Sequence record: OR352948.1
Origin: Escherichia phage AV118
Length of the DNA: 64,000 nt
Reading direction: 5' to 3' (one strand)
Below the pieces are notes generated by a model. That model was not told where the DNA came from. It did no database searches and worked only from the letters and a program-made list of their open reading frames with translations. Numbering within the stretch: the first letter of the stretch is position 1; every line of letters starts with the position of its first letter. Below are positions 1-64,000 of the stretch, one piece after another. The position numbers and the translations under genes were made by a program.

Positions 1-325
1 TTGTGAACACATCATGGTTTTGGCAAAGACGAATATAATCCTGTTCATAAACGTCAAGAACCGAGTCCGCATCTTGTCGAATACGTCCGTAAACCCAGTT
101 ACTAATATATCCACGGTCTAACAGATAAATCTTAGTAGGGTCTAAATAATTCAACATCGTTTCGAAACAGCCAACTTCATTTCGAGACTTAACATCGAAA
201 CGTCCATCAACTGTTCGTTTAGGGAAATCAATCTTTACATATCTTTCACTAATTTCCATTATGTCATTAATGAAAGTTGTTTTACCAGCATTATCCGGTC
301 CATCTACTAAAATAATTTTAGCCAT
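1..325 (-). CDS. P-loop nucleoside/nucleotide kinase-like protein (N-terminal part; gene runs off window edge)
   Basis: Manual minus-strand translation from ATG 325..323: MAKIILVDGPDNAGKTT (Walker A) ... LLDRGYISNWVYG (DRY-like kinase motif); truncated at position 1. Confidence 0.5.
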   Translation of the reverse strand, partial: MAKIILVDGPDNAGKTTFINDIMEISERYVKIDFPKRTVDGRFDVKSRNEVGCFETMLNYLDPTKIYLLDRGYISNWVYGRIRQDADSVLDVYEQDYIRLCQNHDVFT

Positions 326-326
326 T

Positions 327-1226
327 TTATTCCTCGATTACGACATCTTCATATTTAGGTATATTATATGGTGAAGAAATTAAAGCATTAAAGTAGATGA
401 ACTCACCAAGACCTGGATGAAATACTTCTTCAGGATTTTCGAAATATTGAATCTTCGGACGTCCTTTAAGAATTTGATAGTACTCGGTTTTAGTTGGTTT
501 AAAAATTCGAATCAACGCTTCTTCAGGATACTTATTTCTGTCAAAGCTATTATTTGGATCTGTTATATAAAGCGGTTGACCTAATTGAATTGCGCATTCA
601 ACAACTTGTTCAAAACGATAGCATGGGTCACTAATTCGAAATGGATGAAAAATACCATCTAGATTAATAGGAGCCAAATCACCTACAAGACGCTGCATGA
701 TGGAAGGACGTATAACTTTCTGCGTTACGATAATCTTATTACCATCTGCACCTGCGTTAACCAGCACTTCTTTTTGACGTTCATTCAACACAGTTGTTTG
801 GATTGAACGATTAACCGACAATATGTCGGTTTTTAAGAATTCGTCAATATAAAAACGTGGTTTATTAGGGTCTGCGGTGATATTGAAATTGAATTCTACA
901 TCAAAAGCGCCGTCATATCCAGTGATATCTGTGATTAGAAAATCACAATCATAATAAGCAATTAATGAATCAACCACAAATTCATTTTCAGACCAGAAAT
1001 ATTTACGAGTGTTATACGCGTTATCTTTATACCATAATGGAACAAACTTAAATTCTGGAAAAAGACGTTCGCATTCTTTAATATCAGATGCATTACGTGG
1101 ATATGTAATCACATCACCCGGATTAGCACGGTGCAAATGAAGTTGGAAGTTGCCATCCTTAAGGATAGCATACTGTCCAGTTTCATAAGACCGCATACTC
1201 AAGATAGGTACGCGGAAAATAGCCAT
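327..1226 (-). CDS. hypothetical protein at the T4 beta-glucosyltransferase position (candidate DNA-sugar transferase, unproven)
   Basis: 299-aa ORF, ATG start overlapping gp42 stop (TAATG); no motif I can assign with confidence; possible DxD-like DCD near residue 93. Confidence 0.5.
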   Translation of the reverse strand: MAIFRVPILSMRSYETGQYAILKDGNFQLHLHRANPGDVITYPRNASDIKECERLFPEFKFVPLWYKDNAYNTRKYFWSENEFVVDSLIAYYDCDFLITDITGYDGAFDVEFNFNITADPNKPRFYIDEFLKTDILSVNRSIQTTVLNERQKEVLVNAGADGNKIIVTQKVIRPSIMQRLVGDLAPINLDGIFHPFRISDPCYRFEQVVECAIQLGQPLYITDPNNSFDRNKYPEEALIRIFKPTKTEYYQILKGRPKIQYFENPEEVFHPGLGEFIYFNALISSPYNIPKYEDVVIEE

Positions 1227-1942
1227 TAGTCAAGGAATCCTTTAACATAATCAAAATCACGTTCAAACACATGGGCACTTACCATGGTATGAGTATAATC
1301 ACCAACTTCTACACCACATTCGTTAGCGATATAATGAAGTAATTTTCCTTGGAGATAAAAATCCAACTGCATAACAACAGCACAGTTCTGAGAACGCATA
1401 TGACAGTGGGTATAAAGCTTACCATCACGAATATAATAAGTCACTGAGTCAGTACATGGATATTCAAGCGTTTCGTCTGAATCAAGCAAAGCCTGATCAG
1501 AACTTTCTAGAATTTGGAACACAACTCTTCGGGAGTTAGGCTTCTCTTTAAGTTCTTTTAGAAGAGCTGGTAATTGAGCCGCAATGCGAGGACCATAGAA
1601 AGTGTTGAAGTTCGCCGGCAAAACATCTGATTTTGGTTTAGAAATAAATTTAGCGACATTAGGATATGCCTTAAACGCTTCTTCTGCATTGGTACCACCA
1701 GAAATCATAAACTTCCAGAAGTCTTCGGCATATTCATAAGAGATGCGGTTAATACGTGGGTCGGTCATTTTGAATGTCGATGGAGTGTCAACAACTACTG
1801 TCATAGACCCAATTTCATTACAACGTCCAATACGAGAATCAGTTACGAATTCCGGGTTTTCTAAAATTTCACGATTGACTGCTTTAAATGCGGCTTGAAA
1901 ATCTGCGGCTTTGATATATTTCATTGTGTTATGTTTTCCCAT
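1226..1942 (-). CDS. 42: dCMP hydroxymethylase
   Basis: 238-aa ORF, thymidylate-synthase-like core with PCTDS catalytic-Cys region; size and position as T4 gp42; SD GAGGTAAAC before ATG. Confidence 0.8.
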   Translation of the reverse strand: MGKHNTMKYIKAADFQAAFKAVNREILENPEFVTDSRIGRCNEIGSMTVVVDTPSTFKMTDPRINRISYEYAEDFWKFMISGGTNAEEAFKAYPNVAKFISKPKSDVLPANFNTFYGPRIAAQLPALLKELKEKPNSRRVVFQILESSDQALLDSDETLEYPCTDSVTYYIRDGKLYTHCHMRSQNCAVVMQLDFYLQGKLLHYIANECGVEVGDYTHTMVSAHVFERDFDYVKGFLD

Positions 1943-2124
1943 GTTTACCTCAATACAATTTATTATATACTCAATTTGTAAAGCTTATTTGAATTTCTTG
2001 ACAATGTTGATATAACGTAAAGCTTCAGCATCGATACTTCCAAGAACACTATGAAGAAATGCGTCAGCGTAGTATTCCAATTGAACAGGTTTCTTTAATC
2101 ACTTTAGCCGCTTTAGTTTTAAAC

Positions 2125-2145
2125 AGGCCCATCAGGGCCTTTTTA
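2125..2145. terminator. GC-rich hairpin AGGCCC-ATCA-GGGCCT followed by T5 (orientation ambiguous)
   Basis: Inverted repeat plus T-run read directly; lies between gp42 and the 391-aa gene. Confidence 0.3.
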
Positions 2146-2221
2146 AGAATTTGTTCGTTAGTGTTCAGTTTAATAGTCAAAATCTCTTCGTTAAGTTTAT
2201 AATTAAAAGTTTTTCTAGAAA

Positions 2222-3397
2222 TCATTCCGGGTACCTCAAAGCGTCATCAGAGTTAGTTATATCAATAATAGATATAGAGTTTTCTGCTAACCCGTTTTTA
2301 GATAATTGACGTTTATAATATCTTTCACAATATGTACACGTCGTCCCGCAGATTTCATTAGCACAATCGAAATCTGGATGTCTGAACCACCTTTTTTCTA
2401 AAAAGCCATCTAACAAAGAGGTTTCAATATTTACTGTATGTGAAAACTCAGTTTCGTTTTCAAGAGTGAAAATGGTCTCTAAAGGCTTCCACAGTTCTAA
2501 CAAATTACCTTCAAACTTTTCAGAAGCGTATGCTTCAAGAACTTTCAAAATGTAGTCTGTGCTACCTGTACGTCCTGAAACTTTGAATTGAGTGATACCA
2601 ATATCATTATAAAGTTTCAAATCTTGAGGACGAACAAAACGAGTTCTCAACCAGTTAAATGGGTCTGTATCACGAGCTTTAATACAGTGCTGCATAGGAT
2701 ATCCGTTTAAGGATTTAGCATCATCAGCTGTAACATCAGTACTATGGAAAATATAGCAAGAGTCACGATAGCTACAATGTGTTGTATACCCTTTACCAGC
2801 ATTAGAACAGAACTCATTTACAAGAACTTCAAATATTATATTGTTCTTATTGCAAAACTCTGCTGCACGCTTCAGGAAAGAAACTGAACGGTTCTTATGA
2901 ATTCCACAGCAGACCTTTTTGATATTATATTGGTCATGCAAGTATTTGATTTGAGTTACAGCATCGACATGTAGAATTGTTGAAACTTCAATCTCAATGT
3001 CTTTATTGACTTCACGAACAATTTCCATAACAACAGGGTTAGCGATAGTAATACGCCATACGCCTATTGACCAAAGATACTGAACATAATCCTGAATAGC
3101 TTTCTTCTTCCACTCAACTAGTTCTCTTTTTGAACCAGGATTTATCGTGTTGAGTGTATAGTTAAAGCAAATACCTAATTCGTTACAACGTTTAACGTAA
3201 TCTTCTAACATCTTTTTGTCAACGTCAGGAAGCCTAAAATCAGGTCTGGCTGCTACAAAAGCCATTTCTCTTGTAGAGCCGTATACTTCGTTTATCAAGC
3301 TATTAGGATAAGTTTTATTGAGCTCTACGATTTTATCAAGAAGAGCTAAATCAAAATTCGTTCCAATTTTAAAAGTATTCATTTTTTTGCATCTCAC
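2222..3397 (-). CDS. Cys-rich protein of unknown function (weak peptidase-U32-like / Fe-S enzyme resemblance)
   Basis: 391-aa ORF; Cys cluster FCSNAGKGYTTHCSYRDSC and C-terminal CANEICGTTCTYC; start may be internal Met (MNTFKIG). Confidence 0.6.
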   Translation of the reverse strand: MRCKKMNTFKIGTNFDLALLDKIVELNKTYPNSLINEVYGSTREMAFVAARPDFRLPDVDKKMLEDYVKRCNELGICFNYTLNTINPGSKRELVEWKKKAIQDYVQYLWSIGVWRITIANPVVMEIVREVNKDIEIEVSTILHVDAVTQIKYLHDQYNIKKVCCGIHKNRSVSFLKRAAEFCNKNNIIFEVLVNEFCSNAGKGYTTHCSYRDSCYIFHSTDVTADDAKSLNGYPMQHCIKARDTDPFNWLRTRFVRPQDLKLYNDIGITQFKVSGRTGSTDYILKVLEAYASEKFEGNLLELWKPLETIFTLENETEFSHTVNIETSLLDGFLEKRWFRHPDFDCANEICGTTCTYCERYYKRQLSKNGLAENSISIIDITNSDDALRYPE

Positions 3398-3438
3398 GTT
3401 AATTGATGCGATGGTTTTTGCAGGTCTTACTTAAATTA

Positions 3439-3840
3439 TTATAGATTCGGTTTATATGATTTAAATGTTTCGAATTCGCCTTTATTCATAAGAGCTTTGA
3501 ATTCGTCAGGACGCATAGCTTTGTCGTCGATAATCCAATCATATACTGGTTTATGTGTTAGCAAATTATGGTACTTCAAACCAATGTTTTCCAAGTTCTG
3601 AATCAGACTTGGGAGAATGTCAATTGCTATACGTCCAGGACCTACTGACTTCATACCGCGAGCAGTGTAAAGCGTTATGGTATGCCCTGCATCATACAGG
3701 GCATTAATGGCAGACACCATTTCGACGTCTGGTTTGAAGTTCACGTAATCACGATTGTTATTCCACTCTGTTATACAATCATCGACATCAAAACAAAGAT
3801 TAAGCATGTTTTCTACACGGTGCATTAGATTCGTTCCCAT
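3439..3840 (-). CDS. HAD-superfamily phosphatase-like protein (putative sugar-phosphate phosphatase)
   Basis: 133-aa ORF; N-terminal FDVDDCIT (DxD motif I-like), LYTARG, HKP, IIDD motifs in HAD order. Confidence 0.55.
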   Translation of the reverse strand: MGTNLMHRVENMLNLCFDVDDCITEWNNNRDYVNFKPDVEMVSAINALYDAGHTITLYTARGMKSVGPGRIAIDILPSLIQNLENIGLKYHNLLTHKPVYDWIIDDKAMRPDEFKALMNKGEFETFKSYKPNL

Positions 3841-5510
3841 TGATGAGTGATATCGCCACCGATTGGACGATAGGAAACACCAGTTTCTTTATCAGTTAGT
3901 ACCCATTTACCAGGATTTTTTGTAATCAGAGTAGCCGTTACAGGTTCTGCTACGTCATAACTAATAGAGCCGTCTTGAAGTACACGGCCCATATTACGTA
4001 ATTGCTTAGTCAGAAGTTCCATACCTTTATAATATGCGGCTACCGCTTTAAGTGGATTATTCTTGAAATAACCACCTAATGCAATCCAGATAATTGCCAC
4101 TGCCAAATGATGATACTCGTTAAACGAACTCATCTTTCCATATTTGTAAACTAATGGATTGATGTTAATAGTCACATTACAAGTTGTTTCATCAATAGTA
4201 AACTGTCCCCAGGTCGGATTAGCATTGAATTCATCATAACCTGAAACAGCATAAAGCACTTTAGCTTCATCATACAATTTTGGCCCGTAAATCTTGGTTT
4301 CGCCAAAATATCCACGAGGGTCGATAAACTTGACTTCGCCGTTATCAGTAATCATAGTATTACTGAAGTTCGGGTCACCATGAATAACAGAGTACTGTCC
4401 CTGAGAACGGTTATGATAACGAATAAGGTGTTCTAAAGCTTGTTTCAGCATTGGCTTCAGACGTCCAATCTTAGTGTAGTTCACATGTGTGATTTTACCA
4501 AATGAATCAATCAATGGTTGAATGCTTTCACAACGATCAATAACTTTCGTATAGAATTCTTTAGTGAAATCACGACGAACAGTTTCAGGACTTACAAAAT
4601 AAGTGTCTGTGCTGAATTTCAGTGCATCTAAAATTGCATCAACAATTTGTGGACGAGCAAGACTTGATTTGGATTTAATATATTCAAATGCCGGCTTACC
4701 TTTAATGCGTTCCATTTCAAAGTTATTTTCATTAACAGAAACTAACTGAGGAACTGAATCTGATTTCACTTTCAAATACCACGAAATCTCATCTTTCTGA
4801 AGAGCTCGACCCTGTTCGGTTAATGCGAATTTAGTTACAGTTTCTTCACCAATTTCAACTGCATTAAAACTACGATTAAGTTCACGAACTTCATGAGCCT
4901 TTTCAAGTTTAGGCATATCACCAAGGTCGATGATATTCATAAGCTCTGATTTATTGAATGCGCCACTGTAAAGGAATTCTACGAAATCACGTCCTTTGCA
5001 GTATTCATGAATTTCCTCATCAGTAGAACCCATATAGAATTCCCAGTCTTTGAACTGATAAATTCCTACAACATTACCACCTGTTGAACCTACGTTAGTG
5101 ATATTTTCACCGTCGAAATTATATCGACATTCGTCACCCTTAACATAGATTGCATTAACATTCCAAGACCATGAACCAAAATCGGGAATAATATCACACC
5201 AGTTAACAATTACGTTATGGCCGTCTAAATCTTTGTGTAATTTAGCAAGAGCATAAGCAGAACCATACGCTTCATCAACTGTACGAATAGTCACATTGAA
5301 CCCTTCTTGCTCACAATAAGCTCGAACAGTTTCAGCAAATTTTGAATGAACTACTACAATAATTTCATCTGCGCCAAGGTCAGAATAAATTGTATACAAA
5401 TTGCTCAGAATAGTGTCTTGTTTATAGTTAACAAGCACCTTAGGAATATGATGCGTTATTGGATACAAACGAGTTGCCAGTCCAGCACCAAGAATAACAG
5501 CTTTTTTCAT
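3825..5510 (-). CDS. bifunctional sugar-1-phosphate nucleotidyltransferase / sugar kinase (APH-like kinase domain)
   Basis: 561 aa; N-term ILGAGLATRLYPIT..PK (GxGTRLxPxT NTase signature); C-term VIHGDPNFSN...FIDPRG (Brenner kinase motif); SD GAGGA 7 nt upstream. Confidence 0.8.
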   Translation of the reverse strand: MKKAVILGAGLATRLYPITHHIPKVLVNYKQDTILSNLYTIYSDLGADEIIVVVHSKFAETVRAYCEQEGFNVTIRTVDEAYGSAYALAKLHKDLDGHNVIVNWCDIIPDFGSWSWNVNAIYVKGDECRYNFDGENITNVGSTGGNVVGIYQFKDWEFYMGSTDEEIHEYCKGRDFVEFLYSGAFNKSELMNIIDLGDMPKLEKAHEVRELNRSFNAVEIGEETVTKFALTEQGRALQKDEISWYLKVKSDSVPQLVSVNENNFEMERIKGKPAFEYIKSKSSLARPQIVDAILDALKFSTDTYFVSPETVRRDFTKEFYTKVIDRCESIQPLIDSFGKITHVNYTKIGRLKPMLKQALEHLIRYHNRSQGQYSVIHGDPNFSNTMITDNGEVKFIDPRGYFGETKIYGPKLYDEAKVLYAVSGYDEFNANPTWGQFTIDETTCNVTININPLVYKYGKMSSFNEYHHLAVAIIWIALGGYFKNNPLKAVAAYYKGMELLTKQLRNMGRVLQDGSISYDVAEPVTATLITKNPGKWVLTDKETGVSYRPIGGDITHQWERI

Positions 5511-5551
5511 GTTGAAGTCCTCATTGGTAAGTAGGAGTATTGTACACTATT

Positions 5552-5695
5552 CTAGTTAAAGCATTCATACTTTGCTTGTAGTCCAATCATAATCCATCCA
5601 ATTACAAGTGTTGGAATCATTACCGGAGCCGTTAAGCTCCAGTAGATAGTCATGACAAGCATCAATAGTAAAAGTCCTATTGTTATTGCTTTCAT
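5552..5695 (-). CDS. small hydrophobic membrane protein (47 aa)
   Basis: Manual translation MKAITIGLLLLMLVMTIYWSLTAPVMIPTLVIGWIMIGLQAKYECFN; ATGA start/stop overlap with upstream SIS gene; below ORF-track size cutoff. Confidence 0.35.
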   Translation of the reverse strand: MKAITIGLLLLMLVMTIYWSLTAPVMIPTLVIGWIMIGLQAKYECFN

Positions 5696-6327
5696 TGTTC
5701 GCCTCGTAACATGGCACCTAGTGCACCGCCTGGATGGAACTTAAGGAAATCATTAGAGGTAAATCCACGTTCAGACGAAAGGTTGATAGCAAACGTATCG
5801 ATAAGCGCTAACAACAATGTAGTGGACATTGTCGGAGCTAAAGAGTTCTCGTCAACTTCTACCGCGATACCAGTACAGAACGTATAATCAAAAAGAGCTT
5901 CGTATTCTTGTGGAATGTCAGGGTTACAATGTAACAGAATCTGTTTAACCTGAGGACGAATCATACGAAGATGTTTAGCAACACCTATCATTTCTTCAGT
6001 CTTACCAGAACGACTGATGTGAACTAATACATCATTAGGTGCAATAAATCCTGCGTCACCATGAGAATAATGCCCAGTGTTCAAGTACATACTTGGGATA
6101 CCGAGTGAAGCAAAAGTCTCGGAAGCTTTAGTTGCGATATTAGCGTTCTTACCAACACCTGTAATAATTACCCGGCTTTCATAATTACTAAGTCCAGGGC
6201 GTCGAAGAGTTTCTAGAATAGCGTTATAACGAGCAGGGTTTTGACTAATTACTTTAGCCATAGTGGCAAGAGATGAAGCTTGTTTTACGATTGCGTCAAT
6301 AGCGATAGTGATTGGTGTAGTTTTCAT
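5692..6327 (-). CDS. SIS-domain sugar-phosphate isomerase, KdsD/GutQ-like arabinose-5-phosphate isomerase
   Basis: 211 aa; ITGVGKNANIATKASETFASLGIPS, SHGD, ISRSGKT, LAPTMSTT, HPGGALG motifs match KdsD SIS domain. Confidence 0.8.
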   Translation of the reverse strand: MKTTPITIAIDAIVKQASSLATMAKVISQNPARYNAILETLRRPGLSNYESRVIITGVGKNANIATKASETFASLGIPSMYLNTGHYSHGDAGFIAPNDVLVHISRSGKTEEMIGVAKHLRMIRPQVKQILLHCNPDIPQEYEALFDYTFCTGIAVEVDENSLAPTMSTTLLLALIDTFAINLSSERGFTSNDFLKFHPGGALGAMLRGEQ

Positions 6328-6367
6328 ATTTCTCTCATTTAATTAGTTGGCCGTCCTTGGCATTATA

Positions 6368-9079
6368 TCAAAAATCAAACATATCGAACAGAGATGCTTT
6401 CTTCTCGTAATCGAGTTTAGCTGCTGATGTGAATCCTTCAAGTGGTTTAATAAATGTCTTCTCAAGGAGAACAGTGTAGTCCATCCAATGAAGTACATCG
6501 TCTTTAATTAAATCTGTGATTTCAGTACCAGAAGGCCATGCGATACATTTATCACCGAATGGGTTTCCTTCACGTAAAGGCAGAACATATACTTTTTCAC
6601 CTTCTACAACTTGCGGTGCATCGATATTACCTTTGATAGCCCGGTTATACGTCAGAATTCCACGAATATGGAACGGGCATTTAGGACCAGGGAATCCACC
6701 GACATCATATTTAGCAATGTTATTCGCAGAAGATACCGACGCGATGCTAATATAATTCAATTGACGGAATTCTTTTTCAAACTCTTTAAAATATTCTTGT
6801 AATGATTCTTCACCTTCTTGAAGCATACGACGAATACATTCTTTAAGAGCTTTCTGTACTGCTTTAGGGGTCGAAGATTTCTGAGTCTCTAGACCCATGA
6901 TTTTGAGTTTAGGCTCAGCGTAACGAGTGCCTTCCATATCCCACACGTTTAATGCATAACGTTTCTTACCAGTCCAGAATCCACCAATACCTTTAGAACC
7001 GAGCGGAGGACCAGCGATAGCTTCTCGGTCCATGAACATTAAGTGTTGTTTATTGTTCATGTATTCACACATTTCACGGAAACCTCTATCAATAGCTGGT
7101 TCCATACGTTCACGTGCAAACTTATCTAAGAAGTCTACCCAATGGTTGGTATCACGGAATTTAGATTCACCAACCTTATCGATAATTTTATCAGCAGATA
7201 CGTAAATAGAGTCTGTATCACCATAAAGAACGAAAGCTTTACCTTCTGTACCACAAACTTCATTCAGATATTCATTAACTTTACGTTCAATCCACTGTAA
7301 AGCCATTTGCCCGAATGTTGTGATTGCAGTAGCATTACGCAAATCATAATAACGGAACCAAACGTTGCCAAGTGCACCATAAAGTGAGTTGATAAGCAAT
7401 TTACGGTTAATTTGTGCAGTCATACCTGCAACTTCAGTACGTTGAGCTCTAAACAACATTTCATTAAGAGATTTAGCAGACAACTTTTTAATCTTTTCTT
7501 TAATCTCATCACTGAAGTCGAAACGATAATCAACATCTAATGGTTCGTCAATAGAAAGATTAGGATTATGCAATGCCTCTTTAATTATTTCACCATTACG
7601 TTGAGCTGCAAGCATGTAACCTTTATGTTCTTTACGTTGATTAAAGACCTTAGTGATTTCAGTTGGAACTACACCATCACGGTCTTTATAATACATCATG
7701 CCGTTAGGAGAGCAACTGTACACATCTGAAGGACGTTCAGCGATTGCGTTAATATAATCATGCAATGGAGCTACTTTAAACGTTCCTGCTATTGTTTCCG
7801 GGCTAATATTCACTTGGCGAATAATACTTGGATACAGAGATGTAAGGTCGAAACTCATTACATATTTGTATCGATTTGGAATAGGTTCCTTAACAAAAGC
7901 GCCAGGATAAGGTTGAACCGGGTGAGAACGACCTTGTGGAATCACCTTGTTTTGTTCTTTAAGGCTATTAAAAATAATAGCATCCCAAGTTTTAATTGGA
8001 CTGAACACAGATTGAATCTGAATTTTAGCATAATAACCCATGTCCAAGCTCAAGTTGATGAACTGACGCTTAGAATCAATTTGCAATACACGATACACGT
8101 CGATAATGTTATAAGAAATATATCGTTGGTGATTGCTTTCACGAAGCTTAGAAATAGGGCCGTCATATTTCAGTTTACCAACGTTCAATTCAAATTCTGA
8201 AATGTAATCCAGAGAATACGACGGTTGATTGGTAAAAGAGAATTTTTTGTAAAGGTCAATGTAATCAAGAACAGAGATACCGAACAATGTAATGATTTCA
8301 CGAGAACCATACATGTTTTCGATAACTTTAACACGAGTTTTACGATGTGGCGATAAACGTTTCGCAGTAGATTCGCCAAAAATATTCTTGATTCGGTTAT
8401 ACACATATGGAATATCAAATGACTCAACGTTCCATCCGGTTAAAATGACAGGAGTTTTCTGTTGCCAGAAATTGAGATATTCCATCAATAATTCTTTTTC
8501 ATTATCAAACGGCATATAAACAATTTTGTCGATAATTTCGGATGGAACTTCATCACCACCTTGTTCTTGAAGCTTAGCCGCAATTTCGATAGACCATTCT
8601 TCTACATTGCCGTATGGAGAATTCAAAAGGTCAAATACGTAGAACCTGTCGTCAATTGAGTCATAATGGGTGATAGCATCAATCGGATGTTTTGCTTGTG
8701 ACGGCTCAGGGAACCCGTCCGGAGATGTTACTTCGATGTCGAAGTTAGCCACACGAATTTTTGTATGGTCGTATTTGATTTCATAGTTATAAGTGTCAGA
8801 CAAATACGCCAATTTGAAATCGTCCATGCCAAGTGCTTCAAGTCCGATATCTTCCATGCGTTTAATCCATTGGGAGGCATCACGCATATTAGCGAACAAC
8901 TTACGAGTACACGGCTTACCGTAGATATCGAAATATTTCGTAGCCTGACTTTCCGGACAATGAGCAAACAGTGATGGTTTATATTCTACTTCACGAGTAC
9001 GTTCACGGCCATTAGAATCGATGTAACGTTCAAAAATTGAATCACCAATCTGTTCAACCGTTAAGTAAAATTCTTTCAT
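6368..9079 (-). CDS. 43: DNA polymerase (family B, T4/RB69-type)
   Basis: 903-aa ORF; exonuclease FDIE, polymerase motifs DLTSLYPSII, KILINSLYG, YGDTDS; SD AAGGAAA upstream. Confidence 0.97.
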   Translation of the reverse strand: MKEFYLTVEQIGDSIFERYIDSNGRERTREVEYKPSLFAHCPESQATKYFDIYGKPCTRKLFANMRDASQWIKRMEDIGLEALGMDDFKLAYLSDTYNYEIKYDHTKIRVANFDIEVTSPDGFPEPSQAKHPIDAITHYDSIDDRFYVFDLLNSPYGNVEEWSIEIAAKLQEQGGDEVPSEIIDKIVYMPFDNEKELLMEYLNFWQQKTPVILTGWNVESFDIPYVYNRIKNIFGESTAKRLSPHRKTRVKVIENMYGSREIITLFGISVLDYIDLYKKFSFTNQPSYSLDYISEFELNVGKLKYDGPISKLRESNHQRYISYNIIDVYRVLQIDSKRQFINLSLDMGYYAKIQIQSVFSPIKTWDAIIFNSLKEQNKVIPQGRSHPVQPYPGAFVKEPIPNRYKYVMSFDLTSLYPSIIRQVNISPETIAGTFKVAPLHDYINAIAERPSDVYSCSPNGMMYYKDRDGVVPTEITKVFNQRKEHKGYMLAAQRNGEIIKEALHNPNLSIDEPLDVDYRFDFSDEIKEKIKKLSAKSLNEMLFRAQRTEVAGMTAQINRKLLINSLYGALGNVWFRYYDLRNATAITTFGQMALQWIERKVNEYLNEVCGTEGKAFVLYGDTDSIYVSADKIIDKVGESKFRDTNHWVDFLDKFARERMEPAIDRGFREMCEYMNNKQHLMFMDREAIAGPPLGSKGIGGFWTGKKRYALNVWDMEGTRYAEPKLKIMGLETQKSSTPKAVQKALKECIRRMLQEGEESLQEYFKEFEKEFRQLNYISIASVSSANNIAKYDVGGFPGPKCPFHIRGILTYNRAIKGNIDAPQVVEGEKVYVLPLREGNPFGDKCIAWPSGTEITDLIKDDVLHWMDYTVLLEKTFIKPLEGFTSAAKLDYEKKASLFDMFDF

Positions 9080-9137
9080 TTAATTTCCTTTAGACGAGTT
9101 ATTGTCTTTTGTTTGTTGATGAACTTATTATACTCCA

Positions 9138-9157
9138 AATGGGACCGAAGTCCCATT
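9138..9157 (-). promoter_or_regulatory. stable hairpin (8-bp stem, UUCG loop on mRNA) upstream of gene 43; candidate translational operator/RNA element
   Basis: AATGGGAC-CGAA-GTCCCATT inverted repeat in regA-43 intergenic region. Confidence 0.35.
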
Positions 9158-9160
9158 GCT

Positions 9161-9529
9161 TTAATTACCAATTGTATATTTTGCTTTCAAAGTCCAGTCA
9201 TCTTTCTGTTTAAAAGAGATAACACGGAAGTTATTAGTAAGGCCAAATAGATCTTCACGAGCAGAGTCTTCAATAACAATCAATCCCCAGTCTTCAAGCA
9301 ACTGGGCAATCGAATCACGTCGCTGATAGTCTTCACCGTCAATATCAACCTGACGTCCATCCATACGCAGCATTTCTTTAAAGTGGACGATGTAGTATTT
9401 ACCTTGCTTTTGGAGGATATGACAGGACTGATAAAGGACTTTATCCTTGTTATTAGCGATGCCCATACGGGTCAGAGTCTCTTTGACTTTCAGAAAATCT
9501 TCAGGGTTCTTCAATTTAATTTCAATCAT
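9161..9529 (-). CDS. regA: translational repressor RegA
   Basis: 122 aa from ATG 9529 (MIEIKLK...); sequence and position between gp62 and gp43 as in T4. Confidence 0.9.
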   Translation of the reverse strand: MIEIKLKNPEDFLKVKETLTRMGIANNKDKVLYQSCHILQKQGKYYIVHFKEMLRMDGRQVDIDGEDYQRRDSIAQLLEDWGLIVIEDSAREDLFGLTNNFRVISFKQKDDWTLKAKYTIGN

Positions 9530-9531
9530 TT

Positions 9532-10095
9532 TTACCATTCCAATGCTAATTTTTTAAATTGTTTTTGTTCTTTCACATTTTTTGTAACTTCTTTGAGAAA
9601 CTCATCAGTGACCATGGCCTTCAGTTCTTTAAGGACTATTGGCAGCTTGTTATTTTTTTCAAGGAGCCGTTTATACTCGGTGGCATCATTCATGTTGATT
9701 GTGTAATGTTTCATCAACAATTTGATAACTAGTAACTCTGAAGTGTCTTCGACTAGTTTAGCCCATTTAGAGAATCGTCGGCCACGTGGAATTGCCGCCA
9801 TCATATAGTTGAAGTGCGCTTCATCACTTAATTCAGAACCGACTAAGTTCATCATGTAAACAGCTGGCATACATTCCTGGAACTGGGATAATGAGTTCTC
9901 AACCATAAATTTTGAGTAGTCGACCTGAGCAATTGACATAGATTTCTTTTCATTAATAGCATTAATGATTTTAAAGAATTCGTTCTCAGGTTTTTCTTTA
10001 AACATGTCAGCACATTTTTGAATCGCATCAGCGTCATTAGACTTCCATGCAATTTGGTGCTCGTTAAGTTGGACGTCATCATCAAATAAGTTCAT
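9532..10095 (-). CDS. 62: clamp loader small subunit
   Basis: 187-aa ORF directly downstream of gp44; size/synteny of T4 gp62. Confidence 0.85.
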
Positions 10096-10096
10096 A

Positions 10097-11059
10097 TTAT
10101 TTCCAAGTCAGTTCGCAGGTCAGTTGAAGAAGCATATACATAACATGTAATTCAATATTACTTGCTAATCCATGAAACTTATTATTTTCGCCTGCAATTT
10201 CATAAAGCGAAATAATACTTTTACCTGGTGCAACTTGGTCATAACATTCTGAAACTAATTTATCGATGAACCATGAATAATCTGCAGCATATTTTGGAGC
10301 TAATGCACGAAGTTGTTTGATATCTTTGTTCTTCATTGCTTCTATGACATCATCTACCGTGCCACGGTCATTAGTTACGATAGACAAAATACCCGCATCA
10401 AGAACACCTTTAGACGAGTACTGGTCTAATTGACCAATTGTACGACGAAAGTCCGGGAAGTTCTTTTTAACCAGAGCTGCAACAACTTTCATATCAGCGA
10501 TTTCGATATTTTCGTTCTTACAGATTTCAACCATACGATGAATCATTTTCTTCATCATCGAGATTTTATCTTCTTCGGTTGGACGTCCGAATTCGATAAC
10601 TCGACAACGACTACGTAACGGTTCGATAATTCCATCGATGTTGTTAGCAGTAATAATAATAGAACAGTTACTAGAGAATTCTTCCATAAACGTACGAAGG
10701 TGACGTTGTGATTCGGCGAGGCCACTACGGTCAAATTCATCGATAACGATAACTTTCGGCTTGCCTTCCATTGAGACTGAACGAGCGAATGCAGTTAATG
10801 GACCACGCACAAAATCAATCTTACAATCAGAACCGTTGACGAACATCATTTCGGCATTAATATCATTACATAATGCTTTTGCTACGGTTGTTTTACCTGT
10901 ACCAGGAGAAGGAGAGTGTAAAATAATATGAGGAAGTTTTCCTTTAGATACTAAAGACTTGAATGTTTCATGGTCATACGCAGGCAGAATACATTCGTCA
11001 ATGGAAGAAGGACGATATTTCTGTTCTAGAATGTGTTCTTTGGAATTGATAGTAATCAT
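10097..11059 (-). CDS. 44: clamp loader large subunit (AAA+ ATPase)
   Basis: 320 aa; Walker [11 protein letters not shown], Walker B VIVIDEFD. Confidence 0.95.
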
Positions 11060-11134
11060 GTAATTTTCCTCATTATCATTAAACTGGAGGATTTCTCCTC
11101 CATAATCGTATCACAATAAACGTAAAGCTTTGAC

Positions 11135-11821
11135 TTAGAAGTCGTGAGTAGAATCGGCTTCCATCGCAATAACATAACTTACTTGAGAGCTTTCAAACTT
11201 GGCTGCAACTTTATCACCAGCTCCCCACAACATTACTTTATAGTTACCTGGCTGGATTTTCATATTAGCCATATTGATTACGAAGTTAAAGTTGTTAGAA
11301 CCATCATAATCGGTAAGAGTCAAAGAATACTTAGGACGAGTTAGTCCTGAATCTTCAACTTTATTATAGCCATTGATAACAATTTTACCATCTTTATTTG
11401 TAATAGCAATTGTATCAATCTGAAGACCACGTGAAACTCGAAGCAATTGTTGAAGGTCTTCAGCTTTAATTTCAGTAATCACAGAAGCTACTGGGAATTG
11501 AATTGGCTTATTAGGAAAAACAATTGTGCTCTTGTCAGCGGCAGGCCAATAAACTGTGGAACGTGTATCTGCAATTTTAATATTGCCATCAGTGTGCATT
11601 GAAATTTCAGCATCATCAGACACTAGACTCAAAATGCTTAAGAAGCTATTCAAATCATAAAGTGCTACGTCAAAATCAATTTCATCAGAGATATTTGCTT
11701 CCGCATAAGTGGTGCCATTAACTGCACGAGTCATAATAAATTTACCTTGACTCAGCAGAATGCCAGAGTTAATAGAAGCGAAGTTTTTCAGAATATTTAC
11801 GGTTTCACGGCTAAGTTTCAT
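11135..11821 (-). CDS. 45: sliding clamp
   Basis: 228-aa ORF; sequence and size match T4 gp45. Confidence 0.95.
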   Translation of the reverse strand: MKLSRETVNILKNFASINSGILLSQGKFIMTRAVNGTTYAEANISDEIDFDVALYDLNSFLSILSLVSDDAEISMHTDGNIKIADTRSTVYWPAADKSTIVFPNKPIQFPVASVITEIKAEDLQQLLRVSRGLQIDTIAITNKDGKIVINGYNKVEDSGLTRPKYSLTLTDYDGSNNFNFVINMANMKIQPGNYKVMLWGAGDKVAAKFESSQVSYVIAMEADSTHDF

Positions 11822-12708
11822 TTAGGTTTCCTATTAGCATAATAATTTGTCCAAGACCGGATAGCACCTTGGTATGATTCATCATTAAAACCATGCTGAA
11901 TTGCATGTTTTCTAAATGTAATATAACTTGGTTTTCCTAAAGCAATCCACAATTCCTTTAATTTTTGTTCATGAAATATCCATGTACCTCTAGCTTTAGA
12001 TTTTCTGAATTTATCCTTAAATTCTTTGGTTGCATTTCTTTTCGAAGCTGCGATAGAGGCCTTTGCTCTATTTTCAGGTTTAGACCAATACAATGTTTTA
12101 GATATTTTTATTTTATCTTTAACATTAGGAGAATTCATTATATCTTTAAATTTTAAAGCAAAATCTCTATCGCTAAACATTTTTTTAGAAAGAATAGAAA
12201 CTTTCTCTCTTCGTTCTTTGGTCCAATATGTTTTTTGAAATTCTCTAATTGCGTTTAAATGATTCTCCGACAATTTGCAATTTTTTCTAACACCGACGTA
12301 ATCTTCGTTTATTTCGTTTTTAGAAAGTTTTACTATTTTGCCTGTTTTTAAATTTTTATACGGTGCATATCCTTTAGCTGATATTCTAGACTTCTCGTTA
12401 GCATAAGCCTTATTAAAATATTTTTCATTTGAAACGGCTTTAACATTGAGTTGGAATAGTCTTTCTATTCTTCTAGGGTCTAATGTGGTTTCGCCTAAAA
12501 TTTTTACAGAATATTCGCCTTGGTCTATTAATCTGGTATATAAAGGAGAATACGAGGAATTAACACTACCGGTATATATTTTACCGGTAGAATCTTCAAT
12601 AATATCCTTTCCATTAAAATGACACGAAACTTTAGAACCTATATAATAACACGGGTATTCATTTTTAATCTCACGATTATAAAAGGTTATAAGATATATT
12701 AAATTCAT
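11818..12708 (-). mobile_element. GIY-YIG homing endonuclease gene (Seg-like), free-standing between rpbA and gene 45
   Basis: 296 aa from ATG 12708; N-term LIYLITF...YYIGSK; basic HTH-like C-terminus; paralogous to ORFs at 16570 and 23522. Confidence 0.6.
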
Positions 12709-12713
12709 AATTA

Positions 12714-13130
12714 TCAAGCAGCAACCATCTGCTTTTTAATAGTTTCAGGCAGTGATTCAATATATTCTGGAATTTTAGAAGCAACAATTTCGCCAGCTGC
12801 AATTAGTTGTTCGTCGGCATCAACACAGTAGGAATCTTCCAGACGCTCAGAACCGTCTTTATCAAGAACGATTTTTGCGCCAGCTTCAATAGAATCGTTA
12901 TAGTGCTTACGCATCAGATGAATCCACATATCAGATACATCGTTATCAATAAAACCATAAATCATAAAACGAGTTTCTTGTGGCAAAGATTGGAGTTTTT
13001 TAGCACTTGCGTCATCACAATGCAGGACCCATGCTTTACGAACACGATTATGGTTATGTGGGTTAGCGTCAGTACGGATAGAAGTAACTTTCAGATCAGC
13101 AGCAGTGAAACCTTTAGCAGTAGTAAACAT
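12714..13130 (-). CDS. rpbA: RNA polymerase-binding protein RpbA (by synteny)
   Basis: 138-aa ORF between gp46/45.2 and gp45 region; start uncertain. Confidence 0.5.
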   Translation of the reverse strand: MFTTAKGFTAADLKVTSIRTDANPHNHNRVRKAWVLHCDDASAKKLQSLPQETRFMIYGFIDNDVSDMWIHLMRKHYNDSIEAGAKIVLDKDGSERLEDSYCVDADEQLIAAGEIVASKIPEYIESLPETIKKQMVAA

Positions 13131-13142
13131 ATTATTTCTCTC

Positions 13143-13343
13143 TTATTCGTAGAAGTCGGTAACTGTCCATGCAGAATTGCGATTAGACATTATTTTATTA
13201 TACTCGTCTTTAAAAGCAGATTTGAGCATTTGTTCAGTAACAATATGTTCTTCACCTGAAAACGTATTGGTCAGAACATATTTTTTAATTTCAGGGACAA
13301 CAAGAAGATGTTGTCCGGTTGAATACTCCATGTTGTTCTCCAT
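13143..13343 (-). CDS. hypothetical protein (45.2-like)
   Basis: 66-aa ORF between gp46 and rpbA. Confidence 0.5.
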   Translation of the reverse strand: MENNMEYSTGQHLLVVPEIKKYVLTNTFSGEEHIVTEQMLKSAFKDEYNKIMSNRNSAWTVTDFYE

Positions 13344-13385
13344 TTAATTTGATGTGGTCATTATAACCACATCGTGTTAAAGCGT

Positions 13386-15074
13386 TTATGAAACAGTCAT
13401 TACCGTAAATCGTCCAACTTTGCTCATTTGAAGATGTTGTCCATAAGCTTGTGGGTCATGGTCTCTGTGACTAATTATAAACACGTTTGCATCGGTTAGA
13501 GAGTTAAGAATTGTTGAAATAGCTTTAATACCTTCAGAATCAGTCGCGGAATCCATGACTTCGTCCATAATTAATGTATTGATTCTAACACCAGAGACCT
13601 TTTCAGCAATATCTCGCCATGTAAACAACAACGCGATATCGATACGTGCTTTTTCACCTTGACTAAATGAAGCATAACTGAACTCTTCACGACCACGTGA
13701 TTTTATAGATTCATTGAATTCTTCGTCAATAGAAAACACGTAATCAGCTTCCATGATTTTAAGATAATGGTTAATCTGCTTGTTGAACAGAGGCACATAT
13801 TTTTTAATGATAGCACCTTTAATACCAGAATCTTTTAACATATCTGTGATAATACCACGATGGTATTTTTCAAGAACGATATCCGATTTTGTTTTAATGA
13901 TTTTATCAAGTTCTTTTTGAAGCAAAGCTATCTCATCGGCATGGTCGATAAATTCCGCTGAGGCTTGTTCTATTGCAGCTTTAACTTTCTTAGCTTTATC
14001 AATAGTGGCAATCATTGCTTGTTTCTTGGTACGAATATCAGATGCAAGGTCCTGTTTAGTCTTAACATTAGCTCTATATTCGTCCACTAGGACACTCAGA
14101 TTATCTCTGTGGCAGGTAAGTTGCTCGAATGAGTGATTACATTCATGAAGCTTATCGGTAATCTTAGAGACAATAGGATCACCCTGGTGCAACTGTGATG
14201 CGCAAGTAGGACATGTACCGCCATCATGATACATCTTAATAACTTTGTTGTATGAGTCAATTTTAGATTTAATCAAGAATGCTTCTTGTCCTATCTTGTT
14301 GAATGCCTCAGTAGGGTCTTCATCAAGAACGATATTAAGTAGTCGCTCATTAGCTTCTTCGATTTCTGCTTTTAATGAACGAGCTTCTTTAGCTAGGTCG
14401 TCATACATATTCTGTAGACGCGCTACATTATCACCAGATAATTTCTTTTGACGTTCGATATTCTCGTTATAAATCTTAATTTGTTGGATAACACCATCTT
14501 TCTTGGCATCGAGAACTTGTCCCTGGGAATTAAGTTCTCGAACTTGAGACTTATTGATTTTATCCATTTCAGCGAGTGTGCCGACTTCTAAAAGGTCTTC
14601 GACAAGTTTTCTACGAGCAGGGGTGCTAAGAGCCATGAAAGGGGTATACCCTGCCGTCCCAAGCACAACGATCTGTTTAAAAGACGCGTATGACATTCCG
14701 ATGCTACGTTCAAATTCTTCTTGGAAGTCACGACTGCTGGCAGATTCATCAAGACGAACACCGTCAACGGAGATTTCGAAAATATTGGGCTTTTGGCCAC
14801 GTTTAATGAAGTATTTTTTATCATCGAATTCCATCCAAAGCTCAACTAAGAGCTCTTTCTTGTTCGTGCTATTAATGATTTGTCCTTTCTTAACATCACG
14901 AAATGGTTTACCGAAAAGTCCGAAAGTAATGGCTTCTAACATCGTAGATTTACCACCGCCATTTTTACCAGTGATTAATGTCTTTTGAACTTTATCTAAT
15001 TGGATATCAATAGGATTCCCACCTACCGACATGATGTTTTGATAACGAACACGATTTAATTTAAATGATTTCAT
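13386..15074 (-). CDS. 46: recombination endonuclease subunit (Rad50/SbcC-like ATPase)
   Basis: 562 aa; Walker A GKNGGGKST, coiled-coil middle, Walker B IMDEVMD. Confidence 0.95.
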   Translation of the reverse strand: MKSFKLNRVRYQNIMSVGGNPIDIQLDKVQKTLITGKNGGGKSTMLEAITFGLFGKPFRDVKKGQIINSTNKKELLVELWMEFDDKKYFIKRGQKPNIFEISVDGVRLDESASSRDFQEEFERSIGMSYASFKQIVVLGTAGYTPFMALSTPARRKLVEDLLEVGTLAEMDKINKSQVRELNSQGQVLDAKKDGVIQQIKIYNENIERQKKLSGDNVARLQNMYDDLAKEARSLKAEIEEANERLLNIVLDEDPTEAFNKIGQEAFLIKSKIDSYNKVIKMYHDGGTCPTCASQLHQGDPIVSKITDKLHECNHSFEQLTCHRDNLSVLVDEYRANVKTKQDLASDIRTKKQAMIATIDKAKKVKAAIEQASAEFIDHADEIALLQKELDKIIKTKSDIVLEKYHRGIITDMLKDSGIKGAIIKKYVPLFNKQINHYLKIMEADYVFSIDEEFNESIKSRGREEFSYASFSQGEKARIDIALLFTWRDIAEKVSGVRINTLIMDEVMDSATDSEGIKAISTILNSLTDANVFIISHRDHDPQAYGQHLQMSKVGRFTVMTVS

Positions 15075-15325
15075 ATGTATTCTCTTCGAATGAAGTCCTC
15101 TACATATTTTAACATGTCATCCCTATCAGCAAAATATTCATCTAGTTCTGCATACATAACAACACCTGGTGCATACTCACAGGTAACATACATTGTTCCA
15201 AAGAAACGAGGAGTTGATTCCTCGTAATTCTCAGTCCATTCAACGATACCAATATAACCGTCACCAATACTAAATTCATGACGATGGATTTCATAATCAG
15301 TCTTCGTCATTATACGCATCCTCAA
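15071..15325 (-). CDS. hypothetical protein (46.1-like)
   Basis: 84-aa ORF between gp47 and gp46. Confidence 0.5.
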   Translation of the reverse strand: MRMRIMTKTDYEIHRHEFSIGDGYIGIVEWTENYEESTPRFFGTMYVTCEYAPGVVMYAELDEYFADRDDMLKYVEDFIRREYI

Positions 15326-15554
15326 TACACGCTTCAGCCATTTTAAGAATAGAGCCAGGAGTATCGTTGTCCATTATATTAAAGCTAAATTCAATAGCCC
15401 AGTCAGTGCAGACATGAACTGCTTTAACTTCATTGCCTTCAACGCGTAATGGCTCAATCCAATACTTGATAGTGTTCTCGAATCCATCGTCATCTTTAAC
15501 GTCCATTTCAACTTCAAGCCTGAGTCCAGCATTGTTAAATTCATCTAAAGTCAT
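15297..15554 (-). CDS. hypothetical protein (46.2-like)
   Basis: 85-aa ORF, overlaps neighbours by a few nt. Confidence 0.5.
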   Translation of the reverse strand: MTLDEFNNAGLRLEVEMDVKDDDGFENTIKYWIEPLRVEGNEVKAVHVCTDWAIEFSFNIMDNDTPGSILKMAEACIEDAYNDED

Positions 15555-16573
15555 TGTGTTGCCTCAATATAAAGTTCGTTGGAATATTTGACCAGCGCTT
15601 CTCTGTCTTCATCTGAGATATCTGGAATCGCGTCAATATATTCTTTAATGATATCTTGAAGTGATTTAATCTCGATTTCCTGGTCGTCATCAGATTCAAC
15701 ACTGTTATCAACTTTAGAAACCATACGAAGAGAGTGAACTACTTTTTCAAGTTCAGATTCAAACTTAGTCAACTCTGAATCAATTTCTGATACTATAACA
15801 CGTACGGCTAGATTAGTATAATCAGAATAATTGATTTTGCCTTTAAATGGATAAGTGATTCGTCGATGCCATGTTGTTTCATTAGGAATAAATTCCATAC
15901 GTTCAACATCAGTGTCAAATACCCAGAATCCGCGAGGGTCGTTCTCATCACCTGCAGTAAGGGTCCATGGTGTCCCAATATATTTGACGTTAGCAGCTTC
16001 AGAGATTGTGTGGAAGTGGCCAGACCAGACTTGTTTATAGGTCTTTAAGAAATCAGGTTCAAGCCCATGAGACTTCATTCCTTTATAGAAATAGAAGCCA
16101 TTTAATTCCCAGTGCCCAACACAATACGCTGCAGAAGAAGTCTTGATGTGCTCTAAGATTTCACCTGTATTTTCTTCACACATCCATGGAATCAAATCAA
16201 TCAAGCACCCATCAAAATCTACTGTAGTTGGCTTATCATAAATTATTACGTTTTTACGATGGCTCAATAATTCTTGAACAGTGTTAGGATATAAGGTTGT
16301 TTTATAAAAGAGATCATGATTCCCAAGTATTGTATGGACTGTTATACCAGCGGCTTCCACCAAATCAAACATTTCACGCGTGAATTCCATACAACGTTGT
16401 GTGGTGTGGGCTCTGACATCAAATGTATCACCATATTGAATCCATGTTGTTATTCCATTTGCGACGGAATAGTCGATCATTTGTCTGAAACCGTCACGTT
16501 GTATAGCTTGAATCCAATCGTCGTCTTTTTTGACGCCTAGATGCAAATCGCCTATATTAAGTATTTTCATCAC
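15551..16573 (-). CDS. 47: recombination endonuclease subunit (Mre11/SbcD-like phosphoesterase)
   Basis: 340 aa; ILNIGDLHLG, GNHD metallophosphatase motifs. Confidence 0.95.
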   Translation of the reverse strand: MMKILNIGDLHLGVKKDDDWIQAIQRDGFRQMIDYSVANGITTWIQYGDTFDVRAHTTQRCMEFTREMFDLVEAAGITVHTILGNHDLFYKTTLYPNTVQELLSHRKNVIIYDKPTTVDFDGCLIDLIPWMCEENTGEILEHIKTSSAAYCVGHWELNGFYFYKGMKSHGLEPDFLKTYKQVWSGHFHTISEAANVKYIGTPWTLTAGDENDPRGFWVFDTDVERMEFIPNETTWHRRITYPFKGKINYSDYTNLAVRVIVSEIDSELTKFESELEKVVHSLRMVSKVDNSVESDDDQEIEIKSLQDIIKEYIDAIPDISDEDREALVKYSNELYIEATQ

Positions 16574-17373
16574 ATACCTTTAAATTTGGAGTAAATTATA
16601 TTGTGGTACGATATATCAGGAAACCCTTTATCGACCGCAATTTTTCTAAACTTATTAGGACTTATTTTACCACACTCCATCCATAATGCAAACAACTCGT
16701 CAAAATGCTCATATGCTGGACCTCGACGAGCTTTTGACACAGCAGCACTTATGCGAGCCTTTTTCTCAGAATCAAGGTTTTTAAGAGAATTACTTATTTT
16801 ATTTTTTTGCTCTTCTGAATTGAAGGTGCCTTTTTCCCAGCCTAAAGGTTGGCTTCCTTCATGGAACATTTTTCTTGAAGTTCCATTGGTATACCATATT
16901 TTACCTTTATTGTGCCCTGATGCTTTATATTTTGGTGAGCGTCCTTTTATAAATCCTTCAGGTATAGTAGGAGCAAATGTTTGTTCAAGGGTTTCTGGGT
17001 TATACGAATGTATGTTATTTTTGGCGTTATGAGACCCATATAATGGGTGATTTTTACCAGAAACATCACGCCCAAAGAAACCAGTTGGTGATGCCAAAGA
17101 CATATTCATATACAAAGGATTTTTATGAGCTTGAACTCTAATTTGATAGTCCTTTTCCACCTTTAAAGCTTCTTCTCGTGTTGGATGTTCGCTCAAAATA
17201 CAAGAATCAAACAACGTAGGATTTTCTAAAAGTTCTTTGTTATAAATTTTACGATAGGCTTTAGATAGAATAGTACCATGATACCCGTTTAAATGTTTTT
17301 CTAAGCTAGTCGAACCTATGTAAAAAGGTGGTAGCTTATCTCCAGAATAAATTGTCAAATAGACTATAAACAT
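16570..17373 (-). mobile_element. GIY-YIG homing endonuclease gene (Seg-like) at the locus where T4 carries alpha-glucosyltransferase
   Basis: 267 aa from ATG 17373 with SD AAAGGAGA; VYLTIYSG..FYIGST; NUMOD3-like GKNHPLYG and GHNKGKIW repeats. Confidence 0.65.
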
Positions 17374-17427
17374 ATATTTCTCCTTTGATTTAAGGAGATT
17401 ATAACACGCCTTTAATGAAGCGTAAAC

Positions 17428-17456
17428 AAAAAAAGGAAGCACTAGGCTTCCTTTTG
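17428..17456. terminator. bidirectional intrinsic-terminator-like hairpin (A7-GGAAGC-loop-GCTTCC-T4)
   Basis: Inverted repeat flanked by A-run and T-run. Confidence 0.5.
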
Positions 17457-17518
17457 ATATCGCCTAAGGCTTATAGGTCCTTAGAAATCTGGATGTTCAT
17501 CTTCAACAAAGCTAGTAT

Positions 17519-17734
17519 TCATCGCTGCCACCATTTTTTAAGTTGATGTGAATCTACCCATACCTTCGCTACAGGCTCAATATTAAAAATACCATCGGAC
17601 GTACGTCCAATCATTTTGTATTCGGTTTCAGATTGCTTGATACAAATATCACCATAAGAGCGAAGTCTAAAAGCGGCTCCTACTAGAAGCCGTTTAAACT
17701 TTGTTTGAACTAGCGCCATTAATGATGTCCTCAA
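17519..17734 (-). CDS. hypothetical protein
   Basis: 71-aa ORF. Confidence 0.45.
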   Translation of the reverse strand: MRTSLMALVQTKFKRLLVGAAFRLRSYGDICIKQSETEYKMIGRTSDGIFNIEPVAKVWVDSHQLKKWWQR

Positions 17735-18017
17735 TAGCCTGACGAGTAGTAACCCACTGGATTTTAATTAACTTGTCATTATATGGTTGTCTTAGAATAT
17801 CCCGAGATTTCTTAATAGCATATTCGTAAGCTTCGAAGTTGTTTTGAATTGCTGCTTCTTGAGCATGAGCATAAAGACGGTTTAGTTCAAAACGATTCTT
17901 TTTAAGAATCTTTTCGGATTTTTTACGTGCTTCAGCTTCATTTTTCTTTTGGATTTCTTGTAGCATTTTAGCTACTGCATCTTCTGCTTCTTTATTTTCA
18001 ATAATCTCGGTAGTCAT
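17694..18017 (-). CDS. hypothetical protein (coiled-coil rich)
   Basis: 107-aa ORF. Confidence 0.5.
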   Translation of the reverse strand: MTTEIIENKEAEDAVAKMLQEIQKKNEAEARKKSEKILKKNRFELNRLYAHAQEAAIQNNFEAYEYAIKKSRDILRQPYNDKLIKIQWVTTRQAIEDIINGASSNKV

Positions 18018-18018
18018 A

Positions 18019-18234
18019 TTATCTCATTAAATTAAAATAAAAACGTCCGTCCTCTTCAATACAGAACTCATACTCAACCGGAGTCCCATTTATCGAAAAT
18101 AACACGTCATGTGGGTTCAAAGGGTCGATGTCAAAATTAATTTTAAATTCACGACCCAACAGTTTTACCAAATAAGGGATTGCTTCGTCAAAAGGTTCTT
18201 CTAAGTAGTTAGAGATGTCAATTGTCATCCTCAT
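18019..18234 (-). CDS. hypothetical protein
   Basis: 72 aa from ATG 18234 (MRMTIDIS...), ORF-track N-terminal extension overlaps gp55. Confidence 0.45.
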
Positions 18235-18793
18235 ATAAAAAATCCAAACTAGGCGAATCGCTAACAACTTCCTTCTTTTCAGCCCCAGGAGCTTTATAAG
18301 CGGATTCTTCATAATGCGTCATTTTATCGTAGATGTCTTGAATAAACGTTTCATCTACCAACGCTACCATATCATCGTCATGACTGTCGTAGACATTATG
18401 AACGAAGTAACTATATTTCTTTGCAACTTCCTTACGTTCTTTTTTGATACGTTGGACAAAAGCATTAAAACAAGCTCGAGTTATGTATGCATGTGGGTTA
18501 TTGTACTTAGTTTCGTCGAAATTATGAAGTCCCTTAATAGAGGCTTCAATCCCATCTGCAATCATCTCCTGCTTCCAAGACTGGGTATATCCTGAAAAGT
18601 TGAAACGTTTGGACAGGCCTTCGGCGATAAGCATAATTGCTAAACCGATGGTATCATTCTGACGAATAATTTTGTTTGGGTCTTTATTATTTAAGAGCTC
18701 CTTTTTCCACTCGATTATAGCGGCGAGAAGCTCTTTATTATTCACATAGTTATTTTTAGGTTTTTGTTCAGTCATAAGTACCTCTTGGCTCAA
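18218..18793 (-). CDS. 55: late-transcription sigma factor
   Basis: 191 aa; sequence and size match T4 gp55. Confidence 0.95.
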
Positions 18794-18930
18794 TTCATAG
18801 GTCTATTATATCATAATATTTAGAGACCTATCTTAAAGCACGAGATACTATCAAAGATACGTAACTTTCATAAAGTTGTCGACTTAAAATTCACCAAACT
18901 TTTCTTCGGTTATAGCGATTCAAGATAGTT

Positions 18931-19158
18931 TCATTCTATTTCCTTTGCTGCAAATAAGGCAGCATCCAACGAATCAAATTGGTCAACAAAATCAATATTT
19001 AACGCATCGTCAACCGTAGCATATAACCACCATTGTTTGAATTCATATTCAAGAATAAATCCAGGCCCTTCAATCTGAGGAAGACCTAGGCTATTTGTAC
19101 CAACTTCGTAACCAGCTAGACGGAGGTCATTAATCAAAGTTTCTGTTAATACGCTCAT
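18931..19158 (-). CDS. hypothetical protein
   Basis: 75-aa ORF. Confidence 0.45.
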   Translation of the reverse strand: MSVLTETLINDLRLAGYEVGTNSLGLPQIEGPGFILEYEFKQWWLYATVDDALNIDFVDQFDSLDAALFAAKEIE

Positions 19159-19487
19159 TTTACCGCCTTAACAATTTTCAAGTCAACGAATTTTTTCTTA
19201 CGTTGATTTTTCATACGACGGATAGTCTTTTCAGAGATTTCATGTTTCTGATAAGCTTTAGATTCAACACCAAATGCAGCAACGTCAAATTCAGAAAGAA
19301 TATATTGTACTAGAATTTCACGAATAGAATTACGTCCAATTTTCTGGTCGTGTTTTTGCATGATTTCATAAAGACGGAATTCCCACGCGTCAAGAACTTG
19401 AGGAGTAACAATATTGCCGGATTCCAGAAGAGCAACAACTTTATCGAAAGCGAAAGAATTAACTACGTTTTTGATTTTAGTAGACAT
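19155..19487 (-). CDS. hypothetical protein
   Basis: 110 aa from ATG 19487 with SD GAGGAAA; follows duplicated early promoter. Confidence 0.5.
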   Translation of the reverse strand: MSTKIKNVVNSFAFDKVVALLESGNIVTPQVLDAWEFRLYEIMQKHDQKIGRNSIREILVQYILSEFDVAAFGVESKAYQKHEISEKTIRRMKNQRKKKFVDLKIVKAVK

Positions 19488-19524
19488 ATTATTTTCCTCG
19501 GTTATTTTATTATCCAATGAGAGC

Positions 19525-19554
19525 ATTATACTCTGCTCTCAAGAGTTTGTAAAT
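19525..19554 (-). promoter_or_regulatory. sigma70/T4-early-type promoter TTTACA-N17-TATAAT
   Basis: On minus strand: TTTACA, 17-nt spacer, TATAAT; 49-bp element identical to 48178..48226. Confidence 0.6.
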
Positions 19555-19556
19555 CG

Positions 19557-19757
19557 TTATCCGAACTTTTTAGCGCCTTTCCAGCCTTCGTACATAACTG
19601 CACAAGTCAGTAGTACAGCATGCTGGCATTCTTTGTATTTGTAAATCCAGAACCAGCGTAAGAAGTCTTCATCCTCAACGCCGTTGAGTTTCATATTGGC
19701 AAAGAATTCGGCACGTTCTTCACGAAGCTTTTGCGATAACATAGATTCAGGATTCAT
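19557..19757 (-). CDS. hypothetical protein
   Basis: 66-aa ORF. Confidence 0.45.
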   Translation of the reverse strand: MNPESMLSQKLREERAEFFANMKLNGVEDEDFLRWFWIYKYKECQHAVLLTCAVMYEGWKGAKKFG

Positions 19758-19981
19758 TTTGTGTTCCAGGCCCCATTTTCATCGATGAACTTAATCCAGT
19801 CATTTACAGACCATTTAGTTGTATCGCCCTTTGGATTAACATTTAAAGTATATAATCCCTGCTTAAAAAGCATTCGTTTGATATTCATAATTTCCTCAAC
19901 TGTAACGATAACATTCGTTAGCTTTACGTTTGGCTTCAGTATGAGAAGTATTATAATCATAATCTTCTTTACTGTAAACAT
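19754..19981 (-). CDS. hypothetical protein (start uncertain)
   Basis: 75-aa ORF; N-terminal part overlaps next gene, real start probably internal. Confidence 0.35.
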   Translation of the reverse strand: MFTVKKIMIIILLILKPNVKLTNVIVTVEEIMNIKRMLFKQGLYTLNVNPKGDTTKWSVNDWIKFIDENGAWNTK

Positions 19982-20188
19982 CTTTTTTCAACTTACGAAC
20001 TTCTTTGCGGAGTTGTCGATTCATTTCATTCTTGACTTCAGAATCAACGCCTTTCATACGTTTCCATTTATCTGAGCGGAAGATGTTTTCAACCATGTCT
20101 TTGTGGCTAACACCGTCAGGAGCTTTACGCTTACCAAAATAGTCGTAATCGCGAACTTTCAAATCTTTACGACGATATGTTTTACCCA
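19896..20188 (-). CDS. hypothetical basic protein
   Basis: 97 aa from ATG 20188 (MGKTYRRK...), SD GAGG. Confidence 0.5.
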
Positions 20189-20196
20189 TAAGTACC

Positions 20197-20445
20197 TCAG
20201 AGGTTGATTGATACAATGCGTTTGATAAAATTCACTTCACTTACTGAAAGGTCTTTAAGACCGATTGATTCTAAACGCTGAGTAAGCGTCAACATCGTGA
20301 TATAGTCCCATTGTGTTTTAGACGTTTGATAAGTACGGACGCCATTAGCAATTTCAACATGCAAATCGGAAATGGTAACGAATACCGGTCGCTCGTCATT
20401 AACTTTAAGGGTTAGAACAACTTTCTTTGAATCTAAACTAATCAT
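20197..20445 (-). CDS. hypothetical protein
   Basis: 82 aa from ATG 20445 (MISLDSKK...), SD GAGGAAA. Confidence 0.5.
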   Translation of the reverse strand: MISLDSKKVVLTLKVNDERPVFVTISDLHVEIANGVRTYQTSKTQWDYITMLTLTQRLESIGLKDLSVSEVNFIKRIVSINL

Positions 20446-20612
20446 TTTATTTTCCTCTGTGGTAGATGGTGTTAATCTTAACATATCTATCGAGGATGTA
20501 AACTGTTTTATGAAAATATTTTTTGATTTGAGAGGGGCACAAGGAGATAGTGAAGTGAAGATTCCAATGGATTATATTAGAAATGAGATAAAGAAGACCA
20601 GGCGGCACCTGG

Positions 20613-20921
20613 TCAATCTTCTATGATATCAGAGTCATATCCTAATGAAATCAAGGACTTTTTAAACTCTGCAATATTCTTTTGTTTCTTATCATTTAAA
20701 AATATGACAGGATAACGAATATTAAGTGAAGTGAATCCTGCACGTTTAGCAAGAGATACGATTAAAGGACGGTCATATTCAATCTTACCATTATTAGTGA
20801 GGACTTTATAAAATGTATAAGGAGCATTGAGCTCCTTTAAAAGTTTTGTAACAGTATAACATCCTGGACAACGTCCAACTTCTTCAGGGATGCCATAAAT
20901 TTCAATCTTGTTGTGTTCCAC
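20613..20921 (-). CDS. nrdH: glutaredoxin/NrdH-like redoxin
   Basis: 102 aa; CPGC redox motif; position downstream of nrdG as T4 nrdH. Confidence 0.6.
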   Translation of the reverse strand: MEHNKIEIYGIPEEVGRCPGCYTVTKLLKELNAPYTFYKVLTNNGKIEYDRPLIVSLAKRAGFTSLNIRYPVIFLNDKKQKNIAEFKKSLISLGYDSDIIED

Positions 20922-20923
20922 AA

Positions 20924-21136
20924 TTATTCCTTGCCAAGAACAGAATTCAGTTTATTAGTAATTTTGTCCAAACGTTCATTGAATTCGCTGGAGGATAAAC
21001 CCTTTTCCGGAGAAATTAAACTAATCACGAAAAATACAACAGTAAAAGGAATAAGAAAAATAGCTCCAACTGCCATAAATGAAAAGAACGTTACAGTTGT
21101 AAGAAAATCAGCTAAACCTTTACGAAATTTATACAT
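20924..21136 (-). CDS. small membrane protein
   Basis: 70-aa ORF with two hydrophobic segments. Confidence 0.45.
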   Translation of the reverse strand: MYKFRKGLADFLTTVTFFSFMAVGAIFLIPFTVVFFVISLISPEKGLSSSEFNERLDKITNKLNSVLGKE

Positions 21137-21246
21137 ATTTGCCCTTAATTAACTAAGCATTGATAAGCACTAAACTATATTGCGAATAAAATTCTGGACC
21201 AAAACGAAAAATCATATCATTTATAGTATCCATAATGTAATTCAAT

Positions 21247-21717
21247 TTAATCATGTTTCCACACCCCATCGGTATTTGACCAAAGTCGCTGATTATCTGA
21301 TCCTCGCCACAGCTTTTTAGTCGGAAGATTTTTCTCATACTTCCCATCAATAATAACATCAACATATTTAAGCATTTCTAGTTGTTTAATATCTTCAAAA
21401 TTATATCCTGTCCACAACCAAATGCTTTTATTGGGATAAAGATTTTTAATAGTTTGAACCACAGAGTGAATCACATCTCTGTTATCAGGATAGAGAGGGT
21501 CACCTCCGGTTATAGTCAATCCTTCTATATAATCATTATTCAAACATTCAATTAATTGTTCTAGTGTTTCACCAGTGAATGGAATACCATTTCTAGCATT
21601 CCATGTTGATTTATTATAACACCCTTCGCATTTATGCAAACAACCCGTAACGAAAAGAACGACCCTGCAACCAGGGCCATTCACAAAATCGCAAGGATAA
21701 AATCTATCATAATTCAT
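21247..21717 (-). CDS. nrdG: anaerobic ribonucleotide reductase activating protein (radical SAM)
   Basis: 156 aa; CLHKCEGC (Cx3Cx2C) motif; ATGA coupling with nrdD. Confidence 0.9.
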   Translation of the reverse strand: MNYDRFYPCDFVNGPGCRVVLFVTGCLHKCEGCYNKSTWNARNGIPFTGETLEQLIECLNNDYIEGLTITGGDPLYPDNRDVIHSVVQTIKNLYPNKSIWLWTGYNFEDIKQLEMLKYVDVIIDGKYEKNLPTKKLWRGSDNQRLWSNTDGVWKHD

Positions 21718-23531
21718 TGGTGTTTAACCCTATGCATGATTTCTTTATTTTTACCGAGATTAAATCCGCGTTCGTTCGGATTTCCCAAATAACCGCATGT
21801 TCTTCTTATGGTGTTCATCTTTTTAGGATCAGTTTCTCCACAGATAGAACAAACAAATCCGTTTTCAGTAGGAGTCATTTCATGGGTACTTCCACATGTA
21901 AAACATTTATCTACTGGCATATTAACACCAAAATAATCTAAATGTTGTGCAGCATAATCCCACACGGCCTCAAGTCCTTTTAAGTTATTTTTCATATCAG
22001 GAAGTTCAACATAAGAAATGTGACCACCTGTCGCAATGAAATGATATGGCGCTTCACGAGAAATCTTTTCAAACGGAGTAATATTTTCTTCTACTGAAAC
22101 GTGGAAACTGTTAGTGTACCAGCCTTTATCGGTAACATCTTTTACACTTCCATATTTTTCTGTATCGAGTTTACAGAAGCGATAACAAAGGTTTTCAGCA
22201 GGAGTCGAATATAAACTAAAAGCAAATCCAGTTCTTTCGGTCCACTGCTTAAGATGAGCATTCATTTTAGTTAAAATTTCTTGCCCAATATCACGACCGA
22301 CAAGAATATTCAATTCGTGAATACCAATGTATCCTAAAGACACTGAACTTCTACCGTTTTTAAATAACTCAATTATGTCGTCATCAGGTTTAAGACGAAC
22401 CCCGAATGCACCTTCTTGGTAAAGAATAGGAGCTACAGTTGCTTTAACACCCTTTAAAGAACTAATTCTACACATCAAGGCTTCAAAACACAGATCCATT
22501 CGTTCATTGAATAATTCAACAAATTTCTGTTCATTGAACTGTGTTCCAATATAAGAATCTAATGCGATACGAGGAAGATTCAGTGTTACAACGCCGAGAT
22601 TATTACGACCGTCAAGAATTTCATTTCCAGTTGAATCTTTCCATACGCTCAAGAAACTACGGCAACCCATCGGAGAAACTGGAACTGAAGAACCGGTAAT
22701 AGCTTTATTATTCTTAACTGAAATAATGTCAGGATACATTCTTTTGCTTGCACATTCTAACGCAAGTTGTTTAATATCATAGTTTGGATCATCTTTATAA
22801 AGATTAACACCTTCTTCAAAAAACATAACAAGCTTAGGGAAAATAGGAGTTATTCCATCACGTCCAAGGCCTTTAATGCGGTTTTTAAGAATTGCCTTCT
22901 GAATCATTCGTTCAGTCCAGTCAGTTCCTGTACCAAATGTAATTGTTACAAAAGGTGTTTGTCCGTTTGAACTAAAGAGAGTATTTACTTCATATTCATA
23001 AGCTTGGAATGCATCGTATACATCTTTTTCTGTTTTAGATTGAGCATAATTCAACGCATCAGCGATTTGCCATTTTTCTGCATCCTCAATATGTTTTGCA
23101 TAGGTGCGTTTAACATAAGGAGAAAGTACTTTATCTACATTAGCAAAAGTCGTTCCGCCGTATTGATGGGAAGCAACCTGTGCAGTAATTTGTGCCATAA
23201 TTGCAGTAGCAACACCGATTGATTTAGGAGTTTCAATCTGTGCATTACCAAGCTTAAATCCATTCTCAAGCATTCCTTTTAAATCTACTAAACAGCAATT
23301 AGTAAAAGGCAATGATATACTGTAATCTAAATCGTGAAAATGAATTAATCCGACATTATGAGCATTTACAATATGGCTCGGAAGAATACTACAAGCGATA
23401 TGTTTAGAAACAATACCGGCCATTAAATCTCTTTTTGTTGGAAAGACACGAGAATCTTTGTTGGCATTTTCGGTATTTAATTCTTTATCTTTATTTGAAA
23501 TAAAATTTAAAACATCTTTCTCTAAAGACAT
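21714..23531 (-). CDS. nrdD: anaerobic ribonucleoside-triphosphate reductase (class III)
   Basis: 605 aa; C-terminal glycyl-radical motif RRTCGYLG; uninterrupted ORF. Confidence 0.95.
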   Translation of the reverse strand: MSLEKDVLNFISNKDKELNTENANKDSRVFPTKRDLMAGIVSKHIACSILPSHIVNAHNVGLIHFHDLDYSISLPFTNCCLVDLKGMLENGFKLGNAQIETPKSIGVATAIMAQITAQVASHQYGGTTFANVDKVLSPYVKRTYAKHIEDAEKWQIADALNYAQSKTEKDVYDAFQAYEYEVNTLFSSNGQTPFVTITFGTGTDWTERMIQKAILKNRIKGLGRDGITPIFPKLVMFFEEGVNLYKDDPNYDIKQLALECASKRMYPDIISVKNNKAITGSSVPVSPMGCRSFLSVWKDSTGNEILDGRNNLGVVTLNLPRIALDSYIGTQFNEQKFVELFNERMDLCFEALMCRISSLKGVKATVAPILYQEGAFGVRLKPDDDIIELFKNGRSSVSLGYIGIHELNILVGRDIGQEILTKMNAHLKQWTERTGFAFSLYSTPAENLCYRFCKLDTEKYGSVKDVTDKGWYTNSFHVSVEENITPFEKISREAPYHFIATGGHISYVELPDMKNNLKGLEAVWDYAAQHLDYFGVNMPVDKCFTCGSTHEMTPTENGFVCSICGETDPKKMNTIRRTCGYLGNPNERGFNLGKNKEIMHRVKHQ

Positions 23532-24343
23532 AATTCTAATTTATCCTTTTGAAATTCTTCGTCTAAATATGGGTTCCAACCCATTTTAAACCTTTTGATG
23601 AAATTATCAATTCTAAATTTCGGTAAATTTAACTCCGCAAAAATAGATGATTTACTTTTAAAATCTGGACCTAAATAATCATATAAAATTTCTGCGTATT
23701 TTAACCATAATATATAAGTACCAGATTTAATTGCTCTAGGAGTTTTCCAAGGTTTTACGCCGTACATCGGATTTCCACTTCCTTTATGCCTGATAGAAGA
23801 TGAAATTCCAATTTTAATTTTAGCTTCCTTTGTGTGCGAAAATCCATGATGTGGATTTTCTTTCCAGTATTTTTTAGAAGCTTCTGATATTTTCTTTCTG
23901 GCTAAATTAGTATGATGCTTTCCATAAAATCCATGATTTTTACCTTTATTACGATTTCTTTTAATCATGGTTATTGATTGCTTTTCTCTAGTTTCTTTAG
24001 AAGGAGAAACACCGTACGTTGTAAATTGACCATTAGCATATGCTAAATTAAAATACTCTTTATTCCATATATCTTTTTCTATATTCTTTTGAAATTCAGC
24101 TTCAATGCTAGTTATTTGTTCATCTCCGACTAATTGAAAATATAATATTTCAACTTTCGGTGTTTCTTTCAACAGAGCTTTTTGAAATTCGGAAGATGAC
24201 GAAGACGAATAATAAAATTTACCATTTTTATCAATAATATTCGTTCCGTCAAAAGTGCAATTGGTTTTACTTCCAATATAATAATATGGCGGGGTTTTAG
24301 CATTAATTCTACTAATAAATGATAGTTTATATACTACATTCAT
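23522..24343 (-). mobile_element. GIY-YIG homing endonuclease gene (Seg-like), free-standing between gene 49 and nrdD
   Basis: 273 aa; VYKLSF..YYYIGSK; NUMOD3-like GKNHGFYG, GSGNPMYG; paralog of 11818 and 16570 ORFs. Confidence 0.65.
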
Positions 24344-24813
24344 TTTAAACTCTTTCTAAGCTGCTTCTTAAATGAAGCTATTAATTGTGTTTTGGTGTCA
24401 GATTCATTATATTCAAATCCTCTTTGAAGCATCTCGGCCATCATTTCCTCTTTTCCTAAACGAGAAAATTCCTTTGATTTATCTCCAACGAAGTTAGGGT
24501 GAATATTATTTTGGGTGTAATCGGATTTTAAATAAGTAAGTAAATTTTCTAACCATTCAAGATAATCAACGCCTTGTCCCTTTAAACCAGAGCGATTAAA
24601 TTTATGTTTCATTTGACCTTCTGCAGCATTGCAGAGATTACAAAGCAATCCACGTACCTTTCCTGCTTTTGGTCCATTTAATTCATGGTCATGATCGAGG
24701 TGATTAGCTTGAACATCAGGATTTAGTTCTCGTTGGCAAATTAAGCATTTACCGTTTTGTGCATCATAAAATTTCTGTTTTTCTTCTTTATATAATTTGC
24801 CAGTCAATAACAT
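24340..24813 (-). CDS. 49: endonuclease VII (Holliday junction resolvase)
   Basis: 157 aa; Zn-binding CLICQ...HLDHDH...CNLCN; sequence matches T4 gp49. Confidence 0.95.
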   Translation of the reverse strand: MLLTGKLYKEEKQKFYDAQNGKCLICQRELNPDVQANHLDHDHELNGPKAGKVRGLLCNLCNAAEGQMKHKFNRSGLKGQGVDYLEWLENLLTYLKSDYTQNNIHPNFVGDKSKEFSRLGKEEMMAEMLQRGFEYNESDTKTQLIASFKKQLRKSLK

Positions 24814-24819
24814 AATAAA

Positions 24820-24852
24820 ACCCTTACCTTAAATAGATAAGGGTATTTATTA
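24820..24852 (-). promoter_or_regulatory. hairpin sequestering gene 49 SD, preceded by late-promoter-like AATAAATA
   Basis: ACCCTTA...TAAGGGT inverted repeat 7 nt upstream of ATG; AATAAATA on minus strand at 24852..24845. Confidence 0.4.
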
Positions 24853-24855
24853 TTT

Positions 24856-25341
24856 TCAAGTATTGTAAAACATTTGATGCAATCGCTTATATTGCCGAAT
24901 CATTTGGTCAGAAAAAGAAATTTGAGTTTCAAGCCATTCAATGTATTCTGCGGCAGCTTGCATCAGGTTACCTTCATAGCCATCGTTATTTTCTTGTGCA
25001 GCTAATTTAGCTAATGCGTATGAAATACGTTCACCTTGAAAATCGGCTTTAGGCTTCTGAACAACTTGATTAGTTCGCTCTACAACTTCTTCAATTTCGC
25101 CATTTTCGACTGATTCAGTATTCCACAAACACCAATACGTAATTGGCTTATCGTAGATGTTAATAATCTTTCCATCAGAAAGTTCAATTTCAATAATTCC
25201 AGTATCAGGTTCTATATCATCTTCACATTCTTTTGCAAGTTCACGAACTTTAAAGACAGTACCTGCACTAAGTTCCGGCCAGTAATTACACAGCCCTGTA
25301 TCAGCACGATTAATTCTAAACCACTTATCTACTGTAATCAT
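24856..25341 (-). CDS. hypothetical protein (pin-like by position and size)
   Basis: 161 aa from internal Met; lies where T4 pin lies; no motif support. Confidence 0.4.
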   Translation of the reverse strand: MITVDKWFRINRADTGLCNYWPELSAGTVFKVRELAKECEDDIEPDTGIIEIELSDGKIINIYDKPITYWCLWNTESVENGEIEEVVERTNQVVQKPKADFQGERISYALAKLAAQENNDGYEGNLMQAAAEYIEWLETQISFSDQMIRQYKRLHQMFYNT

Positions 25342-25464
25342 GTCCCATCTCCATATCAATTAAGTCATTTATCGTTGGTTCATTATACACCGTTTCTTCA
25401 TCAGTGTAAACCGGTTCTTCCGGCTCTGGCTCTACAGTTTCCCATCTAGCCGCCCACCAAGGTT

Positions 25465-25785
25465 TTATAGCGTAATCCATTCTCTTACTGTCTGAGTTAC
25501 TACACGTTCTCGAAGCTCAACCAGTTCAACGGTAGGAACTGCATAATACCAATCAGAATGGTAAGAACCTGAGCGAGATTCATTTACAGCCACATGTACA
25601 TTATGTTTTGGACTAAAATAAACACACTGACGATATTGGCATTTACCATCTTGCACCCAGTCTTCTATTTCGACAGGTTTAAGATAATCGGAAAAATCGA
25701 AATCATAGTTTTCTGAAAATGCATCATGGTCTTCAATGATTTCACTCAGAACTGCATCAACATCTAATTTATTTTCAATAGTCAT
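25465..25785 (-). CDS. hypothetical protein
   Basis: 106-aa ORF. Confidence 0.5.
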   Translation of the reverse strand: MTIENKLDVDAVLSEIIEDHDAFSENYDFDFSDYLKPVEIEDWVQDGKCQYRQCVYFSPKHNVHVAVNESRSGSYHSDWYYAVPTVELVELRERVVTQTVREWITL

Positions 25786-25795
25786 TTTTCACCAA

Positions 25796-26005
25796 TTAAT
25801 TTCGCAATTTATTAAGTTCTTCATAATCAATCCAGGATTCTAATCCTGATGGCAAATCAGATTCAATTTCCCAAAGAAGTTCTTCAATTTTATGAAGACG
25901 ATCTAGTTCTTCAGCAGGAATAGTAACCATTGACGGAGCTTTTGCTACATTAATATCGTAAATCATATTTACCCCAGTTTGACCATACAATCGCCGTATT
26001 TCCAC
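25796..26005 (-). CDS. hypothetical protein
   Basis: 69-aa ORF. Confidence 0.45.
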   Translation of the reverse strand: MEIRRLYGQTGVNMIYDINVAKAPSMVTIPAEELDRLHKIEELLWEIESDLPSGLESWIDYEELNKLRN

Positions 26006-26184
26006 TTAGAAATAGACTTTTCACCGTTAGAATAATAAACTTCAAGTTTAGCACGATTATTTTTAATTTGAATAACCTTTGCTGTCATCAAAGTTCCATA
26101 CCCATAATAAACTGCAACTTCATCACCTACATATACCGCGCTTCCGCGGTAATCGTGAATATAGTCAGTTCCTTCGAGCATCAT
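25969..26184 (-). CDS. hypothetical protein
   Basis: 71-aa ORF. Confidence 0.45.
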   Translation of the reverse strand: MMLEGTDYIHDYRGSAVYVGDEVAVYYGYGTLMTAKVIQIKNNRAKLEVYYSNGEKSISKWKYGDCMVKLG

Positions 26185-26444
26185 TTAAAATATTCTCGCA
26201 GTTGGTCAAATCCACCAATATGACTTCCATCAGGAGCAAATACTTGTGGCATTGTCAAACCAATTTGAGTATCACGACCTAGTTTAGCCAGAAGCTCAGC
26301 GATTTTCTCATCATCAAAAACACCTTTTTCCGGCATAATGTTGATAAATTCAAACGGCTGTTTCTTCACGGTCAAAAGACGTTTTGCATTATCGCAATAC
26401 ACACATTTATGAATGTTGCTATCATAACCATATACTTTAAACAT
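26181..26444 (-). CDS. nrdC: thioredoxin (glutaredoxin-like)
   Basis: 87 aa; CVYC active site; sequence matches T4 NrdC. Confidence 0.9.
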   Translation of the reverse strand: MFKVYGYDSNIHKCVYCDNAKRLLTVKKQPFEFINIMPEKGVFDDEKIAELLAKLGRDTQIGLTMPQVFAPDGSHIGGFDQLREYFK

Positions 26445-26466
26445 ATTATTCCTTAATTCCTAGTAC

Positions 26467-26688
26467 TCATTTAAAAGTCTCGTCGTAATCAAGACTTTGG
26501 CCCGTTTGTTCTTTATGTTTGTATATAATATCACTTACTTCTGATAGCATATTTTTATATGAACGAGTTAAAGCAGATTTAAGCACGCTGTATCTATCAG
26601 GAAATTTACCATGTTCATTATAATACGCTATTGCTAATTCACGGACTGCCTTTTCAGCAGTCTCCGTATATTCTTTACGCTTTGTCAT
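26467..26688 (-). CDS. hypothetical protein
   Basis: 73-aa ORF. Confidence 0.45.
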
Positions 26689-26690
26689 TT

Positions 26691-27080
26691 TTAATCCAAA
26701 ATATTATTAGGCATTGGTTGAACACTCACAAGTTCTTTAAAGAACTCAGTAGAATCAGGCAATTTAACCATTTCCGGAGCATGCTTACTGAATTTATGTT
26801 TACATTGACGGCATTTATATTCAAGCTCTGGTTTACGCCAGTTAATCAATTGAACTTGTTCAGTACCGCATTCAGGGCAATTAGGAACGTTTTTAGAAGC
26901 TCTTTCACGTCGTTCAACCATAGCCATAATAGCATCCCATGCTGGAGGTTTAAAATCTAAATCGTCGCAGCCGTGAATCTTTCCACGCATTTCCATATCA
27001 TCTTCCTCACCAGCCATAATAATTTTAATTAAACTGGAATTACTTGAAGCTGCAATGTCTTCTAATAAACGCTTTTTCAT
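26691..27080 (-). CDS. zinc-ribbon protein
   Basis: 129 aa; CPECG...CRQCKH Cys4 pattern. Confidence 0.5.
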
Positions 27081-28027
27081 TTCAATACCTCAATAGCATT
27101 ACGTAAACCATTTGCTTTTGCATTAAGAGCTTTTAACAATTTGGTGTGTTCTGCAATTTGGGCTTCAACTCCAATCAAACGGGCATTGAGATATTCACGT
27201 TCTTCACTCAGATTATCAACCTTTTCTACTTTAGGCTCTTTTACAACTGTCTTATATGTATTAGGGTTCTTCAGTTTAATTAGAATGCGTGAACTGTACA
27301 GCATTGAATCATTATCTTCGGATTCGTCGAACGTTTCAACAACATCCATAGTCTCTAACAATGTAATAAGTTTATAAGACAACGAACGAATAGTTTTGTT
27401 GTGCTTATTAATTTCTTCGGCTTTCATGGTACCGAGATTACGTGAGTAATAATAAGGAACCTGGATATCAATTGATAATGATGCGTTACCATTACCGGTT
27501 GGTTTGAATACTGCAGTAACCCAATCTTTAACATGAACTTTATTTGTACGACCATCACCGCCTGTGAATAATTTACGAGAATGTTTAAAAAGCATATTCA
27601 CTTGTTTATTGAATTCACAAGCAAATTTATCAGCGAATTTAGTTTCAGGAATGGTAGATAACCAATCAGCCAAATGAGTCTTTTTAACATCATTAACAAT
27701 AGTGAATTCAACCAAATCGGTTTTAGATGTCACAGATTTAATAAAGCTCGGCTTCATAAAGTTTTTAATGTTATCGCGAGCTACAGTAGAAGATAATAAA
27801 CGAGAACGTTTGAACCATTGAAGCAGTGTCCCTAATGAATGAGAATACGCATTCTGAGTATCTTTACAGATATGATTTTCTTGGCCTGTATATGTACCAA
27901 AATCTCGAAGAATACCACTTACTACATCTCGGTGTGGAACATCAAATCCTAGTGCACCAGAAGCGCGCTGAGCATGAACGTTAGCGATAAGACCGGCAAA
28001 GTATTCAATGTAATGTGAACGTGTCAT
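27077..28027 (-). CDS. hypothetical protein with C-terminal coiled coil
   Basis: 316-aa ORF. Confidence 0.55.
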   Translation of the reverse strand: MTRSHYIEYFAGLIANVHAQRASGALGFDVPHRDVVSGILRDFGTYTGQENHICKDTQNAYSHSLGTLLQWFKRSRLLSSTVARDNIKNFMKPSFIKSVTSKTDLVEFTIVNDVKKTHLADWLSTIPETKFADKFACEFNKQVNMLFKHSRKLFTGGDGRTNKVHVKDWVTAVFKPTGNGNASLSIDIQVPYYYSRNLGTMKAEEINKHNKTIRSLSYKLITLLETMDVVETFDESEDNDSMLYSSRILIKLKNPNTYKTVVKEPKVEKVDNLSEEREYLNARLIGVEAQIAEHTKLLKALNAKANGLRNAIEVLK

Positions 28028-28054
28028 AATATTTTCCTCTCGTTAAGATAGAAA

Positions 28055-28083
28055 GATTATACTCCAACCATCCTTGGTTGTAC
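28055..28083 (-). promoter_or_regulatory. sigma70/T4-early-type promoter TGTACA-N17-TATAAT
   Basis: Hexamers and 17-nt spacer read on minus strand; spacer contains small inverted repeat. Confidence 0.5.
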
Positions 28084-28084
28084 A

Positions 28085-29080
28085 TCATTCCTTAAGAAGT
28101 TTTACTACCTGAATAAGATTAGCTCGTTCTGTTTTATTTTTACCGTTTAAGCCTGCTAATCGTGAGATTTCATCGTCGGTCTGTTGAATAGTTACATTAA
28201 GTTCGTTAATCAAAGCTTCAAAGTATTTGATTTGCTCAGCATGTTTTGATTCAAATTTCTGAACCGGAATAACGTCTTGGTTTAGTTCATCAATAAGGTC
28301 TTTAAGAGCATCTTCTTGGTTGATATCATATTCAACTTCTTTTATTTCTTCAACAAGCTCGTCTTTATATCTAACGTCTTTTAGTCCTGGGATCGGGCCT
28401 AAAATCTCTTCTTTAAGAGTACAAACATATCCAATACGGTATCCAATGCCGTCTCGCTTGATATCAACTTCGTCGATAAATCCACAATGTTTAAAACCAG
28501 AGCCGATTAGGTCAAAATATCCTTGACGTCGTCCTTCAAACGTTACACGAACTACTAAGATGGTTTTGCCACCAACCTTTTGAAGCTCACATTTATAAAA
28601 GTCTGTTGAACCTGAATAACGTGGATGAGTTTTAAAGTTCATCTGACGATCTAGGCCCATTTGTAAACGTGCTGTTACGGCCAGAAAACGTGTTTGGTTC
28701 TCGTTAAGATGAGCAACAATCCATTTCAAAGGCATTTTACCATGTTCACGACCGAACAAATCAGTACGTCCTAAATTACGCAGGATATTGTTAGAGTTAA
28801 TCATCGACAGAACGTTAAGTTTATTCAGCGCGCTGAAGATTCCATCGGCCATTGATTTTCCGTAACCTTTACATGCTTTAATAAGCGCTCGCGGTAGATT
28901 AGTATAGATTTCAGACGGCATATGAAAATCAAATTTACTAGTCAGTAATTGATGAACTTGGATAGCAATTTGTTCATAATTAAGTGCTCTGCGATCGTTA
29001 TGGTCTTTAAACCACACTTTAATCTGTGAAGCACATAAACCGTTAATTTCATGTTTTACCGCATCAGATGTAATGCTCAT
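28085..29080 (-). CDS. hypothetical protein with C-terminal coiled coil
   Basis: 331-aa ORF. Confidence 0.55.
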   Translation of the reverse strand: MSITSDAVKHEINGLCASQIKVWFKDHNDRRALNYEQIAIQVHQLLTSKFDFHMPSEIYTNLPRALIKACKGYGKSMADGIFSALNKLNVLSMINSNNILRNLGRTDLFGREHGKMPLKWIVAHLNENQTRFLAVTARLQMGLDRQMNFKTHPRYSGSTDFYKCELQKVGGKTILVVRVTFEGRRQGYFDLIGSGFKHCGFIDEVDIKRDGIGYRIGYVCTLKEEILGPIPGLKDVRYKDELVEEIKEVEYDINQEDALKDLIDELNQDVIPVQKFESKHAEQIKYFEALINELNVTIQQTDDEISRLAGLNGKNKTERANLIQVVKLLKE

Positions 29081-29142
29081 AACTATTTCCTCAGATTGAA
29101 TTGGAATTCAAAACCATTATAACCCGTCCTTGGGTAAAGCGT

Positions 29143-29670
29143 TTATGCGTGAACCGTCTTTAAACGTTCTTCAAATTTCCGAAGAGTACTAATACGTTCT
29201 GCTTTCTGTTTTGTATAGTTTGCAATACGTTCTGAAGTGAGAGCGTATCGTTCGTTTACTGATTCTTTCATGAAGTCAGGGATTTCACGAGAAGCTTTAA
29301 TTTCATCAAACTTATCGAGTACTGCCTGGTCTTCAGCGATTAAATTTTCGTACATCTCGATATCTTTCTTGATAAACTCGATATCTTCCTGGGTTACTTT
29401 GGATAAACGAGATGCTTTATCCTTTTTGTACTGCTCGTTAGTTTCACGAGACCAGAATAATGTACGTTTTTTGTTAGTGTTTTTGTAGACTTCCACAATT
29501 CCAACTGAATCGATGATAACAATCCAATTCCAGCGAGATTTGAAAATCTGACCTCCGTCCACGGTAATCTCGTTACCATAAGCAATGTCATTAAAGAACT
29601 TACTTTGTGCTTCAGATTTAAATTTACCGTCGTTATAATTTACCAGGTTGAAAATATCTTTAGCGTTCAT
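29143..29670 (-). CDS. hypothetical protein
   Basis: 175-aa ORF, SD GGAGG. Confidence 0.55.
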   Translation of the reverse strand: MNAKDIFNLVNYNDGKFKSEAQSKFFNDIAYGNEITVDGGQIFKSRWNWIVIIDSVGIVEVYKNTNKKRTLFWSRETNEQYKKDKASRLSKVTQEDIEFIKKDIEMYENLIAEDQAVLDKFDEIKASREIPDFMKESVNERYALTSERIANYTKQKAERISTLRKFEERLKTVHA

Positions 29671-29697
29671 GTTTTACCTCCAGTAGTTGATAGGTCT

Positions 29698-29726
29698 ATA
29701 ATAACATAACCATAGACCTTGTAAAC
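29698..29726 (-). promoter_or_regulatory. T4-early-type promoter GTTTAC-N17-TATTAT in palindromic element
   Basis: Member of repeated GATAGGTCTAT...ATAGACC family. Confidence 0.5.
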
Positions 29727-29728
29727 AA

Positions 29729-30016
29729 CTAAAAGAAACTTTTTTCGGTATTTTTTCCACTGAACCAAACAGACTTCGGGATTTTTTGTAATTTTTCAGA
29801 TTTAAGTTTCTCTTCCTGTTCTTTCTTATATACACCCTTGTCGTACTGGAGCATCTCTATGGCATTCTTTTGCAAACGATCTAAGGTAATTAAGGCTTTA
29901 GTTTTTCCTTTCAAGGAAGAGTCTTGGCGAACCTCCTCGCTATATTGCATCGTAGAACTAACCATACGATGAGCATACAGTTCTACTGCGGCTTTAATTT
30001 TTTGCATAAAATCCAT
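29729..30016 (-). CDS. hypothetical protein
   Basis: 95-aa ORF. Confidence 0.45.
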   Translation of the reverse strand: MDFMQKIKAAVELYAHRMVSSTMQYSEEVRQDSSLKGKTKALITLDRLQKNAIEMLQYDKGVYKKEQEEKLKSEKLQKIPKSVWFSGKNTEKSFF

Positions 30017-30192
30017 AACATATCCTCTTTGATTTGTACATCATTATTTTTAAATATTTCTATGCCCTCAGTAGGTTCCTGGTGTCCTTCTTTGAGGTAA
30101 GCCATATGATTATTCATCTTTATGGCTTTTGTTACCTCAGAACTTCCTATAAAGCTTATTTCAGTAAAGTAACTTCCGAGATTTCTTCCCAA
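29983..30192 (-). CDS. hypothetical protein (start uncertain)
   Basis: 69-aa ORF overlapping both neighbours; likely shorter. Confidence 0.3.
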   Translation of the reverse strand: MGRNLGSYFTEISFIGSSEVTKAIKMNNHMAYLKEGHQEPTEGIEIFKNNDVQIKEDMLWILCKKLKPQ

Positions 30193-31157
30193 CCATCTTT
30201 ATCAGTTGAAATAAAATCTGCTACATAAAGAGCCGTACGTAATGATACATTGCGAAGACGAGATACGTTAGCCTTCATCCAGGACAATGCTTTGTACGTT
30301 TCTGCATCCGTCAGGCCACGTTTCTGCATCATGTCAGTAGATAATATTACATCTTCAACTCGAACCATAATCTCTTCATTAGAGTGTACTCCAAGGTCGA
30401 GATACACTGAACGAGATACTAAAGCTTGAAGGTGTGGAGCAAGTTTCGAACCCCGTTCTAACTCTTTATCGATATCAACGTTTGTAATGAAAACGATAGT
30501 ACCTTCAAACTCAAATTCTTTATCAATACCCTTATCCTCGAGATAAGATGACGCAGTGCTCCAACAAACTTTGCGTTTATCGCCGGTATCTAATGCTGCT
30601 TTAAGAAGGTTCAAGATGTCCATATCTGAGAATACGTCAACGTCGTCGATTAAGAGAACGCTGTCTGCATCACGGTTGAGCCAAAGTTGTTCGTAAAGGC
30701 CAATACCAGAGATTTTACCATTAATGCTTTTGTATTTGATGAAACCATTATCATTAGCGTTATTAAGTGCTTTATCCAGAGAATACGTCTTACCAATACC
30801 GGCTGCACCTGAAATAATGAGTGAACGAATTTTGCCATCGATAATGCCATTCGTCATCATGTTCATTACTTTAAAGCGTTTGTTGATACGAGTTTTCATA
30901 TCTTCAGTGCTTTCAATAACTGCAACTGGTGACGTCCCAACTCCTTCCATTACGATGTCTGATTTGAAGACCCATACTCCACGTTCAGAACCATCAATCA
31001 TAACGAAAATTTTACCATCACCTAAGTGGGAACATTCAGGATTAAGCTTTGCCGGGAACCATGTCTTTGTGGCAACATAAGAACCAGAGATTTCGTTATT
31101 ACGATAGATACCTTTTTTGATTTGAACGTTGAACATTTTATTCTCCAATTTACTCAT
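30156..31157 (-). CDS. AAA+/P-loop ATPase
   Basis: 333 aa; Walker A GAAGIGKT, Walker B VLLIDDVD. Confidence 0.7.
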   Translation of the reverse strand: MSKLENKMFNVQIKKGIYRNNEISGSYVATKTWFPAKLNPECSHLGDGKIFVMIDGSERGVWVFKSDIVMEGVGTSPVAVIESTEDMKTRINKRFKVMNMMTNGIIDGKIRSLIISGAAGIGKTYSLDKALNNANDNGFIKYKSINGKISGIGLYEQLWLNRDADSVLLIDDVDVFSDMDILNLLKAALDTGDKRKVCWSTASSYLEDKGIDKEFEFEGTIVFITNVDIDKELERGSKLAPHLQALVSRSVYLDLGVHSNEEIMVRVEDVILSTDMMQKRGLTDAETYKALSWMKANVSRLRNVSLRTALYVADFISTDKDGWEEISEVTLLK

Positions 31158-31174
31158 TTCGTTTCGATAGGTCT

Positions 31175-31203
31175 ATAATAACATGTTTAAAGCAAAAGTA
31201 AAC
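31175..31203 (-). promoter_or_regulatory. T4-early-type promoter GTTTAC-N17-TATTAT
   Basis: Palindromic promoter-family element. Confidence 0.5.
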
Positions 31204-31205
31204 AA

Positions 31206-31424
31206 TTATTTGCGACGAGATTTTTTGGTAAGAGGTTGAAAGAACACTGCTTTACCGGCTGGGGTTAAGGTGACCCGTAATGCATTACCGATTCCTAAGG
31301 ATGCTTTAACTAGACCTTTAGCTTTCAGTTCACCGAATGCTTGACATTGGTCTGCATCACGAGTGTTAACCATAAGACCTTTATCACCGGCTTCACGAAT
31401 CATTTCTAACATTTTGGTTTTCAT
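31206..31424 (-). CDS. hypothetical protein
   Basis: 72 aa from ATG 31424 (MKTKMLEM...), SD AGAGGAG. Confidence 0.5.
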   Translation of the reverse strand: MKTKMLEMIREAGDKGLMVNTRDADQCQAFGELKAKGLVKASLGIGNALRVTLTPAGKAVFFQPLTKKSRRK

Positions 31425-31452
31425 TTTGTTCTCCTCTTGTTTTGATAGGTCT

Positions 31453-31481
31453 ATAATAACATATCCTAAAAGCATGTACAC
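31453..31481 (-). promoter_or_regulatory. T4-early-type promoter (GTGTAC-N17-TATTAT)
   Basis: Palindromic promoter-family element, one -35 mismatch. Confidence 0.4.
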
Positions 31482-31529
31482 TACTTTTTAAAAATATTTT
31501 AACCCCCTAAAGGGACCCGAAGGCCCTTA

Positions 31530-32519
31530 TCATTTATAGTATGAATTGTGGTTTTCTAAGTAGACTTGTTCAAGGAAATCATCCCAGAAACTCATATCTA
31601 CTTTTTGTTGCATACCGTTCTTAGCGGCTTGTTCCGATGCTTGTTCAACTTGGTCAACGATATCTTCTAGGAATTCTTGTACAGTTTTAAACGTATGTTT
31701 ACCAAGCTTAACATCGAGAATAAATGGAGCATCCTGAAGTGGGTAAACCAGGTCGCCGGTTTTGTAAATTTCCAATAATTGAAGTCCACCACGACATGCA
31801 TGACTCAATGCTTTCCAGTCAATACCTTCGTTGGCTTCAGCCTTACGAGCACGTTCACCATAGTTCTCTTCCAGTTTAACCAGGATGGCATTGAACTCTT
31901 TGTTAGTTAACGTATCTTGGAATTTACGGTCCAACAGACTATAAAATGTTTGCTTACCTGTTTTCTCGTTTTCGGTTTCAACCCATGAAGCAAATTCACC
32001 TACAGGCAGAACATTCTTCATATGTGATAAACGAATTACTGCACCATTATCAAAGTATTGTCCCCATTCATTAGAACGTTTAAGGGCTTGACGAAGAACA
32101 GCCAGTCGAGAACCCTTGACACCGTATTTAGAAGCTTGCTTACGGACATACCCTAAATAAGATTTCATGTTAGTAGTATAGAAACGAGACCTGTTATCTT
32201 GAATATACTTCCATACATCAGGCAAATCAGATTTAACTACTAGACTTTGTGGAGTGTGAAGCATATCTAATGCGACGGTTTCACCATCCGCAGCTAGTTT
32301 AAAGAAATATTTGAGACTGTACAACTCATGGTCCACGTCGTCTTTTGTGTTCTTAGAAGATGTGTTATTCGTGTTCTTGCTCATGTGTTCTTTAACGTTA
32401 CCGGTCAAAATATCACGAGCATGAGGGACATAAATTTCTTTAAAATCGATGTCAGATTCAGGAGTAGACGTTCCATAAAGGTGGCTGCCAAAGTAGCCTT
32501 TCATAATTGTTTTCATCAT
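31530..32519 (-). CDS. nucleotidyltransferase-fold (Pol-beta-like) protein
   Basis: 329 aa; N-terminal GSHLYGTSTPESDIDF matches hG[GS]x9-13DhD NTase motif. Confidence 0.6.
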   Translation of the reverse strand: MMKTIMKGYFGSHLYGTSTPESDIDFKEIYVPHARDILTGNVKEHMSKNTNNTSSKNTKDDVDHELYSLKYFFKLAADGETVALDMLHTPQSLVVKSDLPDVWKYIQDNRSRFYTTNMKSYLGYVRKQASKYGVKGSRLAVLRQALKRSNEWGQYFDNGAVIRLSHMKNVLPVGEFASWVETENEKTGKQTFYSLLDRKFQDTLTNKEFNAILVKLEENYGERARKAEANEGIDWKALSHACRGGLQLLEIYKTGDLVYPLQDAPFILDVKLGKHTFKTVQEFLEDIVDQVEQASEQAAKNGMQQKVDMSFWDDFLEQVYLENHNSYYK

Positions 32520-32989
32520 TTAGCCTTATATTCAAGAGTAGGACAGACTTTTTCTTTACGAGCTTTAAGGTATTCGCCTATTAATGATTTCTTACGTTCA
32601 ATAGGCTCAAGTCCATTTTTAATTCGTTCTTGGTTTTGTGCAATGAGCTCAATTTCTTTATAATATTTTCTGTCGTTATATTTGTCTAACAACCAAGACG
32701 GACCAATTACCAACCCGGTAGCAATAAAAGCCATGACTGCTACCATTAAAATGCCTACACCAATTGAAGCTGGAACTAATGTCCATAGACTGCTAAAAAC
32801 AAAGAATTTAGTTAAAATTTCCTGGCCAATGATTGTGACTGCTGCTAAAATAGCAAATCCAATAATTGAAACGGCCAATACCGGGATTAACGTTTTCCAA
32901 AAATAAGCACACAACGTTTTCGGCCGATTCCATGTACTATTGAACGCGGCATAAATTTTAAAATGCCAAGAGTTTTCATTGATAATCAT
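32516..32989 (-). CDS. integral membrane protein
   Basis: 157 aa; at least three hydrophobic helices. Confidence 0.55.
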   Translation of the reverse strand: MIINENSWHFKIYAAFNSTWNRPKTLCAYFWKTLIPVLAVSIIGFAILAAVTIIGQEILTKFFVFSSLWTLVPASIGVGILMVAVMAFIATGLVIGPSWLLDKYNDRKYYKEIELIAQNQERIKNGLEPIERKKSLIGEYLKARKEKVCPTLEYKAK

Positions 32990-32998
32990 AATAATTCC

Positions 32999-33529
32999 TT
33001 ATTTCAAAGTCGGGATAATGGAATCAAGATAAGCTTTAAGAGCAACTGCTTCATCTTTGTCTAATGTAATGATATGTTGACGAAGGTCATCAATTTGACG
33101 AATAACTACGACATCACCGTCTTCATAAGAAGGATTAACGCCTAGGACTGTTGTATAGTCAGGGCGGTCCTGATTTGTAATAAAAGCATTACGGCATTTA
33201 GCCCATTGAAGTTTGGCCTTTTTGGCTGTTTCAGATTCAATGAATTCTTTCACCTTAGCGACAAATGTTTTCCAATTATTAATATAAAAACATTCATCTT
33301 CGGTTTCGATATTAACCCCACTATAAAGTCCGTGATAAAAACGAACTTGAAGGTCTTCATCAATGTTAATTACAGATGCATGACCAGGTGGATTGAGTTT
33401 CAAAATCTTGTCTAGTTCCATAGGAAGAATAGTAACAACATCATCTTCTTGCGTCAGAACATACGCATAACCACGTTTTTCGATACATAAATCGCCAAAC
33501 AACTCGGTTGTTTCAATTACAGTTTTCAT
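32999..33529 (-). CDS. hypothetical protein
   Basis: 176 aa from ATG 33529 (MKTVIET...). Confidence 0.55.
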   Translation of the reverse strand: MKTVIETTELFGDLCIEKRGYAYVLTQEDDVVTILPMELDKILKLNPPGHASVINIDEDLQVRFYHGLYSGVNIETEDECFYINNWKTFVAKVKEFIESETAKKAKLQWAKCRNAFITNQDRPDYTTVLGVNPSYEDGDVVVIRQIDDLRQHIITLDKDEAVALKAYLDSIIPTLK

Positions 33530-33530
33530 A

Positions 33531-33710
33531 TTATTCACCAATTAAAGTTTCAACAAAATTCACCAAAGCATCCTGGCAAGCATCAACCTGATTTTCATAA
33601 AAGTCTCCGTTATCATTTACCGCGTGATAAGCTACAACATTCAAATCTGAATCGGCTTCACGTAGGTCACGGATAAGGTCCATCAATTTATTAGCTTGTT
33701 CACGGGTCAT
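33531..33710 (-). CDS. small hypothetical protein (59 aa)
   Basis: Manual translation MTREQANKLMDLIRDLREADSDL...; below ORF-track cutoff. Confidence 0.35.
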   Translation of the reverse strand: MTREQANKLMDLIRDLREADSDLNVVAYHAVNDNGDFYENQVDACQDALVNFVETLIGE

Positions 33711-33845
33711 TTTACCATACTCGTTTCAATAAGATTCACTATGCCGTTTACCATGTTATAAGTAAACATCGGATAATTGTATTGTATCACAACGTATACG
33801 ATAAGCAAAAGTTTCATTTTGTTCTCCATTTGTTTTGATAGGACT

Positions 33846-33874
33846 ACTATAACATAGTCCTATCAAGATGTAAA
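33846..33874 (-). promoter_or_regulatory. T4-early-type promoter TTTACA-N17-TATAGT inside inverted repeat GATAGGACTA/TAGTCCTATC
   Basis: Palindromic promoter-family element. Confidence 0.5.
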
Positions 33875-34081
33875 CTACCGATTATGTTTTAAATGTTGAT
33901 AAAGTTCTTCAACTTGTTTAGGGTCCAAAACAATTAGGTCATTTTCTTGGCGAAGATAAATCCATCCCTTATCTCCAGGACCATTTTTACAAAACATCAC
34001 CGCCATATCATCATCTTCAGCGCTTTCAGGTAAAAGTTCAAGTACACCGTCTTCAGATTTTCCAGTATAATCGTAAAGCAT
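33875..34081 (-). CDS. hypothetical protein
   Basis: 68 aa from ATG 34081, SD GAGGA. Confidence 0.45.
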   Translation of the reverse strand: MLYDYTGKSEDGVLELLPESAEDDDMAVMFCKNGPGDKGWIYLRQENDLIVLDPKQVEELYQHLKHNR

Positions 34082-34088
34082 AATATCC

Positions 34089-34268
34089 TCACATAATCTC
34101 GTTAACATACATTTGCAATTCGGTGTGGGCGTCAGCCATCTTTTTCATAGCTCTGTTAATGTCGATGTCTCCATCTTCGCAACCATGAGCATTTTCCCAA
34201 TCAGATACCGCATTAGCGTACTCTTCAATCAAAAACATTAACTTAGAAATTTTTTCTTTACGTGACAT
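34089..34268 (-). CDS. hypothetical protein
   Basis: 59 aa from ATG 34268 (MSRKEKIS...), SD AGAGGAG. Confidence 0.45.
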   Translation of the reverse strand: MSRKEKISKLMFLIEEYANAVSDWENAHGCEDGDIDINRAMKKMADAHTELQMYVNEIM

Positions 34269-34295
34269 AACGTTCTCCTCTAGTAAGTAAGGTTT

Positions 34296-34324
34296 ACTAT
34301 AACACAACCTGAGGAGAAGTAAAC
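34296..34324 (-). promoter_or_regulatory. T4-early-type promoter GTTTAC-N17-TATAGT
   Basis: Palindromic promoter-family element. Confidence 0.5.
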
Positions 34325-34333
34325 TGATAGATG

Positions 34334-34363
34334 CCAAAAAGCCCCGACCTTTCGGAAGGGGCT
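34334..34363 (-). terminator. intrinsic terminator hairpin + U-run
   Basis: AGCCCC...GGGGCT stem with GAAA-type loop followed by T5 on minus strand; 34-bp element identical to 49455..49488. Confidence 0.55.
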
Positions 34364-34369
34364 AGTAAA

Positions 34370-34672
34370 TTAGATAGATGTAGGCTCTAATTTTATTTTC
34401 ATGAACTCGGCAAATTGTCTGGCAGTTTTTATGCCTTGTTCATGACATTCAAATGCATCATCACAGGGACTATTTTTGTAATGCTTTGCCATATACTTAT
34501 AGAATTTTTCAGAATTCTCGACATTTTGAATTTCAAACAAAGTATATACGTTTTTAATCCCTGATTCCATAAAGTTATCAAAATATGGGTCGATATATGC
34601 AGTACCAACGATAGGAGTTGTTGCTGCAAAAAACCCCAGCATCGCCATGACAGCTATCGCTCTTAAGGCCAT
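34370..34672 (-). CDS. rI: lysis-inhibition regulator RI-like periplasmic protein
   Basis: 100 aa; N-terminal signal/anchor MALRAIAVMAMLGFFAA; position next to tk as T4 rI. Confidence 0.6.
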   Translation of the reverse strand: MALRAIAVMAMLGFFAATTPIVGTAYIDPYFDNFMESGIKNVYTLFEIQNVENSEKFYKYMAKHYKNSPCDDAFECHEQGIKTARQFAEFMKIKLEPTSI

Positions 34673-34684
34673 ATAGGCCTCCTG

Positions 34685-34897
34685 TTAATTTTGGCCAGTA
34701 TTTATTTTTCGCCTTTGGACGGCCTTAACATCTGTGAGGTATTTTTCCAGCTTGCGCTTGCGTGTATAATCAGCTTTAGAACCAGTTTGACGGATATCCT
34801 CGTTTAAATGAGAAATAGAATGTCCTAATTCTCTTCGGATTTCATCCAATTGGGTTACAGTAAGATTACGAAGTTGTCTTTCGTTTAATTGCTGCAT
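34685..34897 (-). CDS. hypothetical protein
   Basis: 70-aa ORF between tk and rI. Confidence 0.5.
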
Positions 34898-34924
34898 ATA
34901 TACCTCTTGGTTAGATATTAGTAT

Positions 34925-35506
34925 TTATAACAACCCTGTCAAATCGTTCCAATGCTTCCGGCATAATGACACATATCTATCGGTATCACCAATTTCAATT
35001 TGACTGCCATCTGTAATTGGAAGTCCGTCTTCCGTGACTCTAGCTACCATTGTGGCCTTTTTACCACAATGACAAACACCTTTAAGTTCAACAAGTTTAT
35101 CGGCAATAGCCATTAATGCTTGAGAACCTTCAAATAGATTACCTTTAAAATCTGTTCGTAGTCCATATGCCATTACCGGCACATTGTACACGTCAACAAT
35201 ACGACTAAGTTGATACACCTTTTCAGTAGTTAAGAACTGAGCTTCGTCAACAAATACACAATGAATATCCTTTTGTGCTGCAGCCCATTTATAAAATTCA
35301 AAGATATCCATGTCTTTTGTAATTATATTGGCATCCTGACGAATACCAATACGAGAGACTATTTCACCTTTTGAATCACGAGTATCAATAGCCGGTTTAA
35401 GAACTAATACACCCATGCCACGTTCTTTATAGTTATGTGCGGCAGTAAGTAATGAAGCAGACTTACCAGCGTTCATAGCGGCATAGGTAAAAATTAAACT
35501 AGCCAT
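34925..35506 (-). CDS. tk: thymidine kinase
   Basis: 193 aa; P-loop NAGKSASL, Zn-binding CHCGKKA...C motifs. Confidence 0.95.
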   Translation of the reverse strand: MASLIFTYAAMNAGKSASLLTAAHNYKERGMGVLVLKPAIDTRDSKGEIVSRIGIRQDANIITKDMDIFEFYKWAAAQKDIHCVFVDEAQFLTTEKVYQLSRIVDVYNVPVMAYGLRTDFKGNLFEGSQALMAIADKLVELKGVCHCGKKATMVARVTEDGLPITDGSQIEIGDTDRYVSLCRKHWNDLTGLL

Positions 35507-35515
35507 AAGAGTCCC

Positions 35516-35698
35516 TTATAGTGAATTCACGTAGTCAATGAGTTCTTGTTCTTTCCTGTCAAATGATTCCAACAATGCTTGATATTCTTCGTCCGTCAAA
35601 GGAGCATATTCATCATACGCATTGGTGGCTGCTTGCTCATCCAATAGGTCATGGATAAGTTCAAACAGTTTAGTTTTCTCTTCTTTAGTCAATTTCAT
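35516..35698 (-). CDS. hypothetical acidic protein
   Basis: 60-aa ORF. Confidence 0.45.
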   Translation of the reverse strand: MKLTKEEKTKLFELIHDLLDEQAATNAYDEYAPLTDEEYQALLESFDRKEQELIDYVNSL

Positions 35699-35922
35699 TT
35701 AGGTTCACCTTCTTTAACGAAATCTGGGTAAGGGTAAAATCCTGAGTAAAACCCTTCACCTTTATGATTGCTACAACCTTTGTTCGAACAGTAACACCAA
35801 TAATCAAAATCACAAGCCATTTCGTCATTGCATAAAGCAAAAACTACAGGCCATTCGCATTTTTCGCATTTAGCACCTGTAAGAATTTTTGTTTGACTCA
35901 TAGCCATGTCACCTTTAAGCAA
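35695..35922 (-). CDS. Cys-rich small protein (putative Zn-binding)
   Basis: 75 aa with about 10 Cys (CEKCEW, CYCSNKGC). Confidence 0.5.
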   Translation of the reverse strand: MLKGDMAMSQTKILTGAKCEKCEWPVVFALCNDEMACDFDYWCYCSNKGCSNHKGEGFYSGFYPYPDFVKEGEPK

Positions 35923-36125
35923 TATTCTTCTACATGTTGTTTACGGCCTTTCTTATCAATAAAGGTATATTCAACGAATGTTCCGATGTAGTCTTTATCT
36001 ACATCATGTGGACTATTAATTGGACATTTAGTACGACAAATGCGTTCCCATTGACGAATAATTACTGCCTTATTCTTTGGATCATATGGATGTGGATAAT
36101 GTATATTCATAATAACGGTTCCCAA
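35898..36125 (-). CDS. hypothetical protein
   Basis: 75-aa ORF. Confidence 0.45.
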   Translation of the reverse strand: MGTVIMNIHYPHPYDPKNKAVIIRQWERICRTKCPINSPHDVDKDYIGTFVEYTFIDKKGRKQHVEEYCLKVTWL

Positions 36126-36604
36126 TCAACAATCACAATTTCTAGTTTAGTGGAATACGTATCTAAAATCTCTTCGATGACATCCCAGTTTCCACCACCA
36201 ATACCTGCACCAATTCTTGGCATATAAATTACAGGCTTTGTTATCTTATTCTTTCCGAATTCATTTAATTCTATTATACAATTCATTAAAGCAGAGTACT
36301 CAAAATTAGGTCCCGGCTCAAACTGTGTATAAAGATTAAAGCAATAAGCTTTATGGGTCTTAAAATATTTTTCATAAACCGAATAAGTCCCGAGTTTAGA
36401 CTTGTCTCCGAATTCGGTTTGAAGTTTATCGGCTTCTAAAATTTTTGGATAAGCCTTTGCTAATTGGCCTGCTACACCGGCGCCCATTGTATGAAAACAA
36501 TTACACCCATGAGCAATATTATTACCTTTAGAAAACAGGGCGACAATATCGCCCTTGATATAGTTTTTAATCACTTGCTGCAAGTCCTCTATTATAAGAG
36601 TCAA
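36107..36604 (-). CDS. macro-domain protein (ADP-ribose binding/processing)
   Basis: 165 aa; GDIVAL...HGCNCFHTMGAGVAGQLA and YMPRIGAGIGGG motifs typical of macro domains. Confidence 0.6.
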   Translation of the reverse strand: MTLIIEDLQQVIKNYIKGDIVALFSKGNNIAHGCNCFHTMGAGVAGQLAKAYPKILEADKLQTEFGDKSKLGTYSVYEKYFKTHKAYCFNLYTQFEPGPNFEYSALMNCIIELNEFGKNKITKPVIYMPRIGAGIGGGNWDVIEEILDTYSTKLEIVIVDWEPLL

Positions 36605-36914
36605 CTAGACGGTCCACCATAGAATTGCATGCTGCCTTATCTTTAGGTTCCGCCACCGAGCATTCTAATATTTGCCATTTTTTATAGTATCTTTTAATTA
36701 AGGTAGACGCCTTGAACCTACTAGACGCCCCATCTTTTTCTCCGTCTTTATACGCGTATAACAATTTTTGTGAAAAATCTACTTTACACTCTTGACTTTT
36801 ACCACAATAATCAGACGCCGTTCTGTTTGTATACTCCGTTACATCAGTATATGTAGTATTAGCAAGAGCGTTAAATGAAACCAAGCTAACTATTAAAGCC
36901 AACATTTTGGTCAT
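36567..36914 (-). CDS. secreted/periplasmic protein with signal peptide
   Basis: 115 aa; N-terminal MTKMLALIVSLVSFNALA signal-like segment, 4 Cys. Confidence 0.5.
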   Translation of the reverse strand: MTKMLALIVSLVSFNALANTTYTDVTEYTNRTASDYCGKSQECKVDFSQKLLYAYKDGEKDGASSRFKASTLIKRYYKKWQILECSVAEPKDKAACNSMVDRLVDSYNRGLAASD

Positions 36915-37453
36915 TCTTTTATTTCCAGTAGTTTATTTGATTTAAGGTAATTAGCCTTTTCTAGGACTTCAGAAGCATATTTACTTCCAGCACTTGTCTT
37001 CCATCCTGCATTATATGAGGATATAGCTTTTCTTATATCCCCATTATGTATATTTAACCAATAAGAAAATTCGATATAAGCCCATCTGGCTGAATTAGAC
37101 CGCTTAGATAGCATTTTCTTAATTTGGGCATCAGACATATTATAACCAAGCTGGTTAATTCTTGCCCTCATTGTTGGTAGATAATTTTGGAACATTCCAT
37201 ACGCATGGTGACCTTTCTTATCTTTAAGATTAATACCGGCAGATGATTCCTGCCATAGTATTGCGGCCATTATGTATCCAAGTCCTTTCTTATGCATATT
37301 TTCATGCGTTTTAAATTTTCCGTCCTTAGAAAACTGTTCCCCAAACTGATAAGCATAATTCAAGTTATCGAGTTGGACATTACTAAAAGTATGCTCGGAG
37401 CTATGTGCTGATAACGAAAGAGCAAATAGACCAGCGAGTAGTGCTTTTCTCAT
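36911..37453 (-). CDS. secreted lytic transglycosylase (SLT domain)
   Basis: 180 aa; signal peptide MRKALLAGLFALSLSAHS; catalytic-region motif AAILWQESSAG...YGMFQ. Confidence 0.7.
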   Translation of the reverse strand: MRKALLAGLFALSLSAHSSEHTFSNVQLDNLNYAYQFGEQFSKDGKFKTHENMHKKGLGYIMAAILWQESSAGINLKDKKGHHAYGMFQNYLPTMRARINQLGYNMSDAQIKKMLSKRSNSARWAYIEFSYWLNIHNGDIRKAISSYNAGWKTSAGSKYASEVLEKANYLKSNKLLEIKE

Positions 37454-37461
37454 GTTTACCT

Positions 37462-37920
37462 CTAGATTTTAATCACTGCTTTAGAAGCTTTTCCTGGTAG
37501 TCGTTTACTGTTAATAATAGCCATTCTACATTGAAGAGTCTTCATTTTGAATGCCGGATTTTCGCGACAAACTGTAAGTCCTAACCAAAGATTTCCGTCA
37601 GTTATTTCTAAACGGCCTGGGCGATATTCGACACCTTCGACAAAATCTTCATCAACATCCGGACGTGCCGGCATTGATAAAAATTCTGCAACTTCTTTAA
37701 CGTGATTTTTTACTTTATGAAATAATTCAAAAACGTAATTCTCATCTATTTCTCTCTGGATGGCACGATCTAAGAGATGTTGAGAATACTTGATATGAAA
37801 GCCTGGTAGTCCAAGAGACTTTGCAGCATCTTTTATACCGGCATTTATTTTGCGGAACTCCGTTTCAAAGATTCGACGGAGTTTATTACGGCGGATAAAA
37901 ACATCCGAATTGATAGTCAT
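37462..37920 (-). CDS. regB: endoribonuclease RegB
   Basis: 152 aa; sequence/size as T4 RegB, position relative to tk and e. Confidence 0.75.
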   Translation of the reverse strand: MTINSDVFIRRNKLRRIFETEFRKINAGIKDAAKSLGLPGFHIKYSQHLLDRAIQREIDENYVFELFHKVKNHVKEVAEFLSMPARPDVDEDFVEGVEYRPGRLEITDGNLWLGLTVCRENPAFKMKTLQCRMAIINSKRLPGKASKAVIKI

Positions 37921-37948
37921 TTTGATTTCTCCTCTAGTTGACAGGTCT

Positions 37949-37977
37949 ATAGTAACACAACTAGAGGAGAAGTAAAC
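37949..37977 (-). promoter_or_regulatory. T4-early-type promoter GTTTAC-N17-TACTAT
   Basis: Palindromic promoter-family element. Confidence 0.5.
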
Positions 37978-37981
37978 TACT

Positions 37982-38197
37982 TTATTGATAAAATGGAGTT
38001 AAAGCCCAGGATTCTTTAGATACTATATTGGCGAAATGCCTCATCTCTTCGATTTGGCGACGACGCTGGTCAGCATAGTCTTCTTCGCCTTCTTCCTTAC
38101 AGTCTTCAAGGTCTTCTTCAAGATACTTTAAGTATTCACTACAAATTTTGTTGACCTTTTCTTGGAAGTCCAATAACCCAGTAATAGTAGAAGCCAT
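37982..38197 (-). CDS. hypothetical protein
   Basis: 71-aa ORF. Confidence 0.45.
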   Translation of the reverse strand: MASTITGLLDFQEKVNKICSEYLKYLEEDLEDCKEEGEEDYADQRRRQIEEMRHFANIVSKESWALTPFYQ

Positions 38198-38463
38198 TAG
38201 TATTTTTCCTCAGGTCGAAATACCGCACGACATGCCCACATACTGGCTTCTTTTAGATGTTGCTTAGCGTACTTAAGAGCCTGCACTGCATCCATATCTT
38301 CTTTGGTTTGTTGCTCTGTTTCATTTTCTTTCAAGATATATGCTTCTTCAATCAGAGCATCAAACAACAATCCAAGACGGACTTCAGCATCTTTAATAGC
38401 GTTCACTTTACCAATTTTATCATCGGTATGCGGCTTGTAACCTTTAATATCTTCAATCGACAT
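38197..38463 (-). CDS. hypothetical protein
   Basis: 88 aa from ATG 38463 (MSIEDIKG...), SD GAGGAAA; ORF-track extension overlaps upstream gene. Confidence 0.45.
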   Translation of the reverse strand: MSIEDIKGYKPHTDDKIGKVNAIKDAEVRLGLLFDALIEEAYILKENETEQQTKEDMDAVQALKYAKQHLKEASMWACRAVFRPEEKY

Positions 38464-38677
38464 AAGGAATTTCCTCATCTGTGGCAAGGTCATATTCGAC
38501 CAATTGGATAGGCTCATTAATACCATATCCACGTACAGTGATATCAGTTGTCGGATAGTTTCCAGTAATATCACCCGTTCTAAATGCTTCAATGAATGAT
38601 TGCTCGCCTGAGCAACTAAACCAGGCGGCAAAACATTTTAAAACATCTTCAGACCCTTCTATAATCAATTTAGCCAT
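38453..38677 (-). CDS. hypothetical protein
   Basis: 74-aa ORF. Confidence 0.45.
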   Translation of the reverse strand: MAKLIIEGSEDVLKCFAAWFSCSGEQSFIEAFRTGDITGNYPTTDITVRGYGINEPIQLVEYDLATDEEIPYVD

Positions 38678-39039
38678 TATAGACTCTCAGTAAAGGTACG
38701 AGCGATAACGTCGCGTTGCTGTTCCGGAGTCAGAGAGTTAAAGCGAACTGCATATCCGGATACACGGATGGTCAGCTGCGGATATTTTTCTGGATGCTTA
38801 ACTGCATCTTCCAAAGTTTCACGACGCAGAACGTTAACGTTCAGATGTTGACCACCTTCAATTTTAACTTTAGGTTGATGTTCAATTTCAATTTCACGGG
38901 CATTCAAACCGTAGAAAATTTCCGGGTCTACAATAGCGTCTTCTTTAAAAGTCTTAGAGACAATAATCCGGGCTTGAGTACCGTCTTCAAAATAAATAGT
39001 GCCTTTATGTGCACCTTCAAGAATTTGATATGCTTTCAT
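38677..39039 (-). CDS. hypothetical protein
   Basis: 120-aa ORF. Confidence 0.5.
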
Positions 39040-39045
39040 ATAACC

Positions 39046-39354
39046 TCAGTTAGAAAATAAATTTATCCAAGTTTTTTCTTTAATCAAAAATGGGTCGGAA
39101 TTAAACGCCATTAAACTTTGAGTGATTAATCCCTTAAATGGCCCATCAATAAATTCCATTTTGAAATGCGGAATACTAGTCATCAACCGTGCATTAGGAG
39201 CAGTACAAAGAACCTGCTGCCCTGCGAACGGTCCTTTAGTCAAACGGTATCGTTTAGGTTTAAAATGGTAAATCTCGTAATTTTCTACAAGAGCCATTTT
39301 ATTGCATACTGGGCTGTTATAACAATATTCAAAAACTTCAATAGTGGTCATCAT
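39046..39354 (-). CDS. hypothetical protein
   Basis: 102-aa ORF. Confidence 0.5.
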   Translation of the reverse strand: MMTTIEVFEYCYNSPVCNKMALVENYEIYHFKPKRYRLTKGPFAGQQVLCTAPNARLMTSIPHFKMEFIDGPFKGLITQSLMAFNSDPFLIKEKTWINLFSN

Positions 39355-39890
39355 TGCATTCCAATCACAAAAAATTGAGGACGAGCATTACCGCCGATGC
39401 AATATTTGCTTTTGCAACAGTGTTGGACTGTTTTAATATGTACATTGTAAATCTTATCCATATCAGGAGCTTTAATAGGCTCGTCAATTATGTACAGAAT
39501 ACGAGAAAGCGTTAATCCACGGAATTTAGAACCTTCATTGCCAATAAAACTACGAACAGAATCAGTAAATAAACGGAATCGAATATCGTCGCTAGAATAA
39601 CGAGAAAATTCTTTTTTAATGTTGCCGGCAGAAATTTTAGCATAAGCTGAAGTATTAGAAAGAACAATAACTGTTCCACCATCATACAGCCAATTAACAG
39701 CAAAATTAGTTACTGCGGTCGATTTACCTGATTGTCTGCCGCCGTCTAAACGAAGTGTACAGTACTGCTTGAGTACGTCTTCAAATGGTGGGACATAACC
39801 GTTCTTACAAATTTCTTCTACTCTAGCATCAGAATGGTGTGTAAAAGCATTCATCAGGGATAGATAAGGACCAGTTAAAAATGTTCTCAT
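39351..39890 (-). CDS. P-loop NTPase-like protein
   Basis: 179 aa; Walker A GGRQSGKST. Confidence 0.55.
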   Translation of the reverse strand: MRTFLTGPYLSLMNAFTHHSDARVEEICKNGYVPPFEDVLKQYCTLRLDGGRQSGKSTAVTNFAVNWLYDGGTVIVLSNTSAYAKISAGNIKKEFSRYSSDDIRFRLFTDSVRSFIGNEGSKFRGLTLSRILYIIDEPIKAPDMDKIYNVHIKTVQHCCKSKYCIGGNARPQFFVIGMQ

Positions 39891-39972
39891 TTAGTTTCTC
39901 TTTTAGGTTGGGCCATTCCGTGGCGCATGAATTGTCCATTTCTGTATTTACCCCTCCAAGTAATTATGAATA

Positions 39973-40001
39973 TACTATCACAATTCTAGGAGAAAGTAAA
40001 C
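39973..40001 (-). promoter_or_regulatory. T4-early-type promoter (GTTTAC + TAnnnT)
   Basis: Promoter-family element upstream of internal-protein gene. Confidence 0.4.
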
Positions 40002-40003
40002 TG

Positions 40004-40306
40004 TTATTTACCTTTAATTACTTTAGCTGCTTCGATAGCCGCTTGCTGAAGGTCATCCATAGACATACCAAATTTAGAAGCAAAGTTATCAATTTTCTTT
40101 TCGACAGCATTCAAAGGCTTGGCCTGTTTACCTTCATTAGCGCCAGGAAGAGCGAGAATACGCTCTTTGTCAATATAAAGGCTTACAAGTTTCTTACGGT
40201 CTTTATCGGACAAATCATGAAATGAATGGGCCTTTTTATTTATAGCGGCTTCTAATTTACCTGCACTCACTCGCGCTTCAGTAATAAATTCTTGATATGT
40301 TTTCAT
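40004..40306 (-). CDS. capsid internal protein with capsid-targeting sequence (IPII/IPIII-like)
   Basis: 100 aa; N-terminal CTS MKTYQEFITEA. Confidence 0.8.
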   Translation of the reverse strand: MKTYQEFITEARVSAGKLEAAINKKAHSFHDLSDKDRKKLVSLYIDKERILALPGANEGKQAKPLNAVEKKIDNFASKFGMSMDDLQQAAIEAAKVIKGK

Positions 40307-40336
40307 TTTTGTTTCCTTGTTTGTTTTGATAGAGTA

Positions 40337-40366
40337 ATTATACCATATTAATACTTAAGCGTAAAC
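40337..40366 (-). promoter_or_regulatory. T4-early-type promoter (GTTTAC-N18-TATAAT)
   Basis: Promoter-family element. Confidence 0.45.
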
Positions 40367-40369
40367 AAT

Positions 40370-40630
40370 TTAAGCTTTACCGCCAGAAATAATTCCGAAG
40401 TTGTTAAAATCGTATCCAATATCGTCAACATCTACTTTAGGACTTACTACAACATAAGCAATTTCACTACGTTTTGCATAGGTGTTGATTTCTTTACCAT
40501 CGCCACCTAAGAAAGAATACCCATTACGTTTTAATGAGCCAAAGTCTTCGGCATCACCAATGAAAGCTTTAACTTTAAATTTAGGACCTTTGGCATCTGC
40601 TTCAGCGATAAATTCTTGATACATTTTCAT
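40370..40630 (-). CDS. capsid internal protein with capsid-targeting sequence
   Basis: 86 aa; N-terminal CTS MKMYQEFIAEA. Confidence 0.75.
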   Translation of the reverse strand: MKMYQEFIAEADAKGPKFKVKAFIGDAEDFGSLKRNGYSFLGGDGKEINTYAKRSEIAYVVVSPKVDVDDIGYDFNNFGIISGGKA

Positions 40631-40636
40631 TTTTCC

Positions 40637-41050
40637 TTAGTAAATTGATTTACCATAGTATTTGTACCAAGTCGGACGTTGAGCAATTTTTTCATCTAAG
40701 CGTGCTTGACTTATCGCAATGGACGCTTCAGACGGGACGTAATTATTACGAAATTCTATAGGAATGTCGGAAATATCCTGGACAGTCGTGTCCTTGATTT
40801 TGAAACCACGTTTCAAGCATTCAGCGATTAGTTCGATTTGACGTAAACGTAAAAATTCGAGTTTGTCGTAAAAGAATGTTACGTGACCTGTGCCTAAGAT
40901 AAATGTTGGAGAGATTTTAAAATCCTTTACACGTTTACCGTTTTGAACATGTTTACGGACTGCACCAAATACGCGTGGTAATTCACGATACTCAGCCATA
41001 AGATGTTGGTCGGTCAGTTCAGAAACAAGTGTTAAATTGATACGGGTCAT
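40637..41050 (-). CDS. denV: endonuclease V (pyrimidine dimer DNA glycosylase)
   Basis: 138 aa from ATG 41050 ([12 protein letters not shown]...), SD GGAGGAAA; sequence matches T4 DenV. Confidence 0.9.
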
Positions 41051-41077
41051 AATTTCCTCCAAGTAGTTGATGAATGT

Positions 41078-41107
41078 ATAGTATCAAAGTCCTTGGAGGA
41101 AGTAAAC
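41078..41107 (-). promoter_or_regulatory. T4-early-type promoter (GTTTAC + TACTAT)
   Basis: Promoter-family element. Confidence 0.45.
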
Positions 41108-41108
41108 A

Positions 41109-41390
41109 CTATTTTTCTGAAGCGCCTGAAATATATTTTTCAAGACGTTGTTTCATTAGCGAGCCGTTCTTAGCGATTTCTTCCGGTTTATCGCACATAC
41201 GTAACAAGGCTTCAAGCTTAGCGATATCGCTGGTACGTTCAAATTTGCGAGTATCTATCTTACTAGCAAGTTCAGAAATACGTGCTAATAGACTTTCAGC
41301 TTCAACCAAAGCTGCACCTAGCTTAGTTGCAAATGTGTCAGTAGCTTCATTAAGAATAGATTCTGATAAAAATTCATTGTATGTTTTCAT
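41109..41390 (-). CDS. capsid internal protein with capsid-targeting sequence
   Basis: 93 aa from ATG 41390; N-terminal [14 protein letters not shown]. Confidence 0.7.
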
Positions 41391-41875
41391 ATATACGCTT
41401 TCCAAGTTCCTGTTTTAAATGTTGAGATTACGCGTTTCGCGCGATTAGGTGTCTGACGATACCATTTAGATTGGGCTAGATTTACTGCCGCTTCGTCCCA
41501 ACGTTTCTGTTGAAGCATACGAAGAGAATTAGTAAAACCGGCGACGCCTGCTACACCCATTTGGAAGACCATATTGACCAATGCACATCGACGAACCGCA
41601 TCTAAAGAATCATATACCGGTTTAAGTTTAGCATTACCCAAGATTCCGCGAACGGCTTTATCAACGTCTTCATTAAATAGCTTTTCAGCCTCATCGAGGG
41701 TAATTGTACCGTTGCATTTACGTCCGATCATTCTGTCAAGTTCAGCTTTAGCTACGGCTAAAGACGGGTTCTTTGTTACTAAATGGCCTATGCCAATCGT
41801 CCAAAAGCCTTCAGTGTCTTTGTATAAAGTTAGTCTAAGACCTTCGTCATTACGAAGCATTTCAAATATATTCAT
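41387..41875 (-). CDS. e: endolysin (T4 lysozyme)
   Basis: 162 aa from ATG 41875 (MNIFEMLR...); catalytic E11/D20 region [14 protein letters not shown]; matches T4 e. Confidence 0.95.
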
Positions 41876-41877
41876 AA

Positions 41878-41907
41878 TACCTCCCACGTTTATAGGAGGT
41901 ATTTATT
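41878..41907 (-). promoter_or_regulatory. hairpin sequestering the endolysin SD, with late-promoter-like AATAAATA at its 5' side
   Basis: TACCTCC-loop-GGGAGGTA inverted repeat; SD GGAGG in 3' arm 5 nt before ATG. Confidence 0.5.
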
Positions 41908-41909
41908 AC

Positions 41910-42368
41910 TTATAGGAGGGTAGTGAGCACCTTATATAATGATTTGCCCATTACATATTCCCATTGAGAAGGTTTAATTAAAGCGAATGCATCAAATTCA
42001 GGAATCTGACGTCCGTCTGGGAATGTATGATAGGAATTACAAACACTGTTTCTGAATTGCTCGTGCTCTACAGGGATGGTATATAGGAACAGATGAATAT
42101 TCTTATTATCTGAGTAATGATGTTCACCTAGGTCTTTCAGGAAGGCAGGGTCATATTGTGTAAACCCAGTTTCTTCTTCGCATTCACGAATAGCGGCTTC
42201 AATAGGAGATTCGCCAGGTTCGACATGGCCTTTAGGAATATCCCACCGATGAGCTAAAGAACCTTTAGGACGAGAACCAGTTACACGCCCCATGAATAAT
42301 TCTTTATCTTCGGTAAGGAAAATAATACCGGCTGATAGTTCTTTCACTTTATTTTTCTTACTCATCAT
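41910..42368 (-). CDS. nudE: Nudix hydrolase
   Basis: 152 aa; Nudix box GHVEPGESPIEAAIRECEEETG. Confidence 0.9.
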   Translation of the reverse strand: MMSKKNKVKELSAGIIFLTEDKELFMGRVTGSRPKGSLAHRWDIPKGHVEPGESPIEAAIRECEEETGFTQYDPAFLKDLGEHHYSDNKNIHLFLYTIPVEHEQFRNSVCNSYHTFPDGRQIPEFDAFALIKPSQWEYVMGKSLYKVLTTLL

Positions 42369-42609
42369 CTCGGTCCCATGATTTGGCCATTAATTCGGAC
42401 ATAAATTCTTCAATGCGCGTTTCTTTAGATGGACTTTCACTATTAGAGACCGCAAGTTTGTAATCTGCAATAGGACAGAACATATCAAGGTCCATATTAA
42501 GGTCGTCTTTGATTTTTTCTTCTGACACATCTTTATCGTATGTGTACAGATAACTATCACATGATTCTGATTTAATGTAAATTGCTATACTCATCTCAAA
42601 TTCCTGCAT
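42358..42609 (-). CDS. hypothetical acidic protein
   Basis: 83-aa ORF. Confidence 0.45.
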   Translation of the reverse strand: MQEFEMSIAIYIKSESCDSYLYTYDKDVSEEKIKDDLNMDLDMFCPIADYKLAVSNSESPSKETRIEEFMSELMAKSWDRDDE

Positions 42610-43070
42610 TCGGTAATAAAACGTTCAACTTCATTATTCTTGGCTTTTATCTTGTCTTTATGTTCTTGTAAACTACTTTTAATAAGATTAATAATGATAG
42701 CGACAGTGCCGCCGCCAATGATGCCACCAATAATACTTACGATAGTAGATGCTAATAAGATAGCAATAATATCAACAAAACCGAAAGAACTCACCTTAGT
42801 ACTAAAAAACCATATAGACGGTACAAATATAATCCATCCTGTTATCCATTGGCACTTATTGAAAAACTTTTCAAGCTCAGCTTGAGTTGTTCGTATTACT
42901 TCATCGATAGGTTGATATCCGTTAATGTATCTGTTCACGATAATACCTGCTGACTGGTCGATTTTAAATTCTTGGCAAATATGTTTCACTAAGTATGATG
43001 GACATCCTGTCCAATCTACTGAATAGTATGAAATACCTTCATTGCCGTCGTCTATATTATTGTTAATCAT
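42591..43070 (-). CDS. membrane protein with C-terminal ERFITECR motif (FIKECR family)
   Basis: 159 aa; hydrophobic core segments; C-terminus ...EVERFITECRNLR. Confidence 0.6.
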   Translation of the reverse strand: MINNNIDDGNEGISYYSVDWTGCPSYLVKHICQEFKIDQSAGIIVNRYINGYQPIDEVIRTTQAELEKFFNKCQWITGWIIFVPSIWFFSTKVSSFGFVDIIAILLASTIVSIIGGIIGGGTVAIIINLIKSSLQEHKDKIKAKNNEVERFITECRNLR

Positions 43071-43756
43071 TACCAGCCTTCCATAGGGAATTCCAGATAA
43101 ACTTGAGCATTGACACGAATTTCATTGGTAATCTTTTTAACTCGGTCTGTATTACGAGATACACGTCCGAACCAACGCCATCCGTTACTAATTGCACGAG
43201 AACCAGTGTGCCATGTTTGCCAATCAAATTGAAGAAGAGTACGGTCTGGAGCTTCCCATTTCTCTAGTTCGCCTTTTTCGATTTTTTCGAGGACTTCTTT
43301 GTGCCACTGGCGATAGATAAGTTTGCCATCAGGAATCTGACTGAACTCTGCAGTTCCTGTTGCAAAATGAGTAGGACACACATCAGCGTTAACAAGACCA
43401 AGAATATGTTCAGACAAATAGCGAGGATTGTCATAGTCAGGTTGTCCTGCAGTAATAAAGTGTTGACCAACTGGAATATCAGGGCGTGGAACATCGTCAT
43501 GGTGATATCCAGGAATAGCAGGGTACCAGCCAGGCATCAGCATGTGGACTCGTGAATCAAATACAACATCCGAGTCTTTCCAATCGTCAGGGAGATTTTG
43601 GATAAAGCTACGAGTAATTGGACCGCCATTATCAAAAGCAAAATTCAAATCGCAATTAAAGAACATAGGCTCGTTTTTAATCTGGCCATTTTTAATCGCA
43701 TGAGCAAAACCACCTACTGCACGAGCTTGACTATTAAACACTTTAGAACTATTCAT
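43070..43756 (-). CDS. hypothetical protein
   Basis: 228-aa ORF, His/Asp-rich central region, SD GAGGAAA. Confidence 0.55.
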   Translation of the reverse strand: MNSSKVFNSQARAVGGFAHAIKNGQIKNEPMFFNCDLNFAFDNGGPITRSFIQNLPDDWKDSDVVFDSRVHMLMPGWYPAIPGYHHDDVPRPDIPVGQHFITAGQPDYDNPRYLSEHILGLVNADVCPTHFATGTAEFSQIPDGKLIYRQWHKEVLEKIEKGELEKWEAPDRTLLQFDWQTWHTGSRAISNGWRWFGRVSRNTDRVKKITNEIRVNAQVYLEFPMEGW

Positions 43757-43757
43757 A

Positions 43758-44063
43758 TTATTTTCCTCGGCATTCTTTAATGAAATTTTCTAGATTGGTA
43801 GATTCAATAGCTTTTTTACGAGCTTCTGCATGTTCTTCTTCGGACAATTTACATTTATAATTGACCCAGACATTATGGTCGAAACTAGTCGTGGCATATA
43901 ATAACAATGCTCCAACGAATAGCAAAAACGGTGATAAGAATACAAAACCAGGAACACCATCCATACTGTAAGCCTTTTGTAATACTGCAACAGAAAGAGC
44001 TGCGTAAAAAGGTGATGCAAATATTGTTAAAAGACCAATTCGGTTGGTTTCGCCTAATTTCAT
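43758..44063 (-). CDS. membrane protein with C-terminal ENFIKECR motif (FIKECR family)
   Basis: 101 aa; two hydrophobic helices; C-terminus ...LENFIKECRGK. Confidence 0.6.
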   Translation of the reverse strand: MKLGETNRIGLLTIFASPFYAALSVAVLQKAYSMDGVPGFVFLSPFLLFVGALLLYATTSFDHNVWVNYKCKLSEEEHAEARKKAIESTNLENFIKECRGK

Positions 44064-44091
44064 AATATTCTCCTCATGTTTTAATAGGACT

Positions 44092-44121
44092 ACTATAACA
44101 TAATCCTATAATTATGTAAAC
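44092..44121 (-). promoter_or_regulatory. T4-early-type promoter in palindromic element
   Basis: GTTTAC + TATAGT inside GATAGGACTA-type inverted repeat. Confidence 0.45.
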
Positions 44122-44133
44122 AGTTTTGCGAAA

Positions 44134-45090
44134 TTATTTGAAAGGTTTTACCATATGAAAATTTTCTTTAAACCGTTTGATGTAATCATTTTTGCCGAGC
44201 TTATGATACATAGCCACTACTTCATAATAGTTCTCGTATGCGTACTCACGGAACCAACCGGAGGTGATGCTTGTGCAGACTTTTTCTAATGCCATCATGA
44301 AACTGGCTTCAGGGTTAATTTTAAAGTCATTAGGAATTTGAGAACGTTCTAATGCTAGTACACATGATTCTTCATATACACCAGCCAGTTTAATCATTTC
44401 GGGTAACGATTCGAACTTCTCGCGTGAGGTCATGACTTCAGAACCGTCTTTCATATAAAATGTATACGCTGGACGGTCTGTTAGTGCAATGGCTTCATGA
44501 ATAGTATCATGGTCATATGTATAGATGTCATCTTTAAAGAACGCACTTTTAGAAGTGTCAAGAACTGGGTGAGCATAGTTCAAGGTTTCTTTCTGGCGTT
44601 TCAGCATAATTTCAGTAAGTTCATCGTTCAGTGTAACACCTTTACCACGAAGATACTGAATATGGTTCATAGTCTTTAAAAAGAATGGATTATTTTTCTT
44701 GAAACGATGAGACATCTTAATTGCAAGACCTATCTCAGGAGTTGCCCAGTAAAACCCGTTCAAACGGTCTTTAGTCAAATTTTTCTTGGCGTATTTTAAA
44801 AGGTCATAAGAAGACGTGAAATCTTCAGGAGTGAGTTCACCGACTAATTCACGGACATTAGTGATTGCCGGAACAATATATGCTTCAAAATGAGTTTCGC
44901 GTCCATTATGGAAGCATTTGAAAACTTGGACATCAGGGTTATCTTGGTGAACATATACACCCATCATTTGATTTTTGAATGCATTCCAAGAACCTTGGTC
45001 CGCAATAAAGTCCCAATCACTATTTTTGATAGCGCTAGAATCAATAAGACCGTGATAGTGAAGTGCACGAGAACCAATAACTAACATCAT
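44134..45090 (-). CDS. hypothetical protein (possible divergent nucleotidyltransferase-like N-terminus)
   Basis: 318 aa; N-term GSRALHYHGL...SDWDF loosely resembles GS...DxD. Confidence 0.5.
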   Translation of the reverse strand: MMLVIGSRALHYHGLIDSSAIKNSDWDFIADQGSWNAFKNQMMGVYVHQDNPDVQVFKCFHNGRETHFEAYIVPAITNVRELVGELTPEDFTSSYDLLKYAKKNLTKDRLNGFYWATPEIGLAIKMSHRFKKNNPFFLKTMNHIQYLRGKGVTLNDELTEIMLKRQKETLNYAHPVLDTSKSAFFKDDIYTYDHDTIHEAIALTDRPAYTFYMKDGSEVMTSREKFESLPEMIKLAGVYEESCVLALERSQIPNDFKINPEASFMMALEKVCTSITSGWFREYAYENYYEVVAMYHKLGKNDYIKRFKENFHMVKPFK

Positions 45091-45115
45091 AATAATTTCC
45101 TCGAATTTAGATTAC

Positions 45116-45367
45116 TTAAATTTCGCGACATGCGATATCATATTCATCCCAGAGGTCATCATGTGAAGCCTCTACCAATGGAACGATTGTACCGTTTATG
45201 TCTTCATTATAAGGGCAAATTGTACAGTGCGCATCTTCGAATCGGATGCCTTTGTGTTCAGATTTTTTATAACGCATATCGAATATCTTTGCAAACTTTT
45301 CACGAGTAATGGTTTTAGCAACCACTTTGGTTCCAATACTTTCATAATAAATCATCGTGGACTCCAT
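45116..45367 (-). CDS. hypothetical protein (C-terminus ...DIACREI)
   Basis: 83-aa ORF. Confidence 0.5.
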   Translation of the reverse strand: MESTMIYYESIGTKVVAKTITREKFAKIFDMRYKKSEHKGIRFEDAHCTICPYNEDINGTIVPLVEASHDDLWDEYDIACREI

Positions 45368-45383
45368 TTAATTTGATAGGACT

Positions 45384-45413
45384 ACTATAACATAGCCCTA
45401 TCTTGTTGTAAAC
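45384..45413 (-). promoter_or_regulatory. T4-early-type promoter in palindromic element
   Basis: GTTTAC + TATAGT inside GATAGGACTA-type inverted repeat. Confidence 0.45.
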
Positions 45414-45417
45414 TGTT

Positions 45418-45615
45418 TTAGCAAGAATAACTAGATGATACCCAGCCTTGAACAGTGATACTATTGTGGGATAATGAGATCGCGTCCTGGAGATTCAGAC
45501 CTGCGTTATCTTCAATCCATAATGTAACTTCTTCGCGTTCTTCTGTTGCAATTTGGAACAGGTTTTCCAGGGCAGCTACTGCCGTACGTACAGCACAATC
45601 TAATTCACGAGACAT
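45418..45615 (-). CDS. small protein ending ...GWVSSSYSC (WVSSSxxC family)
   Basis: 65-aa ORF; last tandem paralog. Confidence 0.55.
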   Translation of the reverse strand: MSRELDCAVRTAVAALENLFQIATEEREEVTLWIEDNAGLNLQDAISLSHNSITVQGWVSSSYSC

Positions 45616-45624
45616 ATCGTTTCC

Positions 45625-45897
45625 TTAGCAAGTGTGAGAAGATGCGACCCAACCACCAGTTTCGAGGCTCAGGTTGTAGTCGTATTGGTAAACGTCAGCC
45701 CATTCAGCATAGCCGTTTTTTGTACAACGTTCAAGATCGGCTTTAAGATGTCCGGGTGAATGATAGGTTCCACCCATACCATAAGCTGGGTACAAGTCGA
45801 ATGTTGTGTTTTGTTTATCAGCAATTTCTTTGGCAGCCTCAATAGCTGCATAGATTTTTGCTACAGCTTCAGCCAGTTCGGTTTGTTCTTTAGACAT
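45625..45897 (-). CDS. small protein ending ...GWVASSHTC (WVSSSxxC family)
   Basis: 90-aa ORF; SD TAAGGAA overlaps upstream stop. Confidence 0.55.
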   Translation of the reverse strand: MSKEQTELAEAVAKIYAAIEAAKEIADKQNTTFDLYPAYGMGGTYHSPGHLKADLERCTKNGYAEWADVYQYDYNLSLETGGWVASSHTC

Positions 45898-45906
45898 AAT
45901 GATTCC

Positions 45907-46212
45907 TTAGCACAACGCAGAAGACGAAACCCAAGCACCTTCAGTAATAACGTAACCATTACCTTCACGCTTAACATCGCCACCGTTATTTTCAATTTCA
46001 TTTTTCATCCACTGGGATACGATTTCACCCTTAGGATAATAAGTACGACCGCTACCATAATCACCTACAGAAAATGATACGGCATATTGGTCTGCGATCT
46101 TTGTTGCTTCTTCTTCGATACGTTCAGATTGATTCAGAAGTTTATAAATTGCATCTGAAGCAGATTTGGCATCATTAAACTCTGGTACTTTAATTTCAAT
46201 AATCTTACTCAT
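45907..46212 (-). CDS. small protein ending ...AWVSSSALC (WVSSSxxC family)
   Basis: 101-aa ORF; ATGA coupling with upstream membrane-protein gene. Confidence 0.55.
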   Translation of the reverse strand: MSKIIEIKVPEFNDAKSASDAIYKLLNQSERIEEEATKIADQYAVSFSVGDYGSGRTYYPKGEIVSQWMKNEIENNGGDVKREGNGYVITEGAWVSSSALC

Positions 46213-46568
46213 TTTCTACATTCCTTAATAAAGTTTTCGATTGTTTCATTTTCACGTCTAGCTAGGAGTTCATTATAACTAATCATTTGAGAAGCGTAAA
46301 TCTTTTTATTTTTCTTGTTATGGTAAATAAAGTCATAGTAAAAATAGACTACAGTACAAAATGATGCGATGGATGCAAAGGCTTGGGTATACCGTAAGTC
46401 CTGCCATTGGTCTGTGAATCCGCCAGTGTTCCCTATAAATCCTAACACAACGCCGTCAATAAGAAATCCAACTAATCCAAAGGCAAATCCCATGCCAATA
46501 CTCATAATAAAAATTAGAATGTTCTCACCAAGAGAAGGCCATACGGTTAAGAGTTGAGGCTTTTGCAT
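46209..46568 (-). CDS. membrane protein with C-terminal ENFIKECR motif (FIKECR family)
   Basis: 119 aa; hydrophobic N-terminal half; C-terminus ...IENFIKECRK. Confidence 0.6.
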   Translation of the reverse strand: MQKPQLLTVWPSLGENILIFIMSIGMGFAFGLVGFLIDGVVLGFIGNTGGFTDQWQDLRYTQAFASIASFCTVVYFYYDFIYHNKKNKKIYASQMISYNELLARRENETIENFIKECRK

Positions 46569-46909
46569 CTTATTTCCTTAACGAATTCCATAGCTTCTTC
46601 ATATTCATACTTTTTAACAACTTCATCATACTGAGCTTGGGCTTTTGCGCACTGAACTTTCCATTCACGAACTCGAGCTCTGTGATGACGGCCTTGGTAC
46701 CAATATCCCACTCAGTTAATAGGCATTAATAAAAATGGCACAATAAACGACCCGGCTATAATAAGTAAAAACACTGCATCAGACGATATAACTTTATTGG
46801 AATCTAAAATAGCTCCTATAATCATAAAGATTAAAAATGCTAAAGCTAAAATAGGGCCAAATAATACTTCGTTTGGGATTAATTTACGTTTGTATTCGTA
46901 TGCCCAGGC
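46569..46909 (-). pseudogene. putative decayed FIKECR-family membrane-protein gene
   Basis: No ATG; hydrophobic reading frame interrupted by TGA, followed in another frame by ...EEAMEFVKEIR tail; no ORF-track call. Confidence 0.3.
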
Positions 46910-47533
46910 TTAATTGGCATGTACAGGGTTGGCTTTGACATATTCTCTACATTCCATAATAAATTGCTCAAGGATTAAATTGTTAGTGAAATTAGGACTA
47001 ACAACCATAGTTTCATAAAGCGCATCAATAGCACTTAAAGCATCAACTCTTTTAAGCAAAGGCTTGCCTTCATACATAGTTTCAGAATCGACGATTAAAG
47101 TGAAGTAGTATTTTTTATTATCGACTAGAACTTCTGTATCGATATAAAACATATTAGACCTCAGAAGCTTATCTCTAAAACCATAATAATCTTTAGAGCG
47201 TTCGCTGATATATTCCCATTCAGTGTTTAAACAACAAACAGACCATGTAGGAGCAACGAAATCGGTGAATCTAATATCATGGTCTGCAACTAGTTTAGCA
47301 ATAGCTCCGATATCATGAATCATAATACCTGGGGCTAATAAAGATTTTCTGCTATGGCTAGCCGTTTTCTCAGTAGTCTCATAAGAAGACGACCAGTACC
47401 ATTTACGTCCAGTTGCAACATATCGTAATGAATCAACTAAAGACGTAGGTGGATTTACCTTATCTCGGAACTCTTCGAACATTGAGTCAATATCATTATT
47501 TTGGTTTCGCATGTTAACTCCTTTATTATCCAA
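46910..47533 (-). CDS. hypothetical protein carrying EQFIMECR motif near C-terminus
   Basis: 207-aa ORF, not obviously membrane-embedded. Confidence 0.55.
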   Translation of the reverse strand: MDNKGVNMRNQNNDIDSMFEEFRDKVNPPTSLVDSLRYVATGRKWYWSSSYETTEKTASHSRKSLLAPGIMIHDIGAIAKLVADHDIRFTDFVAPTWSVCCLNTEWEYISERSKDYYGFRDKLLRSNMFYIDTEVLVDNKKYYFTLIVDSETMYEGKPLLKRVDALSAIDALYETMVVSPNFTNNLILEQFIMECREYVKANPVHAN

Positions 47534-47554
47534 AAGGAGGACCGGAGTCCTCCG
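47531..47554 (-). terminator. intrinsic terminator hairpin + U-run
   Basis: GGAGGAC-CGGA-GTCCTCC followed by T4 on minus strand. Confidence 0.5.
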
Positions 47555-47561
47555 TATTATT

Positions 47562-48155
47562 TTATTTCAAAGAGTTAATATATTCTTGTACATCAGCAGA
47601 AGTGGTTTCGACACCAGCTGGAGTGCCATTGAACGTTTCAACACGAGTCAGAGTGTCTTCGATATCAACCTTAGTCAGTGCAGCGATTTCAATTACATCA
47701 TCGGCCGTAGAGATACCAAGGGCATTAGCTGCTCGAGTTTCACGAATGTATTCGAGTTTGATTGCCAGATTCTGACGAGCATCATCAAGTTCAACCACCT
47801 TACGAGCAATTTCAATTCGCATAGCGGCATACCCGTCAGCTTTTGTATTAAGTTGTTCGGCAGTTCGACGATACAGAAGACCAAGCTTAGCATGCATGGT
47901 AACATCTTGTCCTTCAGCCAAGAGCTTACGAATTTCACGTTCCTTAGAAGCGGCTTGCTTGTTCTTTTCATTAACAAGTTCGCGAATACGTTTTTCTTCA
48001 TTAATAGATTTAACAGAAGCCGTTTTTAGTTCTTTGATTTGGGTAATCAACTTATCTGCAGCTGCGTTATACTGTTCTTCGACAGTCAGATTTTTAGCCA
48101 TAGCAGTACCCAGTTTAGTGCGGATGAATTCAACAAGTTTTTTCAGTGTGTTCAT
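47562..48155 (-). CDS. coiled-coil protein (weak PspA/IM30-like resemblance)
   Basis: 197 aa from ATG 48155; long heptad-rich helices; follows duplicated early promoter. Confidence 0.5.
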
Positions 48156-48196
48156 ATTATTACCTTTCAATTGGTGGTTTATTATCCAATGAGAGC

Positions 48197-48226
48197 ATTA
48201 TACTCTGCTCTCAAGAGTTTGTAAAT
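48197..48226 (-). promoter_or_regulatory. sigma70/T4-early-type promoter TTTACA-N17-TATAAT
   Basis: 49-bp element identical to 19506..19554. Confidence 0.6.
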
Positions 48227-48453
48227 TATTTTTTAATCAAATTGACATAAAACTCGGCGTCTTCCGGGTGCATGCCTTCACAGTATTCTTCAACCATGAA
48301 CTTCTTAACGGCTTCATAAGGACCACTCAGATTAAGCTCAGTTGTCCAGAACTTGGAATCTTGGACTGAATCGATACGAACTTCAGGGTGACGGTTGCGA
48401 ATAACTTCTTCAGTGTATTCATAATCAACGACATCAATACTAACTGTAGCCAT
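48226..48453 (-). CDS. hypothetical acidic protein
   Basis: 75-aa ORF. Confidence 0.5.
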   Translation of the reverse strand: MATVSIDVVDYEYTEEVIRNRHPEVRIDSVQDSKFWTTELNLSGPYEAVKKFMVEEYCEGMHPEDAEFYVNLIKK

Positions 48454-48520
48454 TTTGTTTCTCCTCTGTAGTTGATAAGTCTATAGTATCATAGACCATA
48501 GTTGTTGTACATCATTATTT

Positions 48521-48826
48521 TTAATTTTTCCAACTTAACAACTTGTAGTGTCCTTCATTAATACGTGGTTTATCCCAAGAAATACTAATATATGATTCAC
48601 TGTCAATAGAAGTCGTTTGGTTTTTCTCTACCGTAAGACCTTCACTTTCCAGCCATTCAATAGTATTTGCGCATAAATCAGAAGAACACCTCATTGGAAA
48701 CCGGCAAGATTTTTCACCTTTAGCTGCAGTGTTATACATCTTTTCTAAAATACGCTTTTGCACGTTTTTAAAAATAGTTTCAGCAGATTCTTCAGATTTT
48801 TTATTCAGTTCAGTGTAAAGACTCAT
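48521..48826 (-). CDS. hypothetical protein
   Basis: 101-aa ORF. Confidence 0.5.
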   Translation of the reverse strand: MSLYTELNKKSEESAETIFKNVQKRILEKMYNTAAKGEKSCRFPMRCSSDLCANTIEWLESEGLTVEKNQTTSIDSESYISISWDKPRINEGHYKLLSWKN

Positions 48827-48854
48827 AACATTTTCCTCTATGGTTGATAAGTCT

Positions 48855-48883
48855 ATAGTATCATGTCCTTAGAAGAAGTAAAC
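48855..48883 (-). promoter_or_regulatory. T4-early-type promoter GTTTAC-N17-TACTAT
   Basis: Promoter-family element. Confidence 0.5.
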
Positions 48884-48949
48884 ATCTTTATGAAATATTT
48901 TTATGCCCTAGATACCAAAAGGCCCCAACCATAAGGAAGGGGCATTCTA

Positions 48950-49414
48950 TTATTTAATTTGTTTAGCAGACCAGATACGGTCTTTAATAAGTTTTTGGAT
49001 ATCTTCAACATACTCAAGGCTATGAGCGTGAGGATTATCTTTGAAGCTATGTGCTCGTGCCAGTTTCTGTCCTTCTGTTTTGATTACTAAAAGCTCTTTA
49101 AGAATTGCTTCATACTTAGAAATAATTCCTTTGGCGATATTTTTTTCTTGAGCTGCTTTAGGGTCCACTTTTGGCGCAGGTGCTTTACCTGTAGCTTTCT
49201 GGAACAATTCACCTGATGCAGCTAGGCTTTTAAAAACTCGGCTAACAGTATTAGCATTAGTAAAACCTTCGGCTTTAAAATCTCTAATAAAACGGAAACG
49301 TTCTTCATCAGAGGCGTCTTTGTAAGAATATTTACCTGCTTGAATTGCTGCAATCGCAGCGGCTTTTACATCTGAACTAGATTGTTCAGTCAAAAATTCA
49401 GCGTATGATTTCAT
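48950..49414 (-). CDS. capsid internal protein with capsid-targeting sequence
   Basis: 154 aa; N-terminal CTS MKSYAEFLTEQ. Confidence 0.7.
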   Translation of the reverse strand: MKSYAEFLTEQSSSDVKAAAIAAIQAGKYSYKDASDEERFRFIRDFKAEGFTNANTVSRVFKSLAASGELFQKATGKAPAPKVDPKAAQEKNIAKGIISKYEAILKELLVIKTEGQKLARAHSFKDNPHAHSLEYVEDIQKLIKDRIWSAKQIK

Positions 49415-49457
49415 GTTGCTTTTCCTAAGTTAATTAACTTATCTATTTATTATTATG

Positions 49458-49487
49458 CCAAAAAGCCCCGACCTTTCGGAAGGGGCT
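49458..49487 (-). terminator. intrinsic terminator hairpin + U-run
   Basis: Same 34-bp sequence as at 34331..34364. Confidence 0.55.
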
Positions 49488-49798
49488 AAGCCTTGCGGCA
49501 ACCTTGTCGGGGTTCCACCTGCTAAGGCAAGTGTTTGTACGAAACGCCGGGATTCGAACCCGGTTATTAAGCAGTTGACGCTACTCAATATTTTTAAAAG
49601 GCCATATCTCGACCATATCCGAACGTTCCGTCAAAAACGCTACTCGGCTTACGGCAAAGATATTTCCTCGAATCGATAATTCGGTGCGCCGTTTCTGCTG
49701 TGATATAAGGGGGCATTAACAAAACATAAAGATTTATTAATGCCAGTCCTTACTCAGGGAACATCAGTCCGACGACTTACCGGTAGCGACCCGGCTTC

Positions 49799-50143
49799 TT
49801 ATTTTGACATATCATCAATTTGCTCTCGACGCCGACGCCATAGATTAATCGCTTCATAAACACATTCTGCGTTTGGTATATGACGGCAATAATATAATGA
49901 TTCGCGTTTCTGGAATCGATGTTGCAATTGGATTTCGTTTAAAAGGTCTTTACGGTCAAAGTATTCAAAACTAGTTAACCTGGAACGGTTTTTAATGAAC
50001 TTCCAATGACCAAATTCATTTTGAACATAGATGTAATCTGCATGTTGGTATAACAAATTAATCAATCGGTCTGAAATAACTGTATCATGTTCGTTAAAAT
50101 AAAACGTTAAATCATGAACTACTAAGTAAACATTACCTTTCAT
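49799..50143 (-). CDS. hypothetical protein
   Basis: 114 aa from ATG 50143 with SD GAGGAAA; ORF-track extension would overlap tRNA-Arg. Confidence 0.5.
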   Translation of the reverse strand: MKGNVYLVVHDLTFYFNEHDTVISDRLINLLYQHADYIYVQNEFGHWKFIKNRSRLTSFEYFDRKDLLNEIQLQHRFQKRESLYYCRHIPNAECVYEAINLWRRRREQIDDMSK

Positions 50144-50161
50144 ATTTTCCTCACTTAAAAT

Positions 50162-50238
<77 letters not shown>

Positions 50239-50338
50239 ATGATGCGGCTTTGGGTGTTTCAGTGTTACTCGTTTGTAGGTTCTACTTTTAACCCTTATTC
50301 GAACAACTTACCTACCTAAGAGCGTACTCACCGCGAAT

Positions 50339-50413
50339 TGGTGGCCCTGGCTGGTTTCGATCCAGCTACCTATCAGTTATGAGCTGACAGCTCTCCCATT
50401 GAGCTACAGGGCC
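50339..50413 (-). tRNA. tRNA with anticodon CAU (elongator Met or Ile2/lysidine)
   Basis: Manual cloverleaf: acceptor GGCCCTG/CAGGGCC, D-stem GCTC/GAGC, anticodon loop CTCATAA, T-stem GCTGG/CCAGC, encoded CCA. Confidence 0.75.
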
Positions 50414-50509
50414 TAAATAACTTTCTATTATGAAAGGCACTTGAGGGAGCACCTTTGGTAATAGAGGGTAGATTAATAATAACACATAATTCTTAAAGCA
50501 AATTACGTT

Positions 50510-50800
50510 TTACCGTACCATATTAATGTAGTTATATTCAATGCAACGTAATTTCAAAGGGTTCTTGAAAATATCATATTCAAGAGGGCCTTTTTCTGTT
50601 TCAATAAAGAAATCAAAGTTAACTGTGTTAAATTTAACGTCTTCACAGAGTAATTTAACTTGTGAAGATGAACGGTCGATATAAACCTTTTCAACCTCAA
50701 AGATAGTCAGAATACCGTAGTCATTAACCAGTGCTTTAGCTGCACGTTGGTCGCTTTCATATCCGTTCTCAATGGACGATACTTTAGCATAAAGAATCAT
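50510..50800 (-). CDS. hypothetical protein
   Basis: 96-aa ORF. Confidence 0.5.
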   Translation of the reverse strand: MILYAKVSSIENGYESDQRAAKALVNDYGILTIFEVEKVYIDRSSSQVKLLCEDVKFNTVNFDFFIETEKGPLEYDIFKNPLKLRCIEYNYINMVR

Positions 50801-51159
50801 GAATGTTCCACCATTTCAAAGGTATGAGCATCAACAATATGATACCAGTCAAAATTTTCTTCCGCGTTTTTATAAATTTCGCGAAGAGCTTCAACAGTTT
50901 TTCCTGTAGCAACAAGATCGTCAATACCACCAAGAGGATAACAGTAATAACCAGCAAACAGAAGGAAATTAATAGTTTCTGTAGGTTCTGGATGCAGAAC
51001 ACCGTTATCATCTACCACTTCAAAGAAAGTGTAAGAAGGAGTACAAGTTTTAATCCAAGCCCATGCTTGGGCTGCTGAATCAAATGGACTGCGTATCAAA
51101 CGACAATCAGGGTCTTTAGAAGGATTTGCTTCAAAATCCGCATATACGTGATATTTCAT
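50797..51159 (-). CDS. hypothetical protein
   Basis: 120 aa from ATG 51159, SD AGGTGA. Confidence 0.5.
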   Translation of the reverse strand: MKYHVYADFEANPSKDPDCRLIRSPFDSAAQAWAWIKTCTPSYTFFEVVDDNGVLHPEPTETINFLLFAGYYCYPLGGIDDLVATGKTVEALREIYKNAEENFDWYHIVDAHTFEMVEHS

Positions 51160-51160
51160 T

Positions 51161-51367
51161 TTACTCACCTTTTGCAATTTTATCCATAACGATAGCGATT
51201 AAGCCGATTAGAAATGCTACTACCAATGAGATAGAATTTTCTGTTGTTGTCAGTAGTCCACAAATGAATCCTACAAACATCGAAAAACTAAAAGCCATTG
51301 AAGCAATTACTACAGCAACATTACGAATCAGTTCAGCGCGTTTCATTTTATTTCTCCATTTACTCAT
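51161..51367 (-). CDS. small membrane protein
   Basis: 68 aa; two hydrophobic helices. Confidence 0.5.
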   Translation of the reverse strand: MSKWRNKMKRAELIRNVAVVIASMAFSFSMFVGFICGLLTTTENSISLVVAFLIGLIAIVMDKIAKGE

Positions 51368-51383
51368 TTGTTTTGATAGGACT

Positions 51384-51413
51384 ACTATAACATATCCCTA
51401 TAGGCTTGTATAC
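51384..51413 (-). promoter_or_regulatory. T4-early-type promoter-like palindromic element (weaker -35)
   Basis: GATAGGACTACTATAACAT element; -35-like GTATAC. Confidence 0.35.
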
Positions 51414-51415
51414 CT

Positions 51416-51679
51416 TTATTTCAAATATATTGCGTATTTTTTATAGCCACCAGGCTCGTGTCGAAGACCTTTATCATTCGCAAAACGTTGAATGTTATTG
51501 AACTGATTTTCATCAAGTTCGGATGTGTCAAATACGAAAAAGTTTCGTTTGTTACCAAGCGTGATATGCGGAGTTAAGTCAATGTTATACAAATTAAGAA
51601 TATCAGCAATAACCTGATTGACCGCTTTGTTAATTTTCACACCAGATGATTCTGAGATGAATTCGTTGAAAGTTTTCAT
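51416..51679 (-). CDS. capsid internal protein with capsid-targeting sequence
   Basis: 87 aa from ATG 51679; N-terminal CTS MKTFNEFISES. Confidence 0.7.
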   Translation of the reverse strand: MKTFNEFISESSGVKINKAVNQVIADILNLYNIDLTPHITLGNKRNFFVFDTSELDENQFNNIQRFANDKGLRHEPGGYKKYAIYLK

Positions 51680-51711
51680 TTTAGGTTCCATTTGGTTGTT
51701 TTGATAGGACT

Positions 51712-51741
51712 ACTATAACATAGTCCTATCGTGTTGTAAAT
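51712..51741 (-). promoter_or_regulatory. T4-early-type promoter-like palindromic element
   Basis: GATAGGACTA/TAGTCCTATC inverted repeat with TATAGT and ATTTAC. Confidence 0.4.
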
Positions 51742-52052
51742 TATTTTATGCCTTTAGAAGAAATGGTATTTTGGCGTTTGACCCCTGTTTGTGAAAAATC
51801 GTGGTTATCGATTTGGTCGACTCGCATAACACCAAATGCAGATTTAATTTTAGCCTTTGAACCTTTTTTAATACTAATTACCATATAAGTATCATTTTTC
51901 TTATATTCGAAATTTGTTACTTCAACGCCTTGATTAGAAATTGACTTAATAATAGCATTAGCGTATTCATCATCTAACGGACCGGTGGTGTTAATAATAA
52001 AATTTTTATCGGCTTTAGTAGCTTCAGCGATAAACTCTTGATAAGTTTTCAT
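51741..52052 (-). CDS. capsid internal protein with capsid-targeting sequence (IPI-position)
   Basis: 103 aa; N-terminal CTS MKTYQEFIAEA; adjacent to 57B as T4 ipI. Confidence 0.75.
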   Translation of the reverse strand: MKTYQEFIAEATKADKNFIINTTGPLDDEYANAIIKSISNQGVEVTNFEYKKNDTYMVISIKKGSKAKIKSAFGVMRVDQIDNHDFSQTGVKRQNTISSKGIK

Positions 52053-52097
52053 TTTATTTCCTTGAGGTTGTTTATTTGATAGGATGATAGTAACACA

Positions 52098-52127
52098 CCA
52101 TCATCCTTATGTAAACTGTTTTGTGAA
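52098..52127 (-). promoter_or_regulatory. T4-early-type promoter (GTTTAC + TACTAT)
   Basis: Palindromic promoter-family element. Confidence 0.45.
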
Positions 52128-52129
52128 AA

Positions 52130-52815
<686 letters not shown>

Positions 52816-52819
52816 TTTA

Positions 52820-53554
52820 TTACCTTAAGATTGTTTCAATTTTAGAATAAAGCTCTTCTAAAGAGCCGTCGTTTGTAATAACTAAATCGCCTTCTTCAAT
52901 AGGCAACCCAGCTTCTGTAATATGTTTATCTGTGGATTCCGTACCAGAGCGAACCACATGAATAACTGTAGCACCCATCGCTCTAGCGGTTTCCATTTCA
53001 TGGACTTGGCGTGTATCGGTCACAACATAGTAATCGAAATCACTTCCAATATAATCCATATAGTTTAATGCAAAAAGTTTAACCCAATACATACGGTCAA
53101 ATAAATTAACGACAACATCCGTACCGAGGGCTTGCATAAGACGGCGGATTGACCATGTGTCGTTGATATTATTTATAGCTTCACGCAGGGCTTCATATGG
53201 TTTAATATCTAGATACGAATATCCACCTTCTAACGATGATAATACTTTAACATTATTAATTGGTAAATATTGACTTTGCAAATAAATTAGCGCTTCTTCC
53301 AATAATTCAATAACATCCAACTTATTGATATTTAATGGCGTTTCACGGTCATATCCGATACCTTCAAAGTATTCGTATTTCAACTCTGTGAATACATCAG
53401 GATTTTCAGCATGCCTACGTCCCCAGGCTATTGCTAGAGAGTCTTTAATTGGATATGCTAATTGGTATTTTACGGATTTAAAGTTTGAATTGATGTAATC
53501 AGCAGTAGTGTCTTTACCACTACGTTTGATGCCACTTAAAAAGATTAGCTCCAT
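52820..53554 (-). CDS. 1: deoxynucleoside monophosphate kinase
   Basis: 244 aa; P-loop GIKRSGKDT; matches T4 gp1. Confidence 0.9.
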   Translation of the reverse strand: MELIFLSGIKRSGKDTTADYINSNFKSVKYQLAYPIKDSLAIAWGRRHAENPDVFTELKYEYFEGIGYDRETPLNINKLDVIELLEEALIYLQSQYLPINNVKVLSSLEGGYSYLDIKPYEALREAINNINDTWSIRRLMQALGTDVVVNLFDRMYWVKLFALNYMDYIGSDFDYYVVTDTRQVHEMETARAMGATVIHVVRSGTESTDKHITEAGLPIEEGDLVITNDGSLEELYSKIETILR

Positions 53555-53607
53555 AGGTTTTCCTCATATAATTTATGAGTGATTATAACATACGGAGCTA
53601 GAAGCGA

Positions 53608-54198
53608 TTAACGCAAGGAAGGGTGTCTAGAAATGGATTTAGATTCGACCGCTTGACGTGGTTGTTGAGATACAATGACTTCACCATCCTTTTCTATCGT
53701 CATATACGCATAGTGAATAGTTGCTACGCACGTAACGGCAGGGTCAGAATCTTCAGTGTAACTAAATTCAATTTCACTCAAATCAGAAATCCATGGTTTA
53801 TAGAAATTTGCCGTCAAAACTACTTCTGTCTTATTGTTGTTTAAAATGTGCAAAGTAACAAACTCAGGACCATCGGAGTGGGCCGTATTATGCCCAGTTA
53901 TATAGTTATTAGTGCTGAGCATCCATTTATACATGTTCATCCAGGACGTCATGTCTTCATCAACTATAAATCGTACAACAAAAGGGTCATATTCAAATGT
54001 GGTGCCTGCACGCATTGCACGTCCTAACCCCATCGTGCCTGTCACAGTTTCAACAACAGGAATTCTCACACCTGGCAACGGTGCCGTTTGGGCATTGAGC
54101 ACAAAACCTGAAGTTCGTGTACTATCTGGGATATCCACAACAAAGTTTGTTATATTTGTTTGGTTAAAAATCTGTCTCGTTGGACGAGTCATAAGCAC
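53608..54198 (-). CDS. 3: tail completion / sheath stabilizer protein
   Basis: 196-aa ORF (start may be internal) at T4 gp3 position. Confidence 0.7.
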   Translation of the reverse strand: MLMTRPTRQIFNQTNITNFVVDIPDSTRTSGFVLNAQTAPLPGVRIPVVETVTGTMGLGRAMRAGTTFEYDPFVVRFIVDEDMTSWMNMYKWMLSTNNYITGHNTAHSDGPEFVTLHILNNNKTEVVLTANFYKPWISDLSEIEFSYTEDSDPAVTCVATIHYAYMTIEKDGEVIVSQQPRQAVESKSISRHPSLR

Positions 54199-54294
54199 CT
54201 CAAAAACGCTTTAATAAAAATGCAGTATAATGGTTTTAGGTCTCTTCCATTAATCTGGTTCAACAGAATATCAGAAGAACGGAAGAGAATAGAA

Positions 54295-55116
54295 TTAAGA
54301 TTTCCAAACAGTATTCGCAGAGAAACGTTTTCCTTTTGACATAAACTGCTGAGTAGGTAACATGATTATGTTAGCCCAGTCTTTAGGAGCTATTTCTGTT
54401 ATTGTTCCTCTAATGTGGCCTGGCAGGTATGCTTTAATCATTTTGTCAGCACCTTGAAATCCTTTCACCTTGCTCCAGTCTATCTTCAACTTTGTGTTAT
54501 TAGTAATAGTAGTTGTGCTAGCATATTGCTTCAGCAATTCTTCAAGAAACTGTTGTCGTGCTTTAGGTGGGATATAGTGCAAGTTTAACCCATACATCAA
54601 ATTATGTTTACCTAATCCTAAATAAATAATCAAAGGATAACGGTCCCAGTATGGCAGAGTATCTTTATGTTTAGCATCATACACGTAAGTATAAATTTTG
54701 CCTGGCGTAGGCTTGACTACTTTATGACCTTTTACACTTTTCTTAATTGTTTCAACAAACCACTTAGATGATTTGTTGTTTACTGCTGCGCCTTCATTTC
54801 TAATCTTTTCTCGTATTGAACTGCGAAACGAGTTTATCATCAGAAGTTGACGTTCTTGCTTATTGAGTTTATTTTTAGGTTTAGATTCAAGCGTTTCAAT
54901 TTTCTGTGCAGTCTTAATAGATGATGCATATCTAGACATTGCAGATGTAAACGACGAGTATTTTATTCCTTTTGATTCTGCAAATGCTTTTGCGGTGATT
55001 CCTTTCTCTTTAGCTTTCTTGTATTCTAATCCTATCTCAATCCATTTTCTTTCATTCATAGACTGAGCAATCTTAGGGGCTTGTGCGCCTTCAGATATAA
55101 TTTGGAATATGCTCAT
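54295..55116 (-). CDS. 2: DNA end-protector protein
   Basis: 273-aa ORF, size/position of T4 gp2. Confidence 0.8.
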
Positions 55117-55118
55117 AA

Positions 55119-55568
55119 TTACCCCTTGTATCCGAGTTTTCTAAGTCCGTCTTCGGTTAGAACTCGAAATTTTATATTTCTCTTTTCAGCAACAGCTGAG
55201 GCAGCTTTCCATTTGTCACAGTTCACAGACCAGGTATATATTTCATTCATATAACGTTTCTTTGCTGCGGTCGTAAGATTTGCGGGCTTAATAGGTGGCT
55301 GAGTTTCTTTCTTTGGTTTTATTTCTACAAAAAACTCTTGACCTGATGCATCTTTCATCCATATGTCCATATAGTATCGACGTTTCTTACCTTCAGCATT
55401 ACAAAAATATGGAATTACTGCTGTTTCACTACCCCATGCAATAATTTCTGGATTTTTATCCAACCATTCGAAAAAGAATTTTTCCCAGTTTGAACGATAC
55501 GTTATTTTGGTATGGTCTCCACGGTATTTTTTTAAATTTTTTGGGACCCATTTACCAGAGTAGGCCAT
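55119..55568 (-). CDS. 4: head completion protein
   Basis: 149 aa from ATG 55568 (MAYSGKWVP...), SD AAGGAGG; ORF-track extension overlaps gp53. Confidence 0.8.
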
Positions 55569-55579
55569 GTTGTCCTCCT

Positions 55580-55587
55580 TATAAATA
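55580..55587 (+). promoter_or_regulatory. T4 late promoter TATAAATA (gene 53)
   Basis: Exact TATAAATA about 50 nt upstream of gp53 start. Confidence 0.6.
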
Positions 55588-55594
55588 GTATTAT

Positions 55595-55602
55595 TATTTA
55601 TA
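55595..55602 (-). promoter_or_regulatory. T4 late promoter TATAAATA (gene 4), divergent from the gene 53 promoter
   Basis: Exact TATAAATA on minus strand about 27 nt upstream of gp4 ATG. Confidence 0.6.
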
Positions 55603-55629
55603 CCAATTTCATATTGGAAGGAGACTATC

Positions 55630-56205
55630 TTGTTATTTACATTCTTCGACCCAATAGGATATAGTGCTAAAACAGTTAATAAGAATGCACCTACTATTCC
55701 TATGACAGACATATTTCGTAACTATAAAGAGTACTTTAAGCGTGTGGCTGCCAATTATAGATTACGTTCTTATTACATTAAAGGCTCTCCACGTCCTGAA
55801 GAACTAGCGAATATCATTTATGGCAACCCGCAATTATACTGGGTTCTTTTGATGTGCAACGATAACTACGACCCGTATTATGGTTGGATTACATCTCAGG
55901 AAGCAGCGTATCAAGCTTCTATTCAGAAATATGCTAATGCTGGTGGAGACCAAATTCTTTACCATATTAATGAGAACCGTGAGAAATTTTACAATTTAGT
56001 TTCATATCCTGATGAGCCTTTAGTGTGGTACGATAAAGGTGATGAAGCTCGTAAGTATCCGCAATATAAAGGACCTTTAGCTGCAGTAGATACTTATGAA
56101 GCGGCAGTATTAGATAATGAAAAACTTCGTAAAATAAAAATTGTTGCAAAAGAAGATATAAACTCGTTTATCACAGATTTGATTCGTGAGATGGAGATTG
56201 CATAA
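55630..56205 (+). CDS. 53: baseplate wedge protein
   Basis: 191-aa ORF; apparent TTG start with SD AAGGAG 7 nt upstream; precedes gp5. Confidence 0.85.
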   Translation: MLFTFFDPIGYSAKTVNKNAPTIPMTDIFRNYKEYFKRVAANYRLRSYYIKGSPRPEELANIIYGNPQLYWVLLMCNDNYDPYYGWITSQEAAYQASIQKYANAGGDQILYHINENREKFYNLVSYPDEPLVWYDKGDEARKYPQYKGPLAAVDTYEAAVLDNEKLRKIKIVAKEDINSFITDLIREMEIA

Positions 56206-57938
56206 TGGAAATGATTAGCAGTAGCCTTAATTGGTTCGTGGGTGTTGTCGAGGACAGAATGGACCCATTAAAACAAGGGCGAGTTCGAGTTCGAGTCGTT
56301 GGTCTTCATCCGGCACAGAGAGCACAAGGTGATGTACAAGGTATTCCTACAGAAAAACTTCCATGGATGACTGTTATTCAACCTATTACGTCTGCATCAA
56401 TGTCAGGTATTGGTGGTTCTGTTACAGGTCCTGTTGAAGGAACTCGAGTATATGGTCATTTCTTAGACAAATGGAAAACAAACGGGATTGTACTTGGTAC
56501 GTATGGCGGAATTGTACGTGAAAAGCCTAATAAACTTGAAGGTTTTTCAGACCCGACAGGCCAGTATCCGCGACGTTTAGGTAATGATACGAACGTATTA
56601 AACCAAGGTGGTGAAGCTGGTTATTATTCGAACTCTAACGTAATTCAAGATAACAACTTGGATTATGGTATAAACCCAGACGATACAGATTTAGCAAATA
56701 TTCCAGAAGATGATGACCCTAATTTTACAATAACAGAAATGTTACGTCGTGACGAAGGTCTTCGTGATAAAGTGTATTGGGACCATCTCGGATATCCTAC
56801 CGTAGGTATTGGTCACCTTATCGTAATGGAAAAGACCCGAGATATGTCTCGAATTAATAAATTGTTATCTGATCAAGTAGGGCGTGAAGTAACAGGAAAT
56901 CCCGGAACTATTACATTAGAAGAAGCAACAGCGTTATTTGAGAAAGACCTTGCTAAGATGCAGAAAGACATTCGTTCTAATTCTAAAGTAGGTCCTGTTT
57001 ATGCTAAAATGAACAGGTCTCGTCAAATGGCATTAGAAAACATGTGCTTCCAAATGGGTGTTGGTGGTGTAGCAAAATTCAATACTATGCTTAAAGCAAT
57101 GGCCACAGGCGATTGGAAAACTGCATACAAATCTGGACGCGATTCATTATGGTTCCAACAGACTAAAGGACGCGCTTCACGTGTAACAACAATTATTTTA
57201 ACCGGTAATATGGAATCATACGGTGTTCCTGTTAAAACACCGCCTTCACCAGGAGTTGGTGCCGATTTAGTTACTAGAAATACCGATCCAGAAGACCCGG
57301 CCGGTCCTCCTGTTCCATTAGATTCACGTATCCTTTTTAAAGAACCAGAATCAAGTTATCGTGGTGAGTATCCATACGTTCATGCTATGGAAACAGAAAG
57401 TGGTCATATCCAAGAATTTGACGATACTCCAGGTAATGAACGTTATCGCTTAGTTCATCCAACAGGGTCATATGAGGAAGTTTCTCCGTCTGGGCGTCGT
57501 ACTCGTAAAACTGTAGAAGACCTTTTTGACATCACTAATGGTGATGGGAACTTCTTGATTTCTGGCGATAAGCTTGTTAACGTTGGTGCTAATGAAATAT
57601 ATTATAACATGGCAGACCGCCTCCATCAAATAGACGGCAATGACACAATCTTTATTCGTGGTAACCAATCTAAAACTGTTGAAGGCGATGGAACTCTTTA
57701 CGTTAAGGGTAATATCAAAATAGTTGTTGACGGAAATGCAGATATTCTTGTTAAAGGTGATGCTAAAACTCAGGTCGAAGGGAATCATGATTACACCGTC
57801 AACGGAAACGTTAAATGGACTGTTAATGGTAATGTTGATATGACTGTTGCCGGGGATTGGGCAGAAACAATGTCTACAATGAGCTCAGTAGCTTCAGGAC
57901 AATACACTGTTGACGGATCTCGTATTGATATTGGGTAA
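56205..57938 (+). CDS. 5: baseplate hub + tail lysozyme (cell-puncturing device)
   Basis: 577 aa; central lysozyme domain EGLRDKVYWDHLGYPTVGIGH; C-terminal beta-helix VxGxxxxx repeats. Confidence 0.95.
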   Translation: MEMISSSLNWFVGVVEDRMDPLKQGRVRVRVVGLHPAQRAQGDVQGIPTEKLPWMTVIQPITSASMSGIGGSVTGPVEGTRVYGHFLDKWKTNGIVLGTYGGIVREKPNKLEGFSDPTGQYPRRLGNDTNVLNQGGEAGYYSNSNVIQDNNLDYGINPDDTDLANIPEDDDPNFTITEMLRRDEGLRDKVYWDHLGYPTVGIGHLIVMEKTRDMSRINKLLSDQVGREVTGNPGTITLEEATALFEKDLAKMQKDIRSNSKVGPVYAKMNRSRQMALENMCFQMGVGGVAKFNTMLKAMATGDWKTAYKSGRDSLWFQQTKGRASRVTTIILTGNMESYGVPVKTPPSPGVGADLVTRNTDPEDPAGPPVPLDSRILFKEPESSYRGEYPYVHAMETESGHIQEFDDTPGNERYRLVHPTGSYEEVSPSGRRTRKTVEDLFDITNGDGNFLISGDKLVNVGANEIYYNMADRLHQIDGNDTIFIRGNQSKTVEGDGTLYVKGNIKIVVDGNADILVKGDAKTQVEGNHDYTVNGNVKWTVNGNVDMTVAGDWAETMSTMSSVASGQYTVDGSRIDIG

Positions 57939-57941
57939 TAT

Positions 57942-58457
57942 ATGGCACAAATACTTCCTTTAAATACCGACTTAGGAGAAGACATGGAAGGGGCGTCTAT
58001 TGACGTCCTTTTTACTCCGCAGTTAGAAACAACCGAAACTTTAGTGTCAATAAATATAACAGATTATGAACCGACACAAGGCATTACGGTAGATGGTAAT
58101 CGTTTATATGGAACATATGAAAGTGTGTTTAGCTTTTCTTCGGACGCATTGAAATACCGATTAAATGATGATTTTGAAACCGCATCTTCATGGGATGATT
58201 TACCAAAAGATGAGTCCACACAGTTATATTTGTGGAGAGCTCCTCAGAATCTTCGTAAAGTGTTTAGTTATACGGTTGAAATGATTTATAACTACCAAGA
58301 AGAAAGTTCATCAGGCGGTTCTAGAAGCGACTCTGGTACAGAACCTCCACCGGCTCCAGTACAAAAAACTCTTACTAAGGTTTATACAAAAACTATAGTA
58401 GGAAATTGGAGCAAATGGGCTCATCAATTACGAAACTATGTTTATGAGAGGCCGTGA
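57942..58457 (+). CDS. 5.1: baseplate-associated protein 5.1
   Basis: 171-aa ORF between gp5 and PAAR gene. Confidence 0.6.
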
Positions 58458-58753
58458 AAATGTCTGGCTTAAGTTACGACAAGTGCGTTACAACAGGTCA
58501 TGAAGCATGGCCTCCTACTGTAATAAATGCTTCCCAATCTAAAGTGTTCACCGGCGGTATTCCTGTTCTTGTGGCAGGAGACCAAATAACACCTCATACA
58601 GAAATTAAAAAACCATACGAGACTCATGGAGGTGTTACTGAACCTCGTACATCTAAAGTATACGTCACCGGTAAAAAGGCCGTTCAAATGGCTGACCCAA
58701 TTTCATGCGGGGATACTGTTTCTCAGGCCTCGTCAAAAGTCTTTATAAAATAG
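58454..58753 (+). CDS. 5.4: PAAR-repeat spike tip protein
   Basis: 99-aa ORF with Cys/His-rich PAAR-like core at T4 gp5.4 position. Confidence 0.7.
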
Positions 58754-58761
58754 GAATTAAA

Positions 58762-60735
58762 ATGGCAAACACTCCTGTAAATTATCAATTAACCCGAACA
58801 GCGAATGCTATTCCCGAGATTTTTATCGGGGGCACATTTGCCGAAATCAAACAGAACATTATCGAATGGCTTAATGGGCAGAATGAATTTCTTGATTATG
58901 ATTTTGAAGGTTCACGCTTAAACGTATTGTGCGACCTTTTAGCATATAACACTCTTTACATCCAACAGTTCAGTAATAGTGCAGTGTATGAAAGTTTTAT
59001 GCGTACTGCAAACTTGCGTAGTTCTGTTGTACAAGCGGCTCAAGATAACGGATATCTGCCTTCATCTAAATCAGCAGCACAAACAGAAATTATGCTAACA
59101 TGTACAGATGCATTAAATAGAAACTATATCACCATTCCACGTGGCACTCGTTTCTTAGCATACGCTAAAGATACTTCTGTTAACCCGTATAACTTTGTTT
59201 CTACTGAAGATGTCATTGTAGTTAAAGACAAAAATAACCAATATTTTCCACGTCTTCGATTAGCTCAAGGACGTATTGTTCGCACTGAATTAACATTTGA
59301 TAGATTAAAACCTATCATTATTCGTGATAAGAATATTGACCGTAATTTGGTTAAGTTGTATGTTGACGGAGCAGAATGGATTAACTGGACTCGTAAGTCG
59401 ATGGTTCACGCTGGTTCTACGTCAACAATCTATTATATGCGTGAAACAGTTGATGGGAACACCGAATTTTATTTTGGTGAAGGCGAAATCTCTATTAACA
59501 CGTCAGAAGGTGCGTTAACATCTAACTATATTGGTGGCCTTAAACCTGTTCAGGGTTCTAAAATCGTAATTGAGTATATTTCTACTAATGGCGCAGATGC
59601 TAACGGTGCTGTAGGATTTTCTTATGCTGATACATTAGCTAATATCACGGTAATCGATATTAATGAGAACCCTAGCAATAACCCAGACTTTGTTGGGGCC
59701 GACGGCGGTGGTGACCCTGAAGATATTGAACGTATCCGCGAATTAGGCACAATTAAACGCGAAACTCAACAACGTTGTGTAACCGCTTCCGACTATGACA
59801 CATTCGTTTCTGAGCGGTTTGGTTCTATTATTCAAGCGGTTCAAACATTCACAGATTCATCTAAACCAGGGTACGCCTATATTGCTGCTAAGCCTAAATC
59901 TGGATTGTATTTGACTTCTGTCCAACGTGATGATATCAAAAACTATTTGAATGATTATAACTTAGGGACTATTACACCTGTTGTTATTTCGCCTGATTAT
60001 TTGTTTATCAAAATGAATATCAAAGTTACATATGCGTTGAATAAACTCCAAGAATCAGAACAATATCTTGAAGGGCAAATTATTAATAAAATTGACCGAT
60101 ATTATATTGAAGATGTAGAAATTTTTAACTCATCGTTTGCAAAATCTAAAATGCTAACTTATGTCGATGATGCAGATATTTCTATTATTGGTTCTTCAGC
60201 TACTATTCAAATGGTTCGCGAAGTACAAAACTTCTATAAAACGCCTGAGGCCGGTATTAAATACAATAATCAGATTAAAGATAGATCGATGGAATCTAAT
60301 ATATTCTCGTTTGATTCGCACAGACCTAATCCGGAAAATGCAAACGAAACTATTAAATACGGTGTTCGCATAGTATCTTCTGACCGTAATGACCGTGGCA
60401 TAGGTCAAGTTATTATTGGTCCATTTGCAGATGGTGATGTTGTTGAAAACGAAAATATACAACCTTATACAGGTAATGATTTTAATAAACTTACTGTTAC
60501 TGACGGACGAAACAAATACTATTCAATTGGTGAAGTGAATTATCCTGCCGATTCGATTTATTGGAACATTGCTAAAATTGACCTCACTTCAGACCGTTTT
60601 GAAGTTCAAACAATTGAACTTTATTCCGACCCTGCAGATGATATTATTTTTACAAAGGATGGTTCTTTAATCGTATTCGAAAATGACTTACGTCCTCAGT
60701 ACTTAACTATAGATTTGGAGCCTATTTCACAATGA
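58762..60735 (+). CDS. 6: baseplate wedge protein
   Basis: 657 aa from ATG 58762 (MANTPVNY...), SD AGGA. Confidence 0.9.
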   Translation: MANTPVNYQLTRTANAIPEIFIGGTFAEIKQNIIEWLNGQNEFLDYDFEGSRLNVLCDLLAYNTLYIQQFSNSAVYESFMRTANLRSSVVQAAQDNGYLPSSKSAAQTEIMLTCTDALNRNYITIPRGTRFLAYAKDTSVNPYNFVSTEDVIVVKDKNNQYFPRLRLAQGRIVRTELTFDRLKPIIIRDKNIDRNLVKLYVDGAEWINWTRKSMVHAGSTSTIYYMRETVDGNTEFYFGEGEISINTSEGALTSNYIGGLKPVQGSKIVIEYISTNGADANGAVGFSYADTLANITVIDINENPSNNPDFVGADGGGDPEDIERIRELGTIKRETQQRCVTASDYDTFVSERFGSIIQAVQTFTDSSKPGYAYIAAKPKSGLYLTSVQRDDIKNYLNDYNLGTITPVVISPDYLFIKMNIKVTYALNKLQESEQYLEGQIINKIDRYYIEDVEIFNSSFAKSKMLTYVDDADISIIGSSATIQMVREVQNFYKTPEAGIKYNNQIKDRSMESNIFSFDSHRPNPENANETIKYGVRIVSSDRNDRGIGQVIIGPFADGDVVENENIQPYTGNDFNKLTVTDGRNKYYSIGEVNYPADSIYWNIAKIDLTSDRFEVQTIELYSDPADDIIFTKDGSLIVFENDLRPQYLTIDLEPISQ

Positions 60736-63700
60736 CAGTAAAAGCGCCAGCAGTCACAAGTCTCAGAATATCCAAGTTGTCCGCTAACCAAGTTCAAATA
60801 CGCTGGGATGACGTTGGTGCTAATTTCTACTATTTCGTAGAAATCGCTGAGACTAAAACGGCAGACGGGGGAATAATTCCCACTGCCAGCTACAGATGGA
60901 TAAATTTAGGATATACTCCTAATAGCAACTGGTTCGAAAGTAGCTTAGACCCATTAACTTCTTATATTATTCGTGTATCAACTGCCGCCGAAGGCTTCGA
61001 GAGATCTGATTGGGTATATACCGAAATATTTGAATCATTTCAGACTAACGCGTATACATTTCAACATATGATTGAAATGCAATTGGCTAACACTTTTATT
61101 AGAGAAAAATTTACAAATAACAACATGTCTTATGTCGATTTTAATAACGACACTATAATGGCAGCTCTAATGAATGAATCGTTCCAATTTAGCCCTGCTT
61201 ATGCGGATATTTCATCTATTAAAAATTTCATTATTGGCGAAAATGAGTATCATGAAATTCAAGGTTCGATTCAACAGGTGTGTCATGATATAAACCGTGT
61301 TTATTTGATGGAATCCGAAGGAATTCTTTATTTGTTTGAACGGTATCAGCCTGTGGTTAAAGTCTCTAATGATAAGGGACAAACCTGGAAATCGGTTAAA
61401 TTGTTTAATGACCGTGTAGGATACCCTGTATCAAGAACAGTGTATTACCAGACAGATTACACCACGTATGTTCTTGGGTATGATAAATTATTTTACGGCC
61501 GTAAATCAACAGATGTTCGTTGGTCTGCTAATGATGTGAGATTTAGTTCTCAAGATATAACATTTGCTAAAATTGGTGACCAGTTAAATTTAGGATTTGA
61601 TGTAGAAATATTTGGTAACTACGCATCATTACCTGCTAACGTATCACGTATTGCAGAAGCTATCGTTTGCAATGACGATTATGTATACGTTGCTGCTCGA
61701 GATAAAGTTCGTTTTATTAAAACTAGTAATGCCCCTATTGATTCAGACCCGTTATCTCCGACATATTCCGAACGTTTGTTTGAACAAGAAACATTTAACA
61801 TCACAGGTAACCCTAAGGCAGTTTGCTATAAAATGGATTCTGTCGGCGGTAAAATATTTGCACTGATTATTGGTGAAGTTGTTAATCTTAATGACGACCC
61901 GAGGACCACTCCTATTGTTGATTCTGTTGATAAGGGTGTTTACGTTCTAGACCATGATGCTGGCACATTTAAACGTGTGTTTGGTAATACTGAAGAAGAA
62001 CGCCGTCGTATTGAACCAGGGTACACCAGTATGTCTACTGATGGTGTTGAGTTATCTATTTCATCTAGTAATTTTAAATTTCTAGAATCGGATATTGTTG
62101 GTGACCCGAAAACACAAGTCAAGTATGGTTTAATCGGTGCTGTTAAATATGAGTATCCTCGTGAATGGCTGGCTGATAAACATTATCATATGATGGCATT
62201 TATTTCAACTGAAGACTCTCAATGGGAATCGTTCACTCCCCAACCAATGGAATACTATGCTGAGCCATTCTTTAGTTATTCTAGAAAGTCTGGTACTCGT
62301 TGTTGGATTAATAACTCAGACAAGGCCGTTGTAATTTATTCTGATTTACTTTACACTAAAGTTATTGAGAATCGTCCGCTTAGTTCTTCAGATCGAGAAG
62401 TTCATGAATATTGGAAGGATGGCGACTGTACAATAGTGATGCCTAACGTAGATTTCACCGGATTTAAAAAATATGCATCCGGCATGATTTTCTATAAAGC
62501 ATCAGGTGAGATTATTTCTTATTATGATTTTAGTTATCGTGTTAGAGATAATGTTTCTATAATTTGGAAGCCTACTAATATATTCTTAACAGCATCGTTA
62601 CAAAACCAAGAAAAAGATACCACATGGACTCCTGTAGAAGAGAACGGCATTGCAGACCCAGATTTACGACCATTGCTCACTACAATGATGCCGGAGTCTT
62701 ATCTTTTAGATAATACAAACTTCGAAGCATTCTGCGAGGCTTATATTCAGTATCTTTCTGACGGTTATGGGACCCATTATAACAACCTTTTGAATCTTAT
62801 TAAAAATCAATATCCGCGCGAAGAACATGCGTGGGAATACTTATGGTCTGAGATTTATAAACGAAACATTTACTTAAACGCCGAAAAACGCGATTTAGTG
62901 TCTCGTTTCTTTGAATCAAGAAGTTATGACTTCTATTCAACTAAAGGAACTGAAGCATCATATAAATTCTTGTTTAAAGTGCTTTATAACGAAGATGTTG
63001 AAATTGAAATTGAATCTAGTTCCGGGACCGAATATGATATCATCATTGAATCTGATTCGTTGACAGAAGATTTGGTCGGACAAACCATATACACCGCGAC
63101 AGGGCGTTGTAATGTGACGTATATCGAGAGAAGTTACTCTAAAGGTAAATTACAATGGACAGTAACAATTCACAACCTCTTAGGTCGTTTAATCCAAGGA
63201 CAGGAAGTTAAAGCTGAAAGACTCCCTGGTTTTGAAGGTGAAATTGTTCGTGGTATTAAAGGTAAAGAGCTTTCTCAGAACAACATTGATTACATAAATC
63301 GTGGTAGAGCATACTACGTAATGAAGATTAAATCTAAACTTCCATCATCTCGTTGGAAATCAGACGTATTACGTTTTGTTCATCCGGTTGGATTTGGATT
63401 TATCGCAATTACACTTCTCACAATGTTTATTAACACTGGATTAACACTTAAACATGTTGAAACCATTATTAATAAATACAAAAACTATAAGTGGGATTCT
63501 GGATTACCGACTAAATATGCAGACCGAGTGGCTAAATTAGACCCACAAGGAAATGTTGAGTTTGACCCTATTACAGGTAAAGCGATATATGAAATAGGCC
63601 CTATGGCTGGTCAAGATTATCCATTGCCTGAAGATTATAACGCTGAAAACAATAACTCCATATTTCAAGGTCAACTTCCATCGGAACGACGTAAACTGAT

Positions 63701-63830
63701 GAGCCCGTTATTTGATGCTTCCGGAACAACATTCTCTAGATTTAGAGATTTGGTTGAACAACGGTTAATCGATAATGTGGGAAATCCAAGAGACCCCGTG
63801 AATCCACCACAGGTTAAATTAGATGAATGA
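60732..63830 (+). CDS. 7: baseplate wedge initiator protein
   Basis: 1032-aa ORF, size and position of T4 gp7. Confidence 0.9.
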   Translation: MTVKAPAVTSLRISKLSANQVQIRWDDVGANFYYFVEIAETKTADGGIIPTASYRWINLGYTPNSNWFESSLDPLTSYIIRVSTAAEGFERSDWVYTEIFESFQTNAYTFQHMIEMQLANTFIREKFTNNNMSYVDFNNDTIMAALMNESFQFSPAYADISSIKNFIIGENEYHEIQGSIQQVCHDINRVYLMESEGILYLFERYQPVVKVSNDKGQTWKSVKLFNDRVGYPVSRTVYYQTDYTTYVLGYDKLFYGRKSTDVRWSANDVRFSSQDITFAKIGDQLNLGFDVEIFGNYASLPANVSRIAEAIVCNDDYVYVAARDKVRFIKTSNAPIDSDPLSPTYSERLFEQETFNITGNPKAVCYKMDSVGGKIFALIIGEVVNLNDDPRTTPIVDSVDKGVYVLDHDAGTFKRVFGNTEEERRRIEPGYTSMSTDGVELSISSSNFKFLESDIVGDPKTQVKYGLIGAVKYEYPREWLADKHYHMMAFISTEDSQWESFTPQPMEYYAEPFFSYSRKSGTRCWINNSDKAVVIYSDLLYTKVIENRPLSSSDREVHEYWKDGDCTIVMPNVDFTGFKKYASGMIFYKASGEIISYYDFSYRVRDNVSIIWKPTNIFLTASLQNQEKDTTWTPVEENGIADPDLRPLLTTMMPESYLLDNTNFEAFCEAYIQYLSDGYGTHYNNLLNLIKNQYPREEHAWEYLWSEIYKRNIYLNAEKRDLVSRFFESRSYDFYSTKGTEASYKFLFKVLYNEDVEIEIESSSGTEYDIIIESDSLTEDLVGQTIYTATGRCNVTYIERSYSKGKLQWTVTIHNLLGRLIQGQEVKAERLPGFEGEIVRGIKGKELSQNNIDYINRGRAYYVMKIKSKLPSSRWKSDVLRFVHPVGFGFIAITLLTMFINTGLTLKHVETIINKYKNYKWDSGLPTKYADRVAKLDPQGNVEFDPITGKAIYEIGPMAGQDYPLPEDYNAENNNSIFQGQLPSERRKLMSPLFDASGTTFSRFRDLVEQRLIDNVGNPRDPVNPPQVKLDE

Positions 63831-64000
63831 TTCAAGTGTTATCTATCGTGCAATAGTTACATCAAAATTTAGAACAGAGAAAATGCTGAATTTTTATAAT
63901 TCAGTTGGGGATGGAGATGATAAGAACTCCATTTATATTACGTTTGGACGTTCAGAGCCTTGGGCGTCAAATGAAAATGAGGTGGGCTTCGCCCCACCTT
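63823..64000 (+). CDS. 8: baseplate wedge protein (5' part; continues beyond window)
   Basis: ATG 63823 overlapping gp7 stop; translation MNDSSVIYRAIVTSKFRTEKM... open to window end. Confidence 0.8.
   Translation, partial: MNDSSVIYRAIVTSKFRTEKMLNFYNSVGDGDDKNSIYITFGRSEPWASNENEVGFAPP

Follow-up and report, generated by a model that had tools for sequence, protein, structure and literature searches.

In bacteriophage T4, genes e, soc, 49 and I-TevI carry inhibitory structures in their translation-initiation regions that sequester the Shine-Dalgarno (SD) sequence and/or the AUG codon (Uzan & Miller 2010, PMC3014915). Long early transcripts of e form such a structure and yield roughly 100-fold less lysozyme; the transcripts that originate from two late promoters are devoid of the 5' strand of this structure and are translated well (PMC3014915). 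Close T4-type relatives possess similar e leaders, with a late promoter located in the region that encodes the 5' strand (PMC3014915). The mechanism was described for e by McPheeters et al. (1986, NAR 14:5813; cited via the review PMC3014915) and for gene 49 by Barth et al. (1988, Genetics 120:329; cited via PMC2988022 and PMC3014915). Homing-endonuclease genes employ the same device (Edgell et al. 2010, PMC2988022, where Barth 1988 is cited for gene 49 and McPheeters 1986 for e).

The late promoter of T4 occupies positions -13 to -6, and in RB69-type phages, the -13 position is A or T (Nolan 2006, PMC1524935). Among the 50 T4 late promoters listed by Geiduschek & Kassavetis (2010, PMC2988020), 32 are perfect and 9 have A(-13), which is the commonest natural variant (PMC2988020). 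In RB69, a hidden Markov model (HMM) predicted 31 late promoters, none of them near e (Nolan 2006, PMC1524935).

Here we examined a 64,000-nucleotide stretch of DNA from Escherichia phage AV118 (OR352948.1), hereafter the window, which encompasses an e gene of the RB69 lineage and a gene 49 of the T4 lineage. Judging from their sequences, the leaders of both genes are very probably copies of the T4 device by which translation is confined to late transcripts. We observed in the window the hairpins, the geometry of motif and stem, a contrast in energy between the long and short RNAs, upstream genes on the same strand, promoter-like sites and gp55 (Table 1). Both leaders share with the T4-type class the sequestration of the ribosome-binding site (RBS), an accessible RBS in the short RNA, an early unit upstream on the same strand, a gp55 encoded by the phage and compensatory changes in relatives; a putative late promoter with its predicted start within the hairpin is likewise found at e and at 49, by sequence geometry only.

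The phage is RB69-like (Mosigvirus), and the features at e and gene 49 are both encoded on its minus strand. At the DNA level, the e region is 99.9% identical to that of Escherichia phage AV109 and 98.5% identical to that of RB69. Across a 25-kb stretch of the window, phages AV114 and AV109 provide 91% coverage at ~97.5%, and the e region of these phages is an RB69-type (Mosigvirus) match. Many Tequatrovirus gp49 proteins share 100% identity with the gp49 of the window. A patch of ~2 kb that includes a homing endonuclease gene, 49 and pin is Tequatrovirus-like and is embedded within the Mosigvirus backbone. The stop codon of nudE is separated by 6 nt from the 5' arm of the e hairpin, and that of pin by 2 nt from the gene 49 hairpin. 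The gp55-like protein would be the candidate reader of the AATAAATA motifs found in both leaders.

Table 1. Features of the e and gene 49 loci in the window, with the late sigma factor gene
Feature	Coordinates	Strand	Basis
Gene e, T4-type endolysin, 162 aa	41387..41875	-	Phage_lysozyme, E 7.5e-14
e hairpin 3' arm GUGGGAGGUAUU, contains SD GGAGG, stops 1 nt short of AUG	41876..41887	-	folding
e hairpin loop AAAC	41888..41891	-	folding
e hairpin 5' arm AAUACCUCCUAU, with anti-SD CCUCC	41892..41903	-	folding
Predicted late +1 of e (+/-2 nt), inside 5' arm	41894	-	from motif at -13..-6
Late-promoter-like AATAAATA upstream of e	41900..41907	-	motif scan; TATAAATA consensus with A at -13
nudE, Nudix hydrolase, same-strand gene directly upstream of e	41910..42368	-	domain match
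Second early-type promoter-like site upstream of e	42553..42581	-	consensus match
Early-type sigma-70 promoter-like site, TTTACA-17-TATAGT with upstream TG	44092..44120	-	consensus match only
Gene 49, recombination endonuclease VII, 157 aa	24340..24813	-	Endonuclease_7 and Endonuc-dimeris (T4 dimerisation domain)
Internal ATG (Met68) of gene 49, preceded by GAAGG SD, outside hairpin	24610..24612	-	window sequence
Gene 49 hairpin 3' arm AGGUAAGGGU-UUUAUUAU, with SD AAGGG (24821..24825) and A,U of AUG	24812..24829	-	folding
Gene 49 hairpin loop AUUUA	24830..24834	-	folding
Gene 49 hairpin 5' arm AUAAUAAA-U-ACCCUUAUCU, U 24845 bulged	24835..24853	-	folding
Predicted late +1 of gene 49 (an A, +/-2 nt), inside 5' arm	24838	-	from motif at -13..-6
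Late-promoter-like AATAAATA upstream of gene 49, identical to that of T4	24844..24851	-	motif scan
pin, PinA protease inhibitor, same-strand gene directly upstream of 49	24856..25341	-	Inhibitor_I24, E 2.4e-48
Early promoter TTTACA-17-TATAAT, equivalent of T4 'early promoter P1', upstream of pin	25382..25410	-	consensus and position
gp55-like late sigma factor	18218..18775	-	phrog_234 'late sigma transcription factor', E 3.7e-68

On the minus strand, the e leader reads ...cta TAA gtAATAAATACCTCCTATAAACGTGGGAGGTATT ATG, with the ATG at 41875 and the SD GGAGG at 41880..41884. The hairpin (41876..41903) consists of 12 bp and has an energy of -16.3 kcal/mol (z = -4.8); none of 200 dinucleotide shuffles was as stable, and the probability that the SD is unpaired in early-type RNA is 0.00. 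The RefSeq annotation of RB69 starts e at Met6, as opposed to the SD-preceded ATG 41875 in the window; the layout of hairpin and SD supports this ATG as the true start of e, which is useful for annotation. As a candidate terminator, the e hairpin was rejected because it lacks a U-tract.

The last four bases of the AATAAATA motif upstream of e are the first bases of the hairpin 5' arm, so placed that transcription from the predicted +1 would eliminate 9 of the 12 arm pairs from the late RNA. We calculated the ensemble cost of opening positions -13 to +6, with 40 nt of coding sequence included, and found that it drops from 17.4 kcal/mol in the early-type RNA to 4.1 kcal/mol in the predicted late RNA. 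In the latter, the SD is only ~21% unpaired owing to weak pairing with the early codons; the cost of 4.1 kcal/mol is nevertheless ordinary among the genes of the window, despite the ~79% of weakly paired SD. The leader contains a single late-promoter-like motif, in the A(-13) form, so that late expression of e in this phage would rest on one non-consensus motif, because the second, proximal promoter of T4 is absent (TATAAACG). We treat the lack of an RB69 e site in the HMM list as a matter of limited HMM sensitivity because the same study gives the -13 position as A or T. Both early-type promoter-like sites upstream of e are candidate origins of read-through RNA into this gene, and the scan for terminator-like sites detected none between these sites or nudE and e.

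The leader of gene 49 reads ...TGA aaAUAAUAAAUACCCUUAUCUAUUUAAGGUAAGGGUUUUAUU AUG, with the ATG at 24813. Its hairpin (24812..24853) comprises 18 bp, of which 10 form the inner stem and 8 the outer stem on either side of a one-base bulge, with an energy of about -18 kcal/mol (z = -4.1); again, none of 200 shuffles was as stable. Initiation at the predicted +1 would eliminate 14 of the 18 arm pairs, and the ensemble cost of opening the RBS decreases from 14.5 kcal/mol in early-type RNA to 4.2 kcal/mol in the predicted late RNA. Thus calculated, the late opening costs of both leaders are close to the window median for all genes. The P1 promoter in the T4 record Y00122 (locus positions 291-319) maps exactly to window positions 25410..25382, and transcripts from its equivalent in the window would run through pin into gene 49. 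The internal Met68 ATG corresponds to the position at which the nested short product of gene 49, annotated in T2 as 49_1, begins.

The initial annotation had reported a hairpin and a late-promoter-like motif upstream of e and a matching layout at gene 49, and both are present where it placed them, on the minus strand. It described the e hairpin as a 7-bp TACCTCC/GGAGGTA stem with the SD in the 3' arm; the SD is indeed buried, and the 7 bp proved to be the core of a 12-bp stem. The motif is positioned, as had been proposed, for a late start inside the hairpin, with the predicted +1 falling in the 5' arm (Table 1). For gene 49, it gave the same layout at 24820..24852; this layout is present, and the hairpin is in fact longer, extending over 24812..24853.

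The mechanism that we propose follows that of T4. Early in infection, distant upstream sigma-70 promoters would give rise to polycistronic RNAs that reach e by way of nudE and 49 by way of pin. In these RNAs, the full leader would fold into the stable hairpin, the 3' arm of which would bury the SD (and, in 49, also part of the AUG), so that the 30S subunit could not bind the early RNA, and neither lysozyme nor full-length endonuclease VII would be made. On the early RNA of gene 49, only the nested product that starts from Met68 would be accessible. At the late stage, RNA polymerase with gp55 would recognize the AATAAATA motif that abuts or overlaps the 5' arm and start transcription ~6 nt downstream, inside the arm. 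The late RNA would thus be devoid of the anti-SD half, the hairpin could not form, and translation would ensue. For the late 5' ends, the activity of the promoters and the block of early translation in this phage, we infer from the T4 literature.

The number of motifs is not informative: AATAAATA occurs 8 times in the window, against 11.8 expected from shuffles, and TATAAATA occurs 5 times, against 8.75 expected, that is, neither is enriched. Motif counts at or below the shuffle expectation were therefore dropped as evidence, and placement and conservation were used instead. There are 13 WATAAATA sites in the window, and only those at e and 49 have, immediately downstream, a strong hairpin reaching as far as a start codon. 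When the region from -50 to +15 was folded around each of 109 putative gene starts, and the starts were ranked by the MFE cost of opening the RBS, e (-16.3 kcal/mol) and gene 49 (-16.0 kcal/mol) came third and fourth, compared to a median of -3.6 kcal/mol. In a search of Rfam, two tRNAs were the only matches in the window; none of its families corresponds to the e or 49 leaders.

For comparison across T4-like phages, we collected e leaders from 11 lineages (Mosig-, Tequatro-, Dhaka-, Marfa-, Kagamiyama-, Kanagawa-, Gapriver-, Moon-, Jiaoda- and Tegunavirus, and Nanhuvirus); the motif and chimera tests covered ten of these, with Nanhuvirus examined separately. The locus of Aeromonas phage asfd_1h was left out of the e set because it is probably gp5 or mis-registered. 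All ten tested lineages share the same order of elements, namely T, A or G followed by ATAAATAC, the anti-SD arm, the loop, the SD arm and the ATG. The 11 e leaders, which come from different genera, all retain the ATAAATAC core unchanged, and the A(-13) or G(-13) forms of the motif are found in 8 of the 10 other e leaders compared. The gene 49 leaders represented 10 lineages (T4, Mosig-, Dhaka-, Karam-, Winkler-, Jiaoda-, Braga-, Krisch- and Pseudotevenvirus, and the window). In 9 of these, A, T or C followed by ATAAATA adjoins the 5' arm, the exception being JSE (Krischvirus), with TTAAATA. Altogether, 20 of the 21 leaders (11 of e and 10 of gene 49) carry an unchanged ATAAATA, at a distance of 0-1 nt from the stem, and TAAATA is present in all 21. 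In several leaders, the motif lies outside the stem or is unpaired and yet is kept; therefore, it is conserved for its own sake, which argues for a DNA element recognized by a protein.

The stems behave differently from the motif. Those of gene 49 are unrelated in sequence (CCCUUAUC/GGUAAGGG, GUUCAUCU/GAGGUGAAC, CUCUUAUCU/GAGGUAAGAG, CCUCUAUA/UAUAGAGG, AUGACACC/GGUGUUAU), so that there are at least five different stem sequences, all of which pair. The MAFFT alignments of the leaders are not structure-aware and put the stems out of register, and for this reason, we used an alignment-free chimera test, in which the 5' and 3' halves of the leaders were swapped. For gene 49, the native leaders had a mean energy of -13.6 kcal/mol compared to -7.55 kcal/mol for the chimeras, with chimeras between stem families falling between -2 and -9 kcal/mol. 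The contrast was smaller for e (-13.7 kcal/mol for native leaders and -11.0 kcal/mol for chimeras) because the SD and anti-SD fix the core of the stem. The chimera contrast is covariation, and since the stems co-vary, the structures are under selection. In each of the phages compared, a start at the predicted +1 would remove between 5 and 14 arm pairs (the e leader of EcS1 was not counted for lost pairs, its +1 having been placed on an earlier, overlapping TAAATA).

These comparisons bear directly on the other explanations that can be offered for the two leaders. Motif counts at or under the shuffle expectation are what one would see if the pairing and the placement of the motif arose by chance in A/T-rich intergenic DNA; nevertheless, with z values of -4.1 to -4.8, no equally stable structure in 200 shuffles, two sites near the top of 109 gene starts and a layout kept with compensatory stems across genera, the probability of this is negligible, and we regard chance as excluded by the comparative data. 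It is unlikely that the gene 49 hairpin functions mainly as an intrinsic terminator or attenuator of early pin transcripts, with the masking of the RBS being incidental. A permissive scan does flag positions 24844..24820 (a stem of 10 pairs, including 4 G-C, followed by the tail TTTATTATGT), a 'terminator' is annotated under this region in the related records fPS-2, G29 and G10400, and the tail in the window contains one more U than that of T4. The U-tract (UUUAUUAU), however, is interrupted and pairs within the outer stem, whereas leaders of other genera that lack a U-rich tail (CC31, ending in GAACUAUG, and KpV477, ending in AGAGUAUG) retain both the SD masking and the promoter motif. Moreover, the read-through early RNA of T4 carries the 49 hairpin (Barth 1988, as cited in PMC3014915 and PMC2988022), and the e hairpin has no terminator features. 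Termination by the gene 49 hairpin could be, at most, a second function alongside masking.

Two further explanations would dispense with the promoter activity of the motif. One casts the hairpins as RNA-stability or processing elements that shield the GGAG of the SD against RegB, or serve as 5' or 3' stabilizers after RNase E cleavage, next to a motif that is no promoter. The GGAG in the e SD is double-stranded in early RNA, and RegB is known to cut GGAG in early translation-initiation regions (PMC3014915), but this scenario leaves unexplained both the invariant ATAAATA, which 20 of the 21 leaders keep within 0-1 nt of the stem (in some of them unpaired), and the constant anti-SD in the stems; given also that the effect in T4 is translational and roughly 100-fold (PMC3014915), we consider it very improbable. 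According to the other, also quite improbable, late expression of e would rely on late transcripts from further upstream rather than on AATAAATA, with the hairpin opened by ribosomes that terminate on nudE, that is, by translational coupling. The position of the nudE stop, just 6 nt ahead of the 5' arm, is compatible with such coupling, as are the loss of the T4 proximal promoter in the window and the non-consensus motif, which the HMM did not call in RB69. Yet, A(-13) promoters are common in T4 (9 of 50, PMC2988020), A(-13) or G(-13) forms occur in 8 of the 10 other e leaders, and the T4 gene 49 promoter is itself AATAAATA. Furthermore, the minus strand has no perfect TATAAATA for several kb upstream, the nearest being at 53170, and early e translation is strongly repressed in T4. 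Under the preferred reading, the T4-type device, ribosomes that stop at the nudE and pin stop codons could still briefly melt the 5' arms and thus allow some early translation.

The mechanism itself is already known: this is the published T4 device, seen in a close relative, and the finding that the classic device is intact in an RB69-like phage is in itself of little import. It would prevent premature lysis and delay the production of full-length endonuclease VII until packaging. What is new, as judged from the sequences, is an RB69-lineage e leader in which the stem is stronger and only one promoter-like site, of the A(-13) form, is present, a gene 49 leader with an extra U, and the conservation of the cassette, with co-varying stems, in many more genera than were listed in the 2010 review. 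The analysis also places putative late-promoter sites that the earlier HMM scan of RB69 missed. The comparison provides a clean example of the co-evolution of a promoter with an RNA structure, an invariant ATAAATA being found beside stems that differ and co-vary.

At 4 of the 14 early-promoter-like sites in the window, an anti-SD arm lies in the spacer between the -35 and -10 boxes, and the -10 box is in the hairpin loop; the ATGs of the four genes concerned are at 41050, 37920, 34268 and 48826. A broader hypothesis, which we put forward tentatively and with considerable doubt, is that the promoter-in-stem arrangement is a general rule of this phage group, comprising an ancient, co-evolving late cassette at e and 49 in at least 18 genera of Straboviridae and an analogous sigma-70 early version. 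If this were true, then, at those 4 of the 14 sites, translation would be possible only from RNA that starts at the gene's own promoter. We found no description of the early-promoter version in the literature searched, the scope of which did not extend to the older T4 literature.

The match to the known T4 mechanism that the initial annotation suggested is borne out by orthologous genes, aligned leaders, T4-like drops in opening cost and the reviews of the T4 systems (PMC3014915, PMC2988022). Two perfect TATAAATA boxes are present in the T4 e leader (TTTTATAAATACCTTCTATAAATACTTAGGAGGTATTATG); the opening cost of this leader changes from 15.7 kcal/mol in the early RNA to 4.5 kcal/mol for the distal promoter and 0.7 kcal/mol for the proximal one, and that of T4 gene 49 from 16.1 kcal/mol early to 3.3 kcal/mol late. 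The drop for e and 49 of the window is 10-13 kcal/mol, as in T4, so that, by computed opening costs, the window leaders would be expected to behave like the experimentally characterized ones of T4.

The e gene and its leader are orthologous to those of T4: in both phages, nudE is the upstream gene, the leaders align, and ATAAATAC is followed by the anti-SD arm and then by GGAGGUAUU-AUG. The two leaders differ in that the window stem has 12 bp and a 4-nt loop, whereas in T4 the stem has about 9-11 bp and the loop is larger, and in the first motif, which reads AATAAATA in the window and TATAAATA in T4. The second, loop-embedded TATAAATA of T4 corresponds to TATAAACG in the window, and therefore, the late RNA with an 8-nt leader that is made by T4 is not expected here. 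At gene 49, the similarity is closer still: the region is 97.8% identical to that of T4, with the same AATAAATA motif, the same inner stem (CCCUUAUCU/AGGUAAGGG), the same P1 early promoter upstream of pin and the same internal Met68 start. Unlike in T4, the leader contains one extra T (UUUU compared to UUU), which converts the 2-nt internal loop of T4 into a 1-nt bulge, lengthens the U-rich tail and adds pairs that reach into the AUG.

Beyond e and 49, soc, I-TevI, I-TevII, I-TevIII, segB and mobE of Aeh1 resemble the present leaders in that a late gene is part of an early or middle unit, its RBS is hidden on the read-through RNA and the late start falls inside the structure (PMC2988022). These are different genes with non-homologous leaders, and I-TevI is additionally autorepressed at an operator that overlaps its promoter. 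Riboswitches and RNA thermometers, too, mask the SD within an intramolecular helix; in contrast to these, the e and 49 leaders involve no sensor, and the choice is between two RNA lengths set by the promoter rather than between two folds of one RNA.

In the RefSeq annotation of RB69 (NC_004928, 65200..65673), the T4-type lysozyme gene e starts at a codon corresponding to Met6, but 15 nt upstream lies an ATG (41875 in the window) that is preceded by a Shine-Dalgarno (SD) sequence, opens the reading frame MNIFEM..., as in T4, and marks the base of the conserved hairpin. For these reasons, the upstream ATG is likely the true e start. None of the 31 RB69 late promoters predicted by Nolan (2006; PMC1524935, supplementary file 5) is located upstream of e.

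The segment 23400..25500, which contains gene 49, pin and a homing endonuclease ORF, shares 97-99% identity with Tequatroviruses (T4, FL08, AV121), whereas only about 81% identity to Mosigviruses was detected, covering gene 49 alone; the surrounding 25 kb are Mosigvirus-like. This patch looks like flanking DNA co-converted by the homing endonuclease. Two further ORFs with similar N-termini probably encode additional free-standing seg-type endonucleases. Across the window, Rfam matches at the gathering threshold were confined to two tRNA genes. The gene 49 leader contains UUUU (24817..24820, minus strand) in place of the UUU of T4, Mosigvirus mar005P1 and Dhakavirus. Owing to the extra U, the 2-nt internal loop of the T4 leader is replaced by a 1-nt bulge, the pairing reaches into the AUG, and the terminator-like tail is longer.

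Features mapped in the window
Feature	Position	Strand	Remarks
ORF	11818..12717	minus	N-terminus like that of 23522..24343 (...YYIGSK.../...FYIGST...)
ORF	16570..17442	minus	as preceding
Homing endonuclease ORF	23522..24343		phrog_7504, NUMOD3
Early-promoter hairpin	-35 box 41107	minus	ATG 41050 (denV-like)
Early-promoter hairpin	-35 box 37977	minus	ATG 37920
Early-promoter hairpin	-35 box 34324	minus	ATG 34268
Early-promoter hairpin	-35 box 48883	minus	ATG 48826
WATAAATA	34922..34929	minus	20-30 nt upstream of SD-preceded ATG
WATAAATA	34699..34706	minus	as preceding
WATAAATA	49444..49451	minus	as preceding
Perfect TATAAATA	55580..55587	plus	SD and start codon follow
Perfect TATAAATA	55595..55602	minus	SD and start codon follow
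tRNA gene	50165..50238	minus	
tRNA gene	50342..50413	minus	

A second class of hairpins masking the ribosome-binding site (RBS) is built around four sigma-70 early promoters on the minus strand, in the order GTTTAC (-35), TT, anti-SD arm (for example, CUCCUC), -10 box in the loop (for example, TACTAT), SD arm and ATG. The spacer-to-RBS duplexes have energies of -11 to -19 kcal/mol, matched by 0-3 of 200 shuffles, and none was found at the 10 remaining early-promoter-like sites of the window. The RBS would be masked in read-through RNA, and RNA from the gene's own early promoter would lack the 5' arm. The denV leader of Enterobacter phage CIP9 has the same layout, with a different but compensating stem. 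No description of this arrangement was found in the searchable literature.

With an SD and a start codon downstream of each box, the two TATAAATA boxes on opposite strands, 8 bp apart, look like a divergent late-promoter pair. The three WATAAATA sites, none of which has an upstream-arm hairpin, are probably ordinary late promoters within the early region; at gene 34370..34672, an SD/AUG hairpin is positioned downstream of the predicted +1.

In T4, the loop of the e hairpin embeds a second late promoter, TATAAATA, whereas the lineage of the window has TATAAACG at this position (41887..41894, minus strand), and the promoter is also missing in the other eight non-Tequatrovirus lineages compared. 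The e leader of Cronobacter phage LPCS28 (Nanhuvirus) forms an RBS-masking stem of 14 bp (-25.5 kcal/mol), with TCTAAATA within the 5' arm instead of ATAAATA ahead of it, and this motif resembles the late consensus CTAAATA reported for Aeh1.

Follow-up and report, generated by a model that had tools for sequence, protein, structure and literature searches.

Five neighbouring genes of a Mosigvirus (RB69-like, T4-type) phage, the orthologues of T4/RB69 e.2, RB69ORF133c, e.3, e.4 (a pseudogene here) and e.5, carry the same short helical C-terminal motif, which in its fullest form reads Phi-x-x-F-I/V-x-E-C-R. The motif is confined to one gene cluster and is under selection at the protein level. 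The reading we favour, with a probability of roughly 45%, is that of a common protein-protein docking or oligomerisation tag, in which the motif would be the conserved end of an amphipathic helix in the cytoplasm. The motif was described in no family, structure or paper that we found.

The motif and its carrier genes

The window (the whole 64-kb stretch of DNA that was analysed) is 95.8% identical in DNA sequence to RB69 at positions 42300-47700, with the same gene order. As in RB69/T4, the carrier genes are placed between nudE and e.6 on the same strand (Table 1). They are similar in sequence to annotated genes, with PHROG matches at E-values from 1e-49 to 1e-95 and tblastn matches to T4-type e.3 and e.5. 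The T4/RB69 e.2-e.5 families (PHROGs 2203, 9798, 2330, 2604 and 2607, and Pfam PF26876 for e.5) are catalogued separately, all labelled as having unknown function, and the shared tail is recorded in none of the entries. The original prediction had presented unplaced ORFs with a motif of no known family; the genes turn out to be annotated, while for the motif the statement holds, with no entry for it in Pfam, NCBIfam, PHROG or the PDB.

Table 1. Carrier genes, motif copies and neighbouring elements (positions in the window)
Feature	Position	Strand	Motif copy	Description
e.2 orthologue	42591..43070	-	42603-42626	159 aa; phrog_2203; ends ...EVERFITECRNLR
RB69ORF133c orthologue	43758..44063	-	43767-43790	101 aa; phrog_9798; ends ...LENFIKECRGK
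Sigma-70 / T4-early-like promoter match	44092..44120	-		Consensus only; TTTACA-17-TATAGT with TG; upstream of ORF133c
Similar promoter match	45384-45412			Consensus only
e.3 orthologue	46209..46568	-	46215-46238	119 aa; phrog_2330; ends ...IENFIKECRK
e.4 orthologue, decayed	46547..46941	-	46565-46597 (variant)	phrog_2604 (intact RB69/T4 protein); ends ...AMEFVKEIRCKSLNS; Ile replaces Cys
e.5 orthologue	46910..47512	-	46946-46969	200 aa from RB69's ATG; soluble; ORF 46910-47533, ends ...LEQFIMECREYVKANPVHAN
Terminator-like GC-rich hairpin with T-run	47536..47553	-		Between e.6 and e.5
e.6 orthologue	47562..48155	-		197 aa; highly conserved
Similar promoter match	48197-48225			Consensus only; before e.6

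When the pattern E.F[IVLM].E[CIV]R was run on all six frames of the window, exactly four matches were found, all on the minus strand, in frame and near ORF ends. By chance, 0.027 matches per window were expected from 300 first-order Markov surrogates, and 0.02 after residue shuffling within the real ORFs. With a position matrix built from 20 instances, the five copies, including the variant of the decayed e.4, scored 25-31 bits, and the runner-up among 21,009 coding 11-mers scored 10.1 bits. The four strict motif ORFs and the decayed fifth copy noticed originally were thus all recovered. Pfam-A gave no match for e.2, e.3, e.4 and e.5 and one below the curated cut-off only for ORF133c, NCBIfam gave nothing over the curated cut-offs for the carriers, and a PDB profile search with the tails returned only noise. 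The e.6 protein had no Pfam or PDB match.

In the window, e.4 has lost 1 nt at about 46907/8, and a TGG to TGA change at 46712-46714 puts a stop codon in frame; the gene is intact in RB69, mogra, phiC120 and AV116. For e.5, an upstream TTG at 47533 is an alternative start, which would give 207 aa. Most carriers have two membrane-spanning segments followed by a basic tail that is predicted to be cytoplasmic, the tails holding 8-11 Lys+Arg and the loops that join the membrane segments 0-1. The tail is 42 aa long in ORF133c and 38 aa in e.3. Transmembrane N-terminal halves had been proposed for three of the proteins, which is correct for ORF133c, e.3 and e.4; in e.2 a soluble N-terminal part comes first and the two hydrophobic segments follow in the C-terminal half, and e.5 lacks membrane segments.

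Conservation, spread and turnover

Across 13 genera the motif recurs one to six times per genome, lying 0-24 residues from the C-terminus in 45 of 45 instances (0-14 except in RB43). The only matches above 15 bits in a matrix scan of the complete T4 genome were e.2-e.5, within 1.3 kb. In an e.5 alignment of eight genera, the invariant columns were only M1, N96, F184, C188 and R189. A search of 1.84 billion (1.84e9) proteins found 34 clusters of remote e.5 homologues, and F-[IV]-x-x-C-[RK] was kept in all 29 that were read.

Among 29 motif instances, the cysteine codon was TGC in 10 and TGT in 13, and all six arginine codons were used (AGA 11, AGG 3, CGA 3, CGC 1, CGG 1, CGT 7). Between e.3 and ORF133c of the window, the eight core codons have five synonymous and no non-synonymous differences. 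As synonymous codon use varies, it is the amino acids and not the bases that are kept, and the motif is a conserved feature at the protein level in the relatives; a nucleotide signal as the sole explanation, which would have undone the original prediction, is refuted by this codon use. A second doubt, that the ORFs are not expressed, is also removed, because a published time-resolved data set for T4 assigns both an RNA class and a protein class to each of the orthologues e.2-e.5. There, e.2-e.6 belong to the early RNA class and have one protein class each: early for e.4 and e.5, middle for e.2 and late for e.3, with the internal proteins also late (PMC9697503 supplement).

Orthologue-specific variants persist, for example in e.2 of T4 and Mosigvirus, where position +2 is T, and in e.3 of Dhaka- and Gaprivervirus, where position +5 is K. 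These variants point to independent purifying selection on each motif copy rather than gene conversion. ORF133c is found in Mosigvirus only. The view of the family as being under turnover was borne out by independent lesions and losses: e.4 is decayed in the window, e.2 is dead or absent in the T4 reference, AV116 and T2, and phiC120 has a deletion of e.3. In nature, each carrier is thus dispensable on its own. The description of the family as hypervariable did not stand, as Mosigvirus orthologues are mostly more than 90% identical and evolve fast between genera only (identity to the T4 type 35-39% for e.3 and 47% for e.5, against 88% for e.6). The e.6 gene lies directly upstream of the e.5-type gene in 14 of the 14 genera examined.

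The conserved helix surface and a possible docking role

The motif has an information content of 4.2, 2.8, 4.5 and 4.0 bits at positions 0, +1, +4 and +5. On a helical wheel these are found at 0, 100, 40 and 140 degrees. At 60 degrees comes position -3, hydrophobic in 89% of instances, and the wheel positions from 200 to 340 degrees hold at most 1.8 bits, so that the conserved residues are gathered on one face of a helix. In the AF2 model of e.5, the motif LEQFIMECREYVKA is within the last predicted helix (residues 179-194), at low confidence (pLDDT 58.7 and 60.8); the motif helix may be exposed or packed into the e.5 fold. With this model, Foldseek gave a best E-value of 0.045 and TM below 0.25 against the PDB, and only uncharacterised e.5 relatives against BFVD.

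The docking reading proposes that Phi at -3, F at 0, I/V at +1, C at +4 and R at +5 would form a one-sided surface, borne by two kinds of otherwise unrelated early accessory proteins. The first kind would be the two-pass inner-membrane proteins e.2, ORF133c, e.3 and e.4, and the second the soluble e.5 and a protein of about 100 aa in other genera. The surface could bring the carriers to one common binding site on the cytoplasmic side of the inner membrane, which may be a shared partner or, by hetero-oligomerisation, the tails of each other. The e.5-type protein, the widest-spread carrier, is probably ancestral, and the membrane carriers would have been added later, in phages that infect enterobacteria. 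As a partner, the most obvious candidate would be e.6, proposed for its conserved adjacency only. We infer the binding by the motif, the identity of the partner and the biological role of the carriers, which is presumably in host takeover or related to defence, as for other variable early genes.

Several observations sit uneasily with a docking tag. A single stoichiometric complex does not predict the differing protein classes of the T4 carriers. The dispensability of the individual carriers also speaks against a docking tag. Aeromonas phages and RB43 have e.6 but no membrane carrier, hence e.6 does not need these proteins. The near-invariant cysteine is odd in a helix that serves for docking alone and may point to a chemical role (metal, redox or covalent); against such chemistry, e.4-type proteins have I/V/S/M in its place and Muldoonvirus proteins read A-I-x-E-A-R.

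The carriers had been called a paralogous gene family, which as worded could not be upheld. In hhalign comparisons between the carrier families, only the last 9 or 10 to 22 residues align, with the exception of e.3/e.4 (43 residues), at E-values from 2e-7 to 0.38, the weak ones being e.4 pairings other than e.3/e.4, and each carrier falls in a different PHROG. To judge from these alignments, the carriers share a common C-terminal module on unrelated or unrecognisably diverged bodies, and whole-gene paralogy is not demonstrable. It is nevertheless possible, if unlikely, that they are old tandem paralogues, the bodies of which have diverged past recognition, and that the tail has been kept for an intramolecular or membrane-proximal structure (folding, insertion or a surface amphipathic helix) with no common partner. 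The tandem clustering of the genes, the alignment still seen between e.3 and e.4 and the shared build of the membrane carriers would fit such a descent. There is also a match of residues 19-99 of ORF133c to the e.2 PHROG (E = 0.0013), weak and of a kind that membrane segments can inflate, and the Marfavirus motif variants NWIKGCRK resemble membrane-surface helices. However, such helices do not need an invariant cysteine and arginine with an acidic residue, and the motif is also found on soluble proteins that differ in size and predicted fold, namely e.5 and, in Kanagawa-, Marfa-, Moon- and Karamvirus, proteins of 92-113 aa. The limitation of the alignments to the tail also weighs against descent alone.

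C-terminal tags are a usual address for proteases of the FtsH, Lon and ClpXP type, and the tail could be a timing or quality-control signal for such a host or phage protease or another turnover machine, giving the early proteins a common fate. The strictly C-terminal position of the motif, the predicted cytoplasmic location of the tail and the early genes are consistent with this, but we consider it improbable, because the T4 carriers differ in protein class and e.5-type proteins continue for 4-24 residues past the motif, hence it has no free C-terminus there. To our knowledge, the motif is also unlike any known degron.

Comparison with other elements of T4-type phages

Among the closest likenesses is the capsid targeting sequence (CTS), consensus MK(T/S)(Y/F)xEF(I/L)xE, of IPI, IPII, IPIII and their relatives, which is the sole conserved element on otherwise diverse T4-type internal proteins (PMC3012670). 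Both are helical tags, of about 10 residues in the CTS, on diverse accessory proteins of the same variable region, with a partly similar core E-F-I-x-E, and the motif has x-F-I-x-E in common with the CTS consensus. The motif could be a displaced relative of the N-terminal CTS, which either the prohead core would bind or the prohead protease would cleave after I-x-E. The runner-up in the matrix ranking of the window is in fact a CTS, TFNEFISESSG; a second CTS, TYQEFITEARV, ranks 12th overall, RFITECR of e.2 resembles EFITEAR in the IPII-like protein of the same phage, and five CTS-bearing genes flank the cluster. A common origin is still very improbable, as the 10 bits of the CTS are far from the 25-31 of the family members and no CTS reaches 7 bits in T4. 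The CTS also has no cysteine, and arginine in some copies only. It lies at the extreme N-terminus after the start methionine and acts late, in prohead assembly, whereas all 45 motif instances are C-terminal, mostly on membrane proteins, and T4 e.4 and e.5 are of the early protein class, unlike the late internal proteins.

Another short C-terminal peptide that docks unrelated phage proteins onto a single hub is that for the gp45 sliding clamp, found on T4 DNA polymerase, gp33, gp55 and RNase H. These peptides lie at the extreme C-terminus and are hydrophobic, of the L-D-F-L type and without Cys-Arg, and their bearers are soluble replication and transcription proteins. The motif has a different spacing, Phi-x-x-F-[IV] and then x-x-C-R, and none of the known clamp partners scored in the T4 genome scan.

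It had also been remarked that motif codons form Shine-Dalgarno sequences, and AAGGA (e.3), AGGA (e.2) and GAGGA (ORF133c) do occur in or just past them, before the next start. The motif was said to be kept even where it is away from the gene end; this is true of e.5, but even there it precedes the true e.4 start codon at 46941 by 4 nt. At gene borders of T4-type hyperplastic regions, PeSL promoter/stem-loop cassettes are known (PMC2839356, PMC4122927); like the motif, these are repeated conserved elements at the borders of genes in variable regions and are tied to gene gain and loss, but they are non-coding, made up of promoter hexamers with a stem-loop, and conserved as nucleotides, whereas the motif lies inside ORFs, is conserved only as amino acids and varies at synonymous positions. 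That the bases serve the downstream gene (by Shine-Dalgarno, translational coupling or a regulatory site) or act as PeSL-like recombination linkers, with the peptide as a by-product, is scarcely credible: the next start codon lies 0-25 nt past the motif in every case and motif codons partly supply AGGA-type sequences in two or three window genes, but third codon positions are free and both arginine codon families occur while the amino acids are fixed, the distances to the stop and to the next start vary, window paralogues have no exact DNA match of 10 nt or more in common, and the 29 remote e.5 homologues still carry the motif.

Taking the docking tag further, the CTS may not be the only 'plug-in' address system of T-even-type phages. 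In a second one, the C-terminal Phi-x-x-F-[IV]-x-E-C-R helix would recruit interchangeable, fast-turnover early effectors, whether membrane-bound or soluble, to a single hub on the cytoplasmic side of the inner membrane, for example e.6. The near-invariant cysteine could add a chemical link, for instance through a metal site held in common or one that is sensitive to redox state. This extension is speculative and we think it unlikely in full; if true, acquisition of the tag alone would add new effectors. The motif itself links several so far uncharacterised proteins in a phage family that has been studied very thoroughly.

Identity, distribution and expression of the motif-bearing genes

Positions 42300-47700 of the window were 95.8-97.6% identical to Mosigvirus genomes (such as RB69, AV116 and mogra), and the RB69 record annotates the motif-bearing ORFs as e.2, RB69ORF133c, e.3, e.4 and e.5, bracketed by nudE and e.6 (see table). 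On this annotation, and judged by sequence, they are T4-type 'e.x' early genes to which no function is assigned, rather than unknown ORFs. The original observation that four ORFs share a C-terminal E-x-F-I-x-E-C-R motif (Phi-x-x-F-[IV]-x-E-C-R in the consensus used here, numbered from F = 0) was borne out, as translating all six frames of the window (64 kb) yielded four matches to the pattern E.F[IVLM].E[CIV]R, each on the minus strand, in frame and with a stop codon 1-14 residues away (chance expectation 0.02-0.03 matches per window). With a position matrix built from 20 motif instances from five genera, the four strict copies and the e.4 variant (AMEFVKEIRC) scored 25-31 bits, and the highest score among the remaining 21,004 coding 11-mers of the window was 10.1 bits. 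The fifth copy had been described as decayed, and comparison with RB69 and AV116 confirmed the loss of one base and a TGG to TGA change in e.4.

Carriers, defined as coding-strand ORFs with a matrix match close to the C-terminus, numbered six in Karamvirus, five in Mosigvirus, four each in Tequatrovirus (T4), Gaprivervirus, Kanagawavirus, Moonvirus and Winklervirus, four or five in Marfavirus, three in Dhakavirus and two in the unclassified Klebsiella phage Roth21. In Aeromonas phages and RB43 the motif was found only on the protein encoded directly after e.6 (VELFVDYCRR in Biquartavirus, SFINYCI and SFVDYCV in Ceceduovirus, LEKFIHSCKK in RB43), and in Muldoonvirus it was degenerate (A-I-H-E-A-R). 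Across the complete T4 genome, scores above 15 bits occurred only in e.2-e.5 (four matches, 67.5-68.7 kb); the next-best match, at 14.0 bits, was in a non-coding frame.

Homologue searches with e.5 reached only e.5 proteins of the T4, RB69, Klebsiella-phage and Merlin types, and an e.5 profile run against 1.84 billion proteins recovered only 34 clusters. The pattern F-[IV]-x-x-C-[RK] was kept near the C-terminus in all 29 remote representatives read, and the invariant columns of an alignment spanning eight genera were M1, N96, F184, C188 and R189, which makes the motif the best conserved part of e.5.

According to the supplement to a transcriptome and proteome time course of T4, e.2-e.6 all belong to the early RNA class, while at the protein level e.4 and e.5 are classed as early, e.2 and e.6 as middle and e.3 as late (PMC9697503). 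As each gene has an RNA and a protein class, the T4 orthologues are transcribed and detected as proteins, in agreement with the expectation that the ORFs are expressed. In the searchable literature, e.3, e.4, e.5 and e.6 of T4 appeared in this supplementary table, with no mention in a main text. In the window, matches to the consensus of T4 early promoters were located on the minus strand 5' of e.6, ORF135c and ORF133c, and a hairpin with a T-run, likewise a consensus match, between e.6 and e.5.

Coordinates of the features in the window and in loci of other genomes (L-numbers)
Feature	Locus	Position	Strand	Remark
e.2	window	42591-43070	-	RB69 record annotation
ORF132c, 228 aa	window	43070-43756	-	C-terminus ...RVSRNTDRVKKITNEIRVNAQVYLEFPMEGW almost invariant
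RB69ORF133c	window	43758-44063	-	RB69 record annotation
ORF134c, 318 aa	window	44134-45090	-	Pfam DUF7277 and DUF7275
RB69ORF136c-139c family, three small acidic proteins	window	45418-45615, 45625-45897, 45907-46212	-	
e.3	window	46209-46568	-	RB69 record annotation
e.4 (pseudogene)	window	46547-46941	-	RB69 record annotation; 1-nt deletion at ~46907/8, shortly after start; TGG to TGA at 46712-46714
e.5	window	46910-47512	-	RB69 record annotation
e.6	window	47562-48155	-	conservation far above neighbours; always directly upstream of an e.5-type gene
Five internal-protein-like genes with N-terminal capsid targeting sequence	window	starts 40306, 41390, 49414, 51679, 52052	-	
e.4-type tail	L001	6763-7137		
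e.4-type tail	L003 (T4)	4302-4694		
e.4-type tail	L006	4604-4963		
e.4-type tail	L009	10222-10581		
e.2, T4 reference	L003	3492-3652		frameshifted; 53-codon ORF with motif
e.2, AV116	L023	292-760		split by frameshift
e.3, phiC120	L004	4991-5090		last 33 codons only
e.2, T2	L024			absent; nudE CDS annotated across gene e

Selection on the peptide and anatomy of the tail

Among 29 motif instances from nine genera, Cys was encoded by TGC (10) and TGT (13), Arg by AGA (11), AGG (3), CGA (3), CGC (1), CGG (1) and CGT (7), and the Phe, Ile, Lys and Glu of the motif likewise by both or several of their codons. In the window, e.3 and ORF133c both have ENFIKECR, and their codons for it differ at five synonymous sites and at no non-synonymous site. 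The motif also lay at varying distances from the stop codon (0-24 residues) and the next start codon (0-25 nt). With codon choice free and spacing variable, selection therefore acts on the peptide and not on the DNA. The overlap of motif codons with the Shine-Dalgarno sequences of downstream genes, noted originally, is real, though secondary to this selection; an overlapping nucleotide signal does not explain the motif, whose codon usage varies while its amino acids are kept. Gene conversion among the copies was not supported either, because orthologue-specific variants persist.

In the membrane carriers, two hydrophobic segments precede a tail of 29-50 residues, which holds 8-11 Lys and Arg per protein, whereas the loop joining the segments has 0-1. 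Under the positive-inside rule, this excess predicts that the tails are cytoplasmic. The hydrophobic segments are absent from e.5 and from proteins of 92-113 aa in Kanagawa-, Marfa-, Moon- and Karamvirus.

In an information-content profile of 28 non-redundant tails, peaks were found at F (4.2 bits), I/V (2.8), C (4.5) and R (4.0), and position -3 was hydrophobic in 89%. On a helical wheel, F, I/V, C, R and position -3 fall at 0, 100, 40, 140 and 60 degrees, all on the same side, and the opposite face carries at most 1.8 bits per position. Two AlphaFold2 models of e.5, from alignments of 15 and 23 sequences, both placed the motif in the last helix (residues 179-194), with a poor overall pLDDT of 58.7 and 60.8. 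Foldseek searches with the e.5 model found nothing in the PDB (best E = 0.045), and the hits in BFVD were limited to further uncharacterised relatives of e.5.

Genera infecting E. coli have Glu or Asp at position +3, and phages of Klebsiella, Enterobacter, Citrobacter and Serratia have G, H, Y, Q, M, N or L there in their Cys-bearing carriers. In the e.4 type, Glu is kept at +3 and Cys is replaced by I, V, S or M. Several e.4-type proteins have a conserved E-W-K-x-Q-C about 28 residues upstream of the Cys-less motif, and those of T4 and RB69 carry a Cys one residue past the motif Arg (KEIRC, KESRC). The near-invariant Cys may serve a chemical role (metal or redox), yet it is replaceable in the e.4 type.

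Shared module, gene turnover and neighbouring genes

The carriers had been proposed to form a paralogous family; a common C-terminal module was found, but homology beyond the tail could not be demonstrated. In profile-profile comparisons of six carrier groups (E values of 2e-7 to 0.38), only the last 9-22 residues aligned, except for e.3/e.4, where the alignment spans 43 residues; e.4 paired with e.2, e.5 or the small proteins was not significant. Every carrier group forms its own PHROG (2203, 9798, 2330, 2604, 2607, 32323 and 27909), none with an assigned function. The membrane carriers may have a common ancestor, given their same build and a weak match of ORF133c to the e.2 PHROG, though this is not demonstrable. 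Plain paralogy with a structurally constrained tail is the best placed of the rival explanations of the motif, and we consider it unlikely.

Pfam-A and NCBIfam gave no match above cut-offs for the carriers, and together with PHROGs no informative family for carriers or neighbours; e.5 is given the Pfam accession PF26876 in precomputed tables. A PDB sequence search with the profile of 28 tails returned only noise, such as RecA repeats at 4-5 bits per stretch. The name 'sulfurtransferase' for e.3/e.4 in GenBank records (JK42, F25, ECML-363 and others) was unsupported by Pfam, NCBIfam and PHROGs.

The turnover suspected from the window sequence was corroborated by independent lesions in e.4 (window), e.2 (T4 reference and AV116; absent in T2) and e.3 (phiC120). 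In the T4 reference, for example, the motif (NLNNFITECRKLK, then stop) persists in a short ORF within the annotated nudE-e.2 spacer. Some of the single-base changes fall within homopolymer runs, where sequencing error could account for them, while the TGA of the window e.4 is a substitution. The second membrane segment of this e.4 contains a patch strongly diverged from RB69 and AV116, which suggests a putative recombination patch. ORF133c was found in Mosigvirus only. The carriers were originally called hypervariable; this does not hold within Mosigvirus, where orthologues are mostly >90% identical; between genera, e.3 and e.5 evolve fast (35-39% and 47% identity), with e.6 remaining at 88%.

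The cluster contains a second conserved C-terminus, G-x-W-V-(S/A)-S-S-x-x-C with Cys as the final residue, in the RB69ORF136c-139c family, which has 2-5 copies per genome in nine genera, some ending W-x-P/S-S-S-C. No member was found in T4, Roth21, the Aeromonas phages or RB43, and none had a Pfam match above cut-off. In most of the enterobacterial-phage genera examined, ORF132c and ORF134c, conserved and with no assigned function, are interspersed with the carriers. Genes starting with the capsid targeting sequence (CTS), MK(T/S)(Y/F)xEF(I/L)xE, flank the cluster on both sides.

Possible roles of the motif

We propose, with a probability of roughly 45%, that the motif forms the end of a cytoplasmic helix and serves as an interaction surface common to the carriers, because conservation of the helix is one-sided, the motif sits on unrelated bodies, the carrier genes are strictly clustered and each copy is under independent purifying selection. 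Such a surface would recruit the carriers to one partner or let them bind one another. The obvious candidate partner is e.6, on the basis of synteny and not of contact, because e.6 precedes an e.5-type gene in all 14 genera examined; it is also present in Aeromonas phages and RB43, which lack membrane carriers. It is 88% identical to T4 e.6 and 31-55% to those of Aeromonas phages and RB43, and had no match in Pfam or the PDB. A PspA-like identity was dropped as these searches gave no sequence support, and the label 'host specificity protein' in some GenBank records was unsupported by any library searched.

A role of the motif as a turnover tag is improbable, though less so than a kinship with the CTS, which we regard as very improbable. 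The top non-family matrix match in the window was a CTS, and RFITECR of e.2 resembles EFITEAR of the IPII-like protein of the same phage. However, a large score gap separates the CTS from the motif family, the T4 CTS copies do not score with the motif matrix and the protein classes in T4 infection differ (PMC9697503). The CTS of internal proteins, one of the closest known principles, is also N-terminal, whereas the AV118 motif lies at the opposite, C-terminal end (PMC3012670). Least probable of all is a DNA-level signal (Shine-Dalgarno, coupling or promoter/stem-loop (PeSL) cassettes), rejected on codon usage.

The motif fails the defining features of the CTS, clamp-binding peptides and PeSL alike. 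Clamp-binding peptides are shared by T4 replication and transcription proteins and are C-terminal like the AV118 motif, but their consensus differs. The PeSL cassettes at the borders of variable regions, a further close principle (PMC2839356, PMC4122927), are conserved as DNA, whereas in the AV118 motif conservation is confined to the protein. No description of the motif itself was found in the libraries or literature searched. As a short tag shared by diverse accessory proteins, it is real, deep and testable.

Although few viruses have been studied as well as T4 and RB69, their genes e.2-e.6 still count as 'hypothetical', and the common, strongly selected tail is a first lead to their function. 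The prediction from it is that one site of action is common to four or five uncharacterised early proteins; F, I/V, C and R are the residues suggested for mutagenesis, and a peptide of about 15 residues could serve as bait for the partner. If the tag is a recruitment signal, this would account for the way in which the variable early regions of T4-type phages exchange effectors and still keep them linked to a fixed machine, and a second targeting tag, beside the CTS, would be available for engineering.

Follow-up and report, generated by a model that had tools for sequence, protein, structure and literature searches.

Small acidic phage proteins with a Cys-terminated tail are encoded directly ahead of a predicted nucleotidyltransferase gene

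Three neighbouring genes of Escherichia phage AV118 encode small proteins that end in nearly the same residues, which raises the question of what such a tail is for. The locus was analyzed within a 64,000-nucleotide stretch of the AV118 record (OR352948.1), referred to here as the window. A sequence-only reading of this DNA had reported that three minus-strand genes specify GWVSSSYSC, GWVASSHTC and AWVSSSALC directly before the stop codon, and had described their products as paralogs. The open reading frames and a regular-expression search agree with the first statement: across all six frames of the window, W-x-[SA]-S-x-x-x-C-stop occurred three times, each time at the end of a triplet gene (Table 1). 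The second was borne out by pairwise BLASTP, which aligned the 90- and 101-residue proteins with an E value of 4e-6 (30% identity over 73 residues), the 65- and 90-residue proteins with 4e-4, and the 65- and 101-residue proteins with 8e-3. Judged by these alignments, the paralogy is real and is weak outside the tail.

Table 1. Features of the AV118 locus, in coordinates of the window
Feature	Coordinates	Strand	Description
e.2	42591-43070	-	C-terminus ...RFITECRNLR
RB69ORF132c	43070-43756	-	228 aa, phrog_1843; no Pfam match; His/Asp/Trp-rich (GYHHDD, WHTG)
ORF133c	43758-44063	-	C-terminus ...NFIKECRGK
Second promoter-like match	44092-44120	-	Near-identical to the match at 45384-45412; directly ahead of ORF133c
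Partner gene, RB69ORF134c	44134-45090	-	318 aa; Pfam DUF7277 (residues 2-101) and DUF7275 (122-305)
RB69ORF135c	45116-45367	-	83 aa, between triplet and enzyme gene; T4-like loci only
Promoter-like match	45384-45412	-	TTTACA-17-TATAGT (with TG); just past the stop of the 65-aa gene, ahead of ORF135c
Tail paralog 3	45418-45615	-	65 aa; C-terminus ...QGWVSSSYSC, then TAA; RB69ORF136c; phrog_4882
Tag and stop of paralog 3	45418-45444	-	Six-frame regular expression
Tail paralog 2	45625-45897	-	90 aa, YGMGGTY subtype; C-terminus ...GGWVASSHTC, then TAA; RB69ORF137c; phrog_899
Tag and stop of paralog 2	45625-45651	-	Six-frame regular expression
Tail paralog 1	45907-46212	-	101 aa, DYGSGRTYYP subtype; C-terminus ...GAWVSSSALC, then TAA; RB69ORF138c+139c; phrog_899
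Tag and stop of paralog 1	45907-45933	-	W-V-S-S-S-A-L-C and stop; six-frame regular expression
e.3	46209-46568	-	C-terminus ...NFIKECRK
FIKECR-type ORF	46547-46711	-	...EFVKEIRCK... near C-terminus
e.5	46910-47533	-	...QFIMECREY... near C-terminus

RB69-like phages of the genus Mosigvirus (Straboviridae) match the window at 96-97% identity. The triplet lies in a 3.5-kb block, ORF132c to ORF139c, that is located between e.2 and e.3 and is absent from T4 at this locus; the start of the 101-residue gene shares 4 nt with the e.3 stop. The 65-residue paralog lacks the YGxGxTY hairpin motif and retains the N-terminal helix and the tail. Its subtype was present in 19 of the 80 loci that were fetched via the DUF7275 gene described below. 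In the RB69 record (AY303349; locus L001, 5910-6216), the 101-residue gene is split into a 71-residue ORF ending in QWYEK and a 33-residue ORF. The gene is intact in AV118 and in most Mosigvirus genomes, and the RB69 split reflects either a frameshift mutation or an error in the reference sequence.

The size of the family emerged from a full HMM scan, as the first round of word-index searches had returned just 6 and 15 proteins. Using a 10-sequence profile, the scan recovered 603 cluster representatives (clusters at 50% identity) at E ≤ 1e-3. With the 101-residue protein, tblastn against isolate phages matched 397 records; enterobacterial phages, those of Aeromonas and Acinetobacter, and a jumbo phage of Xanthomonas are all represented. 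Among the best 149 of the 603 representatives, 138 end in W-x-[S/A/P/..]-[S/T]-[S/T/A]-x-x-Cys with Cys as the last residue, and nine carry one to four additional residues at the tail. The terminal Cys is the sole cysteine in 88 of these 138. One match, a 2289-residue protein with 16 matched stretches (P0022), was a false positive, being a cadherin/RTX repeat protein.

Family members share an N-terminal amphipathic helix, a β-hairpin with Y-G-M/S-G-G/R-T-Y-Y, a variable acidic linker and the C-terminal tag, G-W-x-[S/A/P]-S-S-(x-x)-Cys-COOH, which is the constant element. The hairpin motif, Y-G-[MS]-G-[GR]-T-Y-[YH], was found in 135 of the best 149 representatives and is present in the 90- and 101-residue proteins. 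The proteins are acidic, with a median pI of 4.4 and a net charge of −8, and many contain extra degenerate copies of W-x-S-S in the linker (e.g., RWESSSEGWESSSEGWVSSSSQC). Searches of Pfam, NCBIfam and PADLOC with the tail proteins returned nothing significant: weak matches to Peptidase_S78_2 (E = 0.0039), MS_channel_3rd and PDC-S49 all fell below the cut-off. In the N-terminal extensions of longer members, no informative domains were found.

These data bear on the proposal, made from the letters of the window, that the tail is a conserved element, for which a comparison of homologues had been suggested as a check. Indeed, the motif with its final Cys is shared by the 138 distant representatives, and phages as different as the T4-like ones of enterobacteria, those of Aeromonas and Pseudomonas, and jumbo phages have retained it. 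This conservation supports the view that the Ser-rich, Cys-ended tail is a strongly selected functional element. The reactive or modified terminus that the sequence-only reading had also suggested is still a viable hypothesis. To locate the selection, we compared 214 distinct tail-coding sequences from the fetched loci, chosen by a motif in which W(−7), S(−4), [S/T](−3) and C(0) were fixed. At the flexible positions, −3 was Ser in all 214, and −5 was Ser in 146, Ala in 31 and Pro in 27. All six Ser codons, both TGC and TGT, and each of TAA, TGA and TAG occurred. Within the triplet itself, the tags differ in synonymous codons: Val is encoded by GTT, GTC or GTA, the next position by TCG, GCA or TCA, and the one after by TCT, TCT or AGT. 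Since the choices of Ser, Cys and stop codons vary, selection on the tag acts at the level of the protein and not on a shared DNA or RNA element. A DNA-level cause, such as a common ribosome-binding site or regulatory element (TGCTAAGGA follows two of the genes), was rejected based on the variation in synonymous codons, seen at each position of the tag, and the use of three stops.

A third subtype of 72-77 residues is missing from the AV118 window and occurs in loci L032 to L063 (e.g., L033, 4893-5117) and in phage ESCO5 (L177, 2913-3131). It combines an internal D-W-[LNQ]-S-S-S-C-Y-G-E copy with a short terminal W-x-[PSA]-S-S-C. Thus, the two residues before the Cys are optional, and the motif can be duplicated inside one protein. 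The three subtypes, YGMGG, DYGxGxTYY and the 72-77-residue form with internal W-x-S-S-S-C, are kept together in unrelated phage groups.

A partner is indicated by a 371-kb jumbo-phage contig, in which two tail genes are followed by a gene for a 218-residue protein and then by a DUF7275 gene. The DUF7275 protein of this contig is 55% identical to the product of a 318-codon ORF in the window. In AV118, the triplet ends at 45418 and this gene starts at 45090, approximately 330 bp downstream on the same strand. The association was evaluated in both directions. In loci retrieved with the tail proteins, a DUF7277/DUF7275 gene was found within 6 kb in 57 of 59 cases, nearly always directly downstream in the same orientation; of the two loci without it, one is at the end of a contig. 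In loci retrieved with the enzyme, at least one strict tail ORF was found in 71 of 80, and all but one of approximately 150 tail ORFs were upstream and co-directional. The 6-kb downstream halves of the same loci contained a single tail match, so the background is near zero. Four of the nine loci scored as negative encode short tails, W-x-x-S-S-C, immediately upstream, and overall 71-76 of the 80 loci have one to five upstream tail genes in the same orientation.

De-replication preserved the association: tail ORFs were located within 4 kb upstream in 89 of 101 enzyme clusters at 90% identity and in 54 of 65 at 70% identity. A locus contains one to five tail ORFs, and the gap to the enzyme gene is ≤100 nt in 37%. 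Clustering of the same-strand neighbours revealed that only tail-type clusters broadly accompany the enzyme gene, the others reflecting lineage-specific synteny. The pairing was seen in T4-like phages, in Phapecoctavirus ESCO5 (three subtypes upstream), in Otagovirus phiPsa315 (at least four), in 371-kb jumbo contigs and in 11-26-kb metagenome contigs of uncultured phages. Stenotrophomonas phage Mendera encodes a close homologue of the enzyme with no tail genes nearby. Distant homologues (approximately 30% identity), from Gordonia, Streptomyces, Curvibacter and some Vibrio phages, likewise had no tail genes, and several otherwise invariant residues are changed in these enzymes. In cellular genomes the cassette is nearly absent, with five MAG contigs among 185,579 species. 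The tail family is large and phage-only, and its genes are almost always found directly ahead of one for a predicted nucleotidyltransferase. One to five small, acidic, Cys-tagged proteins and one nucleotidyltransferase-fold enzyme constitute a mobile, phage-specific cassette.

The partner enzyme was characterized by comparison with its homologues. A tblastn search with the enzyme matched 733 isolate phage genomes. In 35 homologues, G6-S7, D25-x-D27 and E69 are invariant, a pattern typical of Pol-β nucleotidyltransferases, as are K125, H128, K139, R165, H174, H194-D195, H198 and E248-R249. The signature holds over approximately 120 non-redundant homologues, and the hG[GS] ... [DE]h[DE]h ... h[DE]h pattern is present on an α/β core. 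The conservation of these residues indicates that the partner is an enzyme under purifying selection with an intact catalytic signature, and it is predicted to be a Pol-β-type nucleotidyltransferase. Its closest folds are the MenT toxins and the ANT/Lnu enzymes; the fold neighbours include the hydroxyl-directed O-nucleotidyltransferases ANT(2'') and LnuA. DUF7277 and DUF7275 were the only Pfam assignments: there was no match to DUF1814/AbiEii even at E ≤ 10, nor any match in PADLOC or NCBIfam, and searches of PDB sequences with the single sequence or a profile found nothing. Identity with RlaP was rejected based on the lack of a PF10127 match. A full-text literature search on the RB69 genes, the DUF and PHROG families and the motif found nothing relevant; the tail proteins and the enzyme have no described function.

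Two features of the enzyme sequence concern the tag directly. A link of the tag's Cys to the two cysteines of the enzyme that seemed invariant was considered and rejected as a strict dependence: in the wider set of homologues, Tyr frequently replaces C243, and some tail-bearing loci have Ala or Ser for C272. The conserved residues 272-279, C-T-S-I-T-S-G-W, resemble the tag (G-W-x-S-S-S-x-x-C) in reverse. Tail-less distant homologues have Ile in place of C272, [DSR] in place of S274 and [ST]-K-[GN] in place of T276-S277-G278. The likeness may be a coincidence or a hint of strand pairing.

Because the family is nearly always encoded just upstream of the nucleotidyltransferase gene, the tail is most likely a handle by which the enzyme acts on, or is controlled by, the tail proteins. 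We infer that the tag is an interface with the enzyme, and extend this to physical docking, covalent modification and a role for the Cys as follows. The constant tag would couple the tail proteins to the DUF7277/DUF7275 enzyme encoded downstream by docking in its active-site cleft, where the terminal Cys thiolate and the α-carboxylate could anchor it at a metal or basic centre. The Ser hydroxyls beside the Cys, or the Cys thiol, would then accept a nucleotidyl (NMP) group. The paralogs would be client proteins, docked by their tags and modified post-translationally by one enzyme, as GlnD acts on PII and MntA on HepT. This substrate model is favoured because the subtypes are co-retained, the linkers carry copies of W-x-S-S and some of the fold neighbours are hydroxyl-directed; it is nonetheless tentative, at a probability of roughly 0.4. 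Specifically, the retention of three subtypes across unrelated phages speaks for clients that cannot replace one another and against inhibitors that can, and the linker copies are compatible with multiple acceptor or docking sites. The cassette probably serves host takeover or counter-defence, to judge from its context of early accessory genes. A bolder form of the model, in which the nucleotidyltransferase adds a nucleotide-derived group to the C-terminal W-x-S-S-S-x-x-Cys tag, or polymerises nucleotides from it, in a phage protein-tagging system of a type not seen before, is rather speculative.

Protein nucleotidylylation by Pol-β-fold enzymes is established for GlnD on PII, GlnE on glutamine synthetase and MntA on HepT, the acceptors being Tyr residues in loops. 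The cassette resembles these systems in pairing a nucleotidyltransferase-fold enzyme with a small partner, which for MntA and HepT is encoded adjacently, and in a side-chain hydroxyl as the proposed acceptor. It differs in that the putative acceptor is a C-terminal Ser-Ser-Ser-x-x-Cys tag, and there is no sequence relationship. ANT(2'')/AadB and LnuA, in contrast, act on small-molecule antibiotics and work without a partner protein of their own; they also have no counterpart of the helical DUF7275 domain, in which a His/Asp cluster (H128, H174, H194, D195, H198) is conserved. The RNA-ligase-associated RlaP (PF10127) is also a phage accessory Pol-β nucleotidyltransferase, and one jumbo locus has the cassette a few kb from Rnl1 and PNKP; however, an RNA ligase gene is near the cassette in few loci only. 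RlaP is not described with Cys-tagged partners (PMC7824862, PMC12776372).

The same gene arrangement could instead reflect control of the enzyme. The partner would then be an RNA (tRNA 3'-end) nucleotidyltransferase similar to MenT or AbiEii, and the acidic upstream proteins would be antitoxin-like inhibitors that restrain or time its activity. In such a scheme, the tag would plug the electropositive active-site cleft while its thiolate and carboxylate chelate the catalytic metals. A precedent exists in MenT1, which is blocked by a 68-residue protein encoded upstream (PMC10435456; PMC7450476). Nevertheless, inhibition is somewhat unlikely: the cassette resides in virulent phages and hardly at all in cellular genomes, the matches expected of an AbiEii-type enzyme in Pfam and PADLOC were not found, and an antitoxin would not usually come as one to five divergent paralogs of which the same three subtypes persist in unrelated phages. 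By sequence, the enzyme falls outside DUF1814/AbiEii, a family marked by motifs I-IV, of which the C-terminal motif IV is peculiar to it. MenA1-MenT1 and the wider MenAT and AbiE toxin-antitoxin pairs are among the closest known systems. Unlike MenAT, the cassette is phage-borne and has one to five upstream paralogs rather than one, and these are defined by the invariant Cys-terminated tag. To our knowledge, no MenA protein has such a tag. Set against its closest kinds (MenA1-MenT1-type systems, GlnD/PII and MntA/HepT), the cassette is distinct in being phage-borne, in its arrayed partners and in its Cys tag, with no membership in any of them by sequence.

The tail proteins could also be adaptors, each variable body binding a distinct host or phage target (protein or RNA) and the common tag recruiting the nucleotidyltransferase. 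This would agree with a tag that stays constant while the bodies diversify, with the presence of several non-redundant subtypes in each phage and with one enzyme gene per locus. The bodies, however, are small (65-100 residues) and share one architecture rather than representing distinct binding domains, and the longer members are without recognisable fused domains, which makes adaptors improbable.

Still less probable, though close to the idea of the sequence-only reading, is a terminus that functions independently of the enzyme, whether by conversion of S-x-x-C-COOH to a thioether or aminovinyl-cysteine-type ring or another Cys product, as in RiPPs, or by binding metal or forming an intermolecular disulfide. 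In epidermin-type lantibiotics the terminal ring has an S-x-x-C spacing, which the Ser at −3 and the terminal Cys match. As in RiPP loci such as those of the prochlorosins and these lantibiotics, paralogous small products with a Ser/Cys-rich C-terminus are encoded beside one enzyme gene. On the other hand, the nucleotidyltransferase gene is alone in co-occurring with the tail genes, and no dehydratase, cyclase, HFCD flavoprotein decarboxylase or other RiPP tailoring enzyme was found among the locus neighbours, nor a fixed ring spacing or a hypervariable core. The spacing between Ser and Cys varies, with W-x-x-S-S-C and internal W-x-S-S-S-C in the same arrays; the arrangement of an invariant "core" and a variable "leader" is the reverse of that in RiPP families; and the tail proteins, at 65-100 residues, fold as domains. 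Other known kinds of C-terminus fit no better. The tail family has neither the β-grasp fold nor the C-terminal Gly-Gly and E1-like activation of the ubiquitin-like sulfur carriers ThiS and MoaD, and CaaX prenylation acts on a Cys four residues from the C-terminus, as opposed to the very end of the chain, where 138 of the 149 representatives have it.

It is very doubtful that the tag is a short linear motif for a conserved protein of Gram-negative hosts and that its adjacency to the enzyme is inherited synteny without functional coupling. Every tail-bearing isolate infects Proteobacteria, as such a motif would predict, and the distant enzymes of actinophages and some Vibrio phages do without tail genes. 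Yet the adjacency outlasts the change of every other neighbour, holds in both search directions over a near-zero background, and preserves gene order and strand almost invariantly.

Cooperation with the FIKECR-type membrane proteins (e.2, ORF133c, e.3 and e.5), which the sequence-only reading had put forward, is hardly credible: the 101-residue gene overlaps the e.3 stop and FIKECR-type genes flank the block in AV118, but FIKECR-like C-termini occur in 33 of the 178 fetched loci, all T4-like, with no co-occurrence with tail genes beyond these phages, in T4 this locus contains e.2 to e.5 and no tail genes, and it is the DUF7277/DUF7275 gene, which that reading had not flagged, that travels with the family instead, so the co-occurrence data largely refute this claim.

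A near-invariant terminal Cys that is mostly the sole cysteine of a cytoplasmic protein and is tied to one enzyme gene provides a specific and cheaply testable hypothesis. If the enzyme proves to be a protein-directed nucleotidyltransferase with a portable tag, it would represent a modification system not known before, which might also serve as a tool. Were the tagging system real, large virulent phages would widely share a novel post-translational modification whose tag is portable and recognisable, and its products would be small nucleotide-bearing effector proteins acting on host targets. Should the phage enzyme instead be MenT-like, with arrayed inhibitors that act through their tags, the logic of toxin-antitoxin pairs would reach into virulent phages, with relevance to tRNA-centred conflict between phage and host. 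The hosts of the phages include targets of therapeutic phages: E. coli, Klebsiella, Acinetobacter and Pseudomonas.

Several further observations concern the surroundings of the cassette. In the jumbo contig (L003, 1-16249), it is part of an accessory island that also has a Gad2-like gene, a T4-type Rnl1, PNKP, two metallophosphatases, a DNA ligase and a ClpP-like protease, and the 218-residue protein whose gene separates the tail genes from that of the enzyme is acidic. RB69ORF135c, which is located between the triplet and the enzyme gene in AV118, is probably outside the core module. The promoter-like sites in Table 1 are consensus matches, and their number is not above shuffle expectation. 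The site at 45384-45412 could provide ORF135c and the nucleotidyltransferase gene with a start of their own, and both sites may be phage early promoters that divide the block into transcription units.

The FIKECR set consists of several small or putative membrane proteins and makes up another family with a shared C-terminal motif, distinct from the Cys-terminal tag. Genes similar to e.2 and e.3 appear among the same-strand neighbours as T4-like synteny only, in at most 16-31 of 80 loci. Finally, RB69ORF132c follows the nucleotidyltransferase gene at a distance of approximately 1.4 kb in 23 of 80 loci. Its conservation, with 81% identity in Aeromonas phages, is unusually high for an accessory ORF.
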